Shown here one piece after another: positions 1 through 64,000 of a DNA stretch of 64,000 bases. The notes under the pieces were generated by a model that ran no database searches, was not told where the DNA came from, and saw only the letters and a list, made by a program, of their open reading frames with translations. How positions within the stretch are numbered: the stretch's first letter is position 1; the number at the start of each line of letters is the position of its first letter. This DNA comes from Escherichia coli. Its GTDB lineage: Bacteria; Pseudomonadota; Gammaproteobacteria; Enterobacterales; Enterobacteriaceae. The stretch is taken from the NCBI RefSeq assembly GCF_048403405.1, contig NZ_CP183129.1; one strand, written 5' to 3'. Made by a program: the position numbers and the translations under genes.

Positions 1-1692
<1,692 letters not shown>

Positions 1693-1696
1693 TATT

Positions 1697-1720
1697 TAAC
1701 GCCGGTTTTAACCGGCGTTA
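1697..1720. terminator. perfect palindrome taacgccggtttt/aaccggcgtta between convergent lplT and tas; likely bidirectional terminator
   Basis: Inverted repeat read directly from the sequence, lying between two convergent stop codons. Confidence 0.5.
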
Positions 1721-1723
1721 ATC

Positions 1724-2764
1724 TTATGGTGCCGGATAAGTATAAACCTGATGTACCGCTTCAATTTCAGCTAATACGTCTTCGCTTAACTCCAGATGCA
1801 AACTTTCGACGTTAGTTTTCAGCTGCTCCATCGTGGTTGCGCCCAGCAGAGTGCTGGCAACAAACGGTTGACGGCGTACAAAAGCGAGCGCCATCTGAGC
1901 AGGATCCAGGCCATGACGTCTGGCGATATCAACATACGCCGCGACGGCTTTTTGCGTTTGCTCACCGCTATAGCGGGTGAAGCGACTAAAGAGCGTATTA
2001 CGTGCGCCAGCGGGTTTTGCACCATTGAGATATTTCCCGGTCAGTGTGCCGAAACCCAGGCACGAATAGGCCAGCAGTTCGACCCCTTCATACTGGCTGA
2101 CTTCTGCCAGACCTACTTCAAAACTGCGGTTTAACAGGCTGTAGGGGTTCTGAATGGTGACAATACGCGGCAGATCGTGTTTGTCCGCCAGATGCAGGTA
2201 GCGCATTACGCCAAATGCAGTTTCGTTCGACACGCCGATATAACGAATTTTTCCCGCGCGTTGGTACTCTGCCAGTGCGTCCAGCGTATCCAGCAGCGAA
2301 ACCGCAGGCGCAGAATCTGTCCAGCTATAACCGAGTTTGCCGAAGCAGTTGGTTGGGCGCTGCGGCCAGTGCACCTGATAGAGATCGAGGTAATCAGTCT
2401 GCAGACGCTTGAGGCTGTCATGCAGCGCTTCGCGGATATTCTTCCGATCCAGCGCCTGATCCGGGCGGATGCCCTTGTCATTATTGCGCGACGGTCCGCT
2501 CACTTTGGAGGCGATAATTAACTTTTCGCGGCTGCCATGTTTCGCCAGCCAGTTGCCGACGTAGGTTTCAGTCAACCCTTGCGTTTCGGGGCGTGGAGGT
2601 ACTGGGTACATTTCGGCAACGTCGATAAGGTTAATGCCCTGAGCGACGGCATAGTCGAGTTGTGCGTGGGCGTCGGCTTCGCTGTTCTGTTCACCAAACG
2701 TCATCGTGCCAAGCCCCAGCGTGCTGACTTCCAGCGAACTGTGGGGTATACGGTGATATTGCAT
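1724..2764 (-). CDS. tas: aldo-keto reductase (NADPH-dependent)
   Basis: 346-aa ORF with aldo/keto reductase family features; position between lplT and ygdR. Confidence 0.85.
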   Translation of the reverse strand: MQYHRIPHSSLEVSTLGLGTMTFGEQNSEADAHAQLDYAVAQGINLIDVAEMYPVPPRPETQGLTETYVGNWLAKHGSREKLIIASKVSGPSRNNDKGIRPDQALDRKNIREALHDSLKRLQTDYLDLYQVHWPQRPTNCFGKLGYSWTDSAPAVSLLDTLDALAEYQRAGKIRYIGVSNETAFGVMRYLHLADKHDLPRIVTIQNPYSLLNRSFEVGLAEVSQYEGVELLAYSCLGFGTLTGKYLNGAKPAGARNTLFSRFTRYSGEQTQKAVAAYVDIARRHGLDPAQMALAFVRRQPFVASTLLGATTMEQLKTNVESLHLELSEDVLAEIEAVHQVYTYPAP

Positions 2765-2871
2765 AGCCGTTTCCTTTTTATAATCACGACATAAGGAATA
2801 TAAAAATGGCAGAGGGAAGGGAAAAGGGAAAGAGAAAAATCTTAAGGCCAGCCGGATGCTGACCTTATTTG

Positions 2872-3090
2872 TTAACGTTCAATAATTTGCGAAACATCAT
2901 CACGGTTAATTTGCATCGCGTTACCTTGCTGATCGTGATAACTAACCAGCCCGGTATCATCATCAATTTCAGGTTTTCCATCGGTCAAAATCATACGGCC
3001 ATCTTTGGTCGCCATGACGTAATCACTGGAACACCCGGAAACAGCAAACGCCAGTCCGACTGCAGAAATTATTACTGCCCATTTTTTCAT
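2872..3090 (-). CDS. ygdR: small lipoprotein, DUF903 family
   Basis: 72-aa ORF with a lipobox (AVSGC); paralogous to the ygdI product at 36542..36772. Confidence 0.8.
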
Positions 3091-3227
3091 CCGGTTATCC
3101 TCATTTGACCCACCTATGATAATAGTCTGTTTATAAACCGACGTTATATATCTTGAAAGCAGGAAAATCTTAAACTGTGAGGGTAACAGGAGTGAGCACG
3201 CCCTCCCGCAGGAGAGCGTACGGAGTA

Positions 3228-3941
3228 TCAGAGCGGATTCTTTTTGTTGCGAATCAGGTTGAGGCTTTCAACCGCAATAGAGAAGAACATCGCAAAGTAG
3301 ATGTAACCTTTCGGTACGTGGATGTCGAAACTTTCCAGAATCAGGGTAAAGCCCACCAGAATCAGGAAAGAGAGCGCCAGCATTTTTACCGAAGGATGGC
3401 GTTCGACAAAATCACCAATCGAGCGCGCGGCAAACATCATCACGCCTACGGCAATCACCACGGCTGCCATCATAATAAACAGGTGATCTGACAGACCCAC
3501 AGCGGTAATCACCGAGTCGAGGCTGAAGATAATATCCAGCAGCATAATCTGCACGATAGCGCCGAGGAATGATGAAACGCGTGTTTTCAGCCCTTCTTCT
3601 TCACCTTCAATGGATTCGTGGATTTCCTTGCTGGCTTTCCAGATAAGGAACAAGCCACCCAGAAGCAGAATCAAATCACGGGCGGAAATTTCCTGGCTGA
3701 ATATTGTAAAAAGCGGATTTGTCAGGCGCGTAACCCAGGCGATTGATGCCAGCAGCGCCAGACGCATAACCATGGCTCCCGCCAATCCCAGACGGCGCGC
3801 ATGAGCACGTTGTGCTGTGGGGAGCTTTGCCACCACCAGAGAAAGAAAAATAATATTGTCGATCCCAAGAACGATCTCCAGCAGCGTCAGCGTACCGAGC
3901 GCAAGCCAGGCGTTAGGATCGGTTATCCATGCAAATAACAT
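3228..3941 (-). CDS. ygdQ: TerC-family integral membrane protein
   Basis: 237-aa hydrophobic ORF; synteny. Confidence 0.8.
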
Positions 3942-4009
3942 CTAAAAAGCCCTGCCAAAAAAATGAAGCGGTAATTATATGCCCGGAAAGCGGCAGGTCA
4001 AAGCGATGG

Positions 4010-4699
4010 CTACTGGATCAGAAAATGACGGGCCAGTAGTGCACTGGTGAAATTCTTCTTCAAATAAAAGCCGCGTGGCAGCGTCAGAATCCGTTCGCCC
4101 CGGGCACCAATGGCTTCGGTAAGCGCTTTCGCATTCGCTGCTTTCGGTCGTATCTGTAAATATTCCCCGTGACGAGCGGTAATCCGCTCAACCTGACCGA
4201 GAACAATCATATCCATTAATTCTTCCCAGTCTTCGCGTAGCTGTCGGTCTTCCTCTTCATTCGGGCTCCACAGCAACGGTGATCCTACGCGACGCTGCGC
4301 TAGCGGGATGCTGCGCTCGCCTTCAACCGGTATCCACAGCACGCGTTTGAGCTTGTGGCGCACGTGGCTGGTTTCCCAGGTCACTCCGCTATTGCCCGTT
4401 AACGGGGCAACACAAACGAATGTTGTTTCCAGCGGACGACCAAGACTATCCACAGGGATAGTTTTAAGTTCCACGCCCAGAGCAGCAAAATCTTGCTCAG
4501 GTTTACTCCCTGCGCTGGCACCTAGCCAGATCTCCAGTAACACGCCAATCCAGCCCTTATCGCGTTTTAAATTCTCTGGCGTAACCAGCCCGGCAAGTGC
4601 CGCCAGTTCTCCCAATGTATAACCAGAAAGTTGTTGTGCTTGCGCTAACAACTGTTCTTCAGTTTCGGGAGGAGAGAGCAGTGGGCGAGGTTGGGACAT
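4010..4699 (-). CDS. mutH: methyl-directed mismatch repair endonuclease MutH
   Basis: 229-aa ORF in the expected position; sequence consistent with MutH. Confidence 0.9.
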
Positions 4700-4859
4700 G
4701 TCACGATACCTTGGTTAAAAAACAAACAGCAATTATGTGCCGAATATTCGCAGTGTAACTTTTTCCACATGCGTTGTTCAATTCTCTGATTTATATTGCT
4801 TTTTAGGCTTCCTGTAATCGAGTTGCGCAACACTGCAACGGGTTTTCCAAATCTGGTCA

Positions 4860-5260
4860 CTGAAAATAAACAGGATCTTACACCATGTTATCCACAGAAA
4901 GCTGGGATAACTGTGAAAAACCTCCACTACTGTTTCCATTTACAGCCTTGACGTGCGACGAAACTCCAGTTTTTAGTGGTTCAGTGCTTAACTTAGTGGC
5001 ACATTCTGTGGATAAATACGGCATTGGTTGATCTTTAGCCAACCCGTAAATGAGAGGTGTGACCTGGGTCACGAATTACTCTTTTTTATTACTCAAATTA
5101 CATGTAATGCATTGACTGATAATGAATATTTTAAAATGTCTATATCGGGCTTATTCAGAATGCTCCGGGTTTTCCCGTAGTAATTCCGTAGTTCTTCACA
5201 ACTCTATCCACAGAAAAGGTGAATAAAAACGGCTATCCACCCCTTCCTCTGTTTATAACT
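4860..5260. promoter_or_regulatory. DARS2: DnaA-box cluster in the mutH-rppH intergenic region, consistent with DARS2 (DnaA-reactivating sequence 2)
   Basis: Seen: TTATCCACA at about 4888-4896 (+); an 8/9 box on the opposite strand at about 4910-4918; a perfect box on the opposite strand at about 5007-5015 (tgtggataa); cTATCCACA at about 5204-5212. From memory, DARS2 maps to the mutH-ygdP(rppH) intergenic region in K-12. Confidence 0.5.
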
Positions 5261-5383
5261 CTGCACATAACTGTGAGTTATTCAATTGTTATTAGTGTGT
5301 AATGCCCTGCAGAGAGTGGTTTACCGTCTTCCTGGAGTATGAAACAATCATTCGTATATAAAGCTTTATTTTGAGGTAGTCCG

Positions 5384-5914
5384 GTGATTGATGACGATGG
5401 CTACCGCCCAAACGTAGGTATCGTGATTTGTAATCGCCAGGGGCAGGTAATGTGGGCCCGGCGATTTGGTCAGCACTCCTGGCAATTTCCGCAAGGCGGA
5501 ATCAACCCCGGAGAATCCGCAGAGCAGGCGATGTACCGTGAATTGTTTGAAGAAGTGGGATTAAGCCGTAAAGACGTTCGAATCCTTGCTTCAACGCGTA
5601 ACTGGTTGCGCTACAAATTACCGAAACGTTTGGTGCGTTGGGACACGAAGCCGGTTTGTATCGGCCAAAAACAAAAATGGTTTCTCTTGCAGCTGGTGAG
5701 CGGCGATGCAGAAATCAATATGCAAACCAGCAGTACACCAGAGTTTGACGGCTGGCGATGGGTAAGTTACTGGTATCCGGTCAGACAGGTGGTGTCATTT
5801 AAACGTGATGTCTACCGTAGGGTAATGAAAGAGTTCGCGAGTGTGGTGATGTCACTGCAGGAAAATACACCAAAACCACAAAACGCATCTGCTTATCGAC
5901 GTAAAAGAGGTTAA
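5384..5914 (+). CDS. rppH: RNA pyrophosphohydrolase (Nudix)
   Basis: 176-aa ORF with a Nudix box ([22 protein letters not shown]); followed closely by ptsP. Confidence 0.9.
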
Positions 5915-5926
5915 GTCACGCCAATT

Positions 5927-8173
5927 ATGCTCACTCGCCTGCGCGAAATAGTCGAAAAGGTAGCCAGCGCACCACGCCTGAATGAGGCGTTAAATATTCT
6001 GGTTACCGACATCTGTCTTGCGATGGATACCGAGGTCTGTTCGGTTTACCTTGCCGATCATGATCGACGTTGTTACTACCTGATGGCGACCCGGGGGCTG
6101 AAAAAACCACGCGGTCGCACTGTAACGCTCGCGTTTGATGAAGGGATCGTCGGCCTGGTTGGCAGGCTGGCGGAACCGATAAACCTTGCAGATGCGCAAA
6201 AGCACCCCAGCTTCAAATACATCCCCTCCGTAAAAGAAGAACGTTTCCGCGCGTTTTTAGGCGTACCAATTATTCAACGTCGCCAGTTGCTTGGTGTACT
6301 GGTGGTACAGCAACGAGAGTTGCGCCAGTATGACGAAAGTGAAGAATCCTTCCTGGTGACGCTTGCCACCCAGATGGCTGCGATTCTTTCTCAGTCGCAG
6401 TTGACTGCCTTGTTTGGGCAATATCGCCAGACGCGAATCCGTGCATTACCGGCAGCGCCTGGTGTAGCGATTGCCGAAGGCTGGCAGGATGCCACGTTAC
6501 CTTTAATGGAACAGGTGTATCAGGCATCAACGCTGGATCCAGCTCTGGAACGCGAACGACTGACCGGGGCGCTGGAAGAAGCGGCAAACGAGTTTCGCCG
6601 CTACAGCAAACGCTTTGCCGCCGGTGCACAAAAAGAAACGGCGGCTATTTTCGATCTTTACTCACACCTGCTTTCGGATACCCGGCTGCGGCGCGAATTG
6701 TTTGCCGAGGTTGATAAAGGCTCGGTGGCAGAGTGGGCGGTAAAAACGGTCATTGAAAAATTTGCCGAACAGTTTGCCGCGCTAAGCGATAACTATCTCA
6801 AAGAGCGGGCTGGCGATTTACGTGCGCTGGGTCAGCGATTGCTGTTTCATCTTGATGACGCTAATCAAGGGCCGAACGCCTGGCCGGAACGTTTCATTCT
6901 GGTGGCAGATGAACTGTCAGCGACAACGCTTGCAGAGCTGCCCCAGGATCGCTTAGTCGGTGTTGTCGTGCGAGATGGCGCAGCCAACTCCCATGCTGCG
7001 ATCATGGTACGTGCGCTGGGGATCCCTACCGTAATGGGCGCGGATATTCAGCCTTCGGTGCTGCATCGTCGGACGTTGATCGTCGATGGTTATCGCGGTG
7101 AATTGCTGGTCGATCCGGAGCCGGTACTGCTGCAAGAATATCAGCGGCTAATTAGTGAAGAGATTGAGCTTAGCCGTCTGGCGGAAGATGACGTCAATTT
7201 ACCCGCCCAGTTAAAAAGCGGCGAGCGCATTAAAGTCATGCTCAATGCCGGTTTAAGCCCGGAACATGAAGAAAAACTGGGCAGCCGTATTGATGGCATC
7301 GGTCTTTATCGCACTGAAATCCCATTCATGCTGCAAAGTGGTTTTCCGTCGGAAGAAGAACAGGTGGCGCAGTATCAGGGGATGCTGCAAATGTTCAATG
7401 ATAAACCCGTCACCTTGCGTACGCTGGATGTCGGAGCAGATAAGCAGCTGCCTTACATGCCGATCAGCGAAGAGAATCCATGCCTGGGTTGGCGTGGGAT
7501 TCGCATTACGCTCGATCAGCCGGAGATCTTCTTGATCCAGGTGCGGGCGATGCTGCGTGCTAATGCCGCTACGGGCAACCTGAATATTCTGTTGCCGATG
7601 GTCACCAGCCTCGATGAAGTTGACGAAGCACGCCGCCTGATTGAACGTGCAGGACGTGAAGTCGAGGAGATGATCGGTTACGAAATTCCCAAACCACGTA
7701 TCGGCATCATGCTGGAAGTGCCGTCAATGGTATTTATGCTGCCGCATCTGGCAAAGCGGGTCGATTTTATCTCTGTTGGCACCAACGATCTGACTCAATA
7801 CATCCTGGCCGTTGATCGCAATAATACCCGGGTGGCGAACATTTATGACAGTCTTCATCCTGCAATGTTACGAGCTCTGGCGATGATCGCCCGGGAAGCG
7901 GAAATACATGGAATCGATCTCCGTTTGTGCGGTGAAATGGCGGGCGATCCCATGTGCGTGGCAATCCTCATTGGGCTTGGGTATCGCCATCTGTCTATGA
8001 ACGGACGTTCTGTAGCGCGCGTAAAATACCTGCTGCGGCGCATTGATTTTGCCGAAGCAGAAAATCTTGCGCAGCGTAGTCTGGAAGCGCAACTGGCGAC
8101 CGAAGTTCGCCATCAGGTTGCAGCCTTTATGGAGCGTCGCGGCATGGGCGGGCTGATTCGCGGAGGGTTATAG
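5927..8173 (+). CDS. ptsP: phosphoenolpyruvate-protein phosphotransferase EI-Ntr (GAF domain + PEP-utilising enzyme)
   Basis: 748-aa ORF; N-terminal GAF-like region followed by Enzyme I domains; synteny with rppH. Confidence 0.9.
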   Translation: MLTRLREIVEKVASAPRLNEALNILVTDICLAMDTEVCSVYLADHDRRCYYLMATRGLKKPRGRTVTLAFDEGIVGLVGRLAEPINLADAQKHPSFKYIPSVKEERFRAFLGVPIIQRRQLLGVLVVQQRELRQYDESEESFLVTLATQMAAILSQSQLTALFGQYRQTRIRALPAAPGVAIAEGWQDATLPLMEQVYQASTLDPALERERLTGALEEAANEFRRYSKRFAAGAQKETAAIFDLYSHLLSDTRLRRELFAEVDKGSVAEWAVKTVIEKFAEQFAALSDNYLKERAGDLRALGQRLLFHLDDANQGPNAWPERFILVADELSATTLAELPQDRLVGVVVRDGAANSHAAIMVRALGIPTVMGADIQPSVLHRRTLIVDGYRGELLVDPEPVLLQEYQRLISEEIELSRLAEDDVNLPAQLKSGERIKVMLNAGLSPEHEEKLGSRIDGIGLYRTEIPFMLQSGFPSEEEQVAQYQGMLQMFNDKPVTLRTLDVGADKQLPYMPISEENPCLGWRGIRITLDQPEIFLIQVRAMLRANAATGNLNILLPMVTSLDEVDEARRLIERAGREVEEMIGYEIPKPRIGIMLEVPSMVFMLPHLAKRVDFISVGTNDLTQYILAVDRNNTRVANIYDSLHPAMLRALAMIAREAEIHGIDLRLCGEMAGDPMCVAILIGLGYRHLSMNGRSVARVKYLLRRIDFAEAENLAQRSLEAQLATEVRHQVAAFMERRGMGGLIRGGL

Positions 8174-8323
8174 CGCGGATCATATACATATCTTTTAACG
8201 GTATCCGGCAACCAGCCTGGTCCCCTTGTGCTATTATTCGCACCTTTGGAGCGCCTGAAACCTGCGGCGCGCATTTCAATCGCTGTTCTCTTTCAGCGAA
8301 ATAACAAGAACTTGTGGTGACAG

Positions 8324-9199
8324 ATGACCAGTAGCTATCTGCATTTTCCGGAGTTTGATCCGGTCATTTTCTCAATAGGACCCGTAGCGCTTCACTGGTA
8401 CGGCCTGATGTATCTGGTGGGTTTCATTTTTGCAATGTGGCTGGCAACACGTCGGGCGAATCGTCCGGGCAGCGGCTGGACCAAAAATGAAGTTGAAAAC
8501 TTACTCTATGCGGGCTTCCTCGGCGTCTTCCTCGGGGGACGTATTGGTTATGTTCTGTTCTACAATTTCCCGCAGTTTATGGCCGATCCGCTGTATCTGT
8601 TCCGTGTCTGGGACGGCGGCATGTCTTTCCACGGCGGCCTGATTGGCGTTATCGTGGTGATGATTATCTTTGCCCGCCGTACTAAACGTTCCTTCTTCCA
8701 GGTCTCTGATTTTATCGCCCCACTCATTCCGTTTGGTCTTGGTGCCGGGCGTCTGGGCAACTTTATTAACGGTGAATTGTGGGGCCGCGTTGACCCGAAC
8801 TTCCCGTTTGCCATGCTGTTCCCTGGCTCCCGTACAGAAGATATTTTGCTGCTGCAAACCAACCCGCAGTGGCAATCCATTTTCGACACTTACGGTGTGC
8901 TGCCGCGCCACCCATCACAGCTTTACGAGCTGCTGCTGGAAGGTGTGGTGCTGTTTATTATCCTCAACCTGTATATTCGTAAACCGCGCCCAATGGGAGC
9001 AGTCTCAGGCTTGTTCCTGATTGGTTACGGCGCGTTTCGCATCATTGTTGAGTTTTTCCGCCAGCCCGACGCGCAGTTTACCGGTGCCTGGGTGCAGTAC
9101 ATCAGCATGGGGCAAATTCTTTCCATCCCGATGATTGTCGCGGGTGTGATCATGATGGTCTGGGCATATCGTCGCAGCCCACAGCAACACGTTTCCTGA
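8324..9199 (+). CDS. lgt: prolipoprotein diacylglyceryl transferase
   Basis: 291-aa membrane ORF; immediately upstream of thyA (6-bp gap). Confidence 0.9.
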
Positions 9200-9205
9200 G
9201 GAACC

Positions 9206-10000
9206 ATGAAACAGTATTTAGAACTGATGCAAAAAGTGCTCGACGAAGGCACACAGAAAAACGACCGTACCGGAACCGGAACGCTTTCCATTTTTGGTCA
9301 TCAGATGCGTTTTAACCTGCAGGATGGATTCCCGCTGGTGACAACTAAACGTTGCCACCTGCGTTCCATCATCCATGAACTGCTGTGGTTTCTGCAGGGC
9401 GACACTAACATTGCTTATCTACACGAAAACAATGTCACCATCTGGGACGAATGGGCCGATGAAAACGGCGACCTCGGGCCAGTGTATGGTAAACAGTGGC
9501 GCGCCTGGCCAACGCCAGATGGTCGTCATATTGACCAGATCACTACGGTACTGAACCAGCTGAAAAACGACCCGGATTCGCGCCGCATTATTGTTTCAGC
9601 GTGGAACGTAGGCGAACTGGATAAAATGGCGCTGGCACCGTGCCATGCATTCTTCCAGTTCTATGTGGCAGACGGCAAACTCTCTTGCCAGCTTTATCAG
9701 CGCTCCTGTGACGTCTTCCTCGGCCTGCCGTTCAACATTGCCAGCTACGCGTTACTGGTGCATATGATGGCGCAGCAGTGCGATCTGGAAGTGGGTGATT
9801 TTGTCTGGACCGGTGGCGATACGCACCTGTACAGCAACCATATGGATCAAACTCATCTGCAATTAAGCCGCGAACCGCGTCCGCTGCCGAAGTTGATTAT
9901 CAAACGTAAACCCGAATCCATCTTCGACTACCGTTTCGAAGACTTTGAGATTGAAGGCTACGATCCGCATCCGGGCATTAAAGCGCCGGTGGCTATCTAA
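9206..10000 (+). CDS. thyA: thymidylate synthase
   Basis: 264-aa ORF with the active-site region ([13 protein letters not shown]) and conserved C-terminus. Confidence 0.95.
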
Positions 10001-10021
10001 TTACGAAACATCCTGCCAGAG

Positions 10022-10049
10022 CCGACGCCAGTGTGCGTCGGTTTTTTTT
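10022..10049 (+). terminator. intrinsic terminator after thyA (ccgacgc-loop-gcgtcgg followed by a T run)
   Basis: Hairpin plus T8 read directly from the sequence, about 20 nt after the thyA stop. Confidence 0.6.
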
Positions 10050-10184
10050 ACCCTCCGTTAAATTCTTCGAGACACCTTCCCGAAATTTTGCAACGTCCTG
10101 CAACGGCGTAAATAGTCCGGAAGATGCGCCGAAGAAATAGAAACTGGCCCTCGTCTTTTTTTCTCCTCGCTCCATACTGCCGGC

Positions 10185-10655
10185 ATGAAAACACAACGTG
10201 GTTATACGCTGATTGAAACGCTGGTCGCGATGCTGATTCTGGTCATGCTAAGCGCAAGTGGACTCTATGGCTGGCAATACTGGCAGCAGTCGCAACGGCT
10301 TTGGCAAACCGCCAGCCAGGCGCGGGACTATTTGCTCTATTTACGTGAAGATGCCAACTGGCATAACCGCGACCACAGTATCAGTCTTATCAGGGAGGGG
10401 ACGTTATGGTGCCTTGTGAGTTCCGCTGCTGGGGCCAATACCTGTCATGGCAGTTCACCATTGGTCTTTGTGCCACGCTGGCCCGAAGTCGAAATGAGCG
10501 ATCTGACACCTTCGCTTGCTTTCTTTGGCCTGCGCAATACCGCATGGGCCGGGCATATTCGCTTCAAAAACTCAACGGGCGAGTGGTGGCTGGTGGTTTC
10601 GCCGTGGGGAAGACTCCGGCTTTGTCAGCAAGGAGAAACAGAAGGATGCCTATAA
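10185..10655 (+). CDS. ppdA: prepilin-type N-terminal cleavage/methylation-domain protein (pseudopilin-like)
   Basis: 156-aa ORF with N-terminal [11 protein letters not shown] pilin-type signal. Confidence 0.8.
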
Positions 10656-11209
10656 AAGAGCAAGGTTTTTCTCTGCTGGAAGTGTTGATTGCTATGGCGA
10701 TCAGTAGCGTATTGTTGCTGGGGGCTGCACGCTTTCTGCCTGCGTTACAGCGTGACAGTTTAACGAGCACCCGTAAGCTGGCGCTGGAAGATGAAATCTG
10801 GCTGCGGGTATTTACCGTTGCGAAGCATCTCCAGAGGGCGGGTTATTGTCATGGCAGCTGTACCGGCGAAGGGCTGGAAATTGTCGGACAGGGTGACTGT
10901 GTCATTGTGCAGTGGGATGCGAACAGTAACGGTATCTGGGATCGCGAACCGGTAAAAGAGTCCGACCAGATTGGATTTCGTCTGAAGGAGCATGTGCTGG
11001 AAACGCTACGCGGTGCGACATCCTGTGAAGGTAAGGGCTGGGATAAAGTCACTAATCCGGATGCCATCATTATCGACACTTTTCAGGTTACCCGACAGGA
11101 GGTCAGCGGTTTCTCGCCGGTGTTGACGGTTAATATGCACGCTGCCAGCAAGGCTGATCCGCAAACCGTGGTGGATGCCAGCTATAGCGTGACAGGATCC
11201 AACCTGTGA
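10646..11209 (+). CDS. ppdB: prepilin-type pseudopilin-like protein
   Basis: ATG at 10646 gives [17 protein letters not shown] (pilin-type N-terminus). The longer ORF-track call from 10406 is an upstream extension overlapping ppdA. Confidence 0.75.
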
Positions 11210-11613
11210 ACCGCGAAAAGGGTGTTTCGTCACTGGCTCTGGTCCTTATGCTGCTGGTTTTGGGTAGCTTGCTATTACAAGGAATGAGCCAACAGGATCG
11301 CAGTTTTGCCTCTCGCGTGAGCATGGAAAGTCAGTCATTGCGCCGCCAGGCCATCGTTCAGTCGGCGCTGGAGTGGGGAAAAATGCACTCCTGGCAGACG
11401 CAGCCCGCAGTTCAGTGCTTACTGTATGCTGCCACCGGTGCCCGGGGTTGTCTGCGTTTATTGGCAGATAATGAGGCCGTATTGATTGCCGGTTATGAAG
11501 GCGTTTCGTTGTGGCGAACAGGCGAAGTCATCGATGGAAACATTGTTTTTTCGCCACGCGGCTGGAGCGATTTTTGTCCGCTGAAAGAGAGGGCGTTATG
11601 TCAGCTTCCCTGA
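11206..11613 (+). CDS. ygdB: small protein of the ppd operon, hydrophobic N-terminus
   Basis: 135-aa ORF whose start overlaps the ppdB stop; synteny. Confidence 0.7.
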
Positions 11614-11921
11614 AGAATCAACAAGGCTTTAGCCTGCCGGAGGTAATGTTGGCGATGGTGTTGATGGTGATGATTGTCACTGCGTTATCGGGTTTCCAGC
11701 GAACATTAATGAACAGTCTTGCCAGCAGAAACCAGTACCAACAGCTCTGGCGGCATGGCTGGCAGCAAACGCAACTGCGCGCGATTTCGCCACCTGCCAA
11801 CTGGCAGGTCAACCGAATGCAGACATCGCAGGCGGGATGTGTCAGCATCAGCGTTACGCTAGTTTCACCCGGGGGCAGAGAAGGCGAGATGACCCGCCTG
11901 CATTGCCCGAATCGTCAGTAG
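11598..11921 (+). CDS. ppdC: prepilin-type pseudopilin-like protein
   Basis: ATG at 11598 gives [20 protein letters not shown] (pilin-type N-terminus); the ORF-track start at 11511 is an extension. Confidence 0.75.
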
Positions 11922-11933
11922 TCAGGAGCCGCT

Positions 11934-14900
11934 ATGTTAAGGGTCTACCATTCCAATCGTCTGGACGTGCTGGAAGCGTTGATGGAGTTTATCGTCGAAC
12001 GCGAACGGCTGGACGATCCTTTCGAACCAGAGATGATTCTGGTGCAAAGTACCGGTATGGCGCAGTGGCTGCAAATGACCCTGTCGCAAAAGTTTGGTAT
12101 TGCGGCAAACATTGATTTTCCGCTGCCAGCGAGCTTTATCTGGGATATGTTCGTCCGGGTGTTACCGGAAATCCCCAAAGAGAGCGCCTTTAACAAACAG
12201 AGCATGAGCTGGAAACTGATGACTCTGCTGCCGCAACTGTTGGAGCGCGAAGACTTTACCCTGTTGCGGCATTATCTGACTGACGATAGCGACAAGCGAA
12301 AACTGTTCCAGCTTTCTTCAAAAGCGGCGGACCTGTTTGACCAGTATCTGGTCTATCGTCCGGACTGGCTGGCACAGTGGGAAACAGGACATTTGGTTGA
12401 AGGGCTGGGAGAAGCACAGGCCTGGCAAGCGCCGTTGTGGAAGGCGTTGGTGGAATATACCGACGAACTCGGGCAACCGCGCTGGCACCGCGCCAATCTT
12501 TATCAGCGCTTTATCGAAACGCTGGAGTCCGCGACGACCTGCCCGCCGGGGTTACCTTCGCGCGTATTTATATGCGGTATTTCCGCGTTACCGCCTGTTT
12601 ATCTCCAGGCGCTACAGGCGCTGGGTAAACATATTGAAATCCATCTCCTGTTTACCAACCCCTGCCGTTATTACTGGGGCGACATTAAAGATCCTGCTTA
12701 TCTGGCGAAACTGCTGACTCGCCAGCGCCGACACAGTTTTGAAGATCGCGAATTACCGCTATTTCGCGACAGCGAAAATGCCGGACAGCTCTTTAACAGC
12801 GATGGTGAACAGGATGTCGGCAACCCGCTGCTGGCCTCATGGGGCAAGCTTGGGCGCGACTACATTTATCTCCTTTCTGATCTGGAGGGCAGCCAGGAGC
12901 TGGACGCCTTTGTCGATGTCACGCCAGATAACCTGCTGCATAACATTCAGTCTGACATTCTGGAACTTGAAAACTGCGCTGTTGCGGGTGTGAATATCGA
13001 AGAGTTTTCCCGTAGCGATAACAAACGCCTGCTTGATCCACTGGATAACAGTATCACCTTCCACGTTTGCCATAGCCCGCAGCGCGAAGTTGAAGTTTTA
13101 CACGATCGCCTGCTGGCTATGCTGGAGGAAGACCCGACATTGACTCCGCGCGACATCATCGTGATGGTGGCTGATATCGACAGCTACAGTCCGTTTATTC
13201 AGGCAGTGTTTGGTAGCGCACCTGCGGATCGTTACCTACCTTACGCCATTTCCGACCGTCGGGCGCGGCAGTCACATCCGGTACTGGAAGCGTTTATCAG
13301 CCTGTTATCACTGCCTGACAGTCGCTTTGTGTCAGAGGATGTGCTGGCGTTGCTGGATGTGCCGGTGCTGGCGGCGCGGTTTGACATCACCGAAGAAGGG
13401 CTGCGTTATTTACGCCAGTGGGTCAACGAATCCGGCATTCGTTGGGGGATAGATGACGACAACGTTCGCGAGCTGGAACTCCCCGCCACCGGACAACACA
13501 CCTGGCGATTTGGCCTGACGCGCATGTTGCTGGGCTACGCGATGGAGAGCGCGCAGGGCGAGTGGCAATCGGTTCTACCTTATGATGAATCGAGCGGCTT
13601 AATTGCAGAACTGGTGGGGCATCTGGCTTCACTGCTAATGCAGCTAAACATCTGGCGTCGCGGGCTGGCGCAGGAGCGTCCGCTGGAAGAGTGGTTGCCG
13701 GTTTGTCGCGATATGCTCAACGCCTTCTTCCTGCCGGATGCGGAAACCGAAGCGGCGATGACGCTGATCGAACAACAATGGCAGGCGATTATCGCCGAAG
13801 GTTTAGGTGCGCAGTATGGCGACGCGGTGCCGCTGTCACTATTGCGTGATGAACTGGCACAGCGCCTGGATCAGGAACGTATCAGCCAGCGTTTTCTCGC
13901 CGGACCGGTTAACATTTGTACTCTGATGCCAATGCGTTCCATCCCATTCAAAGTGGTTTGCCTGCTGGGAATGAACGACGGCGTTTATCCACGCCAGCTT
14001 GCGCCATTGGGCTTTGACCTGATGAGCCAGAAACCGAAGCGTGGCGACCGTAGCCGTCGCGATGACGACCGCTATCTGTTCCTGGAAGCGTTAATTTCCG
14101 CGCAGCAAAAACTCTATATCAGCTATATCGGGCGTTCTATTCAGGATAACAGTGAACGTTTCCCGTCGGTACTGGTGCAGGAACTGATCGACTACATCGG
14201 GCAAAGCCATTATCTACCGGGCGATGAAGCGCTCAACTGTGATGAAAGCGAGGCAAGGGTAAAAGCGCATCTTACTTGCCTCCATACCCGGATGCCGTTT
14301 GATCCGCAAAACTACCAGCCAGGCGAACGACAAAGCTATGCTCGTGAATGGCTACCTGCGGCCAGCCAGGCTGGTAAAGCACATTCTGAATTTGTTCAGC
14401 CGCTGCCGTTTACCTTACCGGAAACCGTGCCGCTGGAAACGCTACAACGATTCTGGGCGCATCCGGTGCGGGCGTTTTTCCAGATGCGCTTGCAGGTGAA
14501 CTTCCGTACCGAAGACAGCGAAATCCCCGACACCGAGCCATTTATTCTGGAAGGGCTTAGTCGTTATCAAATCAATCAGCAGTTATTGAATGCACTGGTT
14601 GAGCAGGATGATGCCGAACGCTTGTTCCGCCGCTTCCGGGCGGCAGGGGATTTACCGTATGGCGCTTTTGGTGAAATTTTCTGGGAAACACAGTGCCAGG
14701 AGATGCAGCAGCTTGCCGACAGAGTCATTGCCTGTCGCCAGCCGGGGCAAAGTATGGAAATTGATCTCGCCTGCAACGGTGTGCAGATAACTGGCTGGTT
14801 GCCGCAGGTGCAGCCGGATGGCCTGTTGCGCTGGCGTCCCTCTTTATTAAGTGTGGCGCAGGGAATGCAACTTTGGCTGGAACAACTTGTCTACTGTGCC

Positions 14901-15302
14901 AGCGGTGGTAATGGTGAAAGTCGCCTTTTTCTACGCAAAGACGGCGAGTGGCGTTTTCCGCCGCTTGCAGCCGAACAGGCTTTGCATTACCTCTCACAAC
15001 TGATTGAGGGGTATCGTGAAGGAATGTCCGCGCCATTGCTGGTGTTACCTGAAAGTGGCGGCGCGTGGCTAAAAACCTGTTATGACGCGCAAAACGATGC
15101 CATGCTGGATGACGATTCCACGTTACAAAAAGCCCGTACGAAATTCCTTCAGGCTTACGAAGGCAACATGATGGTGCGTGGCGAAGGTGATGATATCTGG
15201 TATCAACGGCTCTGGCGGCAATTAACACCAGAGACAATGGAGGCCATCGTTGAACAGTCGCAACGTTTCCTGTTACCGCTGTTTCGCTTTAATCAGTCAT
15301 GA
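11934..15302 (+). CDS. recC: exodeoxyribonuclease V gamma subunit
   Basis: 1122-aa ORF; expected length and position. Confidence 0.95.
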   Translation: MLRVYHSNRLDVLEALMEFIVERERLDDPFEPEMILVQSTGMAQWLQMTLSQKFGIAANIDFPLPASFIWDMFVRVLPEIPKESAFNKQSMSWKLMTLLPQLLEREDFTLLRHYLTDDSDKRKLFQLSSKAADLFDQYLVYRPDWLAQWETGHLVEGLGEAQAWQAPLWKALVEYTDELGQPRWHRANLYQRFIETLESATTCPPGLPSRVFICGISALPPVYLQALQALGKHIEIHLLFTNPCRYYWGDIKDPAYLAKLLTRQRRHSFEDRELPLFRDSENAGQLFNSDGEQDVGNPLLASWGKLGRDYIYLLSDLEGSQELDAFVDVTPDNLLHNIQSDILELENCAVAGVNIEEFSRSDNKRLLDPLDNSITFHVCHSPQREVEVLHDRLLAMLEEDPTLTPRDIIVMVADIDSYSPFIQAVFGSAPADRYLPYAISDRRARQSHPVLEAFISLLSLPDSRFVSEDVLALLDVPVLAARFDITEEGLRYLRQWVNESGIRWGIDDDNVRELELPATGQHTWRFGLTRMLLGYAMESAQGEWQSVLPYDESSGLIAELVGHLASLLMQLNIWRRGLAQERPLEEWLPVCRDMLNAFFLPDAETEAAMTLIEQQWQAIIAEGLGAQYGDAVPLSLLRDELAQRLDQERISQRFLAGPVNICTLMPMRSIPFKVVCLLGMNDGVYPRQLAPLGFDLMSQKPKRGDRSRRDDDRYLFLEALISAQQKLYISYIGRSIQDNSERFPSVLVQELIDYIGQSHYLPGDEALNCDESEARVKAHLTCLHTRMPFDPQNYQPGERQSYAREWLPAASQAGKAHSEFVQPLPFTLPETVPLETLQRFWAHPVRAFFQMRLQVNFRTEDSEIPDTEPFILEGLSRYQINQQLLNALVEQDDAERLFRRFRAAGDLPYGAFGEIFWETQCQEMQQLADRVIACRQPGQSMEIDLACNGVQITGWLPQVQPDGLLRWRPSLLSVAQGMQLWLEQLVYCASGGNGESRLFLRKDGEWRFPPLAAEQALHYLSQLIEGYREGMSAPLLVLPESGGAWLKTCYDAQNDAMLDDDSTLQKARTKFLQAYEGNMMVRGEGDDIWYQRLWRQLTPETMEAIVEQSQRFLLPLFRFNQS

Positions 15303-15477
15303 GTGCTGTATAAAAATTGCGCAATATATCTGCTTGCTTTATGATGCGCACCAGTCACGGACTGATGGATATATAGACATAGGCTGACTCGTGCAGCACA
15401 AGATTAAATTCTGGCAGATGATTTGCGTTAACCTGTTGAATCTGGCCAGAAAATAAAGTTGATTATGAGGTCCGTGA

Positions 15478-18366
15478 ATGCCCAGCAGCACCTGGTTCAA
15501 AGCATTATTGTTGTTTGTTGCCCTTTGGGCACCCTTAAGTCAGGCAGAAACGGGATGGCAGCCGATTCAGGAAACCATCCGTAAAAGTGATAAAGATAAC
15601 CGCCAGTATCAGGCTATACGTCTGGATAACGGTATGGTGGTCTTGCTGGTTTCTGATCCGCAGGCGGTTAAATCGCTCTCGGCGCTGGTAGTGCCCGTTG
15701 GGTCGCTGGAAGATCCCGAGGCGTACCAGGGGCTGGCACATTACCTTGAACATATGAGTCTGATGGGGTCGAAAAAGTACCCGCAGGCTGACAGTCTGGC
15801 CGAATATCTCAAAATGCACGGCGGCAGTCACAATGCCAGCACGGCACCGTATCGCACGGCTTTCTATCTGGAAGTTGAGAACGACGCCTTGCCCGGTGCG
15901 GTGGACCGCCTGGCGGACGCTATTGCAGAACCCTTGCTCGACAAGAAATACGCCGAACGTGAACGTAATGCAGTGAATGCCGAATTAACCATGGCGCGTA
16001 CGCGTGACGGGATGCGCATGGCACAGGTCAGCGCAGAAACCATTAACCCGGCACACCCCGGTTCAAAGTTTTCTGGTGGTAACCTCGAAACTTTAAGCGA
16101 CAAACCCGGAAATCCGGTACAGCAGGCGCTGAAAGATTTCCACGAGAAGTACTATTCCGCCAATCTGATGAAGGCGGTTATTTACAGCAATAAACCGCTG
16201 CCGGAGTTGGCAAAAATGGCGGCGGACACCTTTGGTCGCGTGCCGAACAAAGAGAGCAAAAAACCGGAAATCACCGTGCCGGTAGTCACCGACGCGCAAA
16301 AGGGCATTATCATTCATTACGTCCCGGCGCTGCCGCGTAAAGTTCTGCGCGTTGAGTTTCGCATCGATAACAATTCAGCGAAGTTCCGTAGTAAAACGGA
16401 TGAATTGATTACCTATCTGATCGGTAATCGCAGCCCAGGTACACTTTCTGACTGGCTGCAAAAGCAGGGATTAGTTGAGGGCATTAGCGCCAATTCCGAT
16501 CCTATCGTCAACGGCAACAGCGGCGTATTAGCGATCTCTGCGTCTTTAACCGATAAAGGTCTGGCGAATCGCGATCAGGTTGTGGCGGCCATTTTTAGCT
16601 ACCTCAATCTGTTACGCGAAAAAGGGATTGATAAACAATACTTCGATGAACTGGCGAATGTGCTGGATATCGACTTTCGTTATCCGTCAATCACCCGTGA
16701 TATGGATTACGTCGAATGGCTGGCAGATACCATGATTCGCGTTCCTGTTGAGCATACGCTGGATGCAGTCAATATTGCCGATCGGTACGACGCTAAAGCA
16801 GTAAAAGAACGCCTGGCGATGATGACGCCGCAGAATGCGCGTATCTGGTATATCAGCCCGAAAGAGCCGCACAACAAAACGGCTTACTTTGTCGATGCGC
16901 CGTATCAGGTCGATAAAATCAGCGCACAAACTTTCGCCGACTGGCAGAAAAAATCCGCCGACATTGCGCTCTCTTTGCCAGAGCTTAACCCTTATATTCC
17001 TGACGATTTCTCGCTGATTAAGTCAGAGAAGAAATATGACCATCCAGAGCTGATTGTTGATGAGTCGAATCTGCGTGTGGTGTATGCGCCAAGCCGTTAT
17101 TTTTCCAGCGAACCCAAAGCTGATGTCAGCCTGATTTTGCGTAATCCGAAAGCCATGGACAGCGCCCGCAATCAGGTGATGTTTGCGCTCAATGATTATC
17201 TCGCAGGGCTGGCGCTTGATCAGTTAAGCAACCAGGCGTCGGTTGGTGGCATAAGTTTTTCCACCAACGCTAACAACGGCCTTATGGTTAATGCCAATGG
17301 TTACACCCAGCGCCTGCCGCAGCTGTTCCAGGCATTGCTCGAGGGGTACTTTAGCTATACCGCTACGGAAGATCAGCTTGAGCAGGCGAAGTCCTGGTAT
17401 AACCAGATGATGGATTCCGCAGAAAAGGGCAAAGCGTTCGAGCAGGCGATTATGCCCGCGCAGATGCTCTCGCAAGTGCCGTACTTCTCGCGAGATGAAC
17501 GGCGCAAAATTTTGCCTTCAATCACTTTGAAAGAGGTGCTGGCCTATCGCGACGCCTTAAAATCAGGGGCTCGACCAGAGTTTATGGTTATTGGCAACAT
17601 GACCGAAGCCCAGGCAACAACGCTGGCACGCGATGTGCAAAAACAGTTGGGCGCTGATGGTTCGGAGTGGTGTCGTAACAAAGATGTCGTGGTCGATAAA
17701 AAACAATCTGTCATCTTTGAAAAAGCCGGTAACAGCACCGACTCCGCACTGGCAGCGGTATTTGTACCGACTGGCTACGATGAATACACCAGCTCAGCCT
17801 ATAGCTCTCTGTTGGGGCAGATCGTACAGCCGTGGTTCTACAATCAGTTGCGTACCGAAGAACAGTTGGGCTATGCCGTGTTTGCGTTTCCAATGAGCGT
17901 GGGGCGTCAGTGGGGCATGGGCTTCCTGTTGCAAAGCAATGATAAACAGCCTTCATTCTTGTGGGAGCGTTACAAGGCGTTTTTCCCAACCGCAGAGGCA
18001 AAATTGCGGACGATGAAGCCAGAAGAGTTTGCGCAAATCCAGCAGGCGGTAATAACCCAGATGCTGCAGGCACCGCAAACGCTCGGCGAAGAAGCATCGA
18101 AGTTAAGTAAAGATTTCGATCGCGGCAATATGCGCTTCGATTCGCGTGATAAAATCGTGGCCCAGATAAAACTGCTGACGCCGCAAAAACTTGCTGATTT
18201 CTTCCATCAGGCGGTGGTCGAGCCGCAAGGCATGGCTATTCTGTCGCAGATTTCCGGCAGCCAGAACGGGAAAGCCGAATATGTGCATCCTGAAGGCTGG
18301 AAAGTGTGGGAGAACGTCAGCGCGTTGCAGCAAACAATGCCCTTGATGAGTGAAAAGAATGAGTGA
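15478..18366 (+). CDS. ptrA: protease III (pitrilysin), M16 zinc metalloprotease, periplasmic
   Basis: 962-aa ORF with signal peptide and inverted zinc motif HYLEHM; lies between recC and recB. Confidence 0.95.
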   Translation: MPSSTWFKALLLFVALWAPLSQAETGWQPIQETIRKSDKDNRQYQAIRLDNGMVVLLVSDPQAVKSLSALVVPVGSLEDPEAYQGLAHYLEHMSLMGSKKYPQADSLAEYLKMHGGSHNASTAPYRTAFYLEVENDALPGAVDRLADAIAEPLLDKKYAERERNAVNAELTMARTRDGMRMAQVSAETINPAHPGSKFSGGNLETLSDKPGNPVQQALKDFHEKYYSANLMKAVIYSNKPLPELAKMAADTFGRVPNKESKKPEITVPVVTDAQKGIIIHYVPALPRKVLRVEFRIDNNSAKFRSKTDELITYLIGNRSPGTLSDWLQKQGLVEGISANSDPIVNGNSGVLAISASLTDKGLANRDQVVAAIFSYLNLLREKGIDKQYFDELANVLDIDFRYPSITRDMDYVEWLADTMIRVPVEHTLDAVNIADRYDAKAVKERLAMMTPQNARIWYISPKEPHNKTAYFVDAPYQVDKISAQTFADWQKKSADIALSLPELNPYIPDDFSLIKSEKKYDHPELIVDESNLRVVYAPSRYFSSEPKADVSLILRNPKAMDSARNQVMFALNDYLAGLALDQLSNQASVGGISFSTNANNGLMVNANGYTQRLPQLFQALLEGYFSYTATEDQLEQAKSWYNQMMDSAEKGKAFEQAIMPAQMLSQVPYFSRDERRKILPSITLKEVLAYRDALKSGARPEFMVIGNMTEAQATTLARDVQKQLGADGSEWCRNKDVVVDKKQSVIFEKAGNSTDSALAAVFVPTGYDEYTSSAYSSLLGQIVQPWFYNQLRTEEQLGYAVFAFPMSVGRQWGMGFLLQSNDKQPSFLWERYKAFFPTAEAKLRTMKPEEFAQIQQAVITQMLQAPQTLGEEASKLSKDFDRGNMRFDSRDKIVAQIKLLTPQKLADFFHQAVVEPQGMAILSQISGSQNGKAEYVHPEGWKVWENVSALQQTMPLMSEKNE

Positions 18367-21300
18367 TGTCGCTGAGACACTAGATCCTTTGCGCTTGCCC
18401 TTACAGGGCGAGCGCCTGATTGAAGCCTCTGCCGGCACAGGCAAAACCTTTACGATTGCGGCGCTCTATTTGCGCCTGTTACTTGGACTAGGCGGTTCCG
18501 CCGCCTTTCCCCGCCCGCTGACCGTTGAAGAACTGCTGGTGGTCACCTTTACCGAGGCTGCCACGGCAGAATTGCGCGGTCGTATCCGTAGCAATATCCA
18601 CGAGTTGCGCATCGCCTGTCTGCGTGAAACCACCGACAATCCACTGTACGAACGCCTGCTGGAAGAGATCGACGATAAAGCGCAAGCCGCGCAGTGGTTG
18701 TTGTTAGCCGAACGGCAGATGGATGAAGCGGCAGTCTTTACTATTCACGGTTTTTGCCAGCGCATGCTCAACCTGAATGCCTTTGAATCCGGCATGCTGT
18801 TTGAGCAGCAGCTGATTGAAGATGAGTCTCTGCTACGCTACCAGGCCTGCGCCGATTTCTGGCGTCGCCACTGCTACCCGCTGCCGCGTGAAATTGCCCA
18901 GGTGGTCTTTGAAACCTGGAAAGGGCCGCAGGCGTTGCTGCGCGATATTAATCGTTATCTGCAAGGCGAGGCACCGGTTATCAAAGCACCGCCGCCCGAT
19001 GATGAAACGCTGGCTTCCCGCCACGCGCAAATTGTGGCGCGTATCGACGCCGTAAAACAGCAGTGGCGCGACGCAGTGGGTGAACTGGATGCGCTGATCG
19101 AATCTTCTGGTATTGATCGACGCAAGTTTAACCGTAGCAATCAGGCTAAATGGATCGAGAAGATCAGCGCCTGGGCAGAAGAAGAGACCAACAGTTATCA
19201 GTTACCGGAGTCGCTGGAAAAATTCTCTCAGCGTTTCTTAGAAGATCGCACGAAAGCCGGGGGGAAACCCCGCGACATCCACTGTTTGAGGCGATCGATC
19301 AACTGCTTGCAGAACCATTGTCGATCCGTGATCTGGTGATAACCCGCGCATTGGCTGAGATCCGCGAAACAGTAGCGCGTGAAAAACGCCGCCGTGGCGA
19401 ATTGGGTTTTGATGACATGTTAAGTCGGCTCGATTCCGCGCTGCGTAGCGAAAGCGGCGAGGTGTTGGCAGCGGCGATCCGTACGCGATTCCCGGTGGCA
19501 ATGATCGATGAATTTCAGGATACCGACCCCCAGCAGTACCGAATTTTTCGCAGTATCTGGCACCATCAGCCGGAAACCGCATTGTTGCTGATTGGCGACC
19601 CGAAGCAGGCCATATATGCATTCCGGGGGGCGGATATCTTCACTTATATGAAGGCGCGTAGCGAAGTTCACGCCCACTACACCTTAGATACCAATTGGCG
19701 CTCCGCACCAGGAATGGTGAACAGTGTGAACAAGCTTTTCAGCCAGACTGATGACGCGTTCATGTTTCGCGAAATACCGTTTATTCCAGTGAAATCAGCC
19801 GGGAAAAATCAGGCGTTACGTTTTGTCTTTAAAGGTGAAACGCAGCCTGCGATGAAAATGTGGCTGATGGAAGGCGAAAGCTGCGGCGTTGGCGACTATC
19901 AAAGTACCATGGCGCAGGTATGTGCTGCGCAAATCCGCGACTGGCTACAAGCCGGACAGCGGGGCGAAGCGTTGCTGATGAACGGCGACGACGCGCGTCC
20001 GGTGCGTGCTTCGGACATCAGTGTGCTGGTGCGCAGCCGTCAGGAGGCCGCCCAGGTGCGCGACGCCTTAACGTTGCTGGAAATCCCTTCCGTTTACCTT
20101 TCGAACCGCGACAGTGTTTTTGAAACTCTGGAAGCGCAGGAAATGCTTTGGTTGTTGCAGGCGGTGATGACGCCCGAACGTGAGAACACCCTGCGTAGTG
20201 CGCTGGCAACGTCAATGATGGGGCTGAACGCGCTGGATATCGAAACGCTGAACAATGACGAACATGCGTGGGATGCGGTAGTCGAAGAGTTCGATGGTTA
20301 TCGGCAAATCTGGCGCAAACGTGGCGTTATGCCGATGCTGCGGGCGCTGATGTCGGCGCGTAAGATTGCAGAAAACTTGCTGGCAACGGCAGGCGGTGAG
20401 CGGCGTCTTACCGATATCTTGCATATCAGCGAACTGCTACAAGAAGCCGGAACGCAGCTGGAAAGTGAACATGCGCTGGTACGCTGGTTATCGCAACATA
20501 TCCTCGAGCCAGACAGTAATGCCTCCAGCCAACAAATGCGCCTCGAAAGTGATAAACATCTGGTGCAGATTGTCACGATCCATAAATCAAAAGGGCTGGA
20601 ATATCCGCTGGTTTGGTTGCCATTTATTACCAATTTCCGCGTCCAGGATCAGGCGTTCTATCACGATCGCCACTCGTTTGAGGCTGTTCTGGATCTTAAC
20701 GCTGCGCCAGAAAGTGTCGATCTCGCGGAGGCCGAACGTCTGGCGGAAGATCTGCGTTTGCTTTACGTGGCGCTGACGCGTTCGGTTTGGCATTGCAGTC
20801 TCGGCGTTGCACCGCTGGTGCGCCGTCGTGGCGATAAAAAAGGTGACACCGACGTCCACCAAAGTGCGCTCGGGCGTTTGCTGCAAAAAGGGGAACCGCA
20901 AGATGCGGCAGGGCTTCGCACCTGTATTGAAGCGTTATGCGATGATGATATTGCCTGGCAAACGGCACAAACGGGTGATAACCAGCCCTGGCAGGTTAAT
21001 GATGCTATAACTGCAGAACTGAATGCGAGGACACTACAACGATTGCCCGGCGATAACTGGCGTGTCACCAGCTACTCCGGTTTGCAGCAGCGTGGTCACG
21101 GTATCGCTCAGGATCTGATGCCACGGCTGGATGTTGATGCCGCAGGCGTGGTCAGCGTCGTTGAAGAACCGACGTTAACACCGCATCAGTTCCCGCGCGG
21201 TGCGTCACCGGGGACATTCTTGCACAGTTTGTTTGAAGACCTCGATTTTACCCAGCCGGTTGACCCGAACTGGGTACAGGAAAAACTGGAACTCGGCGGC

Positions 21301-21900
21301 TTTGAATCGCAGTGGGAACCGGTGTTGACCGAGTGGATCACGGCAGTCCTCCAGGCACCTCTCAATGAAACGGGTGTTAGCCTGAGTCAGCTTTCCGACC
21401 GCGATAAACAGGTGGAGATGGAGTTTTACCTGCCGATTAGTGAACCGCTCATCGCCAGCCAGCTTGATGCACTAATTCGCCAGTTTGATCCGCTATCCGC
21501 TGGCTGCCCGCCGCTGGAGTTCATGCAGGTACGCGGCATGTTAAAAGGCTTTATCGACCTGGTATTCCGCCACGAAGGGCGTTATTACCTGCTCGACTAT
21601 AAATCCAACTGGCTGGGTGAAGACAGTTCGGCTTACACCCAACAGGCTATGGCAGCGGCGATGCAGGCACACCGCTATGATCTGCAATATCAGCTTTATA
21701 CCCTGGCGCTGCACCGTTATCTGCGCCATCGCATTGCTGATTACGACTATGATCGTCACTTTGGCGGCGTTATCTATCTGTTCCTGCGTGGCGTTGATAA
21801 AGAACATCCGCAACAAGGGATTTATACAACCCGACCCAACGCCGGGTTGATTGACCTGATGGATGAGATGTTTGCCGGTATGACCCTGGAGGAGGCGTAA
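18350..21900 (+). pseudogene. recB: exodeoxyribonuclease V beta subunit, split over two reading frames by a -1 shift at a G6 homopolymer (about 19259-19264)
   Basis: ORF track: 18350..19339 (N-terminal 305 aa of RecB, then 21 aberrant codons) and 19150..21900 (remainder) in different frames. Read as ...TKAGG then ETPRHPLFE...; a seventh G would restore one frame. Confidence 0.7.
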
Positions 21901-23726
21901 TGAAATTGCAAAAGCAATTACTGGAAGCTGTGGAGCACAAACAGCTACGCCCGCTGGACGTGCAGTTTGCCCTGACCGTGGCGGGAGATGAACATCCTGC
22001 CGTCACCCTCGCGGCAGCCCTGTTAAGCCACGACGCCGGGGAAGGGCATGTCTGTTTACCGCTCTCACGACTGGAAAATAACGAGGCGTCGCATCCGCTG
22101 TTGGCGACCTGTGTCAGTGAAATCGGTGAGTTACAAAATTGGGAAGAATGCTTGCTGGCTTCACAAGCGGTAAGCCGGGGAGATGAACCAACGCCGATGA
22201 TCCTCTGTGGCGATCGTCTTTATTTGAATCGCATGTGGTGTAACGAGCGCACAGTGGCACGCTTTTTCAACGAAGTGAATCATGCCATTGAGGTTGATGA
22301 AGCTCTACTGGCGCAAACCCTGGACAAACTTTTTCCAGTAAGCGATGAAATTAACTGGCAAAAAGTTGCGGCGGCAGTGGCGCTGACGCGGCGGATTTCG
22401 GTGATTTCCGGCGGTCCTGGCACCGGTAAAACGACCACCGTAGCGAAGTTGCTGGCAGCCTTAATTCAAATGGCCGACGGAGAACGCTGCCGTATCCGTC
22501 TGGCTGCACCAACGGGTAAAGCTGCCGCGCGCTTAACCGAATCTCTCGGCAAGGCTTTGCGACAGTTACCGCTGACCGATGAACAAAAGAAACGCATTCC
22601 GGAAGATGCCAGTACTTTGCACCGATTGCTGGGTGCGCAGCCGGGTAGCCAGCGTTTACGTCATCATGCCGGTAACCCGCTGCATCTTGATGTGCTGGTG
22701 GTAGATGAAGCGTCAATGATCGATCTGCCTATGATGTCGAGACTGATCGACGCCTTGCCCGATCATGCGCGAGTGATCTTTCTCGGCGATCGTGATCAAC
22801 TGGCCTCGGTTGAGGCTGGGGCTGTGCTGGGCGATATCTGCGCTTATGCCAACGCGGGCTTTACCGCCGAGCGTGCCGGGCAGTTGAGCCGCCTGACGGG
22901 AACTCACGTTCCGGCAGGAACTGGCACAGAAGCGGCATCTTTGCGCGACAGTCTCTGCCTGCTGCAAAAAAGCTATCGTTTCGGCAGTGATTCTGGCATT
23001 GGTCAGTTAGCTGCGGCGATCAACCGTGGTGATAAAACGGCAGTGAAAACCGTTTTTCAGCAGGATTTTTCTGATATCGAAAAACGGCTTTTACAGAGCG
23101 GCGAAGATTATATTGCGATGCTTGAGGAAGCTCTTGCGGGTTACGGACGTTATCTGGATCTGCTGCAAGCGCGTGCCGAGCCGGATTTAATCATTCAGGC
23201 GTTCAATGAGTACCAGCTTTTGTGCGCCCTGCGGGAAGGGCCGTTTGGCGTGGCTGGACTGAATGAGCGAATTGAGCAGTTTATGCAACAGAAGCGCAAA
23301 ATTCATCGTAATCCGCACTCTCGTTGGTACGAAGGCCGACCGGTGATGATTGCCCGTAATGACAGCGCGCTTGGGTTGTTTAATGGCGATATCGGTATCG
23401 CTCTGGATCGCGGACAGGGGACGCGCGTTTGGTTTGCGATGCCGGACGGCAATATTAAGTCTGTGCAACCGAGTCGCCTGCCAGAGCACGAAACTACGTG
23501 GGCGATGACGGTACATAAATCGCAGGGATCGGAGTTCGACCATGCGGCGTTGATTTTACCGAGCCAACGCACGCCGGTAGTAACACGAGAGCTGGTTTAC
23601 ACCGCGGTGACCCGCGCGCGTCGCCGTCTGTCGCTGTATGCCGATGAGCGCATATTAAGTGCGGCAATCGCCACTCGTACTGAGCGGCGCAGTGGTCTGG
23701 CGGCGTTGTTTAGTTCACGGGAATAA
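21900..23726 (+). CDS. recD: exodeoxyribonuclease V alpha subunit
   Basis: 608-aa ORF with Walker A (GGPGTGKTT); start overlaps the recB stop by 1 nt. Confidence 0.95.
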
Positions 23727-23734
23727 ACGTAATT

Positions 23735-23776
23735 GCCGGATGCGACGCACGAGTGTTACGCATGTCGCATCCGACG
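23735..23776. repeat. REP-like palindromic unit between convergent recD and argA
   Basis: gccggatgcgacg...cgcatgtcgcatccgacg inverted repeat read directly. Confidence 0.5.
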
Positions 23777-23787
23777 ATTTTCATCGC

Positions 23788-25119
23788 TTACCCCAAATCC
23801 GCCATCAACACTTTGGATTTACGCTGGTAGTTGTACAACTGCTTTTTGCTCTCGGGCAGTAAATCAATATCCACTGGGGTAAATCCACGTTCCTGGAACC
23901 AGTGAATACTGCGCGTGGTCAGCACAAATAATTTGCTTAAGCCGCTCTGCTTCGCCTGAGCGGCAATGCGTTCCAGCAGAACCTCGCCCCGTGATGAACT
24001 GCGGTAATCCGGGTGAACTGCCACACAGGCCATTTCCCCAATCTTCTCTTCCGGGAACGGATAGAGCGCGGCGCAGGCAATAGTCGTGTTATCGCGCTGA
24101 ATAATGGTGAATTTATCGATTTCCATCTCCAGCTGCTCGCGAGAACGGCGTACCAGAATACCTTGCTGCTCCAGCGGGCGAATCAACTCCAGAATACCGC
24201 CAATATCGTTGATTGTTGCGCGACGAATCTGCTCGGCGCTTTCCATCACAATCTGCGTACCGATACCGTCGCGTGAGAACAACTCTTGCAACAGCGCGCC
24301 ATCTTCCTGATAACTGATTAAATGACAGCGACGCACGCCGCTGCGGCAGGCTTTCACTGCGCCACGCAAAAAGCGCACCGTACCGGAGTTGTAATCGCCT
24401 TTCTCTTCCTGGGCTTCTACCCGCGCTTGCGCTTCGTTAGGGAAAAGTTCGGAGACAATATCACCGTCGTCATTAGTAACGCCCTGGGAAGAGCAAAAAC
24501 CAATCATCTTTTCAGCTTTCAGTTTGATGGCTAGTTGAGTGGCAATCTCTTCCGAGGTCAGATTAAAGCTCTCGCCAGTGACTGAAACAGCGACCGGCCC
24601 CATTAGCACTATTGCACCGCTGTCCAGTTGACGATGGATCGCGTCTTCATCAATCCGCCGGATACGCCCGCTATGGCAGTAATCCACTCCGTCATCGACG
24701 CCCAGCGGCTGGGCGATAATAAAATTGCCACTGACGACGTTGATATGCGCGCCCTGTAGCGGCGTGTTATTGAGACTCATCGACAGGCGAGCAGTAATAT
24801 CCAGTTGCAATGTTCCCGCAGCCTGCTTCACCAGTTCCAGTGTTTTGGCGTCGGTCACACGTATATTCTTGTGATACAGCGGTTCGTGGTGATGCGCAGC
24901 CAGATTTGCGTCGATCTGCGGACGTGCGCCATAGATCACCACCAGACGGATGCCGAGGCTGTGCAGCAACCCGATATCATTAACGATACTGGAGAAATTC
25001 TCATGCTCAATGGCTTCACCGCCGAGCATGATGACAAACGTTTTTCCCCGGTGGGTATTGATATAGGGAACCGAATGGCGGAATCCCTCGACCAGCTCGG
25101 TTTTACGTTCCTTTACCAC
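23788..25119 (-). CDS. argA: N-acetylglutamate synthase (amino-acid kinase domain + GNAT domain)
   Basis: ORF-track frame 23788..25185; probable GTG start at 25119 giving [11 protein letters not shown]... and 443 aa. Confidence 0.9.
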
Positions 25120-25350
25120 GGCACACCTCTTTGCATGATTATTCGAAATTAGTGTATTTTTATTCTGTTTTTTCGCAGGGTGCAAGTGTAAATTTTATGC
25201 GAGAGCGACTTTTTTATCAGTAATGCCGTGAATATAAAAAGAATGTTTACCGTTTATTAGATGACAGATTATGCGTCTTTCGCTAAAGTTTCCGGTCAAA
25301 TTAGTCGTTTACTTGTTACACAGCTTAGATTTCTTTTGCTCGGGAGAGGC

Positions 25351-26604
25351 ATGTCAGGATCCAACACTGCAATCAGCCGTCGTCGTTTACTGCAAGGCGC
25401 GGGTGCCATGTGGCTATTGAGCGTAAGTCAGGTCAGTCTGGCTGCGGTCAGCCAGGTCGTGGCGGTGCGCGTCTGGCCTGCGTCCAGCTACACCCGCGTG
25501 ACGGTAGAATCAAATCGTCAGCTGAAATATAAGCAGTTCGCGTTGAGTAACCCGGAACGCGTGGTGGTGGATATCGAAGATGTAAACCTGAACTCGGTAC
25601 TCAAGGGGATGGCGGCACAAATTCGTGCAGACGACCCGTTCATCAAGTCGGCGCGCGTCGGGCAATTTGACCCGCAGACCGTACGCATGGTTTTTGAATT
25701 AAAGCAAAACGTAAAACCGCAGCTGTTTGCCCTTGCGCCGGTCGCTGGGTTTAAAGAGCGTCTGGTGATGGACCTCTATCCGGCCAATGCACAGGATATG
25801 CAGGACCCGCTGCTGGCGCTGCTGGAGGATTACAACAAAGGCGACCTCGAAAAGCAGGTGCCGCCAGCACAAAGTGGTCCACAACCGGGTAAAGCAGGGC
25901 GCGATCGTCCGATTGTCATTATGCTTGACCCTGGCCACGGTGGCGAAGACTCCGGTGCGGTGGGGAAATACAAAACGCGCGAAAAAGACGTGGTATTGCA
26001 AATAGCTCGCCGTCTGCGCTCTCTGATCGAGAAAGAGGGCAATATGAAGGTGTACATGACGCGCAATGAAGACATCTTCATTCCGTTGCAAGTGCGCGTA
26101 GCAAAAGCCCAGAAACAGCGTGCTGACCTGTTTGTCTCTATCCATGCCGACGCCTTTACCAGCCGTCAGCCGAGCGGTTCCTCTGTGTTTGCGCTCTCAA
26201 CCAAAGGTGCAACCAGTACTGCGGCAAAATATCTGGCACAAACCCAGAACGCCTCGGACTTGATTGGTGGCGTGAGCAAAAGCGGTGACCGCTATGTCGA
26301 CCACACCATGTTCGATATGGTGCAGTCGCTGACCATTGCCGACAGCCTGAAGTTTGGTAAAGCGGTGCTGAATAAGCTCGGTAAAATCAACAAGCTGCAT
26401 AAAAATCAGGTTGAACAGGCCGGGTTTGCCGTACTAAAGGCACCAGATATTCCCTCCATTCTGGTCGAAACGGCGTTTATCAGTAACGTTGAGGAAGAGC
26501 GTAAACTGAAAACGGCGACCTTCCAGCAGGAAGTTGCGGAGTCTATTCTTGCGGGGATTAAAGCGTATTTTGCCGATGGGGCGACGCTGGCGAGAAGGGG
26601 ATGA
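25351..26604 (+). CDS. amiC: N-acetylmuramoyl-L-alanine amidase with Tat signal
   Basis: ATG at 25351 gives [19 protein letters not shown] (twin-arginine signal); ORF-track start 25261 is an extension; amidase_3 domain at the C-terminus. Confidence 0.9.
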
Positions 26605-26777
26605 TGTTTTTATTTATTCAATGAATTTATATTTCGTTGAATAGATAACATTTTCATGAATATTAGATGCTGGTTTTGTGACTGATGTCGAATATTTGAA
26701 TGTCGGCTTGAAAAATAAGCCGACCATCTCTTTAATTAAACACAATTCCGTGTAATGTATACACATTAGTTAATCAT

Positions 26778-26850
26778 CTTGTAACTGTTAAATCAGGCAA
26801 GGCAATGTTTGAAGTAATTATTACTTCTGACGTGCCTTGCCTTTTTTTTT
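26778..26850 (+). promoter_or_regulatory. RAT (ribonucleic antiterminator) element overlapping an intrinsic terminator in the leader of the antiterminator gene
   Basis: ttgtaactgttaaatcaggcaagg resembles the sac/bgl/lic RAT consensus; its 3' half (aggcaaggca, 26795-26804) pairs perfectly with tgccttgcct (26833-26842), which is followed by T8. Confidence 0.7.
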
Positions 26851-26861
26851 GGAGTCATGGA

Positions 26862-27686
26862 ATGATCATCGAAAAAGTCATGAACAATAATTGTGTACAG
26901 GCATCGATGAATGGACAGGAGGTTATCATTTCTGGACCTGGCGTCGGTTACAACAAAAAATATGGAATGTCGGTCCCTGAGCATCCGGCTAACCGGATTT
27001 TTTATGTCAGAAATGAACAAAAAAACAAACTCTATAAATTGATTGAACATGTAGATATTGAGTATGTGTTTGTTGCCGAAAAAATAGTGCAATATGCGGA
27101 GAAAAATCTCGAAAAAAATCTCAATCCATCGCTACTATTGATTCTTGCGGATCACATTTCGAATGCAATATCCCGAGTCGCTTCAGGTATACAAATTAAT
27201 AATGTTTTCCTTGATGAAATCAAAGCGTTGTACAAAGCAGAATATGCAATAAGCCGGGATGCATTAACCATCATCAATGAGCAATTTAGCTTTCAACTTC
27301 CGGATGATGAGATTGGTTTTATTGCATTGCATATTTTAAATAACTATGAAAATTCATCTGATTATGAATCGGTACGGATTATTGAATTATCTCAAAAAAT
27401 CACGGAGATTATCGAGGGTATTTATAACCGAAAGGTGGACAGAAGTTCATTTAACTATTCAAGATTTATGATGCACCTTAAGTATTTTTCTAATCGAGTT
27501 TTATGTAATGAAAAGATAAAACAGAAAGATATTGGTGACATCTATGAGCAGTTTCTTGAGAAAGACATCCTGTTACAGCGCGCAATTCATGAAATTGAAA
27601 GGTATCTGTATGCCACTTTTAAATATGAATTAATTTTAGAAGAAAAACTATATCTCTCAATTCGTACCAAAGTATTAATGGACTAA
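26862..27686 (+). CDS. BglG/LicT/SacY-family transcription antiterminator (CAT RNA-binding domain + two PRDs)
   Basis: ATG at 26862 preceded by ggag; N-terminus MIIEKVMNNNCV... aligns to LicT/BglG (MKIAKILNNNVV); the ORF-track start 26805 lies inside the leader terminator. Confidence 0.85.
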   Translation: MIIEKVMNNNCVQASMNGQEVIISGPGVGYNKKYGMSVPEHPANRIFYVRNEQKNKLYKLIEHVDIEYVFVAEKIVQYAEKNLEKNLNPSLLLILADHISNAISRVASGIQINNVFLDEIKALYKAEYAISRDALTIINEQFSFQLPDDEIGFIALHILNNYENSSDYESVRIIELSQKITEIIEGIYNRKVDRSSFNYSRFMMHLKYFSNRVLCNEKIKQKDIGDIYEQFLEKDILLQRAIHEIERYLYATFKYELILEEKLYLSIRTKVLMD

Positions 27687-27717
27687 TTATATATAACATT
27701 TATATGAGATAACCCAC

Positions 27718-29298
27718 ATGAAACAAAAGAAAGCCTGGAGTTTTTTTCAGAGCCTGGGGAAGGCATTTATGTATCCCATTGCTCTGCTAAGTGTATGTGG
27801 CATGATGCTAGGGCTAGGAAGTGGTTTAGCCAGTGATGATATGGCAAAGTTAATTCCATTTCTGGCTATTCCAATAATTAAAACCATACTTGATTTCATT
27901 GTTAGCCTTGGTTTGTTTGCCTTTGTTAATTTACCTGTATTGTTTGCGATAGCAATTCCCTTAGGATTATTAAAAGAGAAAGAGGATAAAGCCTATGGCG
28001 CTTTTTCTGGCTTAATTGGTTTTATGGCGATGCATCTGGGAACGAACTTTTATCTTAAACAGCACGACTTATTGGTCGCTGCTGACCAAATGTCGACACA
28101 TGGGCAAACCATCATTCTGGGGATCCAGTCCTACAATACCAGCGTGTTAGGGGGAATTGTTGCTGGGTTATTAGTCGCCAGCATGTATAAAAAGATCGTT
28201 AATTTACGCATTCCAGAATCATTAGGTTTTTATAGCGGCCCACGTCTGGTGCCTATCATTACACTGATTGTGATGAGTGGATTTGGTCTGATCATTCCTT
28301 TTATCTGGCCGCCGTTTTTCAATCTCTTCATGCTCATTGGCCACTGGATATCAACTTCCGGTCCTGTTGGTTATTTCTTCTATGCAGTTGCCGAACGTGT
28401 GACGATTCCTTTTGGCTTAAACCATCTGGTGACGTCAGTGTTCCGCTTTACGCCAATCGGCGGTTCGGCTGTGATTGGCGGCGAAGAGTATTACGGCACC
28501 CTGAACATGTTTATGGCGTACGTCAAAGAGAATGCGGTCATTCCGCTGGATTTGGCGGGGAAAATGGAGCAGGGCAAACTGATGATTCAGTACGGTCTGG
28601 CTGGTGCTGCACTGGCCATGTATCGCACTGCTCATGCTCAAAACAGAAAGGCTATCAAAGCATTGCTTATTTCCGGTGTGCTTACGGTTATTATTGGTGG
28701 CGTCAGCGAACCGATTGAATTTCTGTTCTTATTTGTCAGTCCGCTGCTGTTTGTCTTCCATGCCTTTATGAATGGATTCGCCAACATGGTCTTGCCATAT
28801 ATGGGCGTGAAGATGGGATTTACTGGCGATCTGATTCAATTTATTAGCTTTGGCGTATTGCGTGGCACAAGAACAGGTTGGCCGATCGCGGTGTGTGTCG
28901 AAGTGGCCTATTTCTTCATTTATTACTTTGTGTTCCGTTGGACCATTCTCAAATTTAACCTGATGACCGTAGGACGTGAAGAGTCCAGTCCTGTCACGCT
29001 GAACGCTCACGAAGAAACTGCAATAGCTAATATCCCAGCTTATGATAAATCAGAGTTGCAGGCAGCGGAGCAAATGGTTAAGGCTCTGGGTGGAAAAGAA
29101 AATATTAAATCACTGGATAATTGTGTCACTCGTTTGCGTTTAACTATCGCAGATATGGGATTGATAGATGAGGCTGCAATTAAAAGTGCCGGAGGGATTG
29201 CGGTTGTGAAACTTGATCAAAATACCTTACAAGTCATTATCGGCACTAAAGTCATCGCCCTGCGTCGGGATATGGATAACTACATGGGGATACGCTGA
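27718..29298 (+). CDS. PTS permease EIICB, glucose/maltose (MalX/PtsG-like) family; no EIIA domain
   Basis: 526-aa polytopic ORF; C-terminal EIIB domain with phospho-cysteine motif NCVTRLRL. Confidence 0.85.
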   Translation: MKQKKAWSFFQSLGKAFMYPIALLSVCGMMLGLGSGLASDDMAKLIPFLAIPIIKTILDFIVSLGLFAFVNLPVLFAIAIPLGLLKEKEDKAYGAFSGLIGFMAMHLGTNFYLKQHDLLVAADQMSTHGQTIILGIQSYNTSVLGGIVAGLLVASMYKKIVNLRIPESLGFYSGPRLVPIITLIVMSGFGLIIPFIWPPFFNLFMLIGHWISTSGPVGYFFYAVAERVTIPFGLNHLVTSVFRFTPIGGSAVIGGEEYYGTLNMFMAYVKENAVIPLDLAGKMEQGKLMIQYGLAGAALAMYRTAHAQNRKAIKALLISGVLTVIIGGVSEPIEFLFLFVSPLLFVFHAFMNGFANMVLPYMGVKMGFTGDLIQFISFGVLRGTRTGWPIAVCVEVAYFFIYYFVFRWTILKFNLMTVGREESSPVTLNAHEETAIANIPAYDKSELQAAEQMVKALGGKENIKSLDNCVTRLRLTIADMGLIDEAAIKSAGGIAVVKLDQNTLQVIIGTKVIALRRDMDNYMGIR

Positions 29299-30482
29299 TG
29301 AATGTTTTTAATACCCCTATCTCCCGTAAAGGAACATATTGCACTCAATGGGACTTTTGTGAGGACAGATTTGGTGTAAAAGATGTATTACCATTTTCTA
29401 TTTCAGATATGGATCTTCCGATACCGGAAGCTATCATCAGGGCATTAAAAAAACGCCTGGAACACCCGATTTTAGGGTACAGCCGTTGGCAGCATGATGA
29501 TTATCTGAATGCGATAGTCAATTGGTATCATCAACAATATAAAACTGAAATAAAACCAGAATGGATCACCTATAGCCCAAGTGTGATGTATTCAATTGCT
29601 AAGGCAATAGAGTTATTAACATTGAATGGAGATAACATTCTCATTTTTACGCCTGTTTATAACGCATTTTTTGATGTAATTAAACAAAGTGGTCGAAATA
29701 TGCTAACAACCTCTTTGAATAAAGAAAATGAGAGAGGCTACGCTATCAACTGGCAAGATTTTGAGCTAAAAATTAAAAGCGCGAAGATGGTGTTATTGTG
29801 TAATCCTCATAACCCGACAGGAACCGTCTGGTCGGAAGAAGATCTCTTCAAAATCGCTGCAAGCTGCGCAAAACAAAAAATCTGGCTATGTTCAGATGAA
29901 ATTCACAGTGATTTTGTTTTTAACCATGGTTTCACGTCCGCGTTAAAAATAAAAAATGACAAAGTAGTGGTGTTAAATTCGATTTCGAAAACATTTAATG
30001 TTCCTGCACTAACAGGATCATATATGATATCCGCTGACCAGGATTTTAATGATAAGTTTAGAACGATATCAAGATATCGCGATTTTGTAAACTCACCATC
30101 TATATTGAATGTGATTGCTACCATTGTTGCTTATAACGAATGTGAAGAATGGTTAAAGTCGTTAAAGGATCATATTGCCTCTAACATTCAATTTACCCAG
30201 CAGTATTTGAATGAAAATATTCCAGAATTGATCGTGAGGTCCGCTGAGGGTTGCTATTTTTCGTGGATAGATTGCTCGGCCATTGGCTATCCCTTTGATA
30301 AATTTTACCGACGATTAATTGATGAAGGGAAAGTGGGTATTATGGCGGGGTATGTTTATGGTACGGAAGGTGAGGGCTATCTGCGTCTGAATCTGGCCTG
30401 CGGTCGAGAAAAATTATATATGGGGCTTGTGCGCCTTGCGAGTGTAATTAAAAATATTAATCAGGAAAAAGAAAATGAATAA
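29298..30482 (+). CDS. MalY/PatB-like PLP-dependent C-S lyase (aminotransferase class I/II fold)
   Basis: 394 aa; N-terminus GTYCTQWDF...DVLPFSISDMD closely parallels MalY; PLP-lysine motif SISKTFN; start overlaps the PTS stop. Confidence 0.8.
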   Translation: MNVFNTPISRKGTYCTQWDFCEDRFGVKDVLPFSISDMDLPIPEAIIRALKKRLEHPILGYSRWQHDDYLNAIVNWYHQQYKTEIKPEWITYSPSVMYSIAKAIELLTLNGDNILIFTPVYNAFFDVIKQSGRNMLTTSLNKENERGYAINWQDFELKIKSAKMVLLCNPHNPTGTVWSEEDLFKIAASCAKQKIWLCSDEIHSDFVFNHGFTSALKIKNDKVVVLNSISKTFNVPALTGSYMISADQDFNDKFRTISRYRDFVNSPSILNVIATIVAYNECEEWLKSLKDHIASNIQFTQQYLNENIPELIVRSAEGCYFSWIDCSAIGYPFDKFYRRLIDEGKVGIMAGYVYGTEGEGYLRLNLACGREKLYMGLVRLASVIKNINQEKENE

Positions 30483-31071
30483 CTCGGAACTTATACATCT
30501 TATTAAACATTTTATGCGTAACGAACATAAGGCCGTTGAAGAGGTTATTGATTCCCCACTTTCTGAAGTCGCTAATTTAATTAAAGTATTACAATCTTGT
30601 CAGGGTAAAGTTGTTTTTATTGGTGTTGGTAAGTCCGGTATTATTGCCAGAAAACTCGCAGCAACATTTGCCAGTACCGGAACTCCCTCGTTTTTTGTTC
30701 ACGGTACGGAAGCGGTACACGGCGACCTTGGAATGGTGGCGAAAGACGATGTTGTTATTCTTATTTCAAACAGTGGTGAGACGGCGGAAATCCTGGCGAC
30801 ACTGCCTAGTCTGAAAAGAATGGGTAATTATTTGATCTCTTTTACCCGCAGTCATCACTCATCGCTTGCGATAAGTTGTGATTTATCTGTTGAAATCCCC
30901 GTCAAAAGTGAGGCGGATAATTTAGGTTTAGCACCGTCATGCTCGTCTACTGTTGTTCTGGTTGTTGGTGATGCGGTGGCGCTTGCACTCTCCGAATTGA
31001 AAAAATTTACTCGTGCCGATTTCGGCTTATATCATCCAGGAGGTGCACTCGGCATTAAAGCAAATTCATAA
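30475..31071 (+). CDS. SIS-domain-only sugar-phosphate isomerase-like protein (resembles the N-terminal half of KdsD/GutQ arabinose-5-phosphate isomerases, no CBS domains)
   Basis: 198 aa; motifs GVGKSGIIARKLAATFASTGTPSFFVHGTEAVHGDLGM, SNSGET and HPGGALG; start overlaps the MalY-like stop by 8 nt. Confidence 0.8.
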   Translation: MNNSELIHLIKHFMRNEHKAVEEVIDSPLSEVANLIKVLQSCQGKVVFIGVGKSGIIARKLAATFASTGTPSFFVHGTEAVHGDLGMVAKDDVVILISNSGETAEILATLPSLKRMGNYLISFTRSHHSSLAISCDLSVEIPVKSEADNLGLAPSCSSTVVLVVGDAVALALSELKKFTRADFGLYHPGGALGIKANS

Positions 31072-31142
31072 TTTCAAAATATAAATACAGTAACCGGTCA
31101 CGCCATCTTTTGGGGTGGCGTTCATTGAAGTGAGTGTCAGCT

Positions 31143-32090
31143 ATGAAAAATGTTCTGGTCACCGTCCCCAGCTTTTCAGCACGCTGTGTTTCCGCCAGCA
31201 AGTTGCTAAGAGAGAATAATTTTAATCTTATTATTAAGAATAATGTGGAGCATCTGCTTAAATCAGAATCCACTGCATTACGAGAATCTATTTGCGCGGT
31301 CATCGCCGGAAAAGATTGTTATCAGGCGGATACGCTATCATTGCTGCCTGGTGTGAAAATAATATCGAGATTCGGGACGGGGATAGACAATATTGATCTT
31401 CGTGCGGCACAGCAATCCGGTATTGTAGTCAAAAATGCGGTTGGGATTAATTCAAATGCGGTTGCGGAATTTATCATTGGACTTATCTTTGCGAGCATGA
31501 GAAATATTCCTGGCAGCTATCATGCGATGCAAAATGGCTACTGGGTTGAGTCGCATGGCTGTGAATTACAAGGGAAACGGATTGGCCTGGTTGGCTACGG
31601 TAATATAGGTAAAACCCTGGCGAAAAGGTTGTCTGGTTTTGATGTTGAGCTTTTAGCTTTTGACAAACAACCCGATTTTCAGGCCGCTGGCAAAGATGGA
31701 GTTCAGTTTGTATCAATTGAAGATATCTTTATGCAGTCGCATGTCATCATTGTTCTTTTACCTTTTTCTCCTGAGCTGGAGAACTTCATTAGTCATAAAT
31801 ATTTGTCAATGATGCGCAATGGTGCTCTGATCATCAATGCCGCAAGGGGAAAGTTGCTGGATGAGGGCGCTTTACTTCAGGTGATTGAAGAACGAAATGT
31901 GTTTGCGGCGCTGGATGTGTTTAGCTCTGAACCGTTGGCGCAATTTAGCCCACTGCTACATGCCAAAAATATCATTACAACGCCGCATATTGCGGCCGCC
32001 ACCGTTGAGTCATACCAGCAAACCGGGATACACGTTGCCCAGTCAATAATTGATTACTTCGCAGGAAGGGAGATAAAAAACGTGTTGTGA
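31143..32090 (+). CDS. D-isomer-specific 2-hydroxyacid dehydrogenase, NAD-binding
   Basis: ATG at 31143 preceded by gaagtgag (ORF-track 31134 is a GTG upstream); Rossmann motif GLVGYGNIGKTLAKRL. Confidence 0.8.
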   Translation: MKNVLVTVPSFSARCVSASKLLRENNFNLIIKNNVEHLLKSESTALRESICAVIAGKDCYQADTLSLLPGVKIISRFGTGIDNIDLRAAQQSGIVVKNAVGINSNAVAEFIIGLIFASMRNIPGSYHAMQNGYWVESHGCELQGKRIGLVGYGNIGKTLAKRLSGFDVELLAFDKQPDFQAAGKDGVQFVSIEDIFMQSHVIIVLLPFSPELENFISHKYLSMMRNGALIINAARGKLLDEGALLQVIEERNVFAALDVFSSEPLAQFSPLLHAKNIITTPHIAAATVESYQQTGIHVAQSIIDYFAGREIKNVL

Positions 32091-32116
32091 GTTCAGCGAA
32101 CGAAGATTTTAAATAC

Positions 32117-32149
32117 AAAAAAACCGCAATTTGTGGAACACATTGCGGT
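32117..32149 (-). terminator. intrinsic terminator downstream of the tRNA-fMet operon (minus strand)
   Basis: On the minus strand, stem ccgcaat/attgcgg followed by T7; lies just 3' of the last tRNA copy. Confidence 0.55.
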
Positions 32150-32168
32150 TTATCAGCATTCTAAGTAT

Positions 32169-32245
<77 letters not shown>

Positions 32246-32279
32246 TCACCGTACTGCTTTTACTTCATCAAATTTTGAT

Positions 32280-32356
<77 letters not shown>

Positions 32357-32389
32357 TCACCGTACTGCTTTACTTCATCAAATTTTAAT

Positions 32390-32466
<77 letters not shown>

Positions 32467-32674
32467 TCCGTGGATGCGCACTATACTCCGCTCGCGTTTT
32501 CATGCAACCTTTTTTTTAACCCGATCACGGATTCGGCATGATTTTGAACAAAAACAAATCACTAAAGCCTATTTTTTGTGCAAAATTTGCGTCAGGGAGA
32601 GGCTGCTCATTTCATTAAACGCGGTGGTTTGTTATCTTCGTTGCGCCTTATTTTTTAACCTGAAGAAGAGAACA

Positions 32675-33772
32675 ATGAAAGGACGTTGGGTAAAGTACCT
32701 TCTTATGGGCACGGTTGTGGCAATGCTTGCCGCCTGCTCTTCCAAACCAACCGATCGCGGACAGCAATATAAAGACGGGAAATTTACCCAGCCTTTCTCT
32801 CTGGTGAACCAGCCAGATGCCGTTGGCGCGCCGATTAACGCCGGTGATTTTGCCGAGCAAATTAATCATATTCGTAATTCGTCACCGCGTCTGTATGGCA
32901 ACCAGAGTAATGTTTATAACGCGGTGCAAGAGTGGCTGCGCGCAGGCGGTGATACCCGCAATATGCGCCAGTTCGGCATTGATGCCTGGCAGATGGAAGG
33001 TGCCGACAACTATGGTAACGTGCAGTTTACAGGCTATTACACGCCGGTAATTCAGGCGCGCCATACCCGCCAGGGCGAGTTCCAGTATCCGATTTACCGT
33101 ATGCCGCCAAAACGTGGTCGTTTGCCGTCTCGTGCGGAGATCTACGCGGGGGCATTGAGCGATAAATACATCCTCGCTTACAGCAACTCCCTGATGGATA
33201 ACTTCATTATGGATGTGCAGGGTAGTGGGTATATCGACTTTGGTGATGGCAGTCCGCTTAACTTTTTCAGCTATGCAGGGAAAAACGGTCATGCCTATCG
33301 CAGCATTGGTAAGGTGCTGATCGACCGTGGCGAAGTGAAAAAAGAAGATATGTCGATGCAGGCGATTCGTCACTGGGGCGAAACACACAGTGAAGCCGAG
33401 GTTCGCGAGCTGCTGGAACAGAACCCGTCTTTCGTCTTCTTTAAACCGCAATCTTTTGCACCGGTGAAAGGGGCAAGTGCGGTGCCGCTGGTTGGCCGTG
33501 CTTCTGTTGCCTCCGATCGTTCAATTATTCCGCCAGGTACTACCTTGCTGGCAGAAGTGCCGCTGCTGGATAATAACGGCAAATTTAACGGTCAGTACGA
33601 ATTGCGTCTGATGGTGGCGCTGGATGTCGGTGGCGCAATCAAAGGCCAACACTTCGATATCTATCAAGGGATCGGGCCGGAAGCCGGGCACCGCGCAGGT
33701 TGGTACAACCACTATGGACGTGTCTGGGTGCTGAAAACGGCTCCGGGCGCAGGTAACGTCTTTAGCGGCTGA
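32675..33772 (+). CDS. mltA: membrane-bound lytic murein transglycosylase A (lipoprotein)
   Basis: ATG at 32675 gives MKGRWVKYLLMGTVVAMLAACSS (lipobox), 365 aa; the ORF-track start 32393 is an artefact reading through the tRNA genes. Confidence 0.9.
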   Translation: MKGRWVKYLLMGTVVAMLAACSSKPTDRGQQYKDGKFTQPFSLVNQPDAVGAPINAGDFAEQINHIRNSSPRLYGNQSNVYNAVQEWLRAGGDTRNMRQFGIDAWQMEGADNYGNVQFTGYYTPVIQARHTRQGEFQYPIYRMPPKRGRLPSRAEIYAGALSDKYILAYSNSLMDNFIMDVQGSGYIDFGDGSPLNFFSYAGKNGHAYRSIGKVLIDRGEVKKEDMSMQAIRHWGETHSEAEVRELLEQNPSFVFFKPQSFAPVKGASAVPLVGRASVASDRSIIPPGTTLLAEVPLLDNNGKFNGQYELRLMVALDVGGAIKGQHFDIYQGIGPEAGHRAGWYNHYGRVWVLKTAPGAGNVFSG

Positions 33773-33847
33773 TGTGATATTCTGTATGCCGTTTTTACGG
33801 ATACGACAGGGTGAGGGATAACCTCGCCCTTTTTATTCTGAGGTGCT

Positions 33848-34654
33848 ATGTCTGTGGTAATTAGTGATGCATGGCGTCAGCGTTTTGGTGGCACAGCGCG
33901 TCTGTATGGTGAAAAAGCGTTGCAACTGTTTGCTGACGCGCATATTTGTGTGGTCGGTATTGGCGGTGTCGGTTCCTGGGCGGCGGAAGCGCTGGCGCGC
34001 ACAGGGATTGGCGCAATCACGCTTATCGATATGGATGATGTGTGCGTCACCAATACCAATCGGCAAATTCATGCCCTGCGCGATAACGTTGGGCTGGCAA
34101 AAGCGGAAGTTATGGCGGAGCGTATTCGCCAGATTAACCCGGAGTGCCGTGTAACGGTGGTGGATGATTTCGTGACGCCGGATAACGTAGCGCAGTATAT
34201 GAGCGTGGGTTATTCGTACGTGATTGATGCCATTGATAGTGTACGGCCCAAAGCGGCGCTGATTGCTTATTGTCGGCGCAATAAAATCCCACTGGTCACA
34301 ACCGGTGGCGCGGGTGGGCAGATTGACCCGACGCAGATTCAGGTTACCGATCTGGCGAAAACGATTCAGGACCCGCTGGCGGCGAAGTTGCGTGAGCGCC
34401 TGAAAAGCGATTTTGGCATAGTGAAAAACAGTAAAGGTAAGCTCGGCGTGGATTGCGTGTTCTCTACCGAAGCATTGGTGTACCCGCAGTCAGACGGTAC
34501 GGTGTGTGCTATGAAAGCCACGGCGGAAGGGCCGAAGCGGATGGATTGTGCATCTGGATTTGGCGCGGCGACGATGGTGACCGCCACCTTTGGTTTTGTT
34601 GCGGTTTCTCATGCGCTGAAGAAGATGATGGCGAAAGCGGCCCGTCAGGGGTAA
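33848..34654 (+). CDS. tcdA: ThiF/MoeB-family E1-like enzyme (tRNA threonylcarbamoyladenosine dehydratase)
   Basis: 268-aa ORF with dinucleotide-binding motif GIGGVGS; adjacent to csdE/csdA. Confidence 0.85.
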   Translation: MSVVISDAWRQRFGGTARLYGEKALQLFADAHICVVGIGGVGSWAAEALARTGIGAITLIDMDDVCVTNTNRQIHALRDNVGLAKAEVMAERIRQINPECRVTVVDDFVTPDNVAQYMSVGYSYVIDAIDSVRPKAALIAYCRRNKIPLVTTGGAGGQIDPTQIQVTDLAKTIQDPLAAKLRERLKSDFGIVKNSKGKLGVDCVFSTEALVYPQSDGTVCAMKATAEGPKRMDCASGFGAATMVTATFGFVAVSHALKKMMAKAARQG

Positions 34655-34661
34655 ACAATCA

Positions 34662-34696
34662 GGTCGGATGCGACGCGAACGTCTTATCCGACCTGG
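34662..34696. repeat. REP-like palindromic unit between convergent tcdA and csdE
   Basis: ggtcggatgcgacgcgaacgtcttatccgacc read directly. Confidence 0.5.
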
Positions 34697-34704
34697 TGCA
34701 GTGC

Positions 34705-35148
34705 TTAAACCTGCTTCGCCACAGCGATAATCGCCTCGCTTAACGCATTCAACCCCTGGCTGCGTGAGGCGCTAAGCTGCGCACGCAATCCCAGCTCATC
34801 AAACAATGCCAGCGGCGACTGTGCCTGCAATTCGGCGGCGGTTTTCCCCTCAACGGCAGTCAACAACACCGCCAGCAGGCCGCGCACAATGCGCCCTTCG
34901 CTGTCGCCAAAGAAGTGCATTTTACCGTTTTCAGCCACGGTATATCCCAGCCAGACGCGGTTTTCGCATCCGGCAATCTCTTTAGCCTGCGCTTTTAACT
35001 CGTCTGGCAAAGCCGGAAGCTGTTTCCCCAGCATGATCAACTGGCGATATTTATCTTCCCATTGCGTCAACGGTGCGAAGGTATTGCGTAACGTTTCTGC
35101 GGTTACGGTTGTGCCGAACGGATGTCCGGCGAATTGCGGGTTTGTCAT
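34705..35148 (-). CDS. csdE: SufE-like sulfur acceptor protein
   Basis: 147-aa ORF directly downstream of csdA with overlapping stop/start. Confidence 0.85.
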
Positions 35149-36353
35149 TAATCCACCAATAATTCCAGCGCGCGGTCAACGGCATTCACCAGCGCATCCA
35201 CATCACTCTTTGTATTATATGGCGCAAAAGAGGCGCGCAGTGTGCCGGTTACGCCTAATTCTGCCAGTAGCGGCTGAGCGCAATGCTGCCCGGCGCGCAG
35301 GGCAATACCGTACTCCGCCAGCAGCGTCACCATATCGCTGTGATGAACGCCAGCAAAATCAAAGGCCAGCAGGCTGGAATCCTGGCAGCGAAATGAGCGG
35401 AAGCCAGGACGTTTTGCCAGCGCATCTTCCGCCAGCGTTGCTAAGCTACGGCTCCAGCTTTCTGCCTGGTTGATATCGTAATCTGCCAGCCATTCCAGCG
35501 CCGCGCTTAATCCTATGACACCAGCGACATTTGGCGTTCCGGCTTCCAGTTTCCACGGCGCAGATTGAGTCGTGAAGCCGTCAAAACTCACTTCGTGAAT
35601 CATTTTGCCGCCACCCAGCCAGGGTGACATCGCTTCCAGCAGTTCTGATTTGCCATACAGCACGCCGATACCCGTCGGGCCATACAGTTTGTGACCAGAG
35701 AAAGCATAGAAATCAATATCCAGTTGCTGAACATCTGCGGGGACATGCACCGCCCCCTGAGCACCATCAACCATCACCACCATCCCGGCTGAATGAGCAA
35801 AGGTAATCGCTCGCGCCAGATCCGGGCAACCGCCAGTGACGTTCGACATTTGTCCCAGAGCAAGAATTCGACTACGAGGTGTGATCAGTTCTGGCAACAA
35901 ATCGACATCCGGCAGTCGCTGCGCATTAAGCGGCAATTTCACCACTTTGGCTCCAGTTTGTTGGGCGACCATCAGCCAGGGGACGAGGTTGGCGTGGTGT
36001 TCTGCCACGCTGACAATAATCTCATCGCCCGGTTGCAGACGTGGACGCGCATAGCATTGTGCCACCATGTTGATGGATTCAGTGGTGCCGCGCGTCCAGA
36101 CGATAGTTTTGTCATCTGGTGCATTCAGTAATTGCGCCACTTTCTCTCGTGCAGCTTCATAACGCGCGGTCAGGCGTTGGGCTTCGGCAAACTGGCTGCG
36201 ATGGACGTTTCCGGCGCTCAGGCTGTAAAACTGTCGGGTGGCTTCAACCACGGCTTCAGGTTTAAGCGCGGTCGCGGCGCTGTCGAGATAGACGCCCGCA
36301 TCCTGAAGTGCGGGAAACTGGGCGCGAAACTGTGCGGGATTAAAAACGTTCAT
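35148..36353 (-). CDS. csdA: cysteine desulfurase/sulfinate desulfinase (class V aminotransferase)
   Basis: Start [16 protein letters not shown] at 36353 gives 401 aa; the ORF-track start 36389 is an extension. Confidence 0.9.
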
Positions 36354-36541
36354 GGTACTCCTCGGCTTGATGAACCGATCGTGACGCAAAATTCACTTTG
36401 ATACAAGGAGAGTGCTAACCATCAGAATTATCTGGATATCCTGGCGAAGCCGCGTAAGTAACATATGCTGAATAGTGTTAGGCGTTAATTTTAGCCTGTT
36501 AATCAATACTATTAAGATTTATTAATCGCTTTAAGGAGAAG

Positions 36542-36772
36542 ATGATGAAAAAGACTGCCGCAATTATTTCTGCCTGTATGCTGACTTTTGCCCTGAGCGC
36601 CTGTTCCGGTTCGAACTATGTGATGCACACCAATGACGGACGTACCATCGTCTCTGACGGCAAACCACAGACTGATAACGATACCGGTATGATTTCGTAT
36701 AAAGACGCTAATGGCAACAAACAGCAGATCAACCGTACTGACGTGAAAGAGATGGTCGAACTGGATCAGTAA
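36542..36772 (+). CDS. ygdI: small lipoprotein, DUF903 family (paralog of ygdR)
   Basis: 76-aa ORF with lipobox (LSAC); clearly similar to the product of 2872..3090. Confidence 0.8.
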
Positions 36773-36788
36773 TTCGCGATCGCAAGGT

Positions 36789-36994
36789 AAAAAAAAGCAC
36801 CGCAATTAGGCGGTGCTACATTAATCACTATGGACAGACAGGGTAAATGTACAGGAAGTGAAAAAAGGTAGCTTTGCTACCATGGTCTGAATCGCAGACC
36901 AATTGCAAACACAACAACACAACATCACAACCGTAAGCCAAAAGTTCACCAGAACACGCATTCCGATAAAACTTTTCGTTCCGGCTCAGGAAGT
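36789..36994 (-). ncRNA. gcvB: GcvB small regulatory RNA (GT-rich target-binding region, intrinsic terminator)
   Basis: Reverse complement reads ACTTCCTGAGCCGGAACG...GTTGTGATGTTGTGTTGTTGTGTTTGCAATTGG...GCACCGCCTAATTGCGGTGCTTTTTTTT, which matches gcvB as I remember it; divergent from gcvA. Confidence 0.85.
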
Positions 36995-37122
36995 GCCGCC
37001 ACTATAGGTATTTGCTGGTAGAAGCTCAACGGACAATTTATAATGGCTCAGATTAAAAAAACTAATAGGTTACACAGTGTGATCTAATTGTTAAATTCAT
37101 TTAACATCAAAGTTTAAAAGCC

Positions 37123-38040
37123 ATGTCTAAACGATTACCACCGCTAAATGCCTTACGAGTTTTTGATGCCGCAGCACGCCATTTAAGTTTCACTCGCGCA
37201 GCAGAAGAGCTTTTTGTGACCCAGGCCGCAGTAAGTCATCAAATCAAGTCTCTTGAGGATTTTCTGGGGCTAAAACTGTTCCGCCGCCGTAATCGTTCAC
37301 TCCTGCTGACCGAGGAAGGTCAAAGCTATTTCCTCGATATCAAAGAGATATTTTCGCAATTAACCGAAGCGACGCGTAAACTCCAGGCCCGTAGCGCCAA
37401 GGGGGCGTTGACGGTCAGTTTACTCCCCAGTTTCGCCATTCATTGGTTGGTTCCGCGACTTTCCAGCTTTAATTCAGCTTATCCGGGAATTGACGTTCGA
37501 ATCCAGGCGGTTGATCGTCAGGAAGATAAGCTGGCGGATGATGTTGATGTGGCGATATTTTATGGTCGGGGCAACTGGCCGGGGCTACGGGTGGAAAAAC
37601 TTTACGCCGAATATTTATTGCCGGTGTGTTCGCCGCTACTGCTGACTGGCGAAAAACCCTTGAAGACCCCGGAAGATCTGGCTAAACATACGTTATTACA
37701 TGATGCGTCACGCCGTGACTGGCAGACATATACTCGCCAATTGGGGTTAAATCATATCAACGTTCAGCAAGGGCCAATTTTTAGCCATAGCGCCATGGTG
37801 CTGCAAGCGGCTATTCACGGGCAGGGAGTGGCGCTGGCAAATAACGTGATGGCGCAATCTGAAATCGAGGCCGGACGTCTTGTTTGCCCGTTTAATGATG
37901 TTCTGGTCAGTAAAAATGCTTTTTATCTGGTTTGTCATGACAGTCAGGCAGAACTGGGTAAAATAGCCGCCTTTCGTCAATGGATCCTGGCGAAAGCCGC
38001 TGCTGAACAAGAAAAATTCCGCTTTCGTTATGAACAATAA
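37123..38040 (+). CDS. gcvA: LysR-family transcriptional regulator of the glycine cleavage system
   Basis: 305-aa ORF with N-terminal helix-turn-helix (LSFTRAAEELFVTQAAVSHQIKSLE). Confidence 0.9.
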   Translation: MSKRLPPLNALRVFDAAARHLSFTRAAEELFVTQAAVSHQIKSLEDFLGLKLFRRRNRSLLLTEEGQSYFLDIKEIFSQLTEATRKLQARSAKGALTVSLLPSFAIHWLVPRLSSFNSAYPGIDVRIQAVDRQEDKLADDVDVAIFYGRGNWPGLRVEKLYAEYLLPVCSPLLLTGEKPLKTPEDLAKHTLLHDASRRDWQTYTRQLGLNHINVQQGPIFSHSAMVLQAAIHGQGVALANNVMAQSEIEAGRLVCPFNDVLVSKNAFYLVCHDSQAELGKIAAFRQWILAKAAAEQEKFRFRYEQ

Positions 38041-38058
38041 TTTACGTAGGGTACGACC

Positions 38059-38454
38059 ATGACCAGCCGTTTTATGCTGATTTTTGCCGCCATTAGCGGC
38101 TTCATTTTTGTGGCTCTGGGCGCTTTTGGCGCGCATGTGTTAAGTAAAACCATGGGGGCCGTTGAGATGGGCTGGATCCAGACCGGTCTCGAATACCAGG
38201 CGTTCCACACGCTGGCGATCTTAGGTCTGGCGGTGGCAATGCAGCGTCGCATCAGTATCTGGTTTTACTGGAGTAGCGTTTTCCTCGCGTTAGGCACGGT
38301 GCTGTTCAGCGGCAGCCTTTATTGCCTGGCGCTGTCCCATCTGCGTTTGTGGGCATTTGTCACACCGGTTGGCGGCGTGAGCTTCCTCGCGGGCTGGGCG
38401 TTAATGTTAGTTGGTGCTATCCGTTTAAAGCGCAAGGGCGTAAGTCATGAATAA
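38059..38454 (+). CDS. ygdD: DUF423 inner-membrane protein
   Basis: 131-aa hydrophobic ORF; synteny. Confidence 0.8.
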
Positions 38455-39547
38455 GGTTGTATTGCTGTGCCGTCCGGGCTTTGAAAAAGAGTGCGCCGCA
38501 GAAATTACCGATAAAGCCGGCCAGCGGGAAATTTTCGGTTTTGCCCGCGTGAAAGAGAATGCGGGTTATGTCATTTATGAATGTTATCAACCTGATGATG
38601 GCGATAAGTTAATCCGTGAGCTGCCGTTCAGTTCATTAATTTTTGCCCGCCAGTGGTTTGTGGTGGGGGAACTCCTGCAGCATTTGCCGCCAGAAGATCG
38701 TATTACTCCCATTGTCGGCATGTTACAGGGCGTAGTAGAGAAGGGCGGTGAACTGCGTGTTGAAGTTGCCGATACCAACGAAAGCAAAGAGTTGCTGAAA
38801 TTCTGCCGTAAATTCACCGTGCCGCTACGCGCTGCCTTGCGCGATGCGGGTGTGCTGGCGAACTATGAAACGCCGAAGCGTCCGGTTGTACATGTATTCT
38901 TTATTGCACCAGGCTGCTGCTATACCGGTTACTCATACAGCAACAATAATTCGCTGTTCTATATGGGCATTCCGCGCCTGAAATTTCCGGCAGATGCGCC
39001 GAGTCGTTCCACGCTTAAACTGGAAGAGGCATTTCATGTGTTTATTCCTGCGGATGAGTGGGATGAACGCCTGGCGAACGGGATGTGGGCGGTGGATTTA
39101 GGCGCTTGCCCAGGCGGCTGGACCTACCAACTGGTGAAGCGCAACATGTGGGTTTATTCCGTCGACAACGGCCCGATGGCGCAAAGTCTGATGGATACCG
39201 GACAGGTGACGTGGCTGCGGGAAGACGGTTTCAAATTCCGTCCGACACGCAGCAATATCTCCTGGATGGTATGCGATATGGTTGAAAAACCGGCGAAAGT
39301 TGCGGCATTGATGGCGCAGTGGCTGGTTAATGGCTGGTGCCGTGAAACCATTTTCAACCTCAAACTGCCGATGAAAAAACGCTACGAAGAAGTGTCACAC
39401 AATCTGGCGTATATTCAGGCACAGCTTGATGAACATGGCATAAATGCTCAGATTCAGGCGCGGCAGTTGTATCACGATCGCGAAGAAGTGACGGTGCACG
39501 TCCGCCGTATCTGGGCTGCGGTGGGTGGTCGTCGCGACGAGCGATAA
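38447..39547 (+). CDS. rlmM: 23S rRNA 2'-O-ribose C2498 methyltransferase
   Basis: 366-aa ORF whose start overlaps the ygdD stop; synteny. Confidence 0.85.
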
Positions 39548-39553
39548 CAGGCA

Positions 39554-39577
39554 AGGCCGGGGCGTCGTCTCCGGCCT
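39554..39577. terminator. hairpin aggccgg-loop-ccggcct between convergent rlmM and fucR
   Basis: Inverted repeat read directly; no strong T run, so weak. Confidence 0.35.
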
Positions 39578-39590
39578 GCTACCCTTTCCG

Positions 39591-40322
39591 TCAGGCTGTT
39601 ACCAAAGAAGTTGCAACCTGGCGCTCATCAGAAATAATGTGCGTTACCTCATCCAGATGCCCGATGCGGGCTTCCCCTGAACGATTAAATTTACTTTTAT
39701 CAATCAATAACAACGATTGCGCGGCGCGTTTTAATAGCATTGATTTGTAATCAGCGTTGATGGCATTGGAGTCCCACAGTGCGCCGCTGCTATCGATCCC
39801 TTCACAAGAAAAAATAAACAGATCGATTTCCAGCGATTTAAGTTGGGAAATCAGCGAGGGATTGACGTAACAGCCATATTTGCGCTCAAGTGTGCCGCCG
39901 GAACTGATTAGTTGAATGCGTTCGCGTTTACCGAGTTCATGGCAAATCGGATGGCTATTGGTGAAGACCTGGATGTTGATGTCAGGCAACTGGCGTGCCA
40001 GATACCAGCAGGTTGAACTGGCGTCTAAGGCTATCACCATCCCTTCTTCAATCCACGCGAGCGCCTCGCGCGCGATATCTGCTTTATGCGCATAATGGCT
40101 TTTCAGCCGGATGTGAAAGGGATCGCCACTGTCTTGATTTTGACGGTGGATATATTTAGCGCGCCCATGATTGCGCAGAATTTTACCCTGCGTCTGTAAT
40201 TCATTGAGATCGCGACGAATGGTTTCTTTACTGACCTTTAGCTGTTCAGAAAGAGCTTCCGTGGTCAGGCTGGTATGGTTCAGCAGCAGGTCGACTATCG
40301 CTTGCTGGCGTGCCGCTTTCAT
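39591..40322 (-). CDS. fucR: DeoR-family transcriptional activator of the fucose regulon
   Basis: Helix-turn-helix and DeoR sugar-binding domain; likely start MKAARQQAIV at 40322 (ORF-track 40331). Confidence 0.9.
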   Translation of the reverse strand: MKAARQQAIVDLLLNHTSLTTEALSEQLKVSKETIRRDLNELQTQGKILRNHGRAKYIHRQNQDSGDPFHIRLKSHYAHKADIAREALAWIEEGMVIALDASSTCWYLARQLPDINIQVFTNSHPICHELGKRERIQLISSGGTLERKYGCYVNPSLISQLKSLEIDLFIFSCEGIDSSGALWDSNAINADYKSMLLKRAAQSLLLIDKSKFNRSGEARIGHLDEVTHIISDERQVATSLVTA

Positions 40323-40379
40323 ATTTTTCACCCCATCATTCGATAACCGCCCGCGTCATGCGGGCGTACCGGTATGAGA

Positions 40380-40802
40380 TTACGGTGTTACCCCTTTTTT
40401 TAAAAGAATATTCCCGTACTTCGCTCGTTCGCCTGTGATAACGATCGCAAAGGCTTTTTGCGCCCGTTCATAAAACGCAAAACGATTGATGCGGATGATG
40501 TCAGGACACGGGGCTTGTAGTGAAAGCGCATTACGGTAACGTCGTTCTACTTCAGGATCGAGAGTGTCACCTTCTACCGCCGCCATCATCACCAGCGGCG
40601 GTGCATAACTGTCCAGTTCAAATAACGGGATAATCGCCTGGAGCAAGTCGCTCACCAACAGGCCATCAGCGCGGATCACCTGCGGTCCCATCGAATGGGC
40701 GGGAAAGTGAGCATCGGAAAAAATAATTTCATCTCCATGTCCCATCTCTGCCAGCACTTTCAATAGTTCGGGAGAAATTAACGGCGAAATTGTTTTCAGC
40801 AT
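40380..40802 (-). CDS. fucU: L-fucose mutarotase
   Basis: 140-aa ORF immediately downstream of fucK. Confidence 0.9.
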
Positions 40803-40803
40803 T

Positions 40804-42222
40804 TCACACTTCCTCTATAAATTCAGGTTCAGTTTGCGGGTAGAAATAACGGTACTGATAATGAATCTGTGCACGGGCTTCTTCCGGGCTGTTAAATTCC
40901 CCTACGCCATACCAACCGAACAGCGCAGCTCCTGCGACGGTCGTTTCGGCATCGTCGAGAACTTTTACCGGAATATCAAGCATATTGGCTTTAATCTGAT
41001 TCCACAATGTGTTGCGACTTCCTCCGCCGACTAACAATAATTCAGAGGCTTTAAAGTGCCCGATTTTTTCCAGCATCTGTAGATTGCGCTGTAATTGCGC
41101 AGTTAACCCTTCCAGCGCCGCGCGATAGAAATGCCCCCGCGTGGTATTAAGCGTCACTCCTTGCCAGCCAGCGTTCTGACACGACAATAAATCACACTGC
41201 ATTTTCACACCATCCGCGCCAGGTGCGATCAGACGAGCCTCTTCAATCAACATTTGCCAGGGAGTTTCAGCCGTCCAGAACAGCTTTCTCACCCATTCCA
41301 GCACGCCGGATGCCAGCCATTGCATACCTGGGTTATACAACCCTGCCTGACTATCCAGTTCGCAGGTCGAACCGGCGTACTGACTTAACAGCGAAGTATC
41401 AACCTGGGCGCTACGGACCATTAAAATTTCCCATGTACCGGAAGAGAGCACGGGTTCATTTTGTTCGGCACCAGCGCCAAAAAGGGCGAACTGGGTATCG
41501 TGACCTGCGGAAATCACCGGTATGCCAACGGGTAAGCCGAGCATTGCTGCGGCGCTGTTCTGTAACGTACCAATCTGTTCACCCGCTTCCACCAGACGAG
41601 GGAAGAGTCGGCGTGGAATACCGGTGGCTTGTAAAATTTGCGGACTGAAATCGCGTTGCTGGATATCCAGCATCTGGCTGGTTCCGGCCATCGTGATATC
41701 AGTAGTGAATTCGCCGGTTAAACGGTGGTTAATCAGCGACGAAATAAAGAGCCAGGCGTGCGCGCGTTCCAGCAGTTGTGGATGATTTTCTTTCAACCAC
41801 ACCAACTTATATAACGTATTGAAACTAAAGGCTCCGACTCCAGAAATAGCCTGCAACTGCTGTGCGGAGATCAACCGTTCAATATTGTCCATTACCGCTG
41901 CTGTTCGCGGACATTTCCAGCTAATGATCGGATAGAGCAGATTGTTTTGCTTATCTACCAGAGCGCCATCCACACCAAAGGTGGTGACGGCGATACCGCG
42001 GATGTGGCAATCAGTCAGTTCACTATTGATTTGCCGACAGCAATCAGCAAAGCGTTGCAAAATGGCGGCTAAAGACCACTGGTGCCAGGTGTTGTTTTCC
42101 ATCGCGATATCGCTGGCATTAGGCGTTGAGGCGCGGGCAACAATTTTTCCCTGCCGATTAACCGCGATGGCCCTGACATTGGTCGCGCCACAGTCGAGTA
42201 CCAGGATAACTTCTTGTTTCAT
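40804..42222 (-). CDS. fucK: L-fuculokinase (FGGY carbohydrate kinase)
   Basis: FGGY kinase ORF; probable start [15 protein letters not shown] at 42222 (ORF-track 42252). Confidence 0.9.
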
Positions 42223-42330
42223 AATCGCTCCTGCAATATAGCCGGATAACATTGTTTATCCGGCTAACCACTCTTGCTTGTTCAGGCCCGGTAGCCGGAG
42301 CGACCGGGCATCACATCAGGGAGTAATGTA

Positions 42331-44106
42331 TTAACGCTTGTACAACGGGCCGTAGTTCTGGCAAGCGCGGTAATCCTGGCCTTCAATATCCATGCCGTGC
42401 GCGGCCCAGGCAGAAGGACGATATACTTTGGTCTCTTCAACGTTGTGCATACATACCGGGATACGCAGCATGGAGGCGAGAGTGATAAAGTCTGCGCCAA
42501 CGTGGCCGATGGTTAGAACCCCGTGGTTAGCGCCCCAGTTCGCCATTACCGAGTACACATCCGTAAACGGCCCTTTACCGGTGAGGCGCGGTGCAAACCA
42601 GGTGGTTGGCCAGGTTGAGTTGGTGCGTTTGTTGAGGATGTCATGCACATCATTCGGTAACTCAACGCTCCAGCCTTCCGCGATTTGCAGTACCGGGCCC
42701 AGGCCTTTGATGATGTTGACACGGGTCATGGTGAACGGGACGCCGCCTTCGGTAAGGAAGCGGGAAGAGTAACCGCCGCCACGGAAGTATTCGTGGATCG
42801 CCGGGCACCATTCGGTAGCGGCGAGGCAAGCGTCAGCCTCTTGCTGAGAGATTTCCCAGTGTGGCTTCATCGTCGGGTTACCTTCGCTGTCGCGTTGTTT
42901 ACAGGAACCGTCCAGCGCAGCAGAACCGGAGTTGATCAAATGGATGATGCCGTGTTCTGCCAGTCCATCCAGTTTATGCCCCGTTACACGTTCAATTGCT
43001 TCTGGTGACCAGTAGGTACGCACATCGGCAAATACCTGAGCGGTGCCGGTGAGCTGGTGACCCATTAGCATTGCCACGCCGTTAAGACTGTCGTTTTCAG
43101 TCGCCACGACAAAGGGTTCGCGCACGCCATTCCAGTCAAATGAACTGTTGAGGATCGCTTCGGCGGTGTCACCATTGGGATATTGATCGGTCCAGTGACG
43201 TTGCCCCTGGAAGCCCGCAGCGATGGCGTTGTAGCCAAGTGATTCTTCCACGCGACCGATATCGGCCAGTTTGCTGTTGCCTTGCATCATGTCGCGGATA
43301 CACATCGCCATCAGTAAACTTTCGCGCAGAACTGCGCGGCTTTGCTCGGCATTTCGTTGATACTGTTTGTTATTTTCATCTTCGCCATAGCGGAAGTTTT
43401 TATCAGCCCAGGCCAGCGCCATTTCCAGTTCGGCTTCGTCGTAAATCTTCTGATCGATACGGCGACGCAGTTCGGTCATATCCACCGCCTGGACTTTCAT
43501 TCCCAGCCAGGATTCAAAGAAGTTGTGATCAACGATGGAACCAGCGATACCCATCGAAACGCCGCCCAGCGACAGATAGCTTTTACCTTTCATGCTGGCG
43601 ACGGCCAAACCGGCGCGGGCAAAGCGCAGCAGTTTTTCTTCAACATCGGCAGGAATCGATGTGTCATCGGCATCCTGAACGTCATGACCGTAAATGGAGA
43701 ATGCCGGGATGCCTTTCTGGCTGTGAGCTGCCAGAGCCGCTGCCAGGTAAACAGCGCCGGGACGTTCAGTGCCGTTAAAGCCCCAAATGGCTTTCGGGCG
43801 GGTTGGATCCATGTCGATGGTTTCACTGCCATAGCACCAGCAAGGCGTTACCGTAATGGTGAGGCCTACATTCTGGCTGCTGAATTTTTCTTCGCAAGCA
43901 GCGGCTTCAGCCATACCCGCGATACAGGTATCGGAAATGACACACTCGACGGCAGCTCCGCAGGCATGGCGCAGTTTCTCGGTCAGCAATGCAGCCGTGG
44001 CTTTCGCCATATTCATTGTTTGTTCTTCAAGCGACTCACGAACACCCATGCGACGACCGTCAATAACCGGGCGGATACCAATTTTCGGTAAGCTGATTTT
44101 TTTCAT
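42331..44106 (-). CDS. fucI: L-fucose isomerase
   Basis: 591-aa ORF; synteny. Confidence 0.95.
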
Positions 44107-44138
44107 TACTGATTCCTCACTTTATTCGGAAAATATGT

Positions 44139-45455
44139 TCAGTTAGTTGCCGTTTGAGAACGGAAACGGGCAAAGATAAAGATGACTGCGAAGCAGAGTG
44201 CCGGGATCAGTTCGGCAGTGGGGATGTTGCCCGCTGCGTCACTGACAAAACCCATGACCGGAGTGACAATACCGCCGCCAATAATGGTCATAACGATGAA
44301 GGACGAACCGTATTTGGTGTCCTGGCCGAGATTCTTAATGCCCAGCGAGAAGATTGTTGGGTACTGAATCGACATAAAGGCACTGCATAATGTCAGGGCT
44401 ATTAAGCCCACATGACCGCCAGCGAAGGCTGAGATCAGGCACAGTGCCATAGCGATTAATGCGTAGGCTGCCAGGACTTTGTGTGGTGCGAAGCGACTGA
44501 TGAGCCAGGTACCGGTGAAACGACCAATAAAGAAGCACACCATGGTTCCGGTTAAATAGTTAGCGGCAAAGCCTGCGGTCATACCTGGAATTTCTTCTAC
44601 AGCGTAGCGAATCAAATAGCTCCAGCAGGCCGTTTGCGCGCCGACATAGCAGAATTGCGCTAATACCGCCCAGCGCCAGTGACGAATACGCGCCAGACGA
44701 GAAAGCGATGCGGAGAACGATCCTTGTTTGGCGTCACTGTGATTATCACTCTGCAATGCCGGGAATTTCGTCAGCATGATCAGCAGGGCGACCAGTAACA
44801 CGATAGCCACGATGATCATATAAGGTGTCTGTACCGATAATACCAGGCTGTGTTTATACGCACTCAATTGCTCTGGAGACATTTTATCGAGAACGTCTTG
44901 CGATTGATGTGGCACGTTAGACAAAATAAGACTTTGTCCAAAGACAACCGCGATAATTGCGCCAAACGAGTTAAATGTTTGCGCAAGATTTAAGCGGAAG
45001 TGACCACTGCTTTCCGGCCCTAATACCGTAACAAAAGGGTTTGCGGCAGTTTCCAGACAACCTAATCCGGCTGCAATAATAAATAGGCCAACTAAAAATA
45101 AGGTGTAGTTCATTATTTCTGCAGCGGGCCAGAATAATGCAGCGCCCAAGGCATATAAAAATAATCCGGTAATAATCCCTGCTTTATAACTGAGTTTTTT
45201 CATCAATATCCCAGCAGGGATTGGGATAATGAAATAACCAAAGTAAAAGGCCGATTGGATCAGGCCAGCCTGGAAATTTGTCAGCGTAAAAGCCTGCTGG
45301 AATTGAGGTAATAAAATGTCGTTAAGGTTATTGGCTACCGCCCAAAGAAAAAACAGTGAGCACAGCAGCGCGAATGGAATAATGTAACTTCTGCTTTGCC
45401 CTGCATCTTTATCTACCGCACGGTAACTCTGCGTTTGTATTGATGTGTTTCCCAT
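44139..45455 (-). CDS. fucP: L-fucose:H+ symporter (MFS)
   Basis: 438-aa polytopic ORF, first gene of the fucPIKUR transcript. Confidence 0.95.
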   Translation of the reverse strand: MGNTSIQTQSYRAVDKDAGQSRSYIIPFALLCSLFFLWAVANNLNDILLPQFQQAFTLTNFQAGLIQSAFYFGYFIIPIPAGILMKKLSYKAGIITGLFLYALGAALFWPAAEIMNYTLFLVGLFIIAAGLGCLETAANPFVTVLGPESSGHFRLNLAQTFNSFGAIIAVVFGQSLILSNVPHQSQDVLDKMSPEQLSAYKHSLVLSVQTPYMIIVAIVLLVALLIMLTKFPALQSDNHSDAKQGSFSASLSRLARIRHWRWAVLAQFCYVGAQTACWSYLIRYAVEEIPGMTAGFAANYLTGTMVCFFIGRFTGTWLISRFAPHKVLAAYALIAMALCLISAFAGGHVGLIALTLCSAFMSIQYPTIFSLGIKNLGQDTKYGSSFIVMTIIGGGIVTPVMGFVSDAAGNIPTAELIPALCFAVIFIFARFRSQTATN

Positions 45456-45643
45456 AGCATCCTCTTAGGTTCAGAAGCTTAAGCACGTAATCGGTTATGT
45501 TTTCAAAAGTGCAAAACCAGCGAGTTCGGGCTTCATATCAGTGAATATTTGCCTGTCAGAAATGAACTCATGGATTCATTTTCAAATAAAAAACGCTCTG
45601 TAATATGACGGCGGTCACACTTATTAGCTGGGAGGTGACTTTA

Positions 45644-45659
45644 TGTGACTACCATCACT
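45644..45659. promoter_or_regulatory. candidate CRP site (tgtga-N6-tcact) in the divergent fucP/fucA control region
   Basis: Read directly; 9/10 match to the TGTGA-N6-TCACA consensus; position in the fuc regulatory region. Confidence 0.35.
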
Positions 45660-46001
45660 TTAATAATCGAAATTTCATGCCCGTTTCAGAAAATAAATCA
45701 TAAAAAACACAAACCCGATGACCGTATTAATTGTTTGTGCCGAAAACGGGCATTTCTGGCGAGGGGGAATGGAAAAATGACCGTTTTGATAAATATTTTT
45801 AAGAGCGGTCATTTTTAATAGGGTTATAAAAAGAGAACTTGCGGTTATTTACTATGATTAGTTGAACCAGGTCACAAAATATAAGCTTGTGAATTTCTTT
45901 CTGGTTAATCAGGAAGAAGATGGTGGGTAATTAAACGGCTAATTCAATAGTGTGAAAGGAACAACATTATTGCCCTGTTTTGAATCAGAGAGAGGTAGCT
46001 A

Positions 46002-46649
46002 ATGGAACGAAATAAACTTGCTCGTCAGATTATTGACACTTGCCTGGAAATGACCCGCCTGGGACTGAACCAGGGGACAGCGGGTAACGTCAGTGTACGT
46101 TATCAGGATGGGATGCTGATTACGCCTACAGGTATTCCATATGAAAAACTGACGGAGTCGCATATTGTCTTTATTGATGGCAACGGTAAACATGAGGAAG
46201 GAAAGCTCCCCTCAAGCGAATGGCGTTTCCATATGGCGGCCTATCAAAGCAGACCGGATGCCAACGCGGTTGTTCACAATCATGCCGTTCATTGCACGGC
46301 AGTTTCCATTCTTAACCGACCAATCCCCGCTATTCACTACATGATTGCGGCGGCTGGCGGTAATTCTATTCCTTGCGCGCCTTATGCGACCTTTGGAACA
46401 CGTGAACTTTCTGAACATGTTGCGCTGGCTCTCAAAAATCGTAAGGCAACTTTGTTACAACATCATGGGCTTATCGCTTGTGAGGTGAATCTGGAAAAAG
46501 CGTTATGGCTGGCGCATGAAGTTGAAGTGCTGGCGCAACTTTACCTGACGACCCTAGCGATTACGGACCCGGTGCCAGTGCTGAGCGATGAAGAGATTGC
46601 CGTAGTGCTGGAGAAATTCAAAACCTACGGGTTACGGATTGAAGAGTAA
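46002..46649 (+). CDS. fucA: L-fuculose-1-phosphate aldolase (class II)
   Basis: 215-aa ORF divergent from fucP. Confidence 0.95.
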   Translation: MERNKLARQIIDTCLEMTRLGLNQGTAGNVSVRYQDGMLITPTGIPYEKLTESHIVFIDGNGKHEEGKLPSSEWRFHMAAYQSRPDANAVVHNHAVHCTAVSILNRPIPAIHYMIAAAGGNSIPCAPYATFGTRELSEHVALALKNRKATLLQHHGLIACEVNLEKALWLAHEVEVLAQLYLTTLAITDPVPVLSDEEIAVVLEKFKTYGLRIEE

Positions 46650-46676
46650 TTTCGTAAAGCAACAAGGAGAAGGATG

Positions 46677-47825
46677 ATGGCTAACAGAATGATTCTGAAC
46701 GAAACGGCATGGTTTGGTCGGGGTGCTGTTGGGGCTTTAACCGATGAGGTGAAACGCCGTGGTTATCAGAAGGCGCTGATCGTCACCGATAAAACGCTGG
46801 TGCAATGCGGCGTGGTGGCGAAAGTGACCGATAAGATGGATGCTGCAGGGCTGGCATGGGCGATTTACGACGGCGTAGTGCCCAACCCAACAATTACTGT
46901 CGTCAAAGAAGGGCTCGGTGTATTCCAGAATAGCGGCGCGGATTACCTGATCGCTATTGGTGGTGGTTCTCCACAGGATACTTGTAAAGCGATTGGCATT
47001 ATCAGCAACAACCCGGAGTTTGCCGATGTGCGTAGCCTGGAAGGACTTTCCCCGACCAATAAACCCAGTGTACCGATTCTGGCAATCCCCACCACAGCAG
47101 GCACTGCGGCAGAAGTGACCATTAACTACGTGATCACTGACGAAGAAAAACGGCGCAAGTTTGTTTGCGTTGATCCGCATGATATCCCGCAGGTGGCGTT
47201 TATTGACGCTGACATGATGGATGGTATGCCTCCAGCGCTGAAAGCTGCGATGGGTGTCGATGCGCTCACTCATGCTATTGAGGGGTATATTACCCGTGGC
47301 GCGTGGGCGCTAACCGATGCACTGCACATTAAAGCGATTGAAATCATTGCTGGGGCGCTGCGAGGATCGGTTGCTGGTGATAAGGATGCCGGAGAAGAAA
47401 TGGCGCTCGGGCAGTATGTTGCGGGTATGGGCTTCTCGAATGTTGGGTTAGGGTTGGTGCATGGTATGGCGCATCCACTGGGCGCGTTTTATAACACTCC
47501 ACACGGTGTTGCGAACGCCATCCTGTTACCGCATGTCATGCGCTATAACGCTGACTTTACCGGTGAGAAGTACCGCGATATCGCGCGCGTTATGGGCGTG
47601 AAAGTGGAAGGTATGAGCCTGGAAGAGGCGCGTAATGCCGCTGTTGAAGCGGTGTTTGCTCTCAACCGTGATGTCGGTATTCCGCCACATTTGCGTGACG
47701 TTGGTGTACGCAAGGAAGACATTCCGGCACTGGCGCAGGCGGCGCTTGATGACGTTTGTACCGGTGGCAACCCGCGCGAAGCAACGCTTGAGGATATTGT
47801 AGAGCTTTACCATACCGCCTGGTAA
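46677..47825 (+). CDS. fucO: L-1,2-propanediol oxidoreductase (iron-containing alcohol dehydrogenase)
   Basis: Fe-ADH family ORF; start MANRMILNETAWFGRG (ORF-track 46674). Confidence 0.95.
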   Translation: MANRMILNETAWFGRGAVGALTDEVKRRGYQKALIVTDKTLVQCGVVAKVTDKMDAAGLAWAIYDGVVPNPTITVVKEGLGVFQNSGADYLIAIGGGSPQDTCKAIGIISNNPEFADVRSLEGLSPTNKPSVPILAIPTTAGTAAEVTINYVITDEEKRRKFVCVDPHDIPQVAFIDADMMDGMPPALKAAMGVDALTHAIEGYITRGAWALTDALHIKAIEIIAGALRGSVAGDKDAGEEMALGQYVAGMGFSNVGLGLVHGMAHPLGAFYNTPHGVANAILLPHVMRYNADFTGEKYRDIARVMGVKVEGMSLEEARNAAVEAVFALNRDVGIPPHLRDVGVRKEDIPALAQAALDDVCTGGNPREATLEDIVELYHTAW

Positions 47826-47842
47826 ATGCGCTGATGTGATAA

Positions 47843-47879
47843 TGCCGGATGCGACGCTAGCTGCGTCTTATCCGGCGTA
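47843..47879. repeat. REP-like palindromic unit downstream of fucO
   Basis: tgccggatgcgacgctagctgcgtcttatccggcgta read directly. Confidence 0.55.
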
Positions 47880-47929
47880 TAAGTTCATTAAATTCAATGT
47901 GTTGATAATCGTTTGCATCCGGCACGCCG

Positions 47930-50163
<2,234 letters not shown>

Positions 50164-50220
50164 AGGAAATACATCGCGTTAAAACGGAGGAAGCGCCGCC
50201 CGAAAGCGGCGCGAAAGGAC

Positions 50221-51510
50221 TTAGCTGAACAGAGAGTAGAAGATTGCGGAGATTGCAATCAGACCCATCACGACAACGAATACGTTGCTGATGTGACCGC
50301 TGTACTTACGCATTGCCGGTACTTTCTGAATTGCGTACATCGGCATCAGGAACAGGATCATCGCGATGATTGGGCCGCCCAGGGTTTCAATCATACCCAG
50401 GATGCTCGGGTTCAGGGTGGCAACAATCCAGGTCGTTACCAGCATGAACAGCGCAGTGATACGGTTCAGCTTGTTGATTTCGATAGACTTACCTTTACCA
50501 CGCAGAGATTTAATCACCATACCGTTGAAGCCTTCACGTGCGCCCAGGTAGTGGCCGAGGAAGGATTTGGTGATAGCGATAATCGCGATAATCGGAGCCA
50601 TCCACGCGATAACCGGTGCGTTAAAGTGGTTAGCCAGGTAAGACAGAATCGAGATGTTCTGCTCTTTAGCCGCAGCCAGGTCTGCCGGAGTCAGGCTCAG
50701 TACGCAGCTGAATACGAAGAACATTACGGTCAGCACCATCATGATGTGTGCGAATGCCAGGATCTTCGAGCATTTCTGTTCTGCCATATCGCCGTACTCT
50801 TCACGCTTCGCAACAGCGAAAGAAGAGATGATCGGAGAGTGGTTGAACGAGAACACCATTACTGGAATTGCCAGCCACAGGGTCATCCACAGACCGTTTC
50901 CGGTTGCCGATGCAGTGTCCAGAGACAGCGTTTCCAGTGCTGCGCCGTTCCACTGCGGGATCAGGTACAGAGCCAGCAGCATCAGTACGCCAACAAACGG
51001 GAATACCAGAATACTCATCGCTTTAACGATCATCTGCTCACCGAAGCGAACGATGGTCATCATACCCACGATCAGGATCAGCGACAGAATCGCACGCGGC
51101 GGTGGTGTCATACCCAGCTGATGAGACATGAAGCTTTCAACTGTATTGGTGATTGCCACGCTATAAACCAGCAGGATCGGGTAGATAGCGAAGAAGTAGA
51201 GCAGGGTAATCAGTTTACCTGCGCCAATACCAAAGTGTTCTTCTACAACCTCGGTGATGTCTTCGCCTGGGTTTTTACCAGACAGTACGAAGCGAGTCAG
51301 GCCGCGGTGAGCAAAAAATGTCATCGGGAACGCAAGGATAGCCATGATGATCAGCGGGATCATACCGCCAACACCGGCGTTGATTGGCAGGAACAGCACG
51401 CCCGCGCCGATTGCCGTGCCGTAAAGGCCCAGCATCCACATGGTGTCTGTCTTGCGCCAGGCACTACGAGAGTCTTTCGACGCAATCGTGCTGGTTTGAG
51501 TCGTTTCCAT
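50221..51510 (-). CDS. sdaC: serine:H+ symporter
   Basis: 429-aa polytopic ORF. Confidence 0.95.
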
Positions 51511-52065
51511 CTATTTCTCCTGGAGGAATGCAAATAATTCAGCTTTTAGCCAGTTCAGCCCGGGAAGGTGCCTGACCGTAAAAATGAAATCTGTCTATCG
51601 GCGATGGCTTAATCATTTACCGCCGTAATAATTTGAGGGCGGAAAGATACACACAAGTTATGTATCTATCAGTGATCTTGATCCCAAATACAATAATCTA
51701 CTTGGAAGATAGATTATCCCAACGCTTTACTCTGTAAATCAAAAGTAAAAGAGAATTTAAGGGCAATATTTGCCCATTAAACGACATCTGACTTCTTCCG
51801 GGGCGCGCAATATATGTAGGTTGAACTGAAAAAATCAATACTTTTAGTTAATCATGGCGATAATTTCTTTTTCATAGCGATAAAATGTGGTTTATGAAAA
51901 TAGGGAAACGTTTGCGTTGCAATATAAATTGTATGACATATTAACTGTGATGATATTTATCGCGTGAGGGTGGTAAGAAACATTCATATAACAAATGAAA
52001 TAAATTGATGGGTATGTGACCAAAAACGAGAAAACCCGGCAACAAACGTCACCGGGGGAGGGAGA

Positions 52066-53430
52066 TTACGTGCAGATTTCGTAGCAAGGGATGTAGGCTG
52101 AGCCTGGCAACTTCATACGATGCTGGGCAACAAAACCCTGTAGCAGGTCGTCCATACGACGCATAATCTCTTTATCGCCGTTGATTTTGTAAGGACCAAA
52201 CTCTTCAATGGCGCGAATACCGACTTCTTTTACGTTACCCGCCACAATACCGGAGAACGCACGGCGCAGGTCGGCAGCCAGCACTTCAACGGGTTGATCC
52301 GGGTAAAGCTTCAGATTAGCCATATTCTCGTGAGAGGGCTCAAACGGCATTTGCAAATCTGGCGCAATGCGCATTGACCAGTTAAAGCTGTAGGCATCGC
52401 CTGTGTCGCGGCGATTTTCTTTCACCAGCGGCATCGATTTTTTCATCTGACGAGCGACTTCAGCGGCGTCATCAATGATGATGCGGTAATGGCGGCGCGC
52501 GTTTTCACCCAACGTATGCACGACAAACTCGTCCAGTACGCGGAAGTAGTCGGCGCTCTCTTTCGGGCCGGTGAGGATCAATGGTAAAACCTGATCTTTG
52601 TTGGCCGGGTTCATTAAAATTCCCAGCAAATACAGCAACTCTTCTGCCGTACCCACACCGCCAGGGAAGATAATGATACCGTGAGCGATACGGACAAACG
52701 CTTCCAGACGTTTTTCGATATCTGGCATGATGATCAATTCGTTGACCAGCGGGTTAGGCGGTTCAGCGGCGATAATCGACGGTTCTGTCATACCAATAAA
52801 ACGACTGTCTTTGTAACGCTGCTGTGCGTGTCCGACCGCAGCGCCTTTCATCGGCGCTTCCATCGCTCCCGGACCACAGCCGGTGCAGATATTCAGCTCA
52901 CGCAGGCCCAGCTGATTCCCGACGCGACGGGCATACAAATACTCGTTTTCGTTAATTGAGTGCCCGCCCCAGCAGACCACCATATTTGGCGCTTCACCGA
53001 CATGCAGCGCGCGAGCGTTACGCAAGATGGAAAAGACCAGGTTAGTGATGTGGACGGAGTTGTCGAGATTCAGGTTGGGAAAACGAACGGTGTTATGGAT
53101 TTGCCCGTAAACGAAGAGAATGTCACGCAGAACCGCGAACAAGTTGGCCTGCAAAGCGCGAATAATTCGCCCATCGACAAAAGCCTCTTCCGGGGGATTA
53201 ATCAGTTCCAGCTTTACGCCGCGTTCACGGCGCAAGACGTTAATATCGAAATTTTCAAAACGAGACAGCAATTCTTTGCTGTTATCGGTCAAACTACCGG
53301 AGTTCAGTACGGCAAGTGAACAGTTGCGAAACAGTTGATAGAGGTCGCTGCTGGCGGTGCGTTTAAGCATATCCACTTCCAGCTGCGACAACATATCCAT
53401 GGAGCCAAGCGGGCTAATATGTGTAATCAA
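52066..53430 (-). CDS. ppnN: nucleotide 5'-monophosphate nucleosidase (LOG family)
   Basis: 454-aa ORF with LOG-family motif (PGGVGTAEE). Confidence 0.85.
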
Positions 53431-53541
53431 GAAAAACTCCTTATGGGACGAATATCGTCATTCCCTTTGATTACAATAGCCCTGCCTGATGACCTTTCAC
53501 AACCTTCTGCGTGAATCCAGCACGCAAAATTGAGAAAAAAT

Positions 53542-54390
53542 TTATTGCCGAACCAGTCTTGTGGTCGATGGGACAAAATCGCTATTACTGCGCCACGGGT
53601 TAATGTCCAGACCGCCACGACGGGTATAACGTGCGTAAACGCTCAATTTCTCTGGCTGGCAGAAGCGTAACAGGTCATTAAAGATGCGTTCCACGCACTG
53701 TTCGTGGAACTCGTTGTGATGGCGGAAAGAAACCAGGTAACGCAGCAGTTTTTCTCTGTCAATTTGGCGTCCACGATACTGAATTTGGATCGATCCCCAA
53801 TCTGGTTGATGGGTGATCAGGCAGTTTGATTTCAGCAGGTGGCTGACGAGCGTCTCTTCTACTACTTTTTCGCCACTGGTGGCATTCTCCAGATAGTCAG
53901 TAGTGAATTCATAGTTATCGATAGTGATATCCTGGTCATCAATGCAAGTGCCATTGAAATGACCTATCGGTTGGCCTTCCAGTTCATCAAGACGATATAA
54001 CGCCACGCTAACCTTACCCTGAGCGCAAGTGCTTAAGTCGCGCTCCAGCGTCTGGCGCACCTCATCCCAGTTATTAAAACGCGTCTGGTTAAAACTGTTG
54101 AGATAGAGCTTAAAACTCTTCGATTCAATCAGATTTGCGCTGGTGTAATCAAGTTCAACATGACCGACGGCGACCTGCGGCAAACCTTTCGCATTCAGCC
54201 AGGAAAGTTCATATAGCGTCCAGATATCCGTACCGTGAAAAGGCAGGTTATCCGCTTTCAGACCCAGCGGATCGCGATTCAGACTACGCGGAACGCCTTG
54301 CAGTAGGCTGGCGTCATAGGTATCCCGGTAATCGGTTGATTTTCCAAGAGTCAGGCCCGCAAGTGCCTGATGGTTTGCATAAGAAGACAT
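53542..54390 (-). CDS. queF: NADPH-dependent 7-cyano-7-deazaguanine reductase
   Basis: 282-aa two-domain QueF-type ORF; synteny. Confidence 0.9.
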
Positions 54391-54457
54391 GTTTCACCGT
54401 CATAAACCAGATAAACTAAACGACAAGTGTATCTGGTTTAAGTGAAGAGAGAAATTA

Positions 54458-55003
54458 GTGGACGATTTGACCGCACAAGCCCTGAAAGATTTTACTGCAC
54501 GCTACTGCGATGCGTGGCATGAAGAGCATAAAAGCTGGCCGTTGAGTGAGGAACTGTACGGCGTTCCTTCACCGTGCATTATTTCAACCACCGAAGATGC
54601 CGTATACTGGCAACCCCAGCCGTTTACCGGGGAACAAAATGTAAACGCGGTTGAACGCGCTTTTGATCTTGTGATACAACCCACAATTCATACCTTTTAT
54701 ACGACTCAGTTTGCCGGGGATATGCACGCGCAGTTTGGCGATATCAAACTGACATTGCTGCAAACCTGGAGTGAAGACGACTTCCGTCGGGTGCAGGAAA
54801 ATCTGATTGGTCATCTGGTGACTCAGAAAAGGCTAAAATTGCCGCCCACGCTATTTATCGCGACGCTGGAAGAAGAGTTAGAGGTCATCTCGGTGTGTAA
54901 TCTCTCCGGTGAAGTGTGTAAAGAGACGCTGGGAACACGTAAACGGACGCATTTAGCCTCAAATCTTGCGGAATTCCTTAATCAACTTAAGCCTCTTCTG
55001 TAA
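54458..55003 (+). CDS. syd: SecY-interacting protein Syd
   Basis: 181-aa ORF upstream of csrB. Confidence 0.85.
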
Positions 55004-55022
55004 TCCAAATACCCCATCTGGT

Positions 55023-55040
55023 TGTGAGAGATCTCTTACA
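55023..55040. promoter_or_regulatory. 18-bp imperfect palindrome TGTGAGAGATCTCTTACA, UvrY(SirA)-type response-regulator binding site upstream of csrB
   Basis: Read directly; matches the UvrY/SirA site described for csrB as I remember it; about 175-190 bp upstream of the csrB 5' end. Confidence 0.6.
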
Positions 55041-55213
55041 GACTCTGTAGGAGATCGCCAGGAAATAAGCGAATACTTAAAAAGATAAGAATCGTTATTT
55101 TCATTTAAAATCAATATATTGCTTGTCAATTCTTAACTTTCATATGAAGTTTTCCTTAAGGCATTGTCTGTAAGCGCCTTGTAAGACTTCGCGAAAAAGA
55201 CGATTCTATCTTC

Positions 55214-55580
55214 GTCGACAGGGAGTCAGACAACGAAGTGAACATCAGGATGATGACACTTCTGAAGGACACACCAGGATGGTGTTTCAGGGAAAGGCTT
55301 CTGGATGAAGCGAAGAGGATGACGCAGGACGCGTTAAAGGACACCTCCAGGATGGAGAATGAGAACCGGTCAGGATGATTCGGTGGGTCAGGAAGGCCAG
55401 GGACACTTCAGGATGAAGTATCACATCGGGGTGGTGTGAGCAGGAAGCAATAGTTCAGGATGAACGATTGGCCGCAAGGCCAGAGGAAAAGTTGTCAAGG
55501 ATGAGCAGGGAGCAACAAAAGTAGCTGGAATGCTGCGAAACGAACCGGGAGCACTGTGAATACAGTGCTCCCTTTTTTTA
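55214..55580 (+). ncRNA. csrB: CsrB regulatory RNA (CsrA-sequestering; many GGA motifs; strong intrinsic terminator)
   Basis: Starts GTCGACAGGGAGTCAGACAACG...; roughly 18 CAGGA(U/A)G-type GGA motifs counted by eye; ends with hairpin gggagcactgtgaatacagtgctccc plus T8. Confidence 0.9.
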
Positions 55581-55624
55581 TTCCTGCTATCCTTCGCGGC
55601 AGTTTTTCTTATTGAGGTTGCTTT

Positions 55625-55954
55625 ATGACCACTCATGACCGCGTTCGTCTCCAGCTGCAGGCGCTTGAAGCATTACTGCGTGAACATCAGCACTGGCAAA
55701 ACGATGAACCCCAGCCGCATCAATTTAACAGTACCCAACCGTTCTTTATGGACACCATGGAACCACTGGAGTGGTTGCAGTGGGTGCTGATCCCGCGAAT
55801 GCACGATTTGTTAGATAACAACCAGCCGTTACCGGGCGCTTTTGCCGTTGCACCCTATTATGAAATGGTGCTGGCGACGGACCACCCGCAACGCGCGCTT
55901 ATTCTGGCTGAGCTGGAAAAACTGGATGCTCTTTTTGCGGATGATGCGAGCTAA
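55625..55954 (+). CDS. yqcC: DUF446 family protein
   Basis: 109-aa ORF; stop overlaps the truC start. Confidence 0.8.
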   Translation: MTTHDRVRLQLQALEALLREHQHWQNDEPQPHQFNSTQPFFMDTMEPLEWLQWVLIPRMHDLLDNNQPLPGAFAVAPYYEMVLATDHPQRALILAELEKLDALFADDAS

Positions 55955-56736
55955 TGCTGGAAATACTCTATCAGGATGAATGGCTGGTTGCGGTAAATAA
56001 ACCCTCCGGCTGGCTGGTTCACCGCAGCTGGCTGGATCGCGACGAGAAAGTAGTGGTCATGCAAACCGTGCGTGACCAGATAGGCCAGCATGTGTTTACT
56101 GCTCATCGTCTGGACCGACCAACTTCTGGTGTGTTGTTGATGGGATTATCCAGCGAGGCCGGACGGCTGCTGGCACAACAGTTTGAACAGCACCAAATCC
56201 AGAAACGTTACCATGCGATTGTGCGCGGCTGGTTGATGGAAGAAGCAGTTCTGGATTATCCACTGGTGGAAGAACTGGACAAAATCGCTGATAAATTTGC
56301 CCGCGAAGATAAAGGCCCACAGCCAGCAGTGACGCATTATCGCGGTCTGGCGACCGTAGAAATGCCGGTAGCGACCGGACGTTACCCGACCACGCGCTAC
56401 GGCCTGGTGGAACTGGAGCCGAAAACCGGACGCAAGCACCAGCTCCGTCGCCATCTTGCCCATTTGCGCCACCCGATTATTGGCGACAGCAAACATGGTG
56501 ATTTACGCCAGAATCGCAGCGGTGCTGAACATTTTGGCCTTCAGCGGTTAATGCTGCATGCCAGTCAGTTGTCATTGACGCATCCTTTTACTGGCGAGCC
56601 GCTGACTATTCACGCGGGCCTGGACGACACCTGGATGCAGGCGTTATCACAATTTGGCTGGCGGGGGCTGCTTCCTGAAAATGAAAGGGTTGAGTTCAGT
56701 GCGCCATCGGGTCAGGATGGAGAGATAAGTTCCTAA
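55954..56736 (+). CDS. truC: tRNA pseudouridine(65) synthase
   Basis: 260-aa RluA-family pseudouridine synthase ORF (catalytic Asp region [12 protein letters not shown]). Confidence 0.9.
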
Positions 56737-56753
56737 TCCAGGGAGAAAACGGT

Positions 56754-57203
56754 ATGGCGGAAATTGGTATTTTTGTGGGCACTATGTACGGAAATTCGCT
56801 GTTAGTGGCGGAAGAAGCGGAAGCAATTCTGACCGCGCAGGGCCACAAAGCAACGGTATTTGAAGATCCTGAATTAAGCGACTGGCTGCCCTATCAGGAT
56901 AAGTATGTTCTGGTGGTTACGTCCACGACCGGGCAGGGCGACCTTCCTGATAGCATTGTGCCGCTCTTTCAGGGAATCAAAGATACCCTGGGCTTCCAGC
57001 CGAATCTGCGTTATGGCGTGATTGCGCTCGGCGACAGTAGTTATGTGAATTTCTGCAATGGCGGCAAACAGTTCGATACCTTGTTGCAGGAACAGAGCGC
57101 TCAGCGGGTTGGCGAAATGCTGTTGATTGACGCCAGTGAGAACCCGGAACCGGAAACGGAATCAAATCCGTGGGTCGAACATTGGGGCACGCTGTTGTCC
57201 TGA
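56754..57203 (+). CDS. yqcA: flavodoxin-like protein
   Basis: 149-aa ORF with flavodoxin N-terminal FMN-binding pattern. Confidence 0.85.
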
Positions 57204-57637
57204 TATGTTCAGCGAGCGGTAAATGCCGTTTTAGCGGTGCTGAATCGAATCTTTTCAGGCAAATGCCAGTAAAAACTGCTTCATAGCGCGGATTTTTACT
57301 GGCGTTTGCCTGGAGTCAAGCGATCCATTTCATACTCTTCTTTATTTCTTCGTTTTAACCCTTCCTTTCTTGTTCTTGTTTTCATTTCCGTGAAGTGGAT
57401 TCCACCGTCCAGGGCTAATGCCAAAATCGGGCCTCATTGAACGCATTAATGTTGTGTTGTTGCACGGTGAGCCGCTATGGCGCGCTTTTTATACTGCTAT
57501 TGCCAGATATAAACACGCGCCGTATTCGGCGAACGACCTATAAAAACGGCAAAAAACACCCTACGTCACCTCTGATTTCCTGGCGATGTCGCAGTCCAGA
57601 GTGAGCGTGGCTAACGCGAATTTTCAGGAGTGCAACA

Positions 57638-58990
57638 ATGAGTTCTTTAAGTCAGGCTGCGAGCAGTGTGGAAAAACGCACAAATGCTCGTTACTGGATA
57701 GTGGTGATGTTGTTTATCGTCACATCCTTCAACTACGGCGACCGCGCTACGCTCTCTATCGCCGGTTCGGAAATGGCCAAAGATATCGGCCTTGATCCTG
57801 TGGGAATGGGCTATGTGTTCTCTGCCTTCTCATGGGCTTATGTTATCGGGCAGATCCCTGGTGGTTGGTTGCTGGATCGTTTTGGTTCAAAACGCGTCTA
57901 CTTCTGGTCGATCTTTATCTGGTCGATGTTTACCTTGCTGCAAGGCTTCGTCGATATCTTTAGTGGATTCGGCATTATCGTTGCCCTGTTTACTCTGCGC
58001 TTCCTGGTCGGGCTTGCTGAAGCGCCATCTTTCCCCGGCAACAGTCGCATTGTTGCGGCCTGGTTTCCGGCGCAGGAAAGGGGAACGGCGGTGTCGATTT
58101 TTAACTCCGCTCAATACTTCGCAACGGTGATCTTCGCGCCGATTATGGGCTGGCTGACGCATGAAGTGGGCTGGTCACACGTCTTCTTCTTTATGGGCGG
58201 TCTGGGGATTGTCATCAGCTTTATCTGGTTGAAAGTCATCCACGAGCCAAATCAACATCCGGGGGTAAATCAGAAAGAGCTGGAGTACATCGCCGCGGGT
58301 GGCGCGCTGATCAATATGGATCAGCAAAACACCAAAGTTAAAGTGCCGTTCAGCGTGAAGTGGGGGCAGATCAAACAGCTGCTCGGGTCACGGATGATGA
58401 TCGGCGTTTATATCGGTCAGTACTGTATCAACGCCCTGACTTACTTTTTCATTACCTGGTTTCCGGTTTATCTGGTGCAGGCGCGTGGGATGTCGATTCT
58501 GAAAGCGGGCTTTGTGGCTTCCGTTCCGGCGGTTTGCGGTTTTATCGGCGGTGTGCTGGGTGGGATTATTTCCGACTGGCTGATGCGCCGCACGGGATCG
58601 CTGAACATTGCGCGTAAAACACCGATCGTAATGGGCATGTTGCTGTCGATGGTGATGGTGTTCTGCAACTACGTCAACGTTGAGTGGATGATCATCGGCT
58701 TTATGGCGCTGGCCTTCTTCGGTAAGGGCATCGGGGCGCTGGGTTGGGCAGTAATGGCAGATACCGCGCCAAAAGAGATCAGCGGTCTTTCCGGTGGCCT
58801 GTTCAACATGTTCGGTAACATTTCTGGCATCGTCACGCCAATCGCAATTGGTTATATCGTTGGCACGATTGGCTCGTTTAATGGGGCGCTGATTTATGTT
58901 GGTGTTCATGCCTTAATCGCGGTACTGAGCTACCTGGTGCTGGTGGGCGATATCAAGCGTATCGAGCTGAAACCTGTCGCGGGGCAATAA
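57638..58990 (+). CDS. gudP: glucarate/galactarate transporter (MFS)
   Basis: 450-aa polytopic ORF, first gene of the gudPXD cluster. Confidence 0.9.
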
Positions 58991-58991
58991 G

Positions 58992-60332
58992 ATGACGACA
59001 CAATCCAGTCCTGTTATTACTGATATGAAAGTCATTCCGGTCGCCGGGCACGATAGCATGTTGCTTAATATTGGTGGGGCGCATAACGCATATTTCACTC
59101 GCAATATTGTGGTACTCACCGATAACGCCGGGCATACCGGCATTGGTGAAGCGCCAGGCGGAGAGGTGATTTATCAGACACTGGTCGATGCTATTCCGAT
59201 GGTGTTGGGCCAGGAAGTTGCGCGCCTGAATAAAGTGGTTCAGCAGGTGCATAAAGGTAATCAGGCAGCCGATTTTGATACCTTCGGCAAAGGTGCCTGG
59301 ACTTTTGAATTGCGCGTTAATGCCGTGGCGGCGCTGGAAGCCGCCTTGCTTGACCTGCTAGGTAAGGCGCTGAATGTTCCGGTCTGCGAACTGTTGGGGC
59401 CAGGCAAGCAACGCGAGGCTATTACCGTCCTCGGTTATCTGTTTTATTTCGGTGATCGGACCAAAACCGATCTTCCTTATCTGGAAAATACGCCGGGCAA
59501 CCATGAGTGGTATCAGTTGCGCCATCAGAAAGCGATGAACAGCGAAGCCGTTGTGCGTCTGGCGGAAGCCTCACAGGATCGCTACGGCTTTAAAGATTTC
59601 AAACTTAAGGGCGGCGTGTTACCTGGCGAGCAAGAAATCGACACTGTTCGTGCATTGAAGAAACGCTTCCCGGATGCGCGGATTACCGTTGATCCCAACG
59701 GTGCATGGCTGCTTGATGAAGCCATTTCTCTGTGCAAAGGGCTGAATGATGTTCTTACCTATGCCGAAGATCCATGCGGAGCAGAACAGGGGGTCTCCGG
59801 ACGTGAAGTGATGGCGGAGTTTCGGCGGGCGACCGGCTTGCCCGTCGCGACTAATATGATCGCCACCAACTGGCGCGAAATGGGCCATGCGGTGATGCTC
59901 AATGCGGTAGATATTCCACTTGCCGATCCGCACTTCTGGACGCTTTCCGGTGCAGTCCGCGTGGCGCAGCTTTGCGACGACTGGGGGCTGACCTGGGGCT
60001 GCCATTCCAACAACCATTTCGATATCTCTCTGGCGATGTTTACCCATGTGGGCGCGGCGGCACCGGGTAATCCTACCGCTATCGATACCCACTGGATTTG
60101 GCAGGAGGGCGATTGTCGCCTGACCCAAAATCCGCTGGAGATTAAAAACGGAAAAATTGCCGTTCCTGATGCGCCCGGTCTGGGCGTGGAACTGGACTGG
60201 GAACAGGTACAAAAGGCACATGAGGCCTATAAACGTCTGCCTGGCGGTGCGCGTAACGACGCGGGCCCGATGCAGTACCTGATCCCCGGCTGGACCTTTG
60301 ACCGTAAACGTCCCGTTTTCGGCCGTCATTGA
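58992..60332 (+). CDS. gudX: glucarate dehydratase-related protein (enolase superfamily), function uncertain
   Basis: 446-aa ORF, clear paralog of the downstream gudD. Confidence 0.9.
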
Positions 60333-60352
60333 TTTTGAAAAAGGACATAAAT

Positions 60353-61693
60353 ATGAGTTCTCAATTTACGACGCCTGTTGTTACTGAAATGCAGGTCATC
60401 CCGGTGGCGGGCCATGACAGTATGCTGATGAATCTGAGTGGTGCACACGCACCGTTCTTCACGCGTAATATTGTGATTATCAAAGATAATTCTGGTCACA
60501 CCGGGGTAGGGGAAATTCCCGGCGGCGAGAAAATCCGTAAAACGCTGGAAGATGCGATTCCGCTGGTGGTGGGTAAAACGCTGGGTGAATACAAAAACGT
60601 TCTGACGCTGGTGCGTAATACATTTGCCGATCGTGATGCCGGCGGGCGCGGTTTGCAGACATTTGACCTGCGGACCACTATTCATGTGGTTACCGGGATA
60701 GAAGCGGCAATGCTGGATCTGCTGGGGCAGCATCTGGGGGTTAACGTGGCATCGCTGCTGGGCGATGGTCAACAGCGTAGCGAAGTCGAAATGCTCGGTT
60801 ATCTGTTCTTCGTCGGTAATCGCAAAGCCACACCGCTGCCGTATCAAAGCCAGCCGGATGATAAATGTGACTGGTATCGCCTGCGTCACGAAGAAGCGAT
60901 GACGCCGGATGCGGTGGTGCGCCTGGCGGAAGCGGCATATGAAAAATATGGCTTCAACGATTTCAAACTGAAGGGCGGTGTACTGGCCGGGGAAGAAGAA
61001 GCAGAATCTATTGTGGCACTGGCGCAACGCTTCCCACAGGCGCGTATTACCCTCGATCCTAACGGTGCCTGGTCGCTGAACGAAGCGATTAAAATTGGTA
61101 AATACCTGAAAGGTTCGCTGGCTTATGCAGAAGATCCGTGTGGTGCGGAGCAAGGTTTCTCCGGGCGTGAAGTGATGGCAGAGTTCCGTCGCGCGACTGG
61201 CCTGCCGACCGCAACCAATATGATCGCCACCGACTGGCGGCAGATGGGCCATACGCTCTCGTTACAATCCGTTGATATCCCGCTGGCGGATCCGCATTTC
61301 TGGACGATGCAAGGTTCGGTACGTGTGGCGCAAATGTGTCATGAATTTGGCCTGACCTGGGGTTCACACTCTAACAACCACTTCGATATTTCCCTGGCGA
61401 TGTTTACCCATGTAGCCGCTGCTGCACCGGGTAAAATTACTGCTATTGATACGCACTGGATCTGGCAGGAAGGCAATCAGCGTCTGACCAAAGAACCGTT
61501 TGAGATCAAAGGCGGGCTGGTACAGGTGCCGCAAAAACCAGGATTGGGCGTAGAAATCGATATGGATCAGGTGATGAAAGCCCACGAGCTGTATCAGAAA
61601 CATGGGCTTGGTGCGCGAGACGATGCGATGGGAATGCAGTATCTGATTCCTGGCTGGACGTTTGATAACAAGCGCCCGTGCATGGTGCGTTAA
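60353..61693 (+). CDS. gudD: D-glucarate dehydratase (enolase superfamily)
   Basis: Start [23 protein letters not shown] gives 446 aa (ORF-track 60329). Confidence 0.9.
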
Positions 61694-61767
61694 GACAGAA
61701 AACCAAAACCGGCTTCATAAGAAGTCGGTTTGAGATTACTGACGAAGTGGTTTACGGGGCCGGTTTT

Positions 61768-61799
61768 CCCCCTCACCCTCTCCCCGGAGGGGCGAGGGG
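61768..61799. repeat. GC-rich imperfect inverted repeat (ccccctcaccctctcccc / ggaggggcgagggg) between convergent gudD and barA
   Basis: Read directly; could act as a bidirectional terminator or be a copy of a dispersed GC-rich intergenic repeat. Confidence 0.4.
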
Positions 61800-61863
61800 A
61801 CTGTCTGTGCTGCTCCCAGCATTGGCATTGGACGGAACCTATTTTGACTCGACAAGACGTCCA

Positions 61864-64000
61864 TTACCCGAGAATTTTGCTGGCTTCGCGCGCGACATTA
61901 TCCATCTCGTCCAACAGTTCCAGCAGCTCCGGCTCCAAATCTTCTTCTTTAGTACCGCTACGTAGCTGTTGTTCGATCAGCTGGCAGAGATTCTTCATAC
62001 GCGGCACACCGCTATAGCCGCAACTGCCATGCAGTTTATGAATCAAATCAACCAGGCCTTCCGGGTTTTCTCCAACCAGCTGTTCCTCAACTTTGTTGCG
62101 AACTTCAGGCAGGAAATCGAGTAACATTTGCAGCATATCGCGCGCTAAATCGGTTTTTCCTGCTGCCTGGCGTAGTGCCAGTTGCCAGTCGAGGGTCGCA
62201 TTCGGGTTCACCACAATTTCGTTGACTTCGGGCGTCACGACGCGAGACGAAATACCGCTGCCAGGCTTGTAGCGCAACAACAAATTATGCAATCGCTCTT
62301 CTTCAATCGGTTTCGCCAGATAATCGCTCATCCCTGCGCCAAGCAGCTTCTCTTTTTGCCCGGCCATTGCATGCGCCGTTACCGCGATAACTGGCGTTTG
62401 TTGCTGATGGGGGAGCTGGTGGATGAGTTCGCAGGCCCGAATGCCGTCCATGTCCGGCATTTGAATATCCATTAAGATCAAATCGAACGGCATCTGTTTC
62501 GCCCGTTCAACCGCCTGATGCCCGCTATCGCAAAGTTCCACATGTTGCACCATATCTTCCAGCAATGCGCCGATAAGTTTCAGGTTAGCGGGGTTGTCAT
62601 CAACCGCCATGACTGTCATTGCCAGCTTACTTTCATCGGTTACAGGCAAAAGCGTGTTTTGTTTGTGATGACAAAATTCCGTCAGGGCAGGTAACAGGCG
62701 CGTAGGTGTTAATGGTTTCAGCAGACACGCGCCGATACCATCTTGCTTAAGTTTTTCAGCATTGACTTGTGCATGGCAAGGAAGTGCCAGCATCAGAAAA
62801 TCGGTCATCGATACCGCTTTCGCTAATCGCTCATGTTGCATTGTTAGCGGCTCGCGGAAGGTCACCGCGATGCCTAACAACATCATGTCGTAATGCGCGG
62901 GAGGCAGCGCGGAGAACGTTGGGCTATAAACCACTTCCAGCGGCGTTTCACTTAAAATATCCAGCGTGCATTGCGCTGCTGCGGAGTTTGGTTCGACATA
63001 GGCCAGGCGCTTGCCGGCTAGGCACTGGGTGGATGGCCCTTCGATAATAATGTTCGGGTTCAGATCGAGATTAATGTGGAACCAGAAAGTTGAACCGCGA
63101 TTCGGCTGGCTATGGAACGAAATATCGCCGCCCATTTCATTAACCAGTTTTTGTGTAATCACCAGCCCCAGCCCGGTGCCACCATGACGGCGGGAAATAC
63201 TGGCATCAGCCTGTCGGAAGGCCTGGAATAAGCGCGATTGATCGCGTTCAGGAATACCAATGCCGGTATCCCGAATCTGCACTTCAATCTGCACTTTAGT
63301 ATTACTCAGAGCACGTTTTTCTACCAGAATATCAATGTTGCCATTCTCGGTGAATTTAATTGCATTCCCCACCAGGTTAGTGATGATTTGCTGTAATCGC
63401 AGTGGGTCGCCGATCACGTTATCGGGCACGTCGCTCTTAATATTGAGCGTCAGTTCCAACCCTTTATCGTGAGAAGAATGTGCCAGCAGGGTAACGACTT
63501 CATCCAGCGTGCTGCGTAGTGGGAATGGAATACTTTCCAGAATCAGCTTACCTGCTTCCAGTTTCGAGAAGTCGAGAACATCATTAATAATTGCCAGCAA
63601 ATTATTTGCCGAACGTTCAATCGTATTCAGGTGATCGCGCTGCGTTGGTGTTAATTCTGTTTTCAGCGTCAGGCGGGTAAAGCCAATAACACCATTCAGT
63701 GGTGTACGCAGCTCGTGTGACATATTTGCAAGAAACTCGGATTTAATACGCGCCGCTTCCTGGGCGCGCTTTTTCGCCAGATCCAACTCAACGTTCTGAA
63801 TTTCCATCTGCTCCAGCGTTTCACGCAGATCGGACGTCGCCTGGTCGATATTGTGCTGCATCTCTTCGTGATAAGCAGCCAGCGACATTGCCATCGAGTT
63901 GATACCGTTTTTCAGCATATCCAGCTCGCCGAGCATAAATCCTTCCACACGGCTGTCGAGTTGCCCGCGACGGATGCGGTCGACGGTATTCACCATATTG
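61864..64000 (-). CDS. barA: hybrid sensor histidine kinase BarA, C-terminal part (HisKA/HATPase, receiver, HPt); N-terminus lies beyond the window
   Basis: ORF open to the window edge; H-box [10 protein letters not shown], receiver domain and C-terminal HPt. Confidence 0.9.

Follow-up and report, generated by a model that had tools for sequence, protein, structure and literature searches.

A DnaA-box cluster between mutH and rppH of Escherichia coli very probably corresponds to DARS2 and includes a conserved right half

Escherichia coli restores ATP-DnaA ahead of each replication round mainly through DARS2, which couples initiation to the cell cycle via IHF and to growth phase via Fis. The work of Fujimitsu in 2009 is said to be the founding DARS paper. 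The element has been placed upstream of mutH, in the gap that separates this gene from rppH (ygdP/nudH) (PMC11317965, PMC4585315). IHF- and Fis-dependent release of ADP from ADP-DnaA has been demonstrated for the K-12 sequence, and the minimal part of the element was shown to be sufficient (Kasho 2014, PMC4245941). A head-to-head DnaA dimer is formed on boxes I and II, with a 5-bp gap between the boxes and a requirement for Gln208 (Sugiyama 2019); boxes II and III together constitute the "double DnaA box" of published ChIP-seq. Box V is the seed of ATP-DnaA oligomers that evict Fis, and its substitution has a replication phenotype (Miyoshi 2021, PMC8682772). Binding of IHF at DARS2 is cell-cycle specific and that of Fis growth-phase specific, transcription through the element affects its activity, and both its chromosomal position and its sequence are under selection.

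The stretch of E. coli DNA analysed here (64 kb, hereafter the window) contains a mutH-rppH gap of 684 bp (4700-5383), in keeping with a preliminary description of the same DNA that had noted a non-coding gap of about 680 bp between these two genes. Profile matches of the flanking ORFs place MutH and RppH on either side of the gap, with YgdQ behind MutH, and the arrangement is identical in K-12, where DARS2 has its place. Compared with K-12 MG1655 (2968978-2969661) the gap is 99% identical, with eight SNPs and no indels; 5424 of the 5426 complete E. coli genomes carry it, that of E. coli TUM14771 with 100% identity. None of the SNPs falls within the DnaA boxes or IBS1-2: one is located in FBS2 (5037), three at the right end of the element (4808, 4810, 4813), two between FBS1 and IBS1-2 (5087, 5094), and the remaining two in the mutH leader, beyond DARS2. 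Across 4650-5450 a search for RNA elements matched none of the Rfam families, even with E ≤1 allowed. Elsewhere in the window Rfam matches include CsrB sRNA (55223-55582, +), GcvB sRNA (36789-36994, -) and three tandem tRNA genes (32172-32466, -), all of which fit the K-12 neighbourhood at ~2.91-2.97 Mb. Judged by these sequence comparisons, the stretch 4700-5383 very probably (about 0.97) contains DARS2 (DnaA-reactivating sequence 2) of E. coli, regenerating ATP-DnaA from ADP-DnaA, and nowhere does the sequence argue against this identification. DARS2 is already known and intensively studied, and recognising it here adds nothing new on the system.

The DnaA boxes of the window were scored with the consensus TTWTNCACA, either exactly or with at most one mismatch. 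Eight exact boxes are present in the 64 kb, half of them inside the gap (Poisson ~2e-6), at 4761-4769 (+), 4888-4896 (+), 4912-4920 (-) and 5007-5015 (-). Within the 455 bp of DARS2 there are eight boxes with at most one mismatch against 0.77 expected (Poisson ~1.5e-6), while outside 4200-5400 every 455-bp stretch has no more than five of these and at most one exact box. The mutH-rppH gap is the densest DnaA-box cluster of the window, and a genuine regulatory site could be recognised there from box density alone. The perfect box TTATCCACA occurs in the 64 kb only at 4888-4896 (+) and 5007-5015 (-), the two places and strands at which it had been reported from the first inspection. The cTATCCACA box described at 5204-5212 is likewise found, on the plus strand, and the extended motif said to be common to two boxes proves to be tatccacagaaa, at 4889-4900 and 5205-5216; the box at 5007-5015 has tatccacagaa in common with it. 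A near-perfect opposite-strand box close to the first perfect one does exist (TTTTTCACA, in fact an exact TTWTNCACA), at 4912-4920 rather than 4910-4918 and at a distance of 15 rather than 13 bp. The two perfect boxes of the preliminary description are the non-core boxes VI and V, which are dispensable for nucleotide exchange; only its 5204-5212 box (II) belongs to the core, and boxes I, III and IV, with one mismatch each, had been overlooked.

Positions of individual elements (Table 1) were obtained by mapping published DARS2 reagents on the window (Kasho 2014, PMC4245941 supplement; Miyoshi 2021, PMC8682772 supplement; Frimodt-Moller 2015, PMC4585315), with the assignments of boxes I-III resting on primers and text of papers later than Fujimitsu 2009. 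These primers and oligonucleotides fall on the gap, as expected from its earlier equation with DARS2, although the range then proposed (4860-5260) covers most, not all, of the full-length element. Alignment locates the published core, identical to that of K-12, at the 35 bp removed by the deltaCore primers, and the homology arms of the "box I-III" deletion of Frimodt-Moller 2015 (PMC4585315) border the same 35 bp. On the plus strand the core reads TTCTTCACA (III) act CTATCCACA (II) gaaaa GGTGAATAA (I, reverse strand); the opposite orientation and 5-bp separation of boxes I and II match Sugiyama 2019.

Table 1. Features of the mutH-rppH gap and its flanks, in window coordinates.
Feature	Position	Strand	Sequence	Basis or remark
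mutH	4010-4699	-		Left flank; 229-codon ORF; NCBIfam equivalog 1.8e-120
FBS6, Fis site	4825-4839	-	GTTGCAGTGTTGCGC	Dispensable; sequence in Miyoshi 2021 supplement; oligonucleotide FIS-4U 4817-4847
Full-length DARS2	4795-5249	-		455 bp exactly; primers MutH-4 (5231-5249) and MutH-2 (4795-4807), Kasho 2014; conventionally given as minus-strand sequence, core at rppH side
Second core-like triple	4876-4910	+	TCTTACACC-atg-TTATCCACA-gaaag-CTGGGATAA	9-3-9-5-9 layout and orientations of the core
ygdT	4885-5031	+		48-codon ORF annotated in RefSeq; overlaps boxes VI and V, inside DARS2
DnaA box VI	4888-4896	+	TTATCCACA	Perfect; substitution primers Ksh-34/35 flank exactly 9 bp
Exact TTWTNCACA box	4912-4920	-	TTTTTCACA	No numbered DARS2 box; <60% conservation across genera, kept in close relatives only
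Invariant 24-bp block	4929-4952		ACTGTTTCCATTTACAGCCTTGAC	CTGT-N8-ACAG, then -35-like TTGAC
FBS2-5 oligonucleotide	4997-5048			Miyoshi 2021; identical except SNP 5037; spans box V with low-affinity boxes V-a/b/c
DnaA box V	5007-5015	-	TTATCCACA	Perfect; Ksh-32/33 substitution exactly on 9 bp; in FBS2-5 oligonucleotide
Crucial 21-mer	5017-5037			Defined by MutH-11 vs MutH-17
FBS2-3, essential Fis sites (predicted)	5017-5040	-		FBS2 5026-5040; FBS3 5019-5033
Minimal DARS2 (deltaRight construct)	5017-5249	-		MutH-4 and MutH-11
FBS1, Fis site (predicted)	5067-5081			Exact GnnYAnnnnnTRnnC; dispensable; inside oligonucleotide FIS-1U 5059-5086
IBS1-2, IHF sites (predicted)	5105-5133		TAATGCATTGACT; TAAAATATTCATT	5105-5117 (+) and 5121-5133 (-); subIBS1-2 primers Ksh-16/19 flank 5112-5126
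DnaA box IV	5151-5159	+	TTATTCAGA	1 mismatch; dispensable; substitution primers Ksh-30/31 border exactly 9 bp
Core boxes I-III	5192-5226			35 bp removed by deltaCore primers MutH-14/15
Core DnaA box III	5192-5200	+	TTCTTCACA	1 mismatch; 3 bp from box II
Core DnaA box II	5204-5212	+	CTATCCACA	1 mismatch
Core DnaA box I	5218-5226	-	TTATTCACC	1 mismatch; identical to K-12
rppH (formerly ygdP/nudH)	5384-5914	+		Right flank; 176-codon ORF; NCBIfam equivalog 3.6e-106
ptsP	5927-8173			Behind rppH

The two IHF sites, placed between the core and the Fis sites, lie 3 bp apart, as stated in Kasho 2014, and are identical to those of K-12. No other place in the gap matches the IHF consensus TAAnnnnTTGATW with at most one mismatch, and the Fis consensus is matched exactly at the published FBS1 and with one mismatch at FBS2 and FBS3. 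This agreement corroborates the map without proving it, because both consensus sequences are loose (with the thresholds applied, they match 372 and 1462 times across the window) and constitute weak evidence by themselves. FBS3 is identical to K-12. At FBS2 the SNP at 5037, which is the first base of the 21-mer and reads G-to-T on the DARS2 strand, changes GGCGAAAGATCAACC of K-12 to GGCTAAAGATCAACC and reduces the mismatches to the Fis consensus from two to one; Vibrio species have GGTTAAAGATCAACC. FBS-2 variants have been reported in natural strains. A palindrome inside FBS1, GTGACCTGGGTCAC (5059-5072), was scored as terminator-like; it was rejected as a matS site, being 14 bp long vs the 13 bp of matS and not conserved.

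The working of DARS2 has been demonstrated for K-12 (PMC4245941, PMC6868365, PMC8682772, PMC11724364) and is assigned to the present allele because of its near-identity (99%) to the K-12 sequence. In this scheme ADP-DnaA would occupy core boxes I-III. Boxes I and II face in opposite directions across 5 bp, and the protomers bound to them would form a head-to-head AAA+ dimer, a step for which Gln208 is needed. IHF at IBS1-2 would loop the DNA, negative supercoiling helping or stabilising the loop, which would in turn let Fis at FBS2-3 contact the AAA+ dimer. ADP would be released, and the resulting apo-DnaA would then rebind ATP. Rising ATP-DnaA would oligomerise from box V across FBS2-5 and evict Fis, turning DARS2 off in a negative feedback.

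Conservation was surveyed in 80 loci of other species with RppH as the anchor. In 67 of the 80 the 35-bp core occurs with at most four mismatches, its distance upstream of the rppH start being 154-172 bp. Core-bearing loci range from Escherichia, Yersinia, Serratia, Erwinia and Pectobacterium to Vibrio, Photobacterium and Aliivibrio, with mutH divergent in all. Loci without a core beside rppH include those of the Morganellaceae and Ca. Photodesmus (L037, L045, L046, L050, L053, L055, L057, L060, L061, L077). Nine Morganellaceae loci (Photorhabdus, Providencia, Arsenophonus, Morganella) have neither the core nor mutH within 2.5 kb upstream of rppH; a Photorhabdus DARS2 homologue is listed in papers, and the Morganellaceae core is presumably elsewhere in the genome. 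In Ca. Photodesmus, with its reduced genome, mutH and rppH are adjacent across a gap of 183 bp that contains no core.

When the gaps of 50 Enterobacterales loci were aligned with that of the window, blocks conserved at ≥95% stood out from a background of ~60% identity, at 4866-4911 (box VI and flanks), 4930-4952, 5006-5016 (box V), 5026-5037 (FBS2-3, including a GATC) and 5192-5228 (core), with several further such blocks on the rppH side of the core. Sequence conservation of the IBS region is weak in this alignment. The DnaA boxes are invariant over ~40 genera and the sequence between them drifts. Vibrionaceae retain the core, an equivalent of box V, GGTTGATCTTTA of FBS2-3, and TTATCCACAGG at the position of box VI. 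Two GATC (Dam methylation) sites are kept across Enterobacterales, one at 4874-4877, overlapping box III' (4876-4884) next to box VI, and one at 5030-5033, inside FBS2-3; that they might tie DARS2 activity to replication-fork passage through hemimethylation and SeqA is pure speculation.

The right half of DARS2 is conserved as strongly as the catalytic core. A scan of the 64 kb for the layout of the core (box, 3 bp, box, 5 bp, reverse box) returned two places only, the core itself with three mismatches in total and a second triple around box VI with five, where 0.045 such hits are expected by chance. The second triple is on the same strand as the core and 316 bp from it, is conserved at ≥95% over the 50 Enterobacterales loci, and is identical to the K-12 DARS1 core at 25 of 35 positions, as compared with 24 of 35 for the true DARS2 core. 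Its resemblance to the core accounts for the occurrence of tatccacagaaa in both. The conserved opposite-strand partner of box VI is box I', located at 4902-4910, across a 5-bp gap, and the exact box at 4912-4920 was rejected in that role. In published assays the triple is no free-standing DARS, because the deltaCore plasmid, in which it is still present, is inactive and substitution of box VI is without effect (Kasho 2014, PMC4245941). A literature search, which was not exhaustive, found no description of the triple; box VI of DARS2 was treated in Kasho 2014 alone, as dispensable, and the 24-bp block that follows was not mentioned.

Of the 50 Enterobacterales loci that have the core, 48 carry this block (Table 1) with 0-2 mismatches, at a distance of 261-264 bp from the core; Vibrionaceae lack it. 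As a candidate LexA box it is borderline, a weak lead: 4928-4947 scores 12.0 bits with a matrix made from 26 E. coli SOS boxes, second best in the window, at a level that ~2 sites per 64 kb attain. Those 26 boxes themselves score 8-26 bits (median ~19) with a heterology index of at most 9.1, against an approximate index of 11-12 for the block, and the non-exhaustive literature search found no link between LexA and DARS2. As a promoter the block was rejected, for TTGACG could serve as a -35 but there is no conserved -10 at 16-18 bp on either strand. Compared by eye with consensus sequences, it offers no convincing fit as a CRP, Cra, FadR, PhoP, OmpR, CpxR, IHF or Fis site.

Measured from the core, box V lies at 186 bp, the 24-bp block at 263 bp and the box VI triple at 316 bp, and each of these distances is kept within 2 bp in core-bearing Enterobacterales (~40 genera; loci L002-L059). 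Such constant spacing argues for a fixed three-dimensional arrangement that takes in the right half. One tentative reading, which we hold to be somewhat improbable, is that the right half (~4866-5016) may be a conserved regulatory module of fixed geometry rather than a set of spare DnaA boxes. If true, the module could tune DARS2 or adjacent promoters in the chromosome to DnaA state or DNA damage. What interest remains in the locus is modest and attaches to this conserved architecture, called dispensable in plasmid assays, which is a target for chromosomal mutagenesis.

A different explanation for boxes V and VI is that they serve mainly as a high-affinity sink for DnaA, titrating the protein as at datA and standing apart from the reactivation machinery. 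DnaA ChIP-seq in K-12 gave peaks at 2969124, 2969306 and 2969501, with enrichments of 78x, 199x and 213x, that transfer to window positions 5237 (near the core), 5055 (near box V) and 4860 (near box VI), the last being the strongest of the locus. In K-12 the right half, box VI included, is strongly bound by DnaA in vivo, and exchange in plasmid assays proceeds without it. That the two strongest peaks, at the level of datA and oriC, are located near V and VI rather than at the core would suit a sink, as would the dispensability of boxes IV-VI for DARS2-driven over-initiation and the support for titration by chromosomal boxes in PMC12371093. For box V, however, a role in evicting Fis through oligomerisation of ATP-DnaA has been demonstrated, and its substitution gives a replication phenotype; distances among the core, V and VI that hold to within 2 bp across Enterobacterales are not expected of a simple sink. 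We regard this explanation as unlikely, and prefer to treat boxes V and VI as part of DARS2.

The surroundings of DARS2 also have features of promoters. A promoter scan of the gap yielded one weak mutH-side promoter (-35 at 4759-4754), no more than in shuffled sequences. Directly upstream of this predicted promoter and outside the published DARS2 is the exact DnaA box TTTTCCACA (4761-4769, +), which is not conserved beyond close relatives. Between the left end of DARS2 and rppH there are strongly conserved blocks at 5251-5261, 5277-5284, 5317-5329 and 5340-5354. Just beyond the published 455 bp, GTTTATAACTC may be read as a -10-like TATAAC or, on the minus strand, as a 1-mismatch DnaA box, TTATAAACA; the spacing of TGGTTTACCGTC and TGAAACAATCATT resembles that of a -35 and an extended -10. 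From their sequence the conserved blocks are likely to be elements of a predicted rppH promoter.

With these features in view, the DnaA boxes might be taken to be mainly transcriptional operators for divergent mutH and rppH-ptsP promoters and not a nucleotide-exchange site. DnaA is known to regulate transcription and, by K-12 ChIP-seq, binds strongly in the gap, the consensus box at 4761-4769 abuts the predicted mutH promoter, conserved promoter-like blocks (5251-5261 and 5317-5354) stand beside the core, and deletion of DARS2 altered the proteome beyond expectation (PMC12371093). Yet the exchange activity of the K-12 element has been reconstituted with purified proteins and needs the core, IBS1-2 and FBS2-3, and DARS2 is functional when relocated on the chromosome or put on plasmids. 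DnaA control of mutH or rppH was moreover not found in the literature search, and the box at 4761-4769 lacks conservation. As a replacement for DARS2 the operator explanation is very unlikely; a transcriptional role of the boxes can only add to their exchange role.

In RefSeq a gene, ygdT, is annotated over boxes VI and V. Only three of 51 aligned sequences, all from Escherichia, retain both its start codon and an open frame, in agreement with the preliminary description's view that the ORFs of the gap are probably not genes. Reading boxes VI and V and the 24-bp block in frame yields the conserved pieces of its "peptide", and third codon positions are not relaxed; ygdT has no protein family match, and the papers found to mention it contain no evidence of its expression. 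As a real gene ygdT is rejected on conservation: since start codon and frame are kept in Escherichia only, it is probably an annotation artefact over conserved protein-binding DNA, and a conserved gene is unlikely. That the cluster should consist of AT-rich 9-mers gathered by chance in a long stretch between genes, or be a by-product of ygdT coding, is hardly conceivable, for although the eight exact boxes window-wide do not exceed the shuffled expectation (5.4) and the annotated ygdT does span VI and V, both versions are refuted by a local density at least 10-fold over expectation (~1e-6), by the recurrence of the core beside rppH in other species, by boxes that stay invariant over ~40 genera amid drifting sequence, and by the loss of the ygdT start and frame outside Escherichia without relaxed third positions.

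Of the known systems, DARS2 of K-12 MG1655 (NC_000913.3, about 2969112-2969566) is the closest, sharing with the present locus the flanking genes, the 684-bp gap and 99% identity, as well as the six numbered DnaA boxes, IBS1-2, FBS1, FBS3, FBS4-5 and FBS6, all with identical spacings. The two differ by the eight SNPs, of which only that at 5037 (FBS2) falls in a named element, where the change is towards the Fis consensus. DARS1, in the bioD-uvrB intergenic region, likewise has a 9-3-9-5-9 arrangement of three boxes in which I and II face opposite ways, and its K-12 core, TAATACACAtggTTATCCACAggaatAGTGGATAA, is identical to the DARS2 core here at 24 of 35 positions. It differs in being 101 bp long, in having no IHF/Fis regulatory arm and working without these proteins, and in occupying another locus, outside the window. 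datA resembles DARS2 as a non-coding DnaA-box cluster with an IHF site that controls the nucleotide state of DnaA, and has comparably high DnaA occupancy in ChIP. In contrast to DARS2, it promotes hydrolysis of DnaA-bound ATP, has head-to-tail boxes, a single IBS and no need for Fis, and is located at glyVXY-queG; the cluster described here is at another locus and has another box arrangement. The DnaA-oligomerisation region of oriC likewise has IHF and Fis sites together with DnaA boxes of both high and low affinity, and the box V-a/b/c array behaves like the head-to-tail arrays of oriC. Unlike oriC, DARS2 is without a duplex-unwinding element or a replication start, and its catalytic boxes are arranged head-to-head.

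Follow-up and report, generated by a model that had tools for sequence, protein, structure and literature searches.

Minor pilin genes ppdA-ppdB-ygdB-ppdC upstream of recC in Escherichia coli and a probable recC promoter within ppdC

Genes and features of the locus

We analyzed a window of 64,000 nucleotides of Escherichia coli DNA in which four short genes, ppdA, ppdB, ygdB and ppdC, lie between thyA on one side and recC on the other (Table 1). The DNA of this cassette is E. coli chromosome, with 100% identity to annotated E. coli chromosomes, and the gene coordinates are concordant between the ORF listing, our reading of the sequence and the RefSeq annotation of identical DNA. Adjacent genes overlap by 10 nt (ppdA/ppdB), 4 nt (ppdB/ygdB, GTGA) and 16 nt (ygdB/ppdC), and a 12-nt gap separates the ppdC stop codon from the recC start. 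An initial annotation, made from the sequence without database searches, had given the extent of the cassette (10185-11921) and the gap exactly, had noted that the genes overlap, and had correctly described a tight link to recC on the same strand. Its gene names match the RefSeq annotation, and all four proteins score above the cut-offs of their own NCBIfam equivalog models.

In 5425 of 5426 complete E. coli genomes, a 2.4 kb stretch covering the cassette has an identity of 95% or more and bears the same gene names, so chance does not account for the arrangement. We also rejected hypervariability of the cassette within E. coli, because the cassette and the first half of recC have the same median identity, ~97.5%. 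Annotated strains share one ThyA protein accession. The same four-gene order occurs in six related loci that span the cassette (L004, L005 and L009-L012), and in L007 the fourth gene is uncalled but present as an ORF. In all eight loci that extend far enough to show it, recC follows the cassette on the same strand; of seven distant YgdB homologues, three are on contigs too short for their neighbors to be read. We found no Rfam RNA family within the cassette.

Table 1. Positions of genes and of predicted or candidate control elements in the window
Feature	Position	Strand	Description
thyA intrinsic terminator	10018-10049	+	11-pair hairpin followed by T8; upstream limit of the control region of the cassette
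Distal CRP-like site (candidate)	10063-10084	+	TTCTTCGAGACACCTTCCCGAA; center ~-111.5 from the ppdA ATG; binding predicted from sequence
Direct repeat	10089-10104	+	TGCAAC-N4-TGCAAC; among the most conserved spacer columns in 37 species
Proximal CRP-S site (candidate)	10115-10136	+	GTCCGGAAGATGCGCCGAAGAA; center -59.5 from the ATG; weak match in E. coli
-10-like hexamer	10173-10178	+	CATACT; ends 7 nt 5' of the ppdA start codon; predicted start ~10185
ppdA	10185-10655	+	minor pilin, 156 aa, ATG start, GspH/FimU-like
ppdB	10646-11209	+	minor pilin, 187 aa, ATG start, GspJ/PilW-like
ygdB	11206-11613	+	minor pilin, 135 aa, GTG start, GspK/PilX-position subunit, Pfam DUF2509
ppdC	11598-11921	+	minor pilin, 107 aa, ATG start, GspI/PilV-sized
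recC promoter (candidate)	11820-11848	+	-35 CAGACA (11820-11825), 17-nt spacer, extended -10 TGT-CAGCAT (11840-11848)
recC Shine-Dalgarno	11924-11928	+	AGGAG in the 12-nt gap; invariant in the ppdC-recC alignment
recC	11934-15302	+	1122 aa, gamma subunit of RecBCD; ptrA, recB and recD come next

Prepilin signals, families and predicted folds

PpdA, PpdB and PpdC each begin with a class III signal peptide, in which a glycine is followed by the mature sequence (Y/F)(T/S)L.E, with glutamate at +5, and a hydrophobic helix. The leader is MKTQRG in PpdA (mature N-terminus YTLIE) and MPIKEQG in PpdB (FSLLE), and PpdC continues with FSLPE after its leader. In a profile search all three exceed the cut-offs of Pfam N_methyl and TIGR02532, which confirms the prepilin-peptidase-type N-termini that had been assigned to three products.

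The fourth product, YgdB, has the same N-terminal layout without Glu5, a feature missed by the initial annotation. Its leader is MNREKG and its mature N-terminus VSSLA. Homologues came from a representative search, which gave a diverse set (a word-indexed search gave only Escherichia and Citrobacter). The cleavage glycine, Gly6, is invariant in an alignment of 52 family members, and glutamate at +5 was never found among the members displayed from that alignment. That YgdB, a DUF2509 protein, keeps the cleavage glycine and never has Glu5, like GspK and PilX, is new here. By a published rule, the one member of four that lacks Glu5 and keeps the cleavage glycine takes the GspK/PilX position (PMC7541494).

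PpdA matches Pfam N_methyl (3.2e-07), NCBIfam PRK10506 (1.7e-74) and, weakly, GspH (0.0016). The matches of PpdB are N_methyl (2.5e-08), PRK10557 (2e-98) and GspJ (1.7e-4). YgdB carries the Pfam domain DUF2509 and PpdC carries T2SSppdC, and each of these two proteins matches GspI and GspK about equally. The H, I, J or K position proposed for each protein is provisional and draws on weak N-terminal profile matches together with size. Of the four proteins, only PpdB found anything of use in a PDB sequence search, a weak match to the Thermus thermophilus pilin TTHA1219 (E = 0.061), a protein described as pseudopilin-like (PMC5131608). Some database entries join YgdB and PpdC as one protein, which may reflect frameshifts.

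The confident predicted model of YgdB shows a pilin fold, with a long N-terminal helix on an antiparallel beta-sheet. The PpdC model has a pLDDT of 83.3, and its top five structural matches are all pseudopilins or pilins. GspI and GspK pseudopilins are among the best structural matches of both models; a Foldseek search returned no significant match. As modeled, YgdB is a true pilin-fold subunit without Glu5. The initial annotation had called the set minor pilins or pseudopilins and had suggested structure prediction, for comparison with type II secretion pseudopilins and type IV pilins, as a check. The pilin folds of the YgdB and PpdC models, the signal anatomy and the profile matches bear this out.

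Control region of the cassette and transcription of recC

Folding of the thyA terminator gives -16.6 kcal/mol (z = -4.1), and none of 200 shuffles folds as well. A simple consensus scan for promoters and terminators over 9800-12400 missed this terminator; folding, a relaxed scan and phylogenetic footprints were used instead. In the relaxed scan the best sigma-70-like match of the spacer is TTGCAA, 17 nt, AATAGT, and the TGCAAC repeat could be either a regulator site or the -35 element (TTGCAA) of another promoter.

From the spacer sequence we infer two CRP-like sites with centers near -111 and -60 from the ppdA ATG, a distance of about 52 bp. We took the CRP-S core as TGCGA-N6-TCGCA, with C6 in place of T6. 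Of 37 Enterobacteriaceae loci, 19 have their highest-scoring CRP-S-like 22-mer at the distal site (-110.5 to -112.5). The TTCC of this site is at least 95% conserved, and the Klebsiella site reads TTTTGCGAGCCGGTTTCCCGCA. At the position equivalent to the proximal site (-59.5 to -61.5), relatives have clear CRP-S palindromes: GTTTGCGTACCTGCACGCAATG in L011, GTTTGCGTGCCTGAACGCAGGC in L019, CTTCGCATAACGCCTCGTAAAA in L010 and TGTTCTAATCCTCCTCGCAGAA in L004. A direct CRP-S consensus search of the E. coli spacer found at best 5-6 of the 10 core bases, and the case for the E. coli sites is made because relatives carry better ones at equivalent positions. Another candidate, TTTTGCAACGTCCTGCAACGGC, was rejected as a CRP-S site, since its repeated halves are direct and not inverted.

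The -10-like hexamer lies exactly 7 nt 5' of the ppdA ATG in 36 of 37 loci and is shifted by 1 nt in the remaining one. At -12 to -7 it reads CATACT in 19 loci, CACACT in 11, GATACT in 4, and CAGACT and CATATT in one each. The start codon is ATG in 37/37 loci, and a Shine-Dalgarno-like tetramer precedes ppdA in 0/37. The fixed position of the hexamer and the missing Shine-Dalgarno sequence, likewise new here, suggest that the ppdA mRNA is leaderless, starting at its AUG.

Within ppdC we identified a block that is conserved even at synonymous sites and may be read as a recC promoter, an observation that is also new here. Its elements in ppdC are CAGACA and TGTCAGCAT. The predicted start is at ~11855, 79 nt before the recC ATG. 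Of the third codon positions, 7 of 12 are invariant in the block and 13 of 95 in the rest of ppdC (Fisher p = 0.0013; five genera, selected irrespective of the block). The exact block is present in 62 species genomes, and recC begins 86 nt downstream of it in 51 of the 60 genomes where recC is visible.

It could instead be that all recC expression comes from one ppdA-ppdB-ygdB-ppdC-recC transcript, in which recC is the fifth gene and the cassette promoter serves as the recC promoter. A published operon listing gives ppdAB-ygdB-ppdC-recC as one unit and reports similar mRNA half-lives across all of its cistrons (PMC3936743). ppdC and recC also have the single strand and short gap (12 nt) of a single operon, no terminator was found inside the cassette or ahead of recC, and no consensus-grade sigma-70 promoter was found in 9800-12400. 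A single operon would further have recC without a promoter of its own, and sequence evidence speaks against this, the promoter-like block with its synonymous-site conservation and its fixed distance to recC. More distant lineages also have wider ppdC-recC gaps, of 75 and 204 nt. The recC mRNA start was reportedly mapped by Finch et al. in 1986 to ~80 bp upstream of the ATG. RecC is constantly present, at ~5 molecules per cell in ordinary culture (PMC6536506), whereas ppdD, a gene of the same regulon, is detectable only when Sxy is over-expressed (bioRxiv 284836). We therefore consider sole dependence on the cassette transcript unlikely. Because of the conserved promoter-like block and the constant low-level presence of RecC, recC probably has its own promoter in ppdC and so would not depend on that of the cassette. 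The initial annotation's claim of a transcript shared with recC stands in part: the operon listing and the lack of a terminator agree with it, but an additional recC promoter is indicated. In our model, recC would be transcribed from a weak constitutive promoter within ppdC and, upon cassette induction, also by read-through.

A leaderless ppdA, two CRP-like sites five helical turns apart and a recC promoter buried in ppdC may together form an undescribed wiring, a proposal that we make tentatively and that as a whole is rather doubtful. If it is true, recC receives a constitutive trickle plus a read-through burst when Sxy activates the pilus genes, and DNA uptake is coupled to a changed RecC supply and possibly to the subunit balance of RecBCD.

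Role of the minor pilins and comparison with known systems

The function of the genes had been called unclear, a view that is outdated: papers assign the four proteins to the PpdD type IVa pilus, as the core minor pilins from which its assembly is primed (PMC5131608, PMC7248040, bioRxiv 856302). PpdAB-YgdB-PpdC prime PulG assembly in a pulHIJK mutant, thus replacing PulHIJK (PMC5131608), deletion of core minor pilin genes in EHEC causes strong pilus assembly defects (PMC7248040), and the four genes belong to the set used for rebuilding the pilus (bioRxiv 856302). Processing by prepilin peptidase and a need for the proteins in the initiation of filament assembly are reported in work that PMC5131608 and PMC7248040 cite. 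The E. coli pilus gene set also includes ppdD, hofB, hofC, hofM-Q and gspO (bioRxiv 856302), none of which is within the 64-kb window.

Two further papers describe the operon as part of the CRP-S/Sxy regulon and the equivalent of comNOPQ, which H. influenzae requires for transformation (PMC1635313, PMC12616744). One of them states that the operon is under Sxy regulation and names ppdA as the most strongly induced gene (PMC12616744, citing Sinha 2009; Jaskolska and Gerdes 2015). The link to recC, also called unclear, is an adjacency noted in 2006 and again in 2025, and it is present in both Enterobacteriaceae and Pasteurellaceae (PMC1635313, PMC12616744). The function of the cassette, its membership of the competence regulon and its recC neighborhood are thus already published, and the locus itself adds nothing new to them. 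Natural transformation of E. coli reaches only ~1e-7 to 1e-8 (PMC12616744), so the physiological role in E. coli is thinly documented. We are highly confident that PpdA, PpdB, YgdB and PpdC are the four core minor pilins of a chromosomal type IVa pilus under Sxy/CRP-S control.

Two other readings of the set were weighed. The genes could be type II secretion minor pseudopilins, paralogues of GspH-I-J-K that serve protein secretion and not a pilus or DNA uptake. The weak profile matches of PpdA, PpdB and YgdB to GspH, GspJ and GspK, the GspI and GspK pseudopilins among the best matches of both models, the Pfam name of the PpdC family ("Type II secretion prepilin peptidase dependent protein C") and the substitution for PulHIJK (PMC5131608) all point this way. 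However, the neighbors are thyA and recC, with no other secretion-system gene nearby, the gene order by best resemblance is H-J-K-I, unlike gspH-I-J-K, and four papers place the set in the PpdD type IVa pilus and the Sxy regulon (PMC12616744, PMC1635313, PMC7248040, bioRxiv 856302). A role in secretion is thus very improbable. We give equally little credence to the cassette being a decaying relic, kept just for the recC promoter or transcript, with proteins that are inactive in E. coli. Constraint on the four genes is weaker than on recC (dN/dS of 0.15-0.34 versus 0.034), YgdB alleles differ by up to ~15% within E. coli, the YgdB-PpdC fusion entries may come from frameshifts, and the promoter-like block is the most conserved DNA in ppdC. 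Natural transformation is also very rare, and the cassette stays silent in the absence of Sxy (PMC12616744). Against decay, dN/dS is well under 1, each of the four divergent strains examined keeps the four reading frames intact, the four genes are annotated by RefSeq in 22/22 genomes listed, and >15 genera retain the cleavage glycine, the hydrophobic helix and cysteine pairs. The proteins are also reported to function in reconstituted pilus assembly (PMC5131608, PMC7248040, bioRxiv 856302).

For the preferred reading, core minor pilins of the type IVa pilus, we propose the following mechanism. In ordinary culture the cassette would be silent, and Sxy (TfoX) with cAMP-CRP would switch it on within the competence (CRP-S) regulon. 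The N-terminal hydrophobic helix would insert each minor pilin into the inner membrane, and the short basic leader would be cleaved after the conserved glycine. A staggered tip complex of the four would then prime polymerization of PpdD, as GspH-I-J-K prime the type II secretion pseudopilus. YgdB is likely the topmost subunit, because it lacks Glu5 like GspK and PilX. The pilus would further use PpdD as its major pilin, the Hof proteins for assembly and GspO/PppA as prepilin peptidase. Gene structure, signal anatomy, the YgdB and PpdC folds, purifying selection and recC linkage across Enterobacterales were seen in our analysis; the priming function, Sxy dependence and the role in transformation come from papers.

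What is gained is the identification of a known function, a probable recC promoter, support for a pilin fold in YgdB and two regulatory details, a candidate promoter in ppdC and a ppdA mRNA that may be leaderless. Confirmation of these details would account for the way in which a single stretch of DNA serves both a constitutive repair gene and a tightly silenced pilus operon. It would also be a reason for caution when ppdC is deleted or recoded synonymously in engineered strains, since RecC could drop.

The closest system is ComN-ComO-ComP-ComQ of H. influenzae (HI0938-HI0941), likewise four small co-oriented genes directly upstream of recC, under Sxy/CRP-S control and with a prepilin-peptidase signal in the first gene product. 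The two sets are treated as orthologues (PMC1635313, PMC12616744), although their similarity is below BLAST detection (PMC1635313). ComO, ComP and ComQ are annotated with signal peptidase I signals (PMC12616744), whereas E. coli PpdB and PpdC have clear prepilin signals. [quoted passage not shown]

The FimU/PilV/PilW/PilX set is also a four-gene operon for class III signal-peptide proteins, one of which lacks Glu5 (PilX there, YgdB here). The cassette differs in its smaller proteins (PilX has ~195 aa and YgdB 135 aa), in its order by resemblance (H-J-K-I, not U-V-W-X), in being unaccompanied by a pilY1-type adhesin gene or pilE, and in having recC as its genomic partner. Both sets prime pilus assembly (PMC7248040, PMC7541494).

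Unlike GspH-GspI-GspJ-GspK, the cassette lies outside any gsp operon and follows Sxy/CRP-S regulation, not that of secretion genes, and YgdB is without the inserted domain of GspK. GspK, like YgdB, lacks Glu5, and the YgdB and PpdC models find their best structural matches among pseudopilins of this set. The proteins of both sets have the pilin fold, assemble into a tip complex and prime the growth of a filament, and the two sets are interchangeable in priming (PMC5131608).

The cassette and its published roles

The ppdA-ppdB-ygdB-ppdC cassette is a known, annotated and experimentally studied operon, and the initial annotation named its genes correctly. Four same-strand reading frames are flanked by thyA and recC in the raw sequence. 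Neighboring cassette genes overlap by 10, 4 and 16 nt in gene order, and the 12 nt gap between ppdC and recC contains AGGAG ahead of recC. The ORFs, a megablast search and the RefSeq annotation (exactly these four genes, then recC, ptrA, recB and recD) match, so the coordinates and gene order are confirmed to the base. By megablast, the cassette stretch is present at ≥95% identity in 5425 of 5426 complete E. coli genomes, and is identical in 6. The ptrA gene, which encodes the periplasmic protease pitrilysin and separates recC from recB in the window, was probably inserted horizontally into an ancestral order of recC, recB and recD (PMC12342828). Rfam matches elsewhere in the window have no relation to the cassette: CsrB, GcvB and three tandem tRNA genes of identical score (55223-55582 on the plus strand; 36789-36994 and 32172-32466 on the minus strand).

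Features of the thyA-recC region and its surroundings (window positions)
Feature	Position	Strand	Remarks
thyA	9206-10000
antisense ORF	9993-10196	-	short; covers the putative ppdA control region; 669-842 in compared locus L013
thyA terminator	10018-10049	+	strong; 11-pair hairpin, then T8
TGCAAC-N4-TGCAAC	10089-10104	+	direct repeat, one helical turn apart
ppdA	10185-10655	+	ORF list, raw sequence
ppdB	10646-11209	+	ORF list, raw sequence
ygdB	11206-11613	+	ORF list, raw sequence; GTG start codon
ppdC	11598-11921	+	ORF list, raw sequence
invariant block, first part	11818-11825
invariant block, second part	11838-11850
recC	11934-15302
ptrA	15478-18366

The earlier view that the function of these genes and their link to recC are unclear is out of date, because papers from 2006 onward describe both. 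In these papers, which give the primary experiments second-hand, four "prepilin peptidase dependent" genes adjoin recC in Pasteurellaceae and Enterobacteriaceae (noted in 2006), and the E. coli genes are treated as orthologues of H. influenzae pulG-HI0941, in the competence regulon of Sxy-dependent CRP (CRP-S) sites (PMC1635313). The literature also describes an E. coli operon under Sxy control in which induction is strongest for ppdA (PMC12616744), PulG assembly in a pulHIJK mutant that can be primed by PpdAB-YgdB-PpdC (PMC5131608), strong pilus assembly defects on deletion of the core minor pilin genes in EHEC (PMC7248040), and a rebuilt E. coli pilus system with the four genes as its minor-pilin module (bioRxiv 856302). 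What we add is confined to supporting structure predictions and two regulatory proposals drawn from sequence.

Expression of ppdA and recC

The thyA terminator and ppdA are separated by 135 nt, which we footprinted in 5 genomes and then in 37 Enterobacteriaceae species. A candidate distal CRP-like site is centered near -111.5 (counted from the ppdA ATG), and 19 of the 37 loci have their top CRP-S-like 22-mer between -110.5 and -112.5. A second candidate, centered at -59.5 to -61.5, is weak in E. coli (GTCCGGAAGATGCGCCGAAGAA) and a good palindrome in relatives. The TGCAAC repeat, among the most conserved spacer sequences in the 37 species, is probably not a CRP site because it is direct, not inverted. 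The -35 position holds a conserved CTCG. A -10-like hexamer occupies -12 to -7 (CATACT in 19 loci, CACACT in 11, GATACT in 4, CAGACT and CATATT in 1 each); it ends exactly 7 nt ahead of the ATG in 36 of 37 loci and is displaced by 1 nt in the other. The start codon is ATG in 37/37 loci, none of which has a Shine-Dalgarno-like tetramer ahead of ppdA; ppdB, ygdB, ppdC and recC have a Shine-Dalgarno sequence, leaving ppdA (region 10173-10187) the only one of the five genes without.

Alternatively, the ppdA transcript could start near 10123 from TTGCAA/AATAGT. On the simplest reading, CRP would activate the promoter from a proximal site at class I distance and transcription would begin with the A of the ATG, and these features suggest a leaderless ppdA mRNA; our literature search found no paper linking ppdA with "leaderless". 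The antisense ORF over this spacer, partly annotated in K-12 BW2952 as a 57 amino acid hypothetical protein (WP_001303639.1) and unannotated in strain 4621, is probably a spurious call.

We found no terminator-like hairpin with a T-tract within 10185-11934, so transcripts from the ppdA promoter should run on into recC; a consensus terminator scan overlooked the clear thyA terminator, and its negatives warrant caution. Listing of the operon as ppdAB-ygdB-ppdC-recC (PMC3936743) fits read-through. In addition, recC has been credited with a promoter of its own, distinct from that of recB (PMC6536506; PMC12342828), and cells in ordinary culture contain ~5 RecC molecules each (PMC6536506).

An alignment of five genera, picked without reference to this feature, contains an invariant block at the ppdC-recC junction: TGCAGACA, 12 nt, and TGTGTCAGCATCA. 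Third codon positions are invariant at 7/12 sites in 11815-11850 vs 13/95 in the remainder of ppdC (Fisher p = 0.0013). Read as a putative promoter, the block has CAGACA as its -35, TGT-CAGCAT as an extended -10 and a spacer of 17 nt, and predicts a start near 11855, 79 nt ahead of the recC ATG. Finch et al. reportedly mapped a recC start ~80 bp upstream in 1986. Exact copies of the pattern are present in 62 species-representative genomes from at least 15 Enterobacteriaceae genera, at loci with PpdC 46-99% identical to that of E. coli; recC lies downstream in 60 of the 62, and 86 nt past the -10 in 51 of those. On this sequence evidence, recC is most likely served by a weak constitutive promoter within ppdC together with inducible read-through.

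Linkage to recC and selection

Among contigs encoding YgdB homologues (65% down to ~27% identity), same-strand recC is downstream of the cassette in 8/8 loci long enough to show it. Seven of these loci have gaps of 12, 12, 12, 31, 18, 75 and 204 nt; the eighth, an odd metagenome scaffold, has one of ~3.8 kb. Upstream of the cassette, one lineage carries a gene other than thyA. The conserved partner is thus recC.

In a distant YgdB-bearing genome (L004, GCA_018494105.1; 3184-4706), bacteriorhodopsin-family and carotenoid dioxygenase-like genes lie upstream of the cassette in place of lgt-thyA; downstream come recC and then directly recB, with no ptrA in between. The odd scaffold (L007, region 6332-10529) has an uncalled ppdC-like ORF with G/FSLLE at 6332-6718 (the slash marks the prepilin cleavage point). 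The ~3.8 kb from there to recC, free of Ns and of ORFs ≥90 amino acids, could be degraded DNA in a gene-losing genome.

The window strain, K-12, O157:H7 and a bovine isolate (4/4) all have intact copies of the four genes. For ppdA, ppdB, ygdB and ppdC, pairwise dN/dS is 0.15, 0.34, 0.21 and 0.27, compared with 0.034 for recC. Median identity of the cassette across E. coli is ~97.5%, on par with the first half of recC, and nucleotide diversity is somewhat above that of lgt-thyA. The cassette is under purifying but relaxed selection, not decay.

Minor-pilin products and their predicted structures

All four products score above the cut-offs of their own NCBIfam equivalog models. PpdA (MKTQRG/YTLIE), PpdB (MPIKEQG/FSLLE) and PpdC (mature N-terminus FSLPE) also match both Pfam N_methyl and TIGR02532 above their curated thresholds; further Pfam matches are T2SSppdC for PpdC and DUF2509 for YgdB. 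The initial count of three prepilin-type products holds for these three, but overlooked YgdB (MNREKG/VSSLA), which has the same layout without the glutamate at mature position +5 (Glu5). Four database proteins (P0004, P0020, P0031 and P0044) join YgdB and PpdC in one 228-237 amino acid product with DUF2509, N_methyl and T2SSppdC domains, presumably through a frameshift or assembly error within the 16-nt overlap.

Sequence searches detected no solved structure for any of the four proteins. The AlphaFold2 model of YgdB, built from a 52-sequence alignment, is confident (pLDDT 93.8) and predicts a helix spanning residues 7-60 and, after it, a sheet of five strands; Foldseek returned no significant match to it. 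For the PpdC model (pLDDT 83.3), the top five structural matches are GspK, XcpV, EpsI, GspI and TTHA1218. Profile matches of PpdA to GspH, PpdB to GspJ and the YgdB N-terminus to GspK are weak. Structure prediction, proposed earlier as a check, establishes a predicted pilin fold from the YgdB and PpdC models and the profile scores, but the scores do not firmly place each protein at a tip-complex position.

The YgdB family is small: searching 1.84 billion representative proteins yielded 111 clusters. Across 52 full-length aligned members, the leader glycine and cysteines C82, C124 and C132 are invariant, C71 is nearly so, and no displayed member has Glu at +5. Published work (PMC7541494) gives the loss of Glu5 as the distinguishing trait of GspK and PilX, which are believed to cap the tip complex, and YgdB likewise lacks this residue.

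Follow-up and report, generated by a model that had tools for sequence, protein, structure and literature searches.

The recB gene in the stretch of Escherichia coli DNA analysed here (64,000 nucleotides, hereafter the window) is broken into two reading frames by the absence of a single G, and the missing base is, in our judgement, very probably a homopolymer-length error of the consensus. According to this reading, a run of seven G would have been called as six in the assembly consensus, and the recB of the strain would be an ordinary intact gene of 1180 amino acids. Three findings taken together point to an artefact: the deletion appears private to the window, no G/C run of the region is longer than the one affected, and the same contraction recurs among unrelated public assemblies at the rate found at control tracts where it cannot be biological. 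That this particular assembly made the error is something we infer from base rates. At face value, the call would label an E. coli of a clinical lineage as RecBCD-deficient, which would bear on repair, on susceptibility to quinolones and on defence against phages, and the evidence says that it should not be taken in that way. Homopolymer-length consensus errors are a well-described error class (PMC8812927; PMC11017572) and many of the pseudogenes found in assemblies are artefacts (PMC11017572). Our search of the literature for earlier descriptions of a homopolymer frameshift in recB gave no relevant result.

The G6 homopolymer is located at positions 19259-19264 on the plus strand, inside the interval 19251-19270 that had been reported by the initial annotation, and the direct reading of the sequence is cgaaagcc-gggggg-aaaccccgcgacat. 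It covers recB codons 301-303, and a one-base deletion in it is the cause of the frameshift. The ORF list contains two entries in different plus-strand frames, 18350..19339 (329 amino acids, with a GTG start) and 19150..21900 (916 amino acids), and together with the translations it bears out the division of recB between two frames that had first been described. The gene in fact begins with the ATG at position 18359, where it overlaps the 3' end of ptrA. The 5' part of recB (18359..19339, plus strand) consists of 302 correct codons followed by 24 out-of-frame codons and a TGA; the first-frame translation reads ...EDRTKAGG and then KPRDIHCLRRSINCLQNHCRSVIW up to the stop, and the shortened product, MSDVAETL...TKAGGKPRDIHCLRRSINCLQNHCRSVIW, has 326 amino acids, with the Walker A motif GTGKT at residues 26-30. 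The 3' part (19265..21900, plus strand) is in the other frame and comprises codons 303-1180 and the stop. Helicase motif II DEFQD (384), the motifs after it and the nuclease domain at the C-terminus are all in this part, and its translation, ...ETPRHPLFEAIDQLL..., reaches the normal RecB C-terminus. The product that gene callers assign to it, of 854 amino acids, begins at the GTG at 19336, overlapping the upstream stop.

When one G was inserted in silico, a gene of 1180 codons plus the stop was obtained, without any internal stop, and the restored RecB was 100% identical to the RecB of strain 4621 (WP_001305798.1), in agreement with the earlier proposal that a run of seven G would give one continuous protein of about 1180 amino acids. 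It must be noted that the break in recB is a single discrete difference and not a statistical pattern, so that asking whether it occurs more than by chance is not applicable to it. A second G6 tract of recB (19625..19630, plus strand) is unaltered in the window; two error-prone Logan assemblies (L008 and L012), both of which also had the first contraction, have G5 at this site.

The adjacent genes on the plus strand are intact, as the initial annotation had stated, and their lengths are those annotated in the relative 4621: recC (11934..15302) encodes 1122 amino acids and carries a private H984Q (C>A at 14885), ptrA (pitrilysin, 15478..18366) encodes 962 amino acids and overlaps the start of recB by 8 nt at its 3' end, and recD (21900..23726) encodes 608 amino acids. 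The gene order of the window is aas/lplT, mutH, ptsP, thyA, recC-ptrA-recB-recD, argA, the metZWV tRNAs, the fuc operon, the gud genes and barA.

The closest relatives were sought in a reference set of 5,426 RefSeq complete E. coli genomes, with the window itself outside the set. Positions 8000-32000 of the window were matched at 100.0% by six complete genomes (GN02461, 4621, TUM1226, MS 69-1, OX030728 and TUM14771), and each of them spans 24,002 bases versus 24,001 in the query, i.e., one extra base. The explicit alignment with GN02461 gave a tract of G7. The alignment of the 64 kb with strain 4621 revealed 6 SNPs and exactly one indel, which is the missing G of recB, and the orthologues in the relatives form a single uninterrupted ORF of 1180 amino acids. 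Comparison with genomes of the same lineage, proposed as a check together with the annotation, has therefore returned G7 in the closest complete genomes, and among these the deletion appears, from the sequences compared, to be private to the window. In addition, no G/C homopolymer of at least 7 nt other than the recB tract occurs within the 64-kb region, so the sole indel falls on the sole run of this kind, which is the site of the window most prone to slippage and to miscalling. The tract is in frame in approximately 99% of the genomes; the number of G7 carriers behind this figure was taken from the matches to a 100-nt region (5,425 genomes) and not counted directly.

The contracted tract was found repeatedly in public assemblies. 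With the 100-nt query, 30 complete genomes were identical to the window, G6 included. A shorter query of 40 nt (17 nt, G6 and 17 nt) was also used, which seeds only on contracted alleles because megablast requires an exact 28-mer, and it detected recB G6 in 47 of the 5,426 complete genomes, while G5 (39-nt span) was present in one further genome. The hosts and sources of the carriers were dog, cattle, poultry, quail, pig, human and wastewater, and the carriers belong to many unrelated lineages. PGAP had labelled recB as frameshifted in the three G6 genomes inspected. By accession series, the carriers were distributed among CP027xxx (8), CP127xxx (7), CP183xxx (7), CP146xxx (6) and others, and their grouping follows the submission batch and not the phylogeny. 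Among the Logan contigs, the exact 326-amino acid product was encoded on 26, which come from separate sequencing runs and represent several lineages. In a collection of 15 billion proteins it lies within a cluster whose 562 members are truncated RecB N-fragments, with tails that are those of G6 (326 amino acids), G8 (310 amino acids) and G5 (309 amino acids). Of ten Logan contigs in which recB has G6, four had further one-base homopolymer deletions nearby, one of the sites being the second G6 tract at 19625, and six had no other coding indel.

Control tracts of 7 nt were sought among the other G/C runs of strain 4621, including two further 50-kb chunks of its genome. At codon 129 of ispD (L020:42420-42426, strain 4621), about 43 kb past the end of the window, there is a G7 tract, where a -1 shift results in a truncation to 140 amino acids. 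This gene of the MEP pathway is essential in E. coli. Its contraction consequently cannot be biological, and the frequency of that contraction provides a base rate for the artefact. The ispD tract was contracted in 48 of the 5,426 complete genomes, including two records of K-12 MG1655, C600 and ER1709, and in the MG1655 record CP010440 the gene is annotated as a frameshifted pseudogene. The contractions in K-12 and in the other records must be artefacts. As a second control we used a C7 tract in actS (L023:8367-8373, strain 4621), from a 50-kb chunk in which an intergenic G7 was left out; it was contracted in 43 of the 5,426 genomes, 17 of them from one ETEC series and with K-12 DHB4 among the others. 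In the other chunk, a C7 within an IS3 fragment was unusable as a control. The contraction rate at each of the three tracts (recB, ispD and actS) was 0.8-0.9% of the complete assemblies. On these counts the frequency of recB G6 does not exceed the artefact base rate, the agreement between recB and the controls being approximate because error rates can differ between tracts.

The carriers of the three contractions also overlap. Seven of the recB-G6 genomes had in addition an ispD or an actS contraction, versus 0.76 expected (hypergeometric P = 8.6e-6), which indicates that it is particular assemblies that are subject to contractions, and the carrier lists of recB, ispD and actS are all concentrated in a few accession series. 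At the protein level, truncated IspD forms a cluster of 223 members, one exact sequence being present on 83 contigs, and this cluster displays the same G6/G5/G8 set as RecB with comparable contig counts. Given these matching spectra and the extra homopolymer deletions in the Logan contigs, finding G6 in independent assemblies does not count as evidence of a biological origin.

The recB change resembles the known homopolymer consensus errors in being a one-base contraction, apparently private to one assembly, of the region's longest G/C run, in the recurrence of the identical change in unrelated assemblies, in laboratory strains and in an essential gene, and in sharing assemblies and submission batches with other contractions. 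It differs from them in one respect that counts against an error: the window has no other indel with respect to its relative in 64 kb, so the assembly is not generally sloppy, though a second G/C run of at least 7 nt is likewise absent from the window. The initial annotation had left the choice between a true frameshift and an assembly error undecided. The rate at the control tracts, the overlapping batches and the K-12 strains now favour the second of these options, and the biological reading, with loss of RecBCD, UV sensitivity and the other expected effects, has no support beyond the base call itself.

The main alternative is a genuine and recent -1 slipped-strand mutation in G7, private to this isolate or to a small subclone, that would have left a near-null recB; we consider it unlikely, although it deserves more weight than any other competing explanation. 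In this case the gene would yield the 326-amino acid fragment with Walker A only, the RecB helicase core and the nuclease domain being lost unless tRNA-Gly, by occasionally re-pairing in the -1 frame along the run of G, restored the reading frame at a low rate. Such a product, truncated after residue 302 and deprived of helicase motif II onward and of the nuclease domain, would be like that of recB null alleles. A truncation at this point is functionally equivalent to the known recB nulls, and the RecBCD-minus phenotype is known: if the mutation were real, double-strand-break repair by RecBCD would be lost, with reduced viability and sensitivity to UV and quinolones, and exonuclease V would no longer restrict linear DNA and phage DNA. 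Mutants of this type are viable but sick and are strongly counter-selected, so that real alleles are expected to be rare in isolates, which also argues against the mutation here.

In favour of a real mutation, the G6 base call is present in the sequence, homopolymers are also favoured sites of true replication slippage, and the window is otherwise clean at its long A/T runs, those of up to T9 (T9, A8 and T8) being in agreement with the relatives and free of indels. Its best support comes from a near-identical Logan contig (L010, SRR30285764), which covers window positions 17424-29339 with one SNP (at 23865) over 11.9 kb and which also has recB G6. This contig could be an independent relative with an inherited mutation, but it came from a G6-specific search over very many runs, and it could also be the same isolate or a chance find of that selective search. 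Moreover, G7 is present in all six closest complete genomes, the 47 contractions of recB stand beside 48 impossible ones in ispD and 43 in actS, so that real mutations cannot make up a sizeable share, and the G6 carriers are enriched for contractions at other tracts and are grouped by batch. In its absence from the six closest complete genomes and in its lack of any excess over the artefact base rate, the deletion is unlike recB nulls or natural pseudogenes.

The other private changes of the window are consistent with either explanation. With respect to both 4621 and GN02461, there were three private substitutions in approximately 50 kb, namely RecC H984Q (14885), C17U in a tRNA-fMet (32229) and FucO T192M (47251), with the recB deletion as the fourth change. 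None of the four is silent. This pattern fits unselected changes, which may be consensus errors (approximately Q41) or very recent mutations, and the fact that all are non-silent, with one of them in recC, agrees with recent unselected mutations as well as it does with errors. The probability by chance that at least two of the four private changes fall in recB or recC is about 0.1, which is not significant. The exact RecC protein with Q984 was absent from the collection of 15 billion proteins. The FucO substitution (C>T, codon 192) gives a protein identical to that found in a different E. coli lineage, with approximately 98.6% DNA identity, and its occurrence there indicates that it is tolerated. 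C17U is in the D-loop of one of the three initiator-type tRNA-Met copies (32169-32245, minus strand), the other two being unchanged, and the base affected is the cytosine that is methylated within a Dcm site (CCTGG, as read in the tRNA sense). The 61-nt variant with this change was found in 74 of 5,425 RefSeq genomes, i.e., it is recurrent, and it could be due to a hot spot of 5mC deamination or to a methylation-related miscall. A platform signature at methylation motifs was sought at the 6 SNPs, and the single one located in a Dcm site (1/6) was not significant. The window is continuous across the three-copy tRNA-Met array, where a short-read contig of another E. coli lineage seems, from coordinate arithmetic, to terminate; the uninterrupted array suggests that the window comes from a long-read-based assembly.

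Stronger versions of the biological explanation fare worse. It is very improbable that the window represents a natural RecBCD-deficient lineage, possibly together with the relative of SRR30285764 and perhaps with RecC H984Q as part of it, or that G7 acts as a reversible on/off switch. The least credible proposal of all is that the G tract has a function as a switch, either by phase variation of recB or by expression of G6 through programmed or efficient -1 ribosomal frameshifting or transcriptional slippage: although G5, G6, G7 and G8 versions are all present in public assemblies and tRNA-Gly could re-pair perfectly in the -1 frame on the G run, variation of the recB tract is no commoner than that of the essential-gene tract or of the third tract (47 vs 48 and 43), the frameshift is not conserved, with uninterrupted orthologues in the closest relatives, and the frequencies at the control tracts led us to reject programmed frameshifting as well as phase variation. 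The tract is like the poly-G contingency loci of Neisseria, Haemophilus and Campylobacter in being a coding-region G homopolymer whose length differs among public sequences. Unlike them, however, it does not vary above the control tracts, its 7 nt are fewer than those of the poly-G of classical contingency loci, it is part of a housekeeping repair enzyme and not of a surface or restriction-modification gene, and its carriers are grouped by batch and not by clone.

With a consensus error as the preferred reading, the practical value of the case is methodological, as approximately 0.8-0.9% of the RefSeq "complete" E. coli genomes are contracted at each of the three 7-nt tracts considered. The ispD and actS tracts can serve as quality-control markers, and ispD, being essential, is a convenient internal control for "pseudogenes".

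Some additional features were observed in the course of these comparisons. The lengths of A/T runs varied among the Logan contigs at T9 (26842-26850), A7 (27112-27118) and T8 (10042-10049); part of this variation came from assemblies that are clearly prone to error, and the T8/T9 difference at 10042 may be a genuine polymorphism between genes. In strain 4621, outside the region corresponding to the window, the type I-E CRISPR gene cas3 is annotated as a frameshifted pseudogene, as are two type III secretion genes of ETT2 (L020:27463-30163 and L023:18896-20717). Finally, five genes are located between amiC and the tRNA-Met array, at approximately 26860-32090 of the window, and encode a PRD-domain regulator, a PTS EIIC component, a MalY/PatB protein, a KpsF/GutQ isomerase and a phosphoglycerate dehydrogenase. 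This block is present in the window, 4621, GN02461 and A1.S1.18, while RM14723 and ETEC1738 are without it and have amiC abutting the tRNAs, and it constitutes a variable island adjoining the tRNA array.

Follow-up and report, generated by a model that had tools for sequence, protein, structure and literature searches.

The 5.5-kb islet between amiC and metV, in the window (the whole stretch of Escherichia coli DNA that was analysed, 64,000 nucleotides), is very probably a Firmicute-type PTS catabolic operon, acquired horizontally and regulating its own expression, that represents the T6SS-less form of the c3405-c3410 operon of PAI-metV. Judged by sequence identity, it is the already described sugar-uptake operon c3405-c3410 of CFT073 and is therefore real but not new. 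New here are the RAT (ribonucleic antiterminator)/terminator pair, the conservation of a four-gene core, the link to Firmicutes, the distribution in E. coli, and the separateness from the T6SS island. In CFT073, amiC is followed directly by these five genes in unchanged order, with 94.3% nucleotide identity and 87 to 98.5% amino acid identity, which bears out the resemblance proposed in the original prediction; these genes were named as part of PAI-CFT073-metV by Bryant et al. 2009 (PMC2831201). The operon adjoins metV in the window, whereas in CFT073 a 27.1-kb T6SS island lies between the two. That island has its own flanking repeats of ~40 bp, including the tRNA end, and is a separate module; the present locus is the short form of the operon island. 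The two alleles differ most in a divergent patch at ~28850-30600, where identity was 84 to 92% and the dS of patB was 0.51. The link of c3405-c3410 to urinary-tract fitness is said to go back to work by Lloyd et al. in 2009 (J Bacteriol 191:3469) and Mosberg et al. in 2011 (J Bacteriol 193:2981).

The features of the locus were as follows.

26606..26861, + strand: left boundary of the islet and leader, beginning 1 base past the end of K-12 homology (amiC stop, 26602-26604)
26778..26801, + strand: putative RAT, CTTGTAACTGTTAAATCAGGCAAG, from pattern search and conservation
26795..26851, + strand: predicted intrinsic leader terminator, a long GC-rich hairpin (26795-26842) followed by a U9 run
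26862..27686, + strand: BglG/LicT-family PRD antiterminator, 274 aa (NCBIfam LicT, 2.6e-68)
27718..29298, + strand: PTS EIICB of the glucose family, MalX-like, 526 aa (TIGR02004, PTS-IIBC-malX, 4.9e-162)
29298..30482, + strand: PatB/MalY-family PLP-dependent C-S beta-lyase, 394 aa (TIGR04350, 363.7 bits)
30475..31071, + strand: SIS-only sugar-phosphate isomerase of the c3406 type, 198 aa (SIS part of KpsF/GutQ/KdsD alone)
31143..32090, + strand: D-isomer-specific 2-hydroxyacid dehydrogenase, PGDH-like, 315 aa (NCBIfam PGDH, 3.7e-63)
32116..32166, - strand: islet-specific spacer with the metZWV terminator hairpin, forming the right boundary (K-12 homology from 32167)
32169..32245, - strand: metV, tRNA-fMet (ARAGORN; Rfam tRNA)

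The exact limits of the islet are 26606-32166 (5561 bp), including its own metZWV terminator at 32116-32149; these replace the limits of 26605-32116 originally proposed. Five co-oriented ORFs on the + strand fill the interval from amiC to the 3' end of metV, in agreement with the arrangement, the gene families and the tRNA-proximal position that had been predicted. The left flank consists of recD, argA and amiC and the right flank includes mltA; three tRNA-fMet genes occupy 32169-32466 on the - strand, and the 3' end of metV adjoins the islet as a landmark outside it. The alignment to K-12 stops at 26605 and picks up again at 32167. K-12 lacks the five genes and has only an unrelated 70-bp spacer from the amiC stop to the metV 3' end, the short spacer expected by the original prediction, so that the insertion amounts to replacement of the whole K-12 spacer. 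The K-12 terminator at metV is likewise unrelated to that of the islet, which is an inverted repeat (I1), ACCGCAAT...ATTGCGGT, with a T-run on the - strand. The predicted AT-richness was confirmed by a GC content of 0.400 versus 0.518 in the remainder of the window (z = -7.5), where the lowest value among 190 other 5.56-kb segments was 0.484. GC3 was 0.33 to 0.46 for the islet genes versus 0.55 to 0.61 for flanking genes. The islet is thus compositionally foreign.

An AT-rich block abutting the 3' end of a tRNA gene would fit a classical genomic island brought in at the metV 3' end by an integrase, and the same cassette in Citrobacter adjoins the 3' end of tRNA-Asp. This origin is nevertheless improbable. 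As predicted, neither an integrase nor a transposase was found among the islet ORFs, and the search of the islet boundaries, including for the tRNA end on the amiC side, gave no direct repeat, the K-12 spacer having been wholly replaced. What a scar at this site looks like is shown by the ~40-bp tRNA-end repeat of the CFT073 T6SS module. Furthermore, the four-gene core in Enterobacter has no adjoining tRNA.

The antiterminator comprises a CAT RNA-binding domain, PRD1 and PRD2, and was matched to the LicT PRD structures 1TLV and 1H99 and the CAT-PRD1 structure 6TWR. Its His98, His157 and His205 are invariant, and an Arg takes the place of LicT His269 in Escherichia, Atlantibacter and Citrobacter. 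An upstream ORF start at 26805 was rejected, as it lies inside the leader terminator, and the start was assigned to ATG 26862. The EIICB contains the EIIB phosphorylation motif DNCVTRLRL with an invariant Cys469; no EIIA gene was found within the islet. The score of the lyase exceeds the 340-bit cut-off of the TIGR04350 PatB model, its nearest structure is MalY (1D2F, 2.7e-86), and its PLP lysine motif SxSKxFN is conserved. The unity of the operon is reflected in overlapping start and stop codons, by 1 nt between EIICB and patB (29298) and by 8 nt between patB and the SIS gene (30475-30482). The dehydrogenase, with its start at 31143 as in the PGAP annotation, also matched a glyoxylate reductase profile (1.9e-48) and PDB 1WWK (2.3e-49). 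It is an accessory fifth gene, confined to the versions of Escherichia, Atlantibacter and Citrobacter and missing from the Enterobacter and Firmicute loci.

The SIS protein matched the KdsD profile only at positions ~37-201 of 328, has no CBS domains, and showed 97% identity to PDB 5UQI/5VHU across 198/198 residues. By these matches it is assigned to the arabinose-5-phosphate isomerase type without CBS domains. Proteins of the c3406 type have reportedly been published as arabinose-5-phosphate/ribulose-5-phosphate isomerases. The block could be viewed as a virulence biosynthesis helper in which the SIS protein supplies arabinose-5-phosphate for KDO and thence LPS or group 2 capsule; its SIS domain is nearest to KdsD/KpsF/GutQ, and a review cites Mosberg 2011 in this way. 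This role is considered highly unlikely, as the gene lies inside an antiterminator-controlled PTS operon and Gram-positive Firmicutes, which do not produce KDO, retain the four-gene core. In addition, a c3406 single deletion was reportedly not attenuated in the 2011 Mosberg study.

The antiterminator control claimed by the original prediction is supported by the 256-bp leader, in which a RAT/terminator pair was identified. The pattern TTGTNACTG-N4-7-CAGGCAA occurred once in the 64-kb window, with a chance expectation of 0. The predicted RAT has a lower stem of CUUG/CAAG and an upper stem of CUG/CAG, and the terminator shares its 5' arm with the 3' half of the RAT; from this overlap, the two structures are predicted to be mutually exclusive and could not form simultaneously. 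The terminator had an MFE of -30.2 kcal/mol (z = -4.9), and 0/200 shuffles folded as well. Its consensus fold across 10 loci (Enterobacteriaceae and Enterococcus termitis) contained 18 pairs, 8 of which were changed on both sides, while the upper stem of the RAT showed one compensatory change, CUG/CAG to CUA/UAG, in Enterobacter and Enterococcus. The RAT precedes the operon in every Enterobacteriaceae locus, in E. termitis and in Terrisporobacter; in C. difficile and Clostridium KNHs214 it separates the antiterminator gene from the EIICB gene, and a scan upstream of the Massilicoli operon gave none. The pair is kept at nearly all orthologous loci. Also in the leader are a hairpin at 26702-26724 that may be the amiC terminator, a TGTGA half-site at ~26676 that is a possible CRP site, and TATACA at 26758-26763, a putative conserved -10-like hexamer; in Atlantibacter and Citrobacter, too, a TATAC/TATAA hexamer precedes the RAT by ~20 nt.

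Of 5426 complete E. coli genomes, 1689 (31%) carried the islet and 3734 had the K-12-type empty junction. The pangenome comparison thus makes it accessory, and of the "old, fixed islet" originally envisaged only the age was upheld. The age is supported because the dS of the islet equals that of the flanks (window versus CFT073, 0.06 to 0.08 for the SIS and dehydrogenase genes and 0.07 to 0.11 for the flanks) and because E. whittamii and Atlantibacter hermannii carry the islet at the same site. A cryptic or decaying remnant without present function, comparable to the silenced bgl operon, would be in keeping with AT-rich DNA being a typical target of H-NS silencing and with the accessible literature giving no growth phenotype. 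The block is very doubtful as such a remnant, given that 1686 of the 1689 carriers align over the full length (at least 80% of 5.5 kb), that dN/dS is 0.05 to 0.29 across the genes, and that compensatory changes accompany the conservation of the regulatory RNA element. These ratios point to purifying selection on all five genes.

Among ~100,000 species, the order antiterminator-EIICB-PatB-SIS was seen in 13/13 loci found, which span Enterobacteriaceae, Peptostreptococcaceae, Clostridium, Enterococcus and Erysipelotrichales and include C. difficile (CD3027-30), Terrisporobacter and E. termitis. The EIICB is 62 to 71% identical to its Firmicute orthologues (69 to 71% for C. difficile and E. termitis) versus 42% to K-12 MalX. 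Because of this closer relationship and the retained gene order, horizontal acquisition from Firmicutes is suggested. This origin is also favored by the GC content of the islet (40%), which lies between that of the host (52%) and those of the Firmicute loci, mostly 27 to 37% (Massilicoli, 45%), and by the EIIA-Glc gene that the Firmicute versions have of their own.

In the proposed mechanism, transcription would start in the leader and stop by default at the terminator (26795-26851). When the cognate sugar is transported, the EIICB would cease phosphorylating PRD1 of the antiterminator, which would then bind the RAT (26778-26801), block the terminator and let transcription continue through its own gene and the four that follow, giving positive autoregulation. 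We infer this phosphorylation logic by analogy with the LicT/BglG paradigm. The EIICB would import and phosphorylate the sugar with the general EIIA-Glc (Crr), a use proposed because the islet has no EIIA gene. The lyase and the SIS isomerase would act on the phospho-sugar, with the pentose-phosphate pathway as the likely exit, and the dehydrogenase would be an enterobacterial add-on, probably for a 2-oxo or 2-hydroxy acid by-product. Crr use, the sequence in which the enzymes act and the exit are likewise deduced. The exit is favored by a split transketolase and a phosphohexomutase downstream of the Terrisporobacter operon, and by SIS-only homologues in Mammaliicoccus beside RbsD, a PfkB kinase, an MFS transporter and a LacI regulator. 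A product yielding arabinose-5-phosphate is not straightforward, because hexopyranosides are what EIIs of the glucose family usually phosphorylate. The accessible literature, including a 2026 genome paper listing the same five ORFs, contains no sugar assignment for the operon.

It is possible, though clearly less probable than the above, that the operon imports a plain monosaccharide (e.g., D-arabinose or a glucose/mannose analogue), which the SIS protein feeds as sugar-phosphate into central metabolism. PatB/MalY would then be no pathway enzyme but a regulatory or moonlighting partner (compare MalY-MalT) or a link to cysteine or sulfur. This is consistent with the EIICB-PatB pair standing alone in K-12 and F. 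varium and having a sugar-phosphate isomerase (PMI) as its neighbor in V. vulnificus, with the cysteine desulfhydrase activity of C. difficile MalY in vitro, and with the Mammaliicoccus SIS-only homologue lying in a pentose-type kinase cluster without a PLP enzyme. Against it, PatB is kept in 13/13 orthologous operons, with genes overlapping or closely spaced, and patB is under purifying selection (dN/dS 0.13). MalT, the known regulatory target, is not known from Firmicutes. PatB/MalY does occur beside a glucose-family EIICB where a lyase step is not obviously needed, as in K-12 malX-malY and V. vulnificus EIICB-PatB-PMI, an observation that counts against the catabolic mechanism; because of such pairs, the lyase may be regulatory rather than catabolic.

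Of the known systems, C. difficile CD3027-CD3030/31 shares the gene order and RAT/terminator control of the islet, with identities of 69% (EIICB), 50% (PatB) and 52% (SIS). It differs in having its own EIIA-Glc gene, no dehydrogenase, and three tandem RAT/terminator units in the antiterminator-EIICB gap rather than upstream of the antiterminator. Papers on this orthologue name it just "putative glucose-maltose PTS" and treat MalY as a cysteine desulfhydrase. B. subtilis LicT and E. coli BglG resemble the islet regulator in having CAT and two PRDs, with a cognate EII gene alongside, and in that a RAT consensus overlaps a terminator. Their EII is of the beta-glucoside type whereas the islet permease is MalX-like, and the islet has no phospho-glycosidase gene and just one leader terminator, which precedes the regulator gene. 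Since the second PRD2 histidine, LicT His269, is replaced by Arg, HPr control may also differ from that of LicT. K-12 malX-malY (MalI regulon) similarly places a MalY/PatB C-S lyase gene after a glucose-family EIICB gene (42% identity for EIICB, 36% for the lyase), but is controlled by the LacI-type repressor MalI instead of an antiterminator and has neither a SIS nor a dehydrogenase gene. Finally, KdsD, GutQ and KpsF have a SIS catalytic domain homologous to that of the islet protein (PDB 2XHZ, 3.7e-41), but at ~320 to 330 aa they are longer than its 198 aa, which lack the tandem CBS domains, and they are found in an LPS, capsule or glucitol context rather than in a PTS operon.

The region between amiC and metV was found to be occupied by five co-oriented + strand ORFs and essentially nothing besides. 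These were assigned from NCBIfam models as follows.

26862-27686, + strand, BglG/LicT-type antiterminator (LicT model, 2.6e-68, covering residues 1-268)
27718-29298, + strand, EIICB (maltose/glucose EIICB model, 4.9e-162)
29298-30482, + strand, PLP enzyme, PatB C-S lyase (363.7 bits, above the 340-bit cut-off)
30475-31071, + strand, SIS protein (KdsD/KpsF/GutQ models, SIS part only)
31143-32090, + strand, PGDH/2-hydroxyacid dehydrogenase (3.7e-63)

The left flank is recD-argA-amiC, while the right flank consists of three tRNA-fMet genes on the - strand followed by mltA. The gene families and the placement between amiC and the tRNA-fMet cluster given in the original prediction were therefore borne out by both the ORFs and the NCBIfam assignments. 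The boundaries were deduced from alignment to K-12 MG1655, which ends at window position 26605, one base beyond the amiC stop codon, and restarts at the metV 3' end, at 32167. This sets the islet limits at 26606-32166 (5561 bp). The short K-12 spacer of the original prediction was found to be 70 bp in MG1655; the islet genes are missing there, and it carries two small terminators, neither of which is related to the islet sequence. The metZWV terminator at 32116-32149 belongs to the islet itself.

The expected AT-richness relative to both flanks was also observed. The GC content of the islet is 0.400 compared to 0.518 in the remaining window (z = -7.5), the minimum of any other 5.56-kb stretch of the window being 0.484, and GC3 is likewise lower, at 0.33-0.46 for the islet genes versus 0.55-0.61 for the flanking genes. 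A second, smaller dip (0.44) was seen at 36500-37500 in the ygdI-gcvA intergenic region and is probably ordinary regulatory or sRNA DNA. The islet adjoins a tRNA 3' end, is atypical in composition and is variably present among strains, which are features of genomic islands. As predicted, no integrase or transposase was found among the ORFs of the islet, and no direct repeat was found at its two ends when both boundaries were compared. An integrase-mediated, tRNA-targeted island was rejected on the absence of an integrase and of a tRNA-end repeat at the distal boundary.

The suggested match to c3405-c3410 of E. coli CFT073 proved correct. The CFT073 locus (L002, 20258-25487) is collinear with the islet, encoding an antiterminator, EIICB, a MalY-like protein, a SIS-only arabinose-5-phosphate isomerase (API) and a PGDH-like dehydrogenase directly after amiC, and the position of the islet between amiC and metZWV matches that of PAI-metV. 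Nucleotide identity was 94.3% over 100% of the query, and the proteins were 87-98.5% identical. The c3405-c3410 genes have been named as a metabolic gene set within PAI-CFT073-metV (PMC2831201), and a 2026 paper on strain BEN2908 places these five ORFs in 'GR19 tRNA-Met..amiC' but assigns them no substrate. Since this match holds, the islet is already known and is catalogued as PAI-metV c3405-10. Across its full length, the SIS protein shares 97% identity with PDB 5UQI/5VHU.

Megablast against 5426 complete E. coli genomes located the islet in 1689, and 3734 have a K-12-type empty junction. As the two states together cover 5423 genomes, the locus is deduced to be essentially biallelic and the islet to be accessory, not fixed. 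The frequency of the empty junction also led us to reject the islet as a core segment lost in K-12 alone. Identity to the islet was at least 99% in 122 carriers and 90-95% in 1566, the latter including CFT073. One of the 1691 matching places was on a plasmid, and the islet of strain UTME-14 is interrupted by an IS2. In strain HS-02 (4.5 Mb) only the SIS and dehydrogenase segment was matched, at 75% identity and with no annotation beneath. Some E. coli/Shigella records (P0122, P0124-P0126, P0128, P0129) contain a single ORF of 550-592 aa fusing the PatB and SIS domains. Each of these is a singleton cluster, and the fusions probably arose by loss of the stop codon or by a frameshift where the two genes are closely packed, with a hint of functional coupling between the two proteins.

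The islet directly adjoins metV, as in the window, in 595 carriers, and in about 1094 there is an insertion in between. For CFT073 the insertion is a 27.1-kb T6SS island bounded by a direct repeat of ~40 bp, TGCGGTTTGTCAGCATTCTAATAAATTGGTTGCGGGGGCC, located at ~25527-25580 of L002 and ~7266-7318 of L032, a further CFT073 locus. No integrase gene was found in this T6SS island. The repeat combines spacer of the islet type with the final 14 nt of metV. Because of this structure, PAI-metV is a composite of two modules acquired separately, the five-gene islet having already been on the chromosome when the T6SS module entered at the tRNA end. The window has no T6SS genes between the dehydrogenase gene and metV, so that the linked T6SS of the 32-kb PAI-metV is missing here.

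The age of the islet was assessed from synonymous divergence between the window and CFT073. The flanking genes recD, argA and amiC gave dS values of 0.07-0.11, and the SIS (0.08) and dehydrogenase (0.06) genes were at the same level; higher values were obtained for the antiterminator (0.22), EIICB (0.17) and especially patB (0.51). The dN/dS ratio was 0.05-0.29 throughout. Compared with the divergence of these E. coli lineages the islet is old, and purifying selection acts on it. Of the original description as an "old, fixed islet", the age is upheld by the flank-level dS of the SIS and dehydrogenase genes, but fixation is contradicted by its presence in only 1689 genomes. The underlying observation was otherwise confirmed, and its interpretation apart from "fixed" was supported. 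A sliding comparison confined the excess divergence to one patch at ~28850-30600, which takes in the whole of patB together with the EIICB gene's 3' end. This patch is equally far (84-92%) from CFT073, E. whittamii and a third E. coli allele (E69), while the islet outside it is 95-99% identical to CFT073. Judged from these identities, the pattern suggests that the patch of the window allele was imported by recombination from an unsampled relative.

A ribonucleic antiterminator (RAT), CTTGTAACTGTTAAATCAGGCAAG, was located in the leader at 26778-26801. This is the single occurrence of the RAT consensus pattern in the 64-kb window, none being expected by chance. The 3' half of the RAT doubles as the 5' arm of a long hairpin (26795-26842) that runs into U9. 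Folding gave this terminator hairpin a dG of -30.2 kcal/mol (z = -4.9). A simple terminator scan overlooked it because its apical part is larger than the 8-nt loop limit of the scan. The Rfam search of 26400-32700 (E <= 1) returned only the three tRNAs, the RAT being matched by no curated family. The real start of the antiterminator gene was assigned to ATG 26862, which has GGAG upstream; the ORF-finder start at 26805 falls inside the terminator.

The RAT/terminator pair is present at nearly all orthologous loci. It lies 5' of the antiterminator gene in Enterobacteriaceae, E. termitis and Terrisporobacter, the last two having a second unit between the antiterminator and EIICB genes. The same intergenic region holds the RAT in Clostridium KNHs214 and three tandem RAT/terminator units in C. 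difficile (~100 nt each; L025, strain CD160, 6674-6960). The sole RAT match in Massilicoli is on the opposite strand before a divergent EIIA gene. When 10 leaders were aligned, changes on both sides were seen in 8 of the 18 terminator pairs, and the RAT upper stem showed a switch from CUG/CAG to CUA/UAG.

The regulator itself has a CAT domain and two PRDs, matching PDB 6TWR (CAT-PRD1) and 1TLV (PRD1-PRD2), and Pfam CAT_RBD and PRD are recorded on its orthologues. His98 and His157 of PRD1 and His205 of PRD2 are invariant. At residue 268 (window ~27663-27665), which corresponds to the second PRD2 site His269 of LicT, Escherichia, Atlantibacter and Citrobacter have Arg, while Enterobacter and every Firmicute orthologue have His. 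By analogy, the phosphorylation logic presumably follows the LicT/BglG paradigm. Because of this Arg, HPr-dependent activation may be altered in the Escherichia/Atlantibacter/Citrobacter clade.

The distribution outside E. coli was surveyed by scanning one genome each of ~100,000 species with an EIICB alignment, and only 13 loci were obtained. Six were from Enterobacteriaceae (E. coli, E. whittamii, Atlantibacter hermannii, two Citrobacter species and Enterobacter sp. ENT03) and seven from Firmicutes (three C. difficile clusters, Clostridium sp. KNHs214, Terrisporobacter mayombei, Massilicoli timonensis and Enterococcus termitis). The order antiterminator-EIICB-PatB-SIS was kept in all 13. The EIICB shares 69-71% identity with its C. 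difficile and E. termitis counterparts but only 42% with K-12 MalX. The dehydrogenase gene is restricted to the Escherichia, Atlantibacter and Citrobacter loci, and an EIIA-Glc gene is added in the Firmicute loci checked (C. difficile, Clostridium KNHs214, Massilicoli and Terrisporobacter); Terrisporobacter has in addition a split transketolase and a phosphohexomutase. The Atlantibacter cassette is at the amiC-metV site of E. coli, and the four-gene core of Enterobacter lies between nfo and fruBKA. In Citrobacter, ~55 bp separate the five-gene cassette from the 3' terminus of a tRNA-Asp gene (11433-11509 in L021 and 11434-11510 in L023) next to dnaQ, a second tRNA-adjacent site again lacking an integrase. 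The simplest reading is that a Firmicute operon was transferred into Enterobacteriaceae and gained the dehydrogenase, with later changes of site without a visible mobility gene.

SIS-only homologues were also found in Lactiplantibacillus, Companilactobacillus and Mammaliicoccus. Their neighborhoods show no synteny with the islet, and the SIS gene alone is therefore no marker of the operon. In Mammaliicoccus lentus (L008 and L009, 7354-11854) the SIS gene (52% identical) is accompanied by genes for an RbsD/FucU mutarotase, a LacI regulator, a PfkB kinase and an MFS transporter. The arrangement resembles a kinase-dependent route for a pentose (possibly D-arabinose) that ends in arabinose-5-phosphate isomerization.

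The islet is proposed to be a sugar-inducible PTS catabolic operon whose product would exit via arabinose-5-phosphate/ribulose-5-phosphate. A pentose-type exit is supported by the transketolase neighbor in Terrisporobacter and by the pentose-kinase context of the SIS-only homologues in Mammaliicoccus. The EIICB contains the EIIB cysteine motif DNCVTRLRL. Since the islet has no gene for an EIIA partner, we infer that it would have to use Crr, the general EIIA-Glc of the host, which is consistent with the EIIA-Glc gene carried by the Firmicute versions. The API activity of c3406 has reportedly been measured, together with enzyme kinetics, and the gene set is said to have an in vivo fitness phenotype in urinary-tract colonization.

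The PLP enzyme is a genuine member of the PatB/MalY family with a conserved PLP lysine motif, and may cleave an amino-acid-derived aglycone off the phospho-sugar. Another possibility, pointed to by the EIICB-PatB pairs of K-12 and of V. vulnificus (where PMI follows), is that PatB serves as a partner in regulation or sulfur metabolism. For the C. difficile orthologue (CD3027-CD3030), the literature gives only a putative glucose-maltose PTS, and malY of this species is reported to be essential, to act as a cysteine desulfhydrase in vitro and to be induced more than any other gene in biofilm. No sugar is named in the accessible literature for c3405-c3410 or for MalY/MalX/SIS/antiterminator combinations, in keeping with the earlier view that the substrate could not be inferred from the sequence. 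The phylum-spanning core could conceivably encode an undescribed route, though we consider this improbable: a PatB beta-lyase, rather than a glycosidase, would strip a Cys/Ser-derived aglycone from a PTS-phosphorylated sugar conjugate, and the sugar-phosphate would enter the pentose-phosphate pathway via the CBS-less API. If true, both the urinary-tract fitness effect that has been reported and the strong biofilm induction of the C. difficile orthologue would be explained by a glycosyl-amino-acid nutrient from host or diet.

Little is added as discovery, as the islet had been catalogued and the structure of the isomerase solved (PDB). The refinements are modest and comprise the exact boundaries, the RAT/terminator switch with its covariation, the four-gene core shared with Firmicutes, the separation of the islet from the T6SS module, the recombinant patB patch and the population frequencies. 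Taking the functional unit as a four-gene Firmicute-type operon also present in C. difficile sharpens the substrate question, and a screen for the inducer could use the well-defined switch itself as its reporter. Identifying the sugar would tie a nutrient to both E. coli extraintestinal fitness and C. difficile physiology.

The islet can also be compared to other known systems. It resembles BglG/LicT-controlled PTS operons in its CAT plus two-PRD regulator and in a RAT that partly overlaps the intrinsic terminator of the leader. Of the four phosphorylatable histidines of the LicT type, two per PRD, three are kept and the fourth is Arg here. The SIS protein (198 aa, matching positions 37-201 of the 328-position KdsD profile) differs from KdsD, GutQ and KpsF in lacking their tandem CBS pair, and belongs to the CBS-less c3406 type. 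Like malX-malY of K-12, the islet has a glucose-family EIICB gene immediately before a PatB/MalY lyase gene, but its EIICB and lyase are only 42% and 36% identical to the K-12 pair, respectively, and the islet pair is therefore a paralogous module rather than the same genes.

Follow-up and report, generated by a model that had tools for sequence, protein, structure and literature searches.

A predicted RAT-terminator leader ahead of the antiterminator gene of the Escherichia coli paf operon

We analyzed a 64-kb stretch of Escherichia coli DNA (the window), in which a block of five genes lies between amiC and the metZWV tRNAs. The block is preceded by recD, argA, and amiC and followed by metZWV, mltA, and tcdA, and its five genes have a G+C content of 32-45%, compared to approximately 52% in these flanks. 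The genes, together with the spacer that separates the first two, are as follows:

26862..27686, + strand, BglG/SacY-family antiterminator (CAT-PRD-PRD), 274 aa; assigned by Pfam, with the PGAP start
27687..27717, + strand, spacer of 31 nt between the antiterminator gene and the PTS gene; no RAT, no terminator
27718..29298, + strand, probable PafP, a MalX-like PTS EIICB (glucose/maltose family); TIGR02004 score 540 bits, under the cut-off
29298..30482, + strand, MalY/PatB-family PLP enzyme; TIGR04350 363.7 bits, above cut-off, and so named by PGAP
30475..31071, + strand, short KpsF/GutQ-type SIS sugar-phosphate isomerase, 198 aa; profile match and PGAP
31143..32090, + strand, D-2-hydroxyacid / phosphoglycerate dehydrogenase family enzyme, ending the operon; profile match and PGAP start

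This five-gene module is present in 1683 of the 5426 complete E. coli genomes that we searched (~31%). It stands in place of the entire K-12 amiC-metV intergenic region, amiC terminator included, with one junction directly 3' of the amiC stop codon (26604/26605) and the other at 32100-32168. Downstream of the last gene, a hairpin (ACCGCAAT...ATTGCGGT, 32123-32149) carries an A7 run on its left, which on the minus strand makes it a T-run terminator for the metZWV tRNA operon. This hairpin, which has an 11-nt loop and was therefore missed by our terminator scan, may also end the five-gene operon.

We compared the product of the first gene with protein family profiles and found that it has the domains expected of the BglG-like protein named in the first-pass annotation, namely CAT_RBD at residues 1-55 (2.8e-14), a PRD at 73-160 (1.8e-23), and a weak second PRD at 178-251 (i-E 0.0024). 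Its scores against the NCBIfam models for LicT (230.2 bits; NF046042, cut-off 300) and GlcT (183 bits) are both below the equivalog cut-offs, and, judged by these profiles, it is a member of the family and not a LicT ortholog. His98, His157, and His205 are invariant when the protein is aligned with K-12 BglG and clostridial LicT-like proteins. The fourth PRD histidine position (residue 267, 27660-27668), which we take to be LicT His269, is Arg in E. coli, Citrobacter, and Atlantibacter and Asn in K-12 BglG, and the histidine is retained in the clostridial LicT-like proteins and in the most distant group of orthologs described below. The EIICB encoded by the second gene is presumed to be the sugar sensor that controls the antiterminator. 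Within the antiterminator gene we also considered a hairpin at 26983-26998 (ATCCGG-CTAA-CCGGAT, with TTTTT to 27003), which is unconserved even among Escherichia lineages and is probably a chance occurrence.

A module of this kind is already known from the UPEC strain CFT073, where five genes of the identical kind lie beside amiC at the end of the metV island and the antiterminator is 97% identical to that of the window. The two loci differ in that the CFT073 operon is separated from the tRNAs by a type VI secretion cluster, whereas the operon of the window abuts metZWV directly. The CFT073 block c3405-c3410 has been described as a "PTS system, maltose/glucose specific" (PMC2831201), which fits the operon that we observe. 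In addition, pafR, a regulator of the CFT073 metV island, has been called an antiterminator, and both pafR and pafP are needed for mouse urinary-tract infection, with expression that is apparently in vivo only (PMC8882828; PMC9981650; PMC4468546). Based on these correspondences, the antiterminator and PTS genes of the window appear to be pafR and pafP, and we refer to the five genes as the paf operon. In Baum et al. 2014, PafR is said to be capable of antitermination, and its targets were reportedly given there as unknown. Full-text searches of openly available papers returned none describing the paf leader, which may already have been described in the PafR paper.

The region directly upstream of pafR, under which no feature is annotated, contains a compact set of elements:

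26778..26801, + strand, RAT hairpin CUUG-UAA-CUG-UUAAAU-CAG-G-CAAG, with pairs 26778-81/26798-801 and 26785-87/26794-96
26795..26842, + strand, terminator hairpin, the 5' arm of which has 26795-26801 in common with the RAT 3' strand; identified by its fold and by ortholog architecture
26843..26850, + strand, terminator U-tract, 8 U after the stem; a T7-T10 run in all orthologs
26851..26854, + strand, Shine-Dalgarno GGAG, 7 nt before the start codon; conserved

The first-pass annotation had described this leader as a RAT-like sequence overlapping the 5' arm of a perfect 10-bp stem, with a palindromic 28-nt loop inside the stem, a run of eight Ts after it, and a good ribosome binding site ahead of an ATG at 26862, and we could place each of these elements exactly. 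Read directly from the sequence, the two arms of the outer stem, 26795-26804 (AGGCAAGGCA) and 26833-26842 (TGCCTTGCCT), are exact reverse complements of each other, and the RAT overlaps the 5' arm over 26795-26801. The T-run that begins within the stem comprises nine Ts in the DNA (26842-26850), eight of them 3' of the stem. The 28 nt inside the stem carry the palindrome GAAGTAAT (26811-26818) / ATTACTTC (26820-26827), which RNAfold draws as an extension of the outer stem, so that the two form one hairpin of 10 + 4 + 7 bp with a 3-nt loop. This hairpin has a predicted energy of about -28 to -29.6 kcal/mol (MFE -29.6; z = -5.0), and none of 200 shuffled sequences folded as stably; it was missed by our terminator scan, which has a loop limit of 8 nt. 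The GGAG lies 7 nt 5' of the ATG at 26862, which is also the start used by PGAP. A longer antiterminator reading frame from an ATG at 26805, which would add 19 residues encoded inside the terminator, was rejected, as it has no ribosome binding site, is unconserved, and differs from the PGAP start. We also observed a mini-ORF, ATG GAA TGA (26857-26865), that overlaps the antiterminator start codon in an ATGA arrangement; its counterpart in E. whittamii, Citrobacter, and Atlantibacter reads ATG AAA TGA, and the distant group lacks it.

The RAT-like core, TTGTAACTG-N6-CAGGCAA at 26779-26800, is the sole match to this pattern on either strand of the 64-kb window, and no match was found in 100 shuffled sequences. 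Strict and loose patterns, as well as a fuzzy scan that allowed up to 6-8 substitutions and used the paf RAT and both bgl RATs as queries, revealed no second RAT in the window. Across the complete genomes, a search with a 122-nt leader sequence, which is blind to diverged RATs, found it in 1688 of 5426, and it is single-copy in all but one of the carriers, the exception having a second copy on a plasmid. CFT073 has the same RAT and terminator as the window but for one apical base. An Rfam E-value search of 26000-28500 returned six chance matches, to miRNA and snoRNA models, and none to RAT or antiterminator families.

We assessed how the two overlapping hairpins relate by folding the leader with and without the RAT constrained, and they proved to be mutually exclusive structures. 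At equilibrium the terminator dominates, with pair probabilities of 0.95-1.0 for the terminator and below 0.004 for the RAT. RNA that extends only to 26832 folds as the RAT plus the inner hairpin, and the RAT should therefore exist before transcription reaches the terminator's 3' arm. When the RAT was enforced and its bases were withheld from other pairing, at a cost of 12.3 kcal/mol, the best remaining structure ended at 26835 and left CUUGCC unpaired before the U-tract; in this model, the RAT-enforced leader is predicted to be no longer an intrinsic terminator. The RAT alone has a predicted energy of -6.3 kcal/mol versus -7.2 for the bgl RAT, and both adopt two stems separated by an asymmetric internal loop in which UAA faces G.

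Homologues of the antiterminator fall into three groups: one in Escherichia (92-99% identical), one in Citrobacter, Atlantibacter, and metagenomes (78-81%), and a distant group made up of Enterobacter sp. ENT03 and metagenomes (42-44%). Beyond these groups, the nearest proteins are clostridial and LicT-like, with 32-37% identity. On the ortholog contigs the gene order of antiterminator, EIICB, aminotransferase, and SIS is kept, and the permeases contain Pfam PTS_EIIC and PTS_EIIB. The neighbors differ in Enterobacter sp. ENT03, which has an AP-endonuclease-family gene upstream and fruBKA-like genes downstream. The dehydrogenase gene is variable, occurring as two fragments in one Atlantibacter-type contig (L002 11225-13002), uncalled in another (L003 7237-8184), and absent from the distant loci (L004, L005), and we therefore regard the antiterminator, EIICB, MalY-like, and SIS genes as the conserved core.

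In every orthologous locus that we examined, the antiterminator gene is preceded by a RAT and by a hairpin with a T7-T10 run, the end of which lies 8-11 nt 5' of the start codon. Over twelve leaders (those of E. coli, E. whittamii, Citrobacter, Atlantibacter, Enterobacter sp. ENT03, and metagenomes), the 24-nt RAT varies very little, while the sequence 5' of it is unalignable between the two main leader groups. Its pairing is intact in 98% of cells (9 sequences), compared to 17-65% when the partner strand is slid by 1-3 columns. The single change in the RAT stem, found in the distant group, is a compensatory replacement of a G-C by an A-U pair in the upper stem (G26787A/C26794T in window coordinates), and it probably represents one evolutionary event. 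Covariation in the RAT is thus thin, and most of the support for this hairpin appears to come from its conservation and its resemblance to bgl. A further metagenome match to the RAT pattern (L026, Ga0075154_10190121) lacks a terminator, carries mismatches in its upper stem, and lies in unrelated AT-rich sequence, and it is probably a chance match, about one of which is expected in a search with 20 specified bases.

The terminator stems vary in sequence and keep their architecture, with ortholog energies of -23 to -28 kcal/mol, and RNAalifold identified four terminator pairs that are changed on both sides. For example, Citrobacter and Atlantibacter have GACA/TGTC in place of GGCA/TGCC, the Atlantibacter stem is a perfect 19 bp, and the stem of the distant group is unrelated (GGGCAATAC/GTATTGCCC). 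The terminator arm in the ortholog MFE structures starts 2-4 nt later, so the overlap with the RAT looks shorter there than the 26795-26801 of the window. A constant binding hairpin beside a freely co-varying terminator is the appearance that would be expected of a protein-dependent antitermination leader.

Together, these findings suggest how the leader might operate. Transcription would start somewhere in 26605-26775, and the 24-nt RAT hairpin would form first in the emerging RNA. With no protein bound, the 3' arm at 26833-42 would displace the RAT 3' strand to give the terminator hairpin followed by U8, and polymerase would stop 11 nt before the start codon, such that none of the five genes is made. 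By analogy with BglG, LicT, and GlcT, the presence of the transported sugar would cause the EIICB permease to stop phosphorylating PRD1 of the antiterminator (His98/His157), and the antiterminator would dimerize and clamp the RAT with its CAT domain. In RNA with its RAT so bound, 26795-26801 would be withheld from the terminator and only the inner hairpin, ending 6-7 nt before the U-tract, could form. Polymerase would then read through into the antiterminator gene and across the 31-nt spacer into the permease and enzyme genes. In the absence of the sugar, EIICB would phosphorylate and silence the antiterminator. EIIA would have to be supplied from elsewhere, since no EIIA gene is encoded in the five-gene operon.

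The position of the leader also has consequences for the genes behind it. The U-tract ends 11 nt before the ATG, which leaves no room for a promoter, and the antiterminator would consequently be transcribed through its own terminator. The first-pass annotation had noted a gap of only 31 bp between the antiterminator and PTS genes and had read the operon as being gated by a single leader, unlike the two-terminator layout of bgl. Both points agree with our results: the gap (27687-27717) is AT-rich and contains neither a hairpin nor a RAT, the window holds no second RAT, and K-12 bgl does have both of its RAT-terminators. Because the spacer before the permease gene measures 25-31 nt in every ortholog, one switch would serve all of the genes, and the RAT-terminator leader probably gates all five. 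With the antiterminator behind its own terminator and no second terminator present, the circuit would be positively autoregulated and primed by leakage, and the whole operon would be switched as a unit. We consider it very likely that the leader is the cis-regulatory BglG/SacY-type antitermination switch of the E. coli paf operon and works by the canonical mechanism, of which we infer termination, RAT binding by the antiterminator, phosphorylation control, and the identity of the inducer.

One alternative is that the RAT is real but serves in the cell chiefly as the target of a different host protein of the BglG family (BglG or AscG-independent cross-talk), in which case the operon would not be truly autoregulated. 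We examined the specificity of the RAT using the experimentally defined K-12 bgl leaders as references, these being t1 (GGATTGTTACTGCATTCGCAGGCAAAACC plus terminator), which lies before bglG, and t2 (GGATTGTTACCGCACTAAGCGGGCAAAACC plus terminator), which lies between bglG and bglF. The paf RAT is an imperfect hairpin with conserved UUGUNACUG...CAGGCAA, an asymmetric internal loop, and the 6-nt spacing of bgl t1, to which it aligns without gaps over TTGT(A/T)ACTG, six apical bases, and CAGGCAA. The two have 15 of the 16 specified core bases (TTGTTACTG + CAGGCAA) and the spacing in common, and cross-talk between RAT systems has been documented in B. subtilis (PMC1635312), both of which would favor an outside reader. 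The one differing base, a U8-to-A variant (TTGTAAC), also occurs in the RATs of Staphylococcus and of a Clostridium tertium locus.

The lower part of the hairpin, however, distinguishes the paf RAT from known targets. In bgl and LicT targets the lower loop has A3 opposite A26/A27, whereas the paf RAT has a C-G pair between positions 3 and 26 (CUUG/CAAG). Among the B. subtilis antiterminators, specificity is known to depend on position 26 and on the lower loop, LicT needing a purine/A26 loop (PMC1635312), so the LicT-type requirement (A26, purine at 3) is replaced by a base pair here. Because of this difference from LicT and BglG targets, binding of the paf RAT by a BglG-family CAT domain is probable and not certain, and the paf RAT probably constitutes its own specificity class. 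Moreover, the paf RAT occurs together with the paf antiterminator in every ortholog, including genera that were fetched independently, and bgl is H-NS-silenced in E. coli (PMC2646131). Taking both sides together, we consider it quite improbable that an outside protein is the main reader of the paf RAT.

A second alternative is that the main effect of the long 5' hairpin is on the stability or translation of the mRNA and not on transcription termination. BglG has been reported to stabilize the 5' end of bgl mRNA (PMC12591593), and the paf ribosome binding site lies directly 3' of the U-run. This site is nevertheless unsequestered in both the terminator fold and the RAT fold, and a GC-rich stem base followed by U8-U9, which is the defining anatomy of an intrinsic terminator, is found in all orthologs despite the changes in stem sequence; the conserved U-tract would be left unexplained by a role in stability or translation alone. 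We give this possibility slightly less weight than cross-talk. Least probable of all is that the hairpin and U-run are only an amiC terminator or an island-border insulator, with a coincidental RAT likeness and paf genes that are otherwise controlled: although the island starts directly after the amiC stop codon in place of the K-12 amiC terminator, and the leader terminator is the first strong one 3' of amiC (the other hairpin, at 26702-26724, has a poor T-run), a RAT and terminator of identical type precede the antiterminator gene in L005, with an AP-endonuclease-family gene in place of amiC, and in L012, where the upstream gene is likewise not amiC, the leader element is present in Atlantibacter though amiC there has its own strong terminator, and the RAT core is absent from the 100 shuffles and stays nearly invariant in distant orthologs. 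The leader terminator may additionally serve amiC, which is compatible with an antitermination switch.

Upstream of the RAT we found one conserved candidate region:

26750..26766, + strand, conserved block GTGTAnnGTATAnnCAT; invariant columns across Escherichia, Citrobacter, and Atlantibacter leaders

This block sits 12-28 nt 5' of the RAT and includes the palindrome TGTATACA in the window strain. Its role may be that of a promoter -10 region (TATAnn at 26758-26763, with no recognizable -35) or of an operator. A consensus promoter scan of the region upstream of the RAT found no promoter on the + strand. Two further candidates, a CRP-like site (TGTGA-N6-TCGAA, 26677-26692) and a promoter (TTGAAA-17-TTTAAT, 26710-26738), were set aside, both being poorly conserved in Citrobacter and Atlantibacter. 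Farther upstream, 26605-26725 folds into three hairpins, at ~26612-26648 (AT-rich, ~16 bp), ~26658-26697, and 26702-26724 (GTCGGCTT/AAGCCGAC), the last of which shows compensatory changes within Escherichia. The fold of 26596-26775 has a z-score of -4.9, and the hairpins at 26605-26725 may represent either a weak terminator of amiC or what is left of an island end.

Since insertion of the island removed amiC's own terminator in E. coli, transcripts could also arrive from upstream. This raises the rather speculative idea, to which we give a low though not negligible probability, that the leader is a direct and perhaps the only antitermination target of PafR, that most transcripts of the operon come by read-through from the constitutive amiC promoter, with the RAT-terminator as the sole gate, and that positive feedback makes the arrangement an all-or-none switch. 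If true, this would account both for the fact that no dedicated paf promoter activity was seen in vitro and for the apparent in vivo-only expression.

The operon is enriched in extraintestinal pathogenic E. coli, and in the cited literature its regulator and permease, though required for full mouse urinary-tract virulence, are silent in the laboratory. The RAT-terminator offers a concrete explanation of this silence, in that a regulator encoded behind a strong terminator would be off until its sugar appears. A leader-reporter fusion would provide a handle with which to screen for the inducing sugar, and removal of the terminator 3' arm should activate the operon. With respect to mechanism, the leader contributes nothing beyond existing knowledge of BglG-family antitermination.

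Among characterized systems, bgl resembles paf in encoding a CAT-PRD-PRD antiterminator first, in using a PTS permease as sensor, and in having a RAT that overlaps an intrinsic terminator before the antiterminator gene. It differs in its second RAT-terminator between bglG and bglF, where paf has a 31-nt spacer, and in its permease, as BglF is an EIIBCA of the beta-glucoside family and the paf permease is a Glc/Mal-family EIICB without EIIA. Loci of the glcT-ptsG type (B. subtilis; Staphylococcus L015-L018, L022) also pair a BglG-family antiterminator with a PTS permease, and the Staphylococcus RAT GGGGTTGTAACTTTAAGTAGGCAAAACCC has the TTGTAAC...AGGCAA variant of paf. In these loci, however, the RAT-terminator follows the antiterminator gene and has a separate promoter, so the regulator is not behind its own terminator. 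In Staphylococcus nepalensis (L016 6830-7000; likewise L015, L017, L018, and L022), for instance, a clear promoter (TTGACA-N18-TATACT), the RAT, and a terminator lie between the antiterminator gene and a 676-aa ORF, which is presumably the PTS permease. C. tertium has RAT-terminators on both sides of the regulator gene, and a Clostridia-type locus (L036) is like paf in having a leader hairpin with a U-tract and a gap of 45 nt to the PTS gene.

Closer matches in layout exist. In E. faecalis nagY-nagE, a single RAT-terminator lies before the regulator gene, and RNA binding and autoregulation have been demonstrated (PMC9981650). As in paf, the antiterminator gene comes first, the PTS permease gene second, and the only RAT-terminator is in the 5' UTR, but the host is Gram-positive, the RAT consensus is another one, the permease is an N-acetylglucosamine EIICBA, and there is a second target, hylA, elsewhere in the genome. 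In Lactobacillus casei lacTEGF, too, a single RAT leader precedes an operon that encodes its own antiterminator. The same holds for sacXY, in which the antiterminator is encoded in an operon behind one RAT leader (PMC9981650, PMC12591593). Both lacTEGF and B. subtilis sacXY differ from paf in their sugars and hosts, and in sacXY the permease gene comes first. We conclude that the single-leader, antiterminator-first layout of paf, while unlike that of bgl, is a known variant and not an unusual one.

Follow-up and report, generated by a model that had tools for sequence, protein, structure and literature searches.

Does a gene pair in an Escherichia coli chromosome represent a copy of the K-12 malX-malY genes that has exchanged its regulator, or does it have a history of its own? 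The pair lies in a window of 64,000 nucleotides from contig NZ_CP183129.1. It consists of a gene for a glucose-family PTS permease (EIICB, 526 aa; 27718–29298, + strand; from the ORF list, family models and BLASTP) and a gene for a PatB/MalY-family PLP-dependent enzyme of the C-S beta-lyase type (394 aa; 29298–30482, + strand; from the ORF list and family models). A first, sequence-only reading had located both open reading frames and the overlap at 29296–29300 exactly: the junction reads cgcTGATGaat, where the stop codon TGA (29296–29298) and the start codon ATG (29298–29300) share one base, and a possible Shine-Dalgarno sequence of the PLP gene (GGGGA) lies 8 nt 5' of the start. It had also described the pair as mirroring the K-12 malX-malY layout, which is true of the gene order, with an EIICB gene directly followed by a PatB/MalY-family PLP gene and no EIIA gene in either locus, but not of the overlap, as malX and malY are spaced by 9 nt in K-12.

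In profile searches, the top-scoring models for the EIICB are those of MalX, with the PtsG and NagE models ranking next. Its scores lie below the MalX cut-offs, with 540 bits against 632 for TIGR02004 and 526 against 665 for NF007509, and the protein is hence not a member of the MalX (maltose/glucose EIICB) equivalog. Its architecture is that of a glucose-family EIICB, in that the EIIC domain precedes an EIIB domain (residues 412–509; 62.8 against TIGR00826 EIIB_glc, cut-off 45.75), in which the phosphorylation motif LDNCVTRLR, containing the presumably phosphorylatable Cys469, aligns with LDNCITRLR in MalX. The PLP protein scores above the cut-off of the PatB C-S lyase model TIGR04350 (363.7 against 340). 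Lys231, its predicted catalytic Schiff-base lysine, aligns with Lys233 of MalY, and the active-site residues Y121, N172, D200 and H203 do not vary among the aligned proteins. Score and catalytic lysine place it in the MalY/PatB C-S lyase family. C-S lyase activity is plausible, because the catalytic lysine and the invariant active-site residues are retained and because the homolog in Clostridioides difficile is reportedly a cysteine desulfhydrase in vitro.

While the sequence-only reading had treated the pair as a self-standing unit, it is actually the middle of a five-gene operon. This operon occupies a low-GC island of ~5.6 kb (26605–32168; 39–42% GC in a backbone of ~52%), which was delimited by its GC profile and by comparison with K-12, where a 73-nt amiC-metV spacer takes its place. 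The island is flanked by amiC on one side and, at its right-hand boundary, by three tRNA-Met (CAU) genes on the other (metZ/W/V of K-12; 32169–32466, − strand). The five genes, encoding an antiterminator, the EIICB, the PLP lyase, a single-SIS isomerase and a D-2-hydroxyacid dehydrogenase, are co-directional and separated by gaps of 31, −1, −8 and 71 nt; no gene for an EIIA was found within the island. The fourth gene (30475–31071, + strand), the first 8 nt of which lie within the PLP gene, encodes a KdsD/KpsF-like sugar-phosphate isomerase of 198 aa, assigned by profile match and near-identical to the ‘phosphosugar isomerase’ of PDB entries 5UQI and 5VHU. It has a single SIS domain without a CBS pair: only the SIS part of the KdsD model is matched (positions 37–201 of 328), and the score against TIGR00393 (193) is slightly under the cut-off of 203.7. 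It thus lacks the layout of the KpsF/GutQ/KdsD arabinose-5-phosphate isomerases, in which a SIS domain is joined to a C-terminal CBS pair. Fused PLP-SIS open reading frames are seen sporadically. The fifth gene (31143–32090, + strand; profile match) encodes a PGDH-like, D-isomer-specific 2-hydroxyacid dehydrogenase of 315 aa, which is restricted to the cassette versions of E. coli, Citrobacter and Atlantibacter and would be a later enterobacterial addition. Downstream, a hairpin read from the sequence (CCGCAAT...ATTGCGG, flanked by A7 and UUUAU; 32117–32153, strand unassigned) likely acts as a terminator in both directions, separating the operon from the tRNA-Met genes that converge on it.

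The locus is not new, but is the already described operon c3405-c3410 of strain CFT073, which belongs to PAI-CFT073-metV (PMC2831201); an operon with the same gene identities is listed for strain BEN2908 (PMC12928451). The locus has all five genes in common with this CFT073 operon, which goes by the label ‘maltose/glucose-specific PTS’, and they are arranged identically next to amiC. The antiterminator, EIICB, SIS and dehydrogenase proteins are 96–98% identical (97% for the SIS protein), and the RAT/terminator region of the leader differs by two bases only. The gene content, order, chromosomal site and high identity thus identify the two as the same operon. However, the two strains carry divergent alleles of the PLP gene and of the EIICB 3' end (87% identity at the amino acid level, 84–92% at the nucleotide level, dS 0.51), and a type VI secretion cluster separates the CFT073 operon from the tRNA genes, which the operon directly abuts here. 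Of 5426 complete E. coli genomes, 1689 carry the island and 5423 carry malI-malX-malY; the operon bearing the pair is accessory, whereas malXY is core.

How is this operon controlled? The product of its first gene (274 aa; 26862–27686, + strand; RefSeq start and GGAG Shine-Dalgarno sequence agree) was identified with Pfam as a BglG/LicT-family antiterminator, with a CAT_RBD domain at residues 1–55 (E = 2.8e-14), a PRD1 at 73–160 (E = 1.8e-23) and a weak match to PRD2 at 178–251 (E = 0.0024). His98, His157 and His205 are invariant in comparison to BglG (H101, H160 and H208) and the cassette homologs, while the position equivalent to LicT H269 is occupied by an arginine here and an asparagine in BglG. 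The protein scores under the equivalog cut-offs of LicT, GlcT and BglG. In front of its gene, a motif search revealed a ribonucleic antiterminator (RAT) hairpin, CUUG-UAA-CUG-UUAAAU-CAG-G-CAAG (26776–26804, + strand), which is unique in the window, where chance alone would give 0 matches, and is otherwise confined to antiterminator-type homologous loci. Its 3' half doubles as the 5' arm of a predicted intrinsic terminator (26795–26850, + strand), a long hairpin with a 9-U run and a fold energy of −32.6 kcal/mol (z = −4.55), the two elements having 10 nt in common (26795–26804). CFT073 and Citrobacter retain the terminator, which shows one compensatory pair, and in the RAT alignment of relatives, 95% of the cells are paired, with a G-C to A-U exchange in two species. 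RAT/terminators were found in every antiterminator-type relative inspected, namely in the leaders of E. coli, CFT073 and Citrobacter (L006), in C. difficile (L003) and in six additional loci examined by eye; the motif was also matched in L010, L011 and L016–L018. An Rfam scan of 26400–32600 returned only the three tRNAs, and Rfam holds no RAT family.

With a CAT domain, two PRDs, the regulatory histidines and a RAT/terminator leader, the regulator can be assigned to the BglG/SacY family. As in the systems of this type (bglGFB, licT, sacY and glcT-ptsG), it has a CAT-PRD1-PRD2 architecture with the three BglG histidines, the RAT overlaps an intrinsic terminator, and the cognate PTS permease gene is adjacent. 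There are also differences. The sole terminator lies 5' of the regulator gene, and the gap from there to the EIICB gene contains neither a further terminator nor a further RAT; the operon has no phospho-glycosidase; and the RAT carries an A (UUGUAACUG) where classical RATs presumably carry a U (UUGUUACUG). The regulation proposed by the sequence-only reading, BglG-type rather than LacI-type, is thus borne out. The neighbors 5' of the pair in the window are the antiterminator gene and amiC, and none of the antiterminator-type loci retrieved in the genome scan, among them L010 as the representative of E. coli, yielded a MalI homolog. The pair therefore does not belong to the MalI-MalX-MalY locus type, which features a divergent LacI-family malI gene and neither an antiterminator nor a RAT/terminator; in addition, the K-12 locus lacks the SIS and dehydrogenase genes. 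Separately, a CRP-like site at 26677 (two mismatches) is not claimed, as 28 others in the window are at least as good.

A scan for a consensus sigma-70 promoter 5' of the RAT yielded nothing usable, and this, together with the low GC content of the island and the fused PLP-SIS frames, which suggest occasional frameshifts, would fit an AT-rich cargo that is silenced like the K-12 bgl operon and is of no use to most strains. We regard such a cryptic state as quite unlikely. Purifying selection acts on each of the five genes, with dN/dS values of 0.04–0.29 between alleles and between genera, and 80% or more of the island is still present in 1686 genomes. Furthermore, Lloyd 2009 reportedly describes an in vivo fitness phenotype in mice.

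Did the pair derive from malXY? The identity to the K-12 proteins is 42% for EIICB and MalX and 36% for the PLP protein and MalY (BLASTP). The cassette EIICBs form a clade with 64–97% identity within and at most 47% to the other EIICBs compared (MalX-type loci, K-12 MalX, PtsG and NagE), and the split is recovered in 200 of 200 neighbor-joining bootstrap replicates for EIICB and in 134 of 200 for the PLP protein. All members of this lineage, from Enterobacterales and Firmicutes, possess an antiterminator, a SIS gene and RAT/terminators, while MalI-type control is limited to the MalXY orthologs of Vibrionaceae and Enterobacterales. The comparison with MalX/MalY therefore supports one half of the initial expectation, membership in a MalX/MalY-related family, and places the pair in a separate clade within it. 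An EIICB gene lies directly 5' of the PLP gene in 71 of 80 PLP homolog loci, across Proteobacteria, Firmicutes, Fusobacteria and Spirochaetes, and the two genes often overlap or nearly abut. The supposed exchange of regulators on a malXY copy, by contrast, finds no support in these clades. Instead, the pair represents a horizontally acquired lineage that is sister to MalX-MalY and whose antiterminator control is ancestral and its own.

The antiterminator-EIICB-PLP-SIS cassette occurs in Citrobacter, where it sits at a different chromosomal site, in Atlantibacter, Enterobacter, Enterococcus and C. difficile, and also in Clostridium. In the Firmicute genomes, its flanks (glycosidase, kinase and aldolase genes) bear no relation to one another between genomes, so the cassette is self-contained and its neighbors provide no hint of the substrate. 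The C. difficile operon CD3027-CD3031 (antiterminator, malX-like, malY, SIS and EIIA) shares the order of the first four genes and a RAT of the TTGTAACTG type, with identities of 68% for EIICB, 50% for the PLP protein and 52% for the SIS protein. Unlike the E. coli operon, it encodes its own EIIA-Glc and no dehydrogenase, and its RAT/terminators follow the antiterminator gene and precede the EIICB gene, in four tandem 104-nt copies, as opposed to one copy 5' of the antiterminator gene. Its lyase, MalY-CD3029, is reported to act as a cysteine desulfhydrase in vitro and to be strongly induced in biofilm (PMC6143707). PDB entry 4DGT was considered as the structure of this enzyme and rejected, as a protein with 50% identity should score higher than the 281 bits obtained, which point to another paralog.

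Given these features, we consider it probable that horizontal transfer brought in the locus as a self-contained catabolic PTS operon, orthologous to c3405-c3410 of CFT073. Transcription would start 5' of 26776 and stop by default at the leader terminator. During transport of its cognate sugar, the EIICB would no longer phosphorylate PRD1 of the antiterminator, whose CAT domain could then bind the RAT and allow read-through into all five tightly packed genes. As the antiterminator gene is itself among them, the circuit would be autoregulatory. Since the island has no EIIA gene, the EIICB would receive its phosphate from the host EIIA-Glc (Crr). It would import and phosphorylate a carbohydrate, after which the PatB-type PLP enzyme, together with the SIS protein as an aldose-ketose isomerase, might channel the phosphorylated product to central metabolism. 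Against this model, we count the missing sigma-70 consensus promoter, the weak PRD2 match and the fact that a sugar pathway offers no obvious place for a PLP C-S lyase.

Alternatively, the two genes might merely travel together, with an EIICB that redundantly transports glucose or maltose and a PLP enzyme that acts as a cystathionine beta-lyase or cysteine desulfhydrase in sulfur amino-acid metabolism. K-12 MalX, for instance, is described as a weak glucose and maltose transporter, and we know of no in vitro activities for the PatB/MalY family other than C-S lyase, desulfhydrase and racemase. These three have been reported (PMC6143707, PMC5845896). Yet such a lack of any metabolic link appears rather unlikely to us in view of the conserved adjacency across four phyla and of control by a sugar-type antiterminator instead of a sulfur-responsive element. 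Likewise, the sharp separation of the EIICB clade (64% identity or more among its members, no more than 47% to outsiders) from MalX and PtsG suggests that this transporter has a specificity of its own.

The SIS protein, in turn, might hint at biosynthesis, such that the operon would supply arabinose-5-phosphate for Kdo, LPS or capsule in pathogenic strains. The protein is KdsD/KpsF-like and nearly identical to a phosphosugar isomerase of known structure, and the title of Mosberg et al. 2011 names a CFT073 protein as an arabinose 5-phosphate isomerase; the activity is said to reside in the SIS protein c3406, which we take to be the product of the SIS gene of the CFT073 operon. We nevertheless judge this role very improbable, since the cassette is also found in Gram-positives (C. 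difficile, Enterococcus and Clostridium), which would not make Kdo-containing LPS, and since a transporter packaged with a substrate-responsive antiterminator is typical of catabolic PTS operons. Moreover, deletion of c3406 reportedly failed to reproduce the fitness defect in the study of Mosberg et al. 2011.

A bolder variant of the catabolic model would assign the lyase a place in the pathway. Here, the EIICB and the PatB-type lyase would form a two-gene module of ancient origin that spans four phyla, chiefly in gut or mucosal bacteria, and in which a beta-eliminating PLP lyase replaces the phospho-glycosidase of classical PTS glycoside operons. The substrates would be sugar-amino-acid conjugates, such as O-glycosyl-serine or S-glycosyl-cysteine from host glycoproteins, which would be imported and phosphorylated and then undergo beta-elimination to a sugar phosphate, pyruvate and ammonia; the antiterminator-type cassette would contribute an isomerase for the freed sugar phosphate. 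We offer this proposal tentatively and think it more likely wrong than right by a considerable degree. If true, however, it would explain both the 30-year-old puzzle of the purpose of MalX and MalY and the effect of c3405-c3410 on urinary-tract fitness, the literature having tied this operon to the fitness of uropathogenic E. coli. With one clear RAT/terminator and a substrate-sensing antiterminator, a leader-reporter fusion would provide a simple read-out for inducer screening, which the MalI-controlled K-12 locus has never offered; to our knowledge, no inducer of that locus is known. The value of this known operon thus lies in a direct inducer screen for a long-unexplained EIICB-lyase pairing.

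Finally, could the PLP protein, as the sequence-only reading had suggested, repress the maltose regulon? It would then be a second MalY, an enzyme-repressor that sequesters MalT and links a sugar to the repression of this regulon, and indeed MalY is its nearest solved structure, and family and gene-pair arrangement are as in malX-malY. MalY contacts MalT through A84, C181, D182, E185, S218, N219, A221 and R222 (PMC10427625). In our alignment, none of these eight residues is kept in the PLP protein, which has E84, E180, E181, F184, L216, K217, K219 and N220 instead, and for this reason repression of the mal regulon is unlikely. For comparison, MalY of Vibrio furnissii, with only two of the contact residues changed, does not repress (PMC10427625). 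We therefore consider a second MalY of this kind exceedingly improbable. The contact patch is not even kept in MalY orthologs from other Enterobacterales with 69–73% identity, a pattern which indicates that MalT binding would be a narrow and recent addition to E. coli MalY rather than a property of the family.

The EIICB gene (27718–29298) and the PLP gene of the PatB/MalY family (29298–30482) lie within a low-GC island (39–42% GC, compared to roughly 52–54% for the backbone in the GC profile), in a window whose gene order is K-12-like (recD, argA, amiC, three tRNA-Met genes, mltA, tcdA, csdE, csdA, the fuc genes etc.). From the amiC stop at 26604 to the first tRNA-Met gene at 32169, the window carries 5.6 kb of DNA, whereas this spacer measures just 73 nt in K-12. 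The island harbors five same-strand genes with intergenic gaps of 31, −1, −8 and 71 nt. The first (26862–27686) encodes an antiterminator in which a CAT RNA-binding domain is followed by two PRDs, the first matched strongly and the second weakly; all three BglG regulatory histidines are retained. The second encodes the EIICB protein (526 aa), which carries an EIIB domain with cysteine motif; MalX models score top yet below their cut-offs, and PtsG and NagE models come second. The third product, the PLP enzyme (394 aa), scores above the PatB C-S lyase cut-off, the fourth is a 198-aa isomerase with a single SIS domain, near-identical to PDB 5UQI, which matches the SIS half of KdsD/KpsF without the CBS pair, and the fifth is a PGDH-like D-2-hydroxyacid dehydrogenase. 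The sequence-only reading had described the EIICB and PLP reading frames and their overlap correctly: at the junction cgcTGATGaat, the stop codon (29296–29298) and the start ATG (29298–29300) have one base in common. The SIS gene starts within the last 8 nt of the PLP gene (30475–30482), so that a single indel would suffice to fuse the two; some E. coli and Shigella protein records (P0002, P0004–P0006, P0008 and P0009) contain a single ORF of 550–592 aa with aminotransferase and SIS domains, which may be either a genuine fusion or a frameshift from sequencing. For all five genes, dN/dS is 0.04–0.29 (window vs CFT073 alleles; E. coli vs Citrobacter), which argues for function, not decay.

In CFT073, the same five genes adjoin amiC, with a type VI secretion cluster ahead of them. 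The operon in the window is the c3405–c3410 block of PAI-CFT073-metV, which was labelled ‘PTS system, maltose/glucose specific’ and is present in all four uropathogens compared (PMC2831201). The five ORFs are likewise listed for strain BEN2908 in a genome paper of 2026, where their identities to SerA, KdsD, MalY, MalX and BglG are the same (PMC12928451). Given these matches, the locus was already known, and it is an accessory operon that has been described before. In work by Lloyd et al. 2009 and Mosberg et al., whose title names an arabinose 5-phosphate isomerase of CFT073, deletion of c3405-10 reportedly lowers fitness in the mouse urinary tract, and c3406 alone is said to be dispensable. 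What is added here is the explicit RAT (ribonucleic antiterminator) and terminator, the ancestry of antiterminator control in a cassette lineage common to Firmicutes, and the loss of the MalT-binding surface in the PLP protein of the window.

The PTS operon abuts the tRNA-Met genes in the window (32091–32168), whereas a complete type VI secretion cluster is found on that side of the operon in the CFT073 locus L009 (compared at 24292–24590, with the tRNA genes beyond the stretch covered). PAI-metV is thus built of modules, of which the PTS one can occur on its own. Between 29000 and 30500, in the 3' end of EIICB and throughout the PLP gene, the window shares 84–92% nucleotide identity with the CFT073 allele (dS 0.51), compared to mostly 94–100% for the remaining island, except for a 90–91% patch at 27201–27600 (dS 0.06–0.22). 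The PLP allele in the window is mosaic or recombinant, and with a dN/dS of 0.13 against CFT073, purifying selection on it persists. A 5.55-kb island query matches 1689 of 5426 complete E. coli genomes, and it is because of this allele that the matches fall into two identity classes (122 genomes with at least 99% and 1566 with 90–95%). As the core malI-malX-malY genes are found in 5423 of the 5426 genomes, island-positive strains carry both systems.

At the protein level, EIICB is 42% identical to K-12 MalX and the PLP protein 36% to K-12 MalY (BLASTP), which is also its closest solved structure. In 80 loci with PLP homologs, taken from one-genome-per-species contigs and with neighbors classified by tblastn, an EIICB gene is located immediately upstream of the PLP gene in 71. 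This pairing, which occurs in Gammaproteobacteria, Bacillota, Fusobacteria and Brachyspira, is old and widespread. The loci we refer to as Type 1 (12 sequences including the window; E. coli, Citrobacter, Atlantibacter, Enterobacter sp. ENT03, Enterococcus termitis, Clostridium sp., C. difficile, Massilicoli and Solobacterium) all encode antiterminator, EIICB, PLP and SIS proteins; those of Firmicutes add an EIIA-Glc gene, and only those of E. coli, Citrobacter and Atlantibacter a dehydrogenase gene. Type 2 loci encode MalX-like and MalY-like proteins, with a divergent MalI homolog only in Vibrionaceae and Enterobacterales. The sequence-only reading had proposed a MalX/MalY-like pair under BglG-type control instead of MalI. 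Its family assignment and the antiterminator stand, the latter now with a RAT, but the pair is no re-regulated copy of malXY: neighbor-joining trees split Type 1 off cleanly (bootstrap support of 200/200 in the EIICB tree, 134/200 in the PLP tree), the EIICB of the window is 64–97% identical to others of Type 1 and at most 47% to any other compared, and every Type 1 relative inspected has RAT/terminator elements ahead of the regulator gene, the EIICB gene, or both. Antiterminator control is thereby shown to be the ancestral state of a separate cassette lineage that Firmicutes share. In Citrobacter, the same five genes are found at another chromosomal site, and the flanks of the Firmicute cassettes are unrelated between genomes, so the cassette moves as a unit. 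The C. difficile operon (L003 4974–5392; also L016 and L017) has four tandem 104-nt RAT and terminator units between the antiterminator and EIICB genes, three in one strain, and such a multi-gate antitermination leader is unusual.

In the window, the leader holds a RAT-type sequence, UUGUAACUGUUAAAUCAGGCAA (26779–26800), which occurs once in the 64 kb, with none expected by chance. The 3' part of the RAT, AGGCAAGGCA (26795–26804), doubles as the 5' arm of the terminator (26795–26850), a long hairpin and then nine U (−32.6 kcal/mol, z = −4.55). Due to this common segment, RAT hairpin and terminator are mutually exclusive, as in the bgl, sac and lic systems. The 31-nt gap separating the antiterminator gene from the EIICB gene holds no terminator, so that one leader element would control the whole operon, regulator gene included. 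CFT073 and Citrobacter have kept this element, and a G-C pair of its terminator is replaced by A-U as a compensatory change. Rfam contains no RAT model. In the six RATs compared from relatives, 95% of cells are paired, and A-U replaces G-C as the uppermost pair of the upper stem in two species. No consensus promoter was found upstream of the RAT. Directly upstream of it, an inverted repeat GTGTA-N5-TACAC (26750–26764), kept in Citrobacter (TGTGTAGGGTATACACA) and partly in Atlantibacter, may hold a −10 element (TATACA) or an operator.

The PLP protein keeps the catalytic lysine (Lys231, the counterpart of Lys233 in MalY), as well as the invariant residues of the active site. The C. difficile homolog, MalY-CD3029, is reported to be a cysteine desulfhydrase in vitro (PMC6143707). 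In a cryo-EM study of MalT-MalY, the MalY interface comprises A84, C181, D182, E185, S218, N219, A221 and R222; the study adds that a Vibrio MalY in which two of them differ is unable to repress (PMC10427625). At these eight positions, the PLP protein has E, E, E, F, L, K, K and N. With none identical, repression of the maltose regulon via MalT, a role raised in the sequence-only reading, is unlikely. The contact residues are also mostly not kept in 63–73% identical MalY orthologs of other Enterobacterales (loci L051, L083, L089 and L059), which still adjoin MalI and MalX, and even orthologs at 69–73% identity lack the intact patch. Repression through MalT may thus have been acquired specifically in the Escherichia lineage.

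The locus is most likely a substrate-inducible PTS catabolic operon. By analogy with characterized BglG-family systems, idle EIICB would hold PRD1 of the antiterminator phosphorylated and inactive; substrate transport would lift this block, allowing the regulator to bind the RAT and prevent terminator formation. EIICB would have to draw on the EIIA-Glc of the host, since the island, unlike the Firmicute cassettes, has no EIIA-Glc gene. Past the uptake step, the conserved core comprises just the PLP lyase and the SIS isomerase, and in the simplest reading, the phosphorylated import product would be converted to a pentose- or hexose-phosphate by a short route, with pyruvate and ammonia as by-products.

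Two further hairpins are found in the island. One, flanked by A7 and UUUAU, is located between the last operon gene and the convergent tRNA genes. The other, GTCGGCTTGAAAAATAAGCCGAC (26702–26724), lies about 100 nt past amiC within island DNA and has a poor T tail; in strains that carry the island, it may terminate amiC transcription in place of the K-12 terminator displaced by the island.
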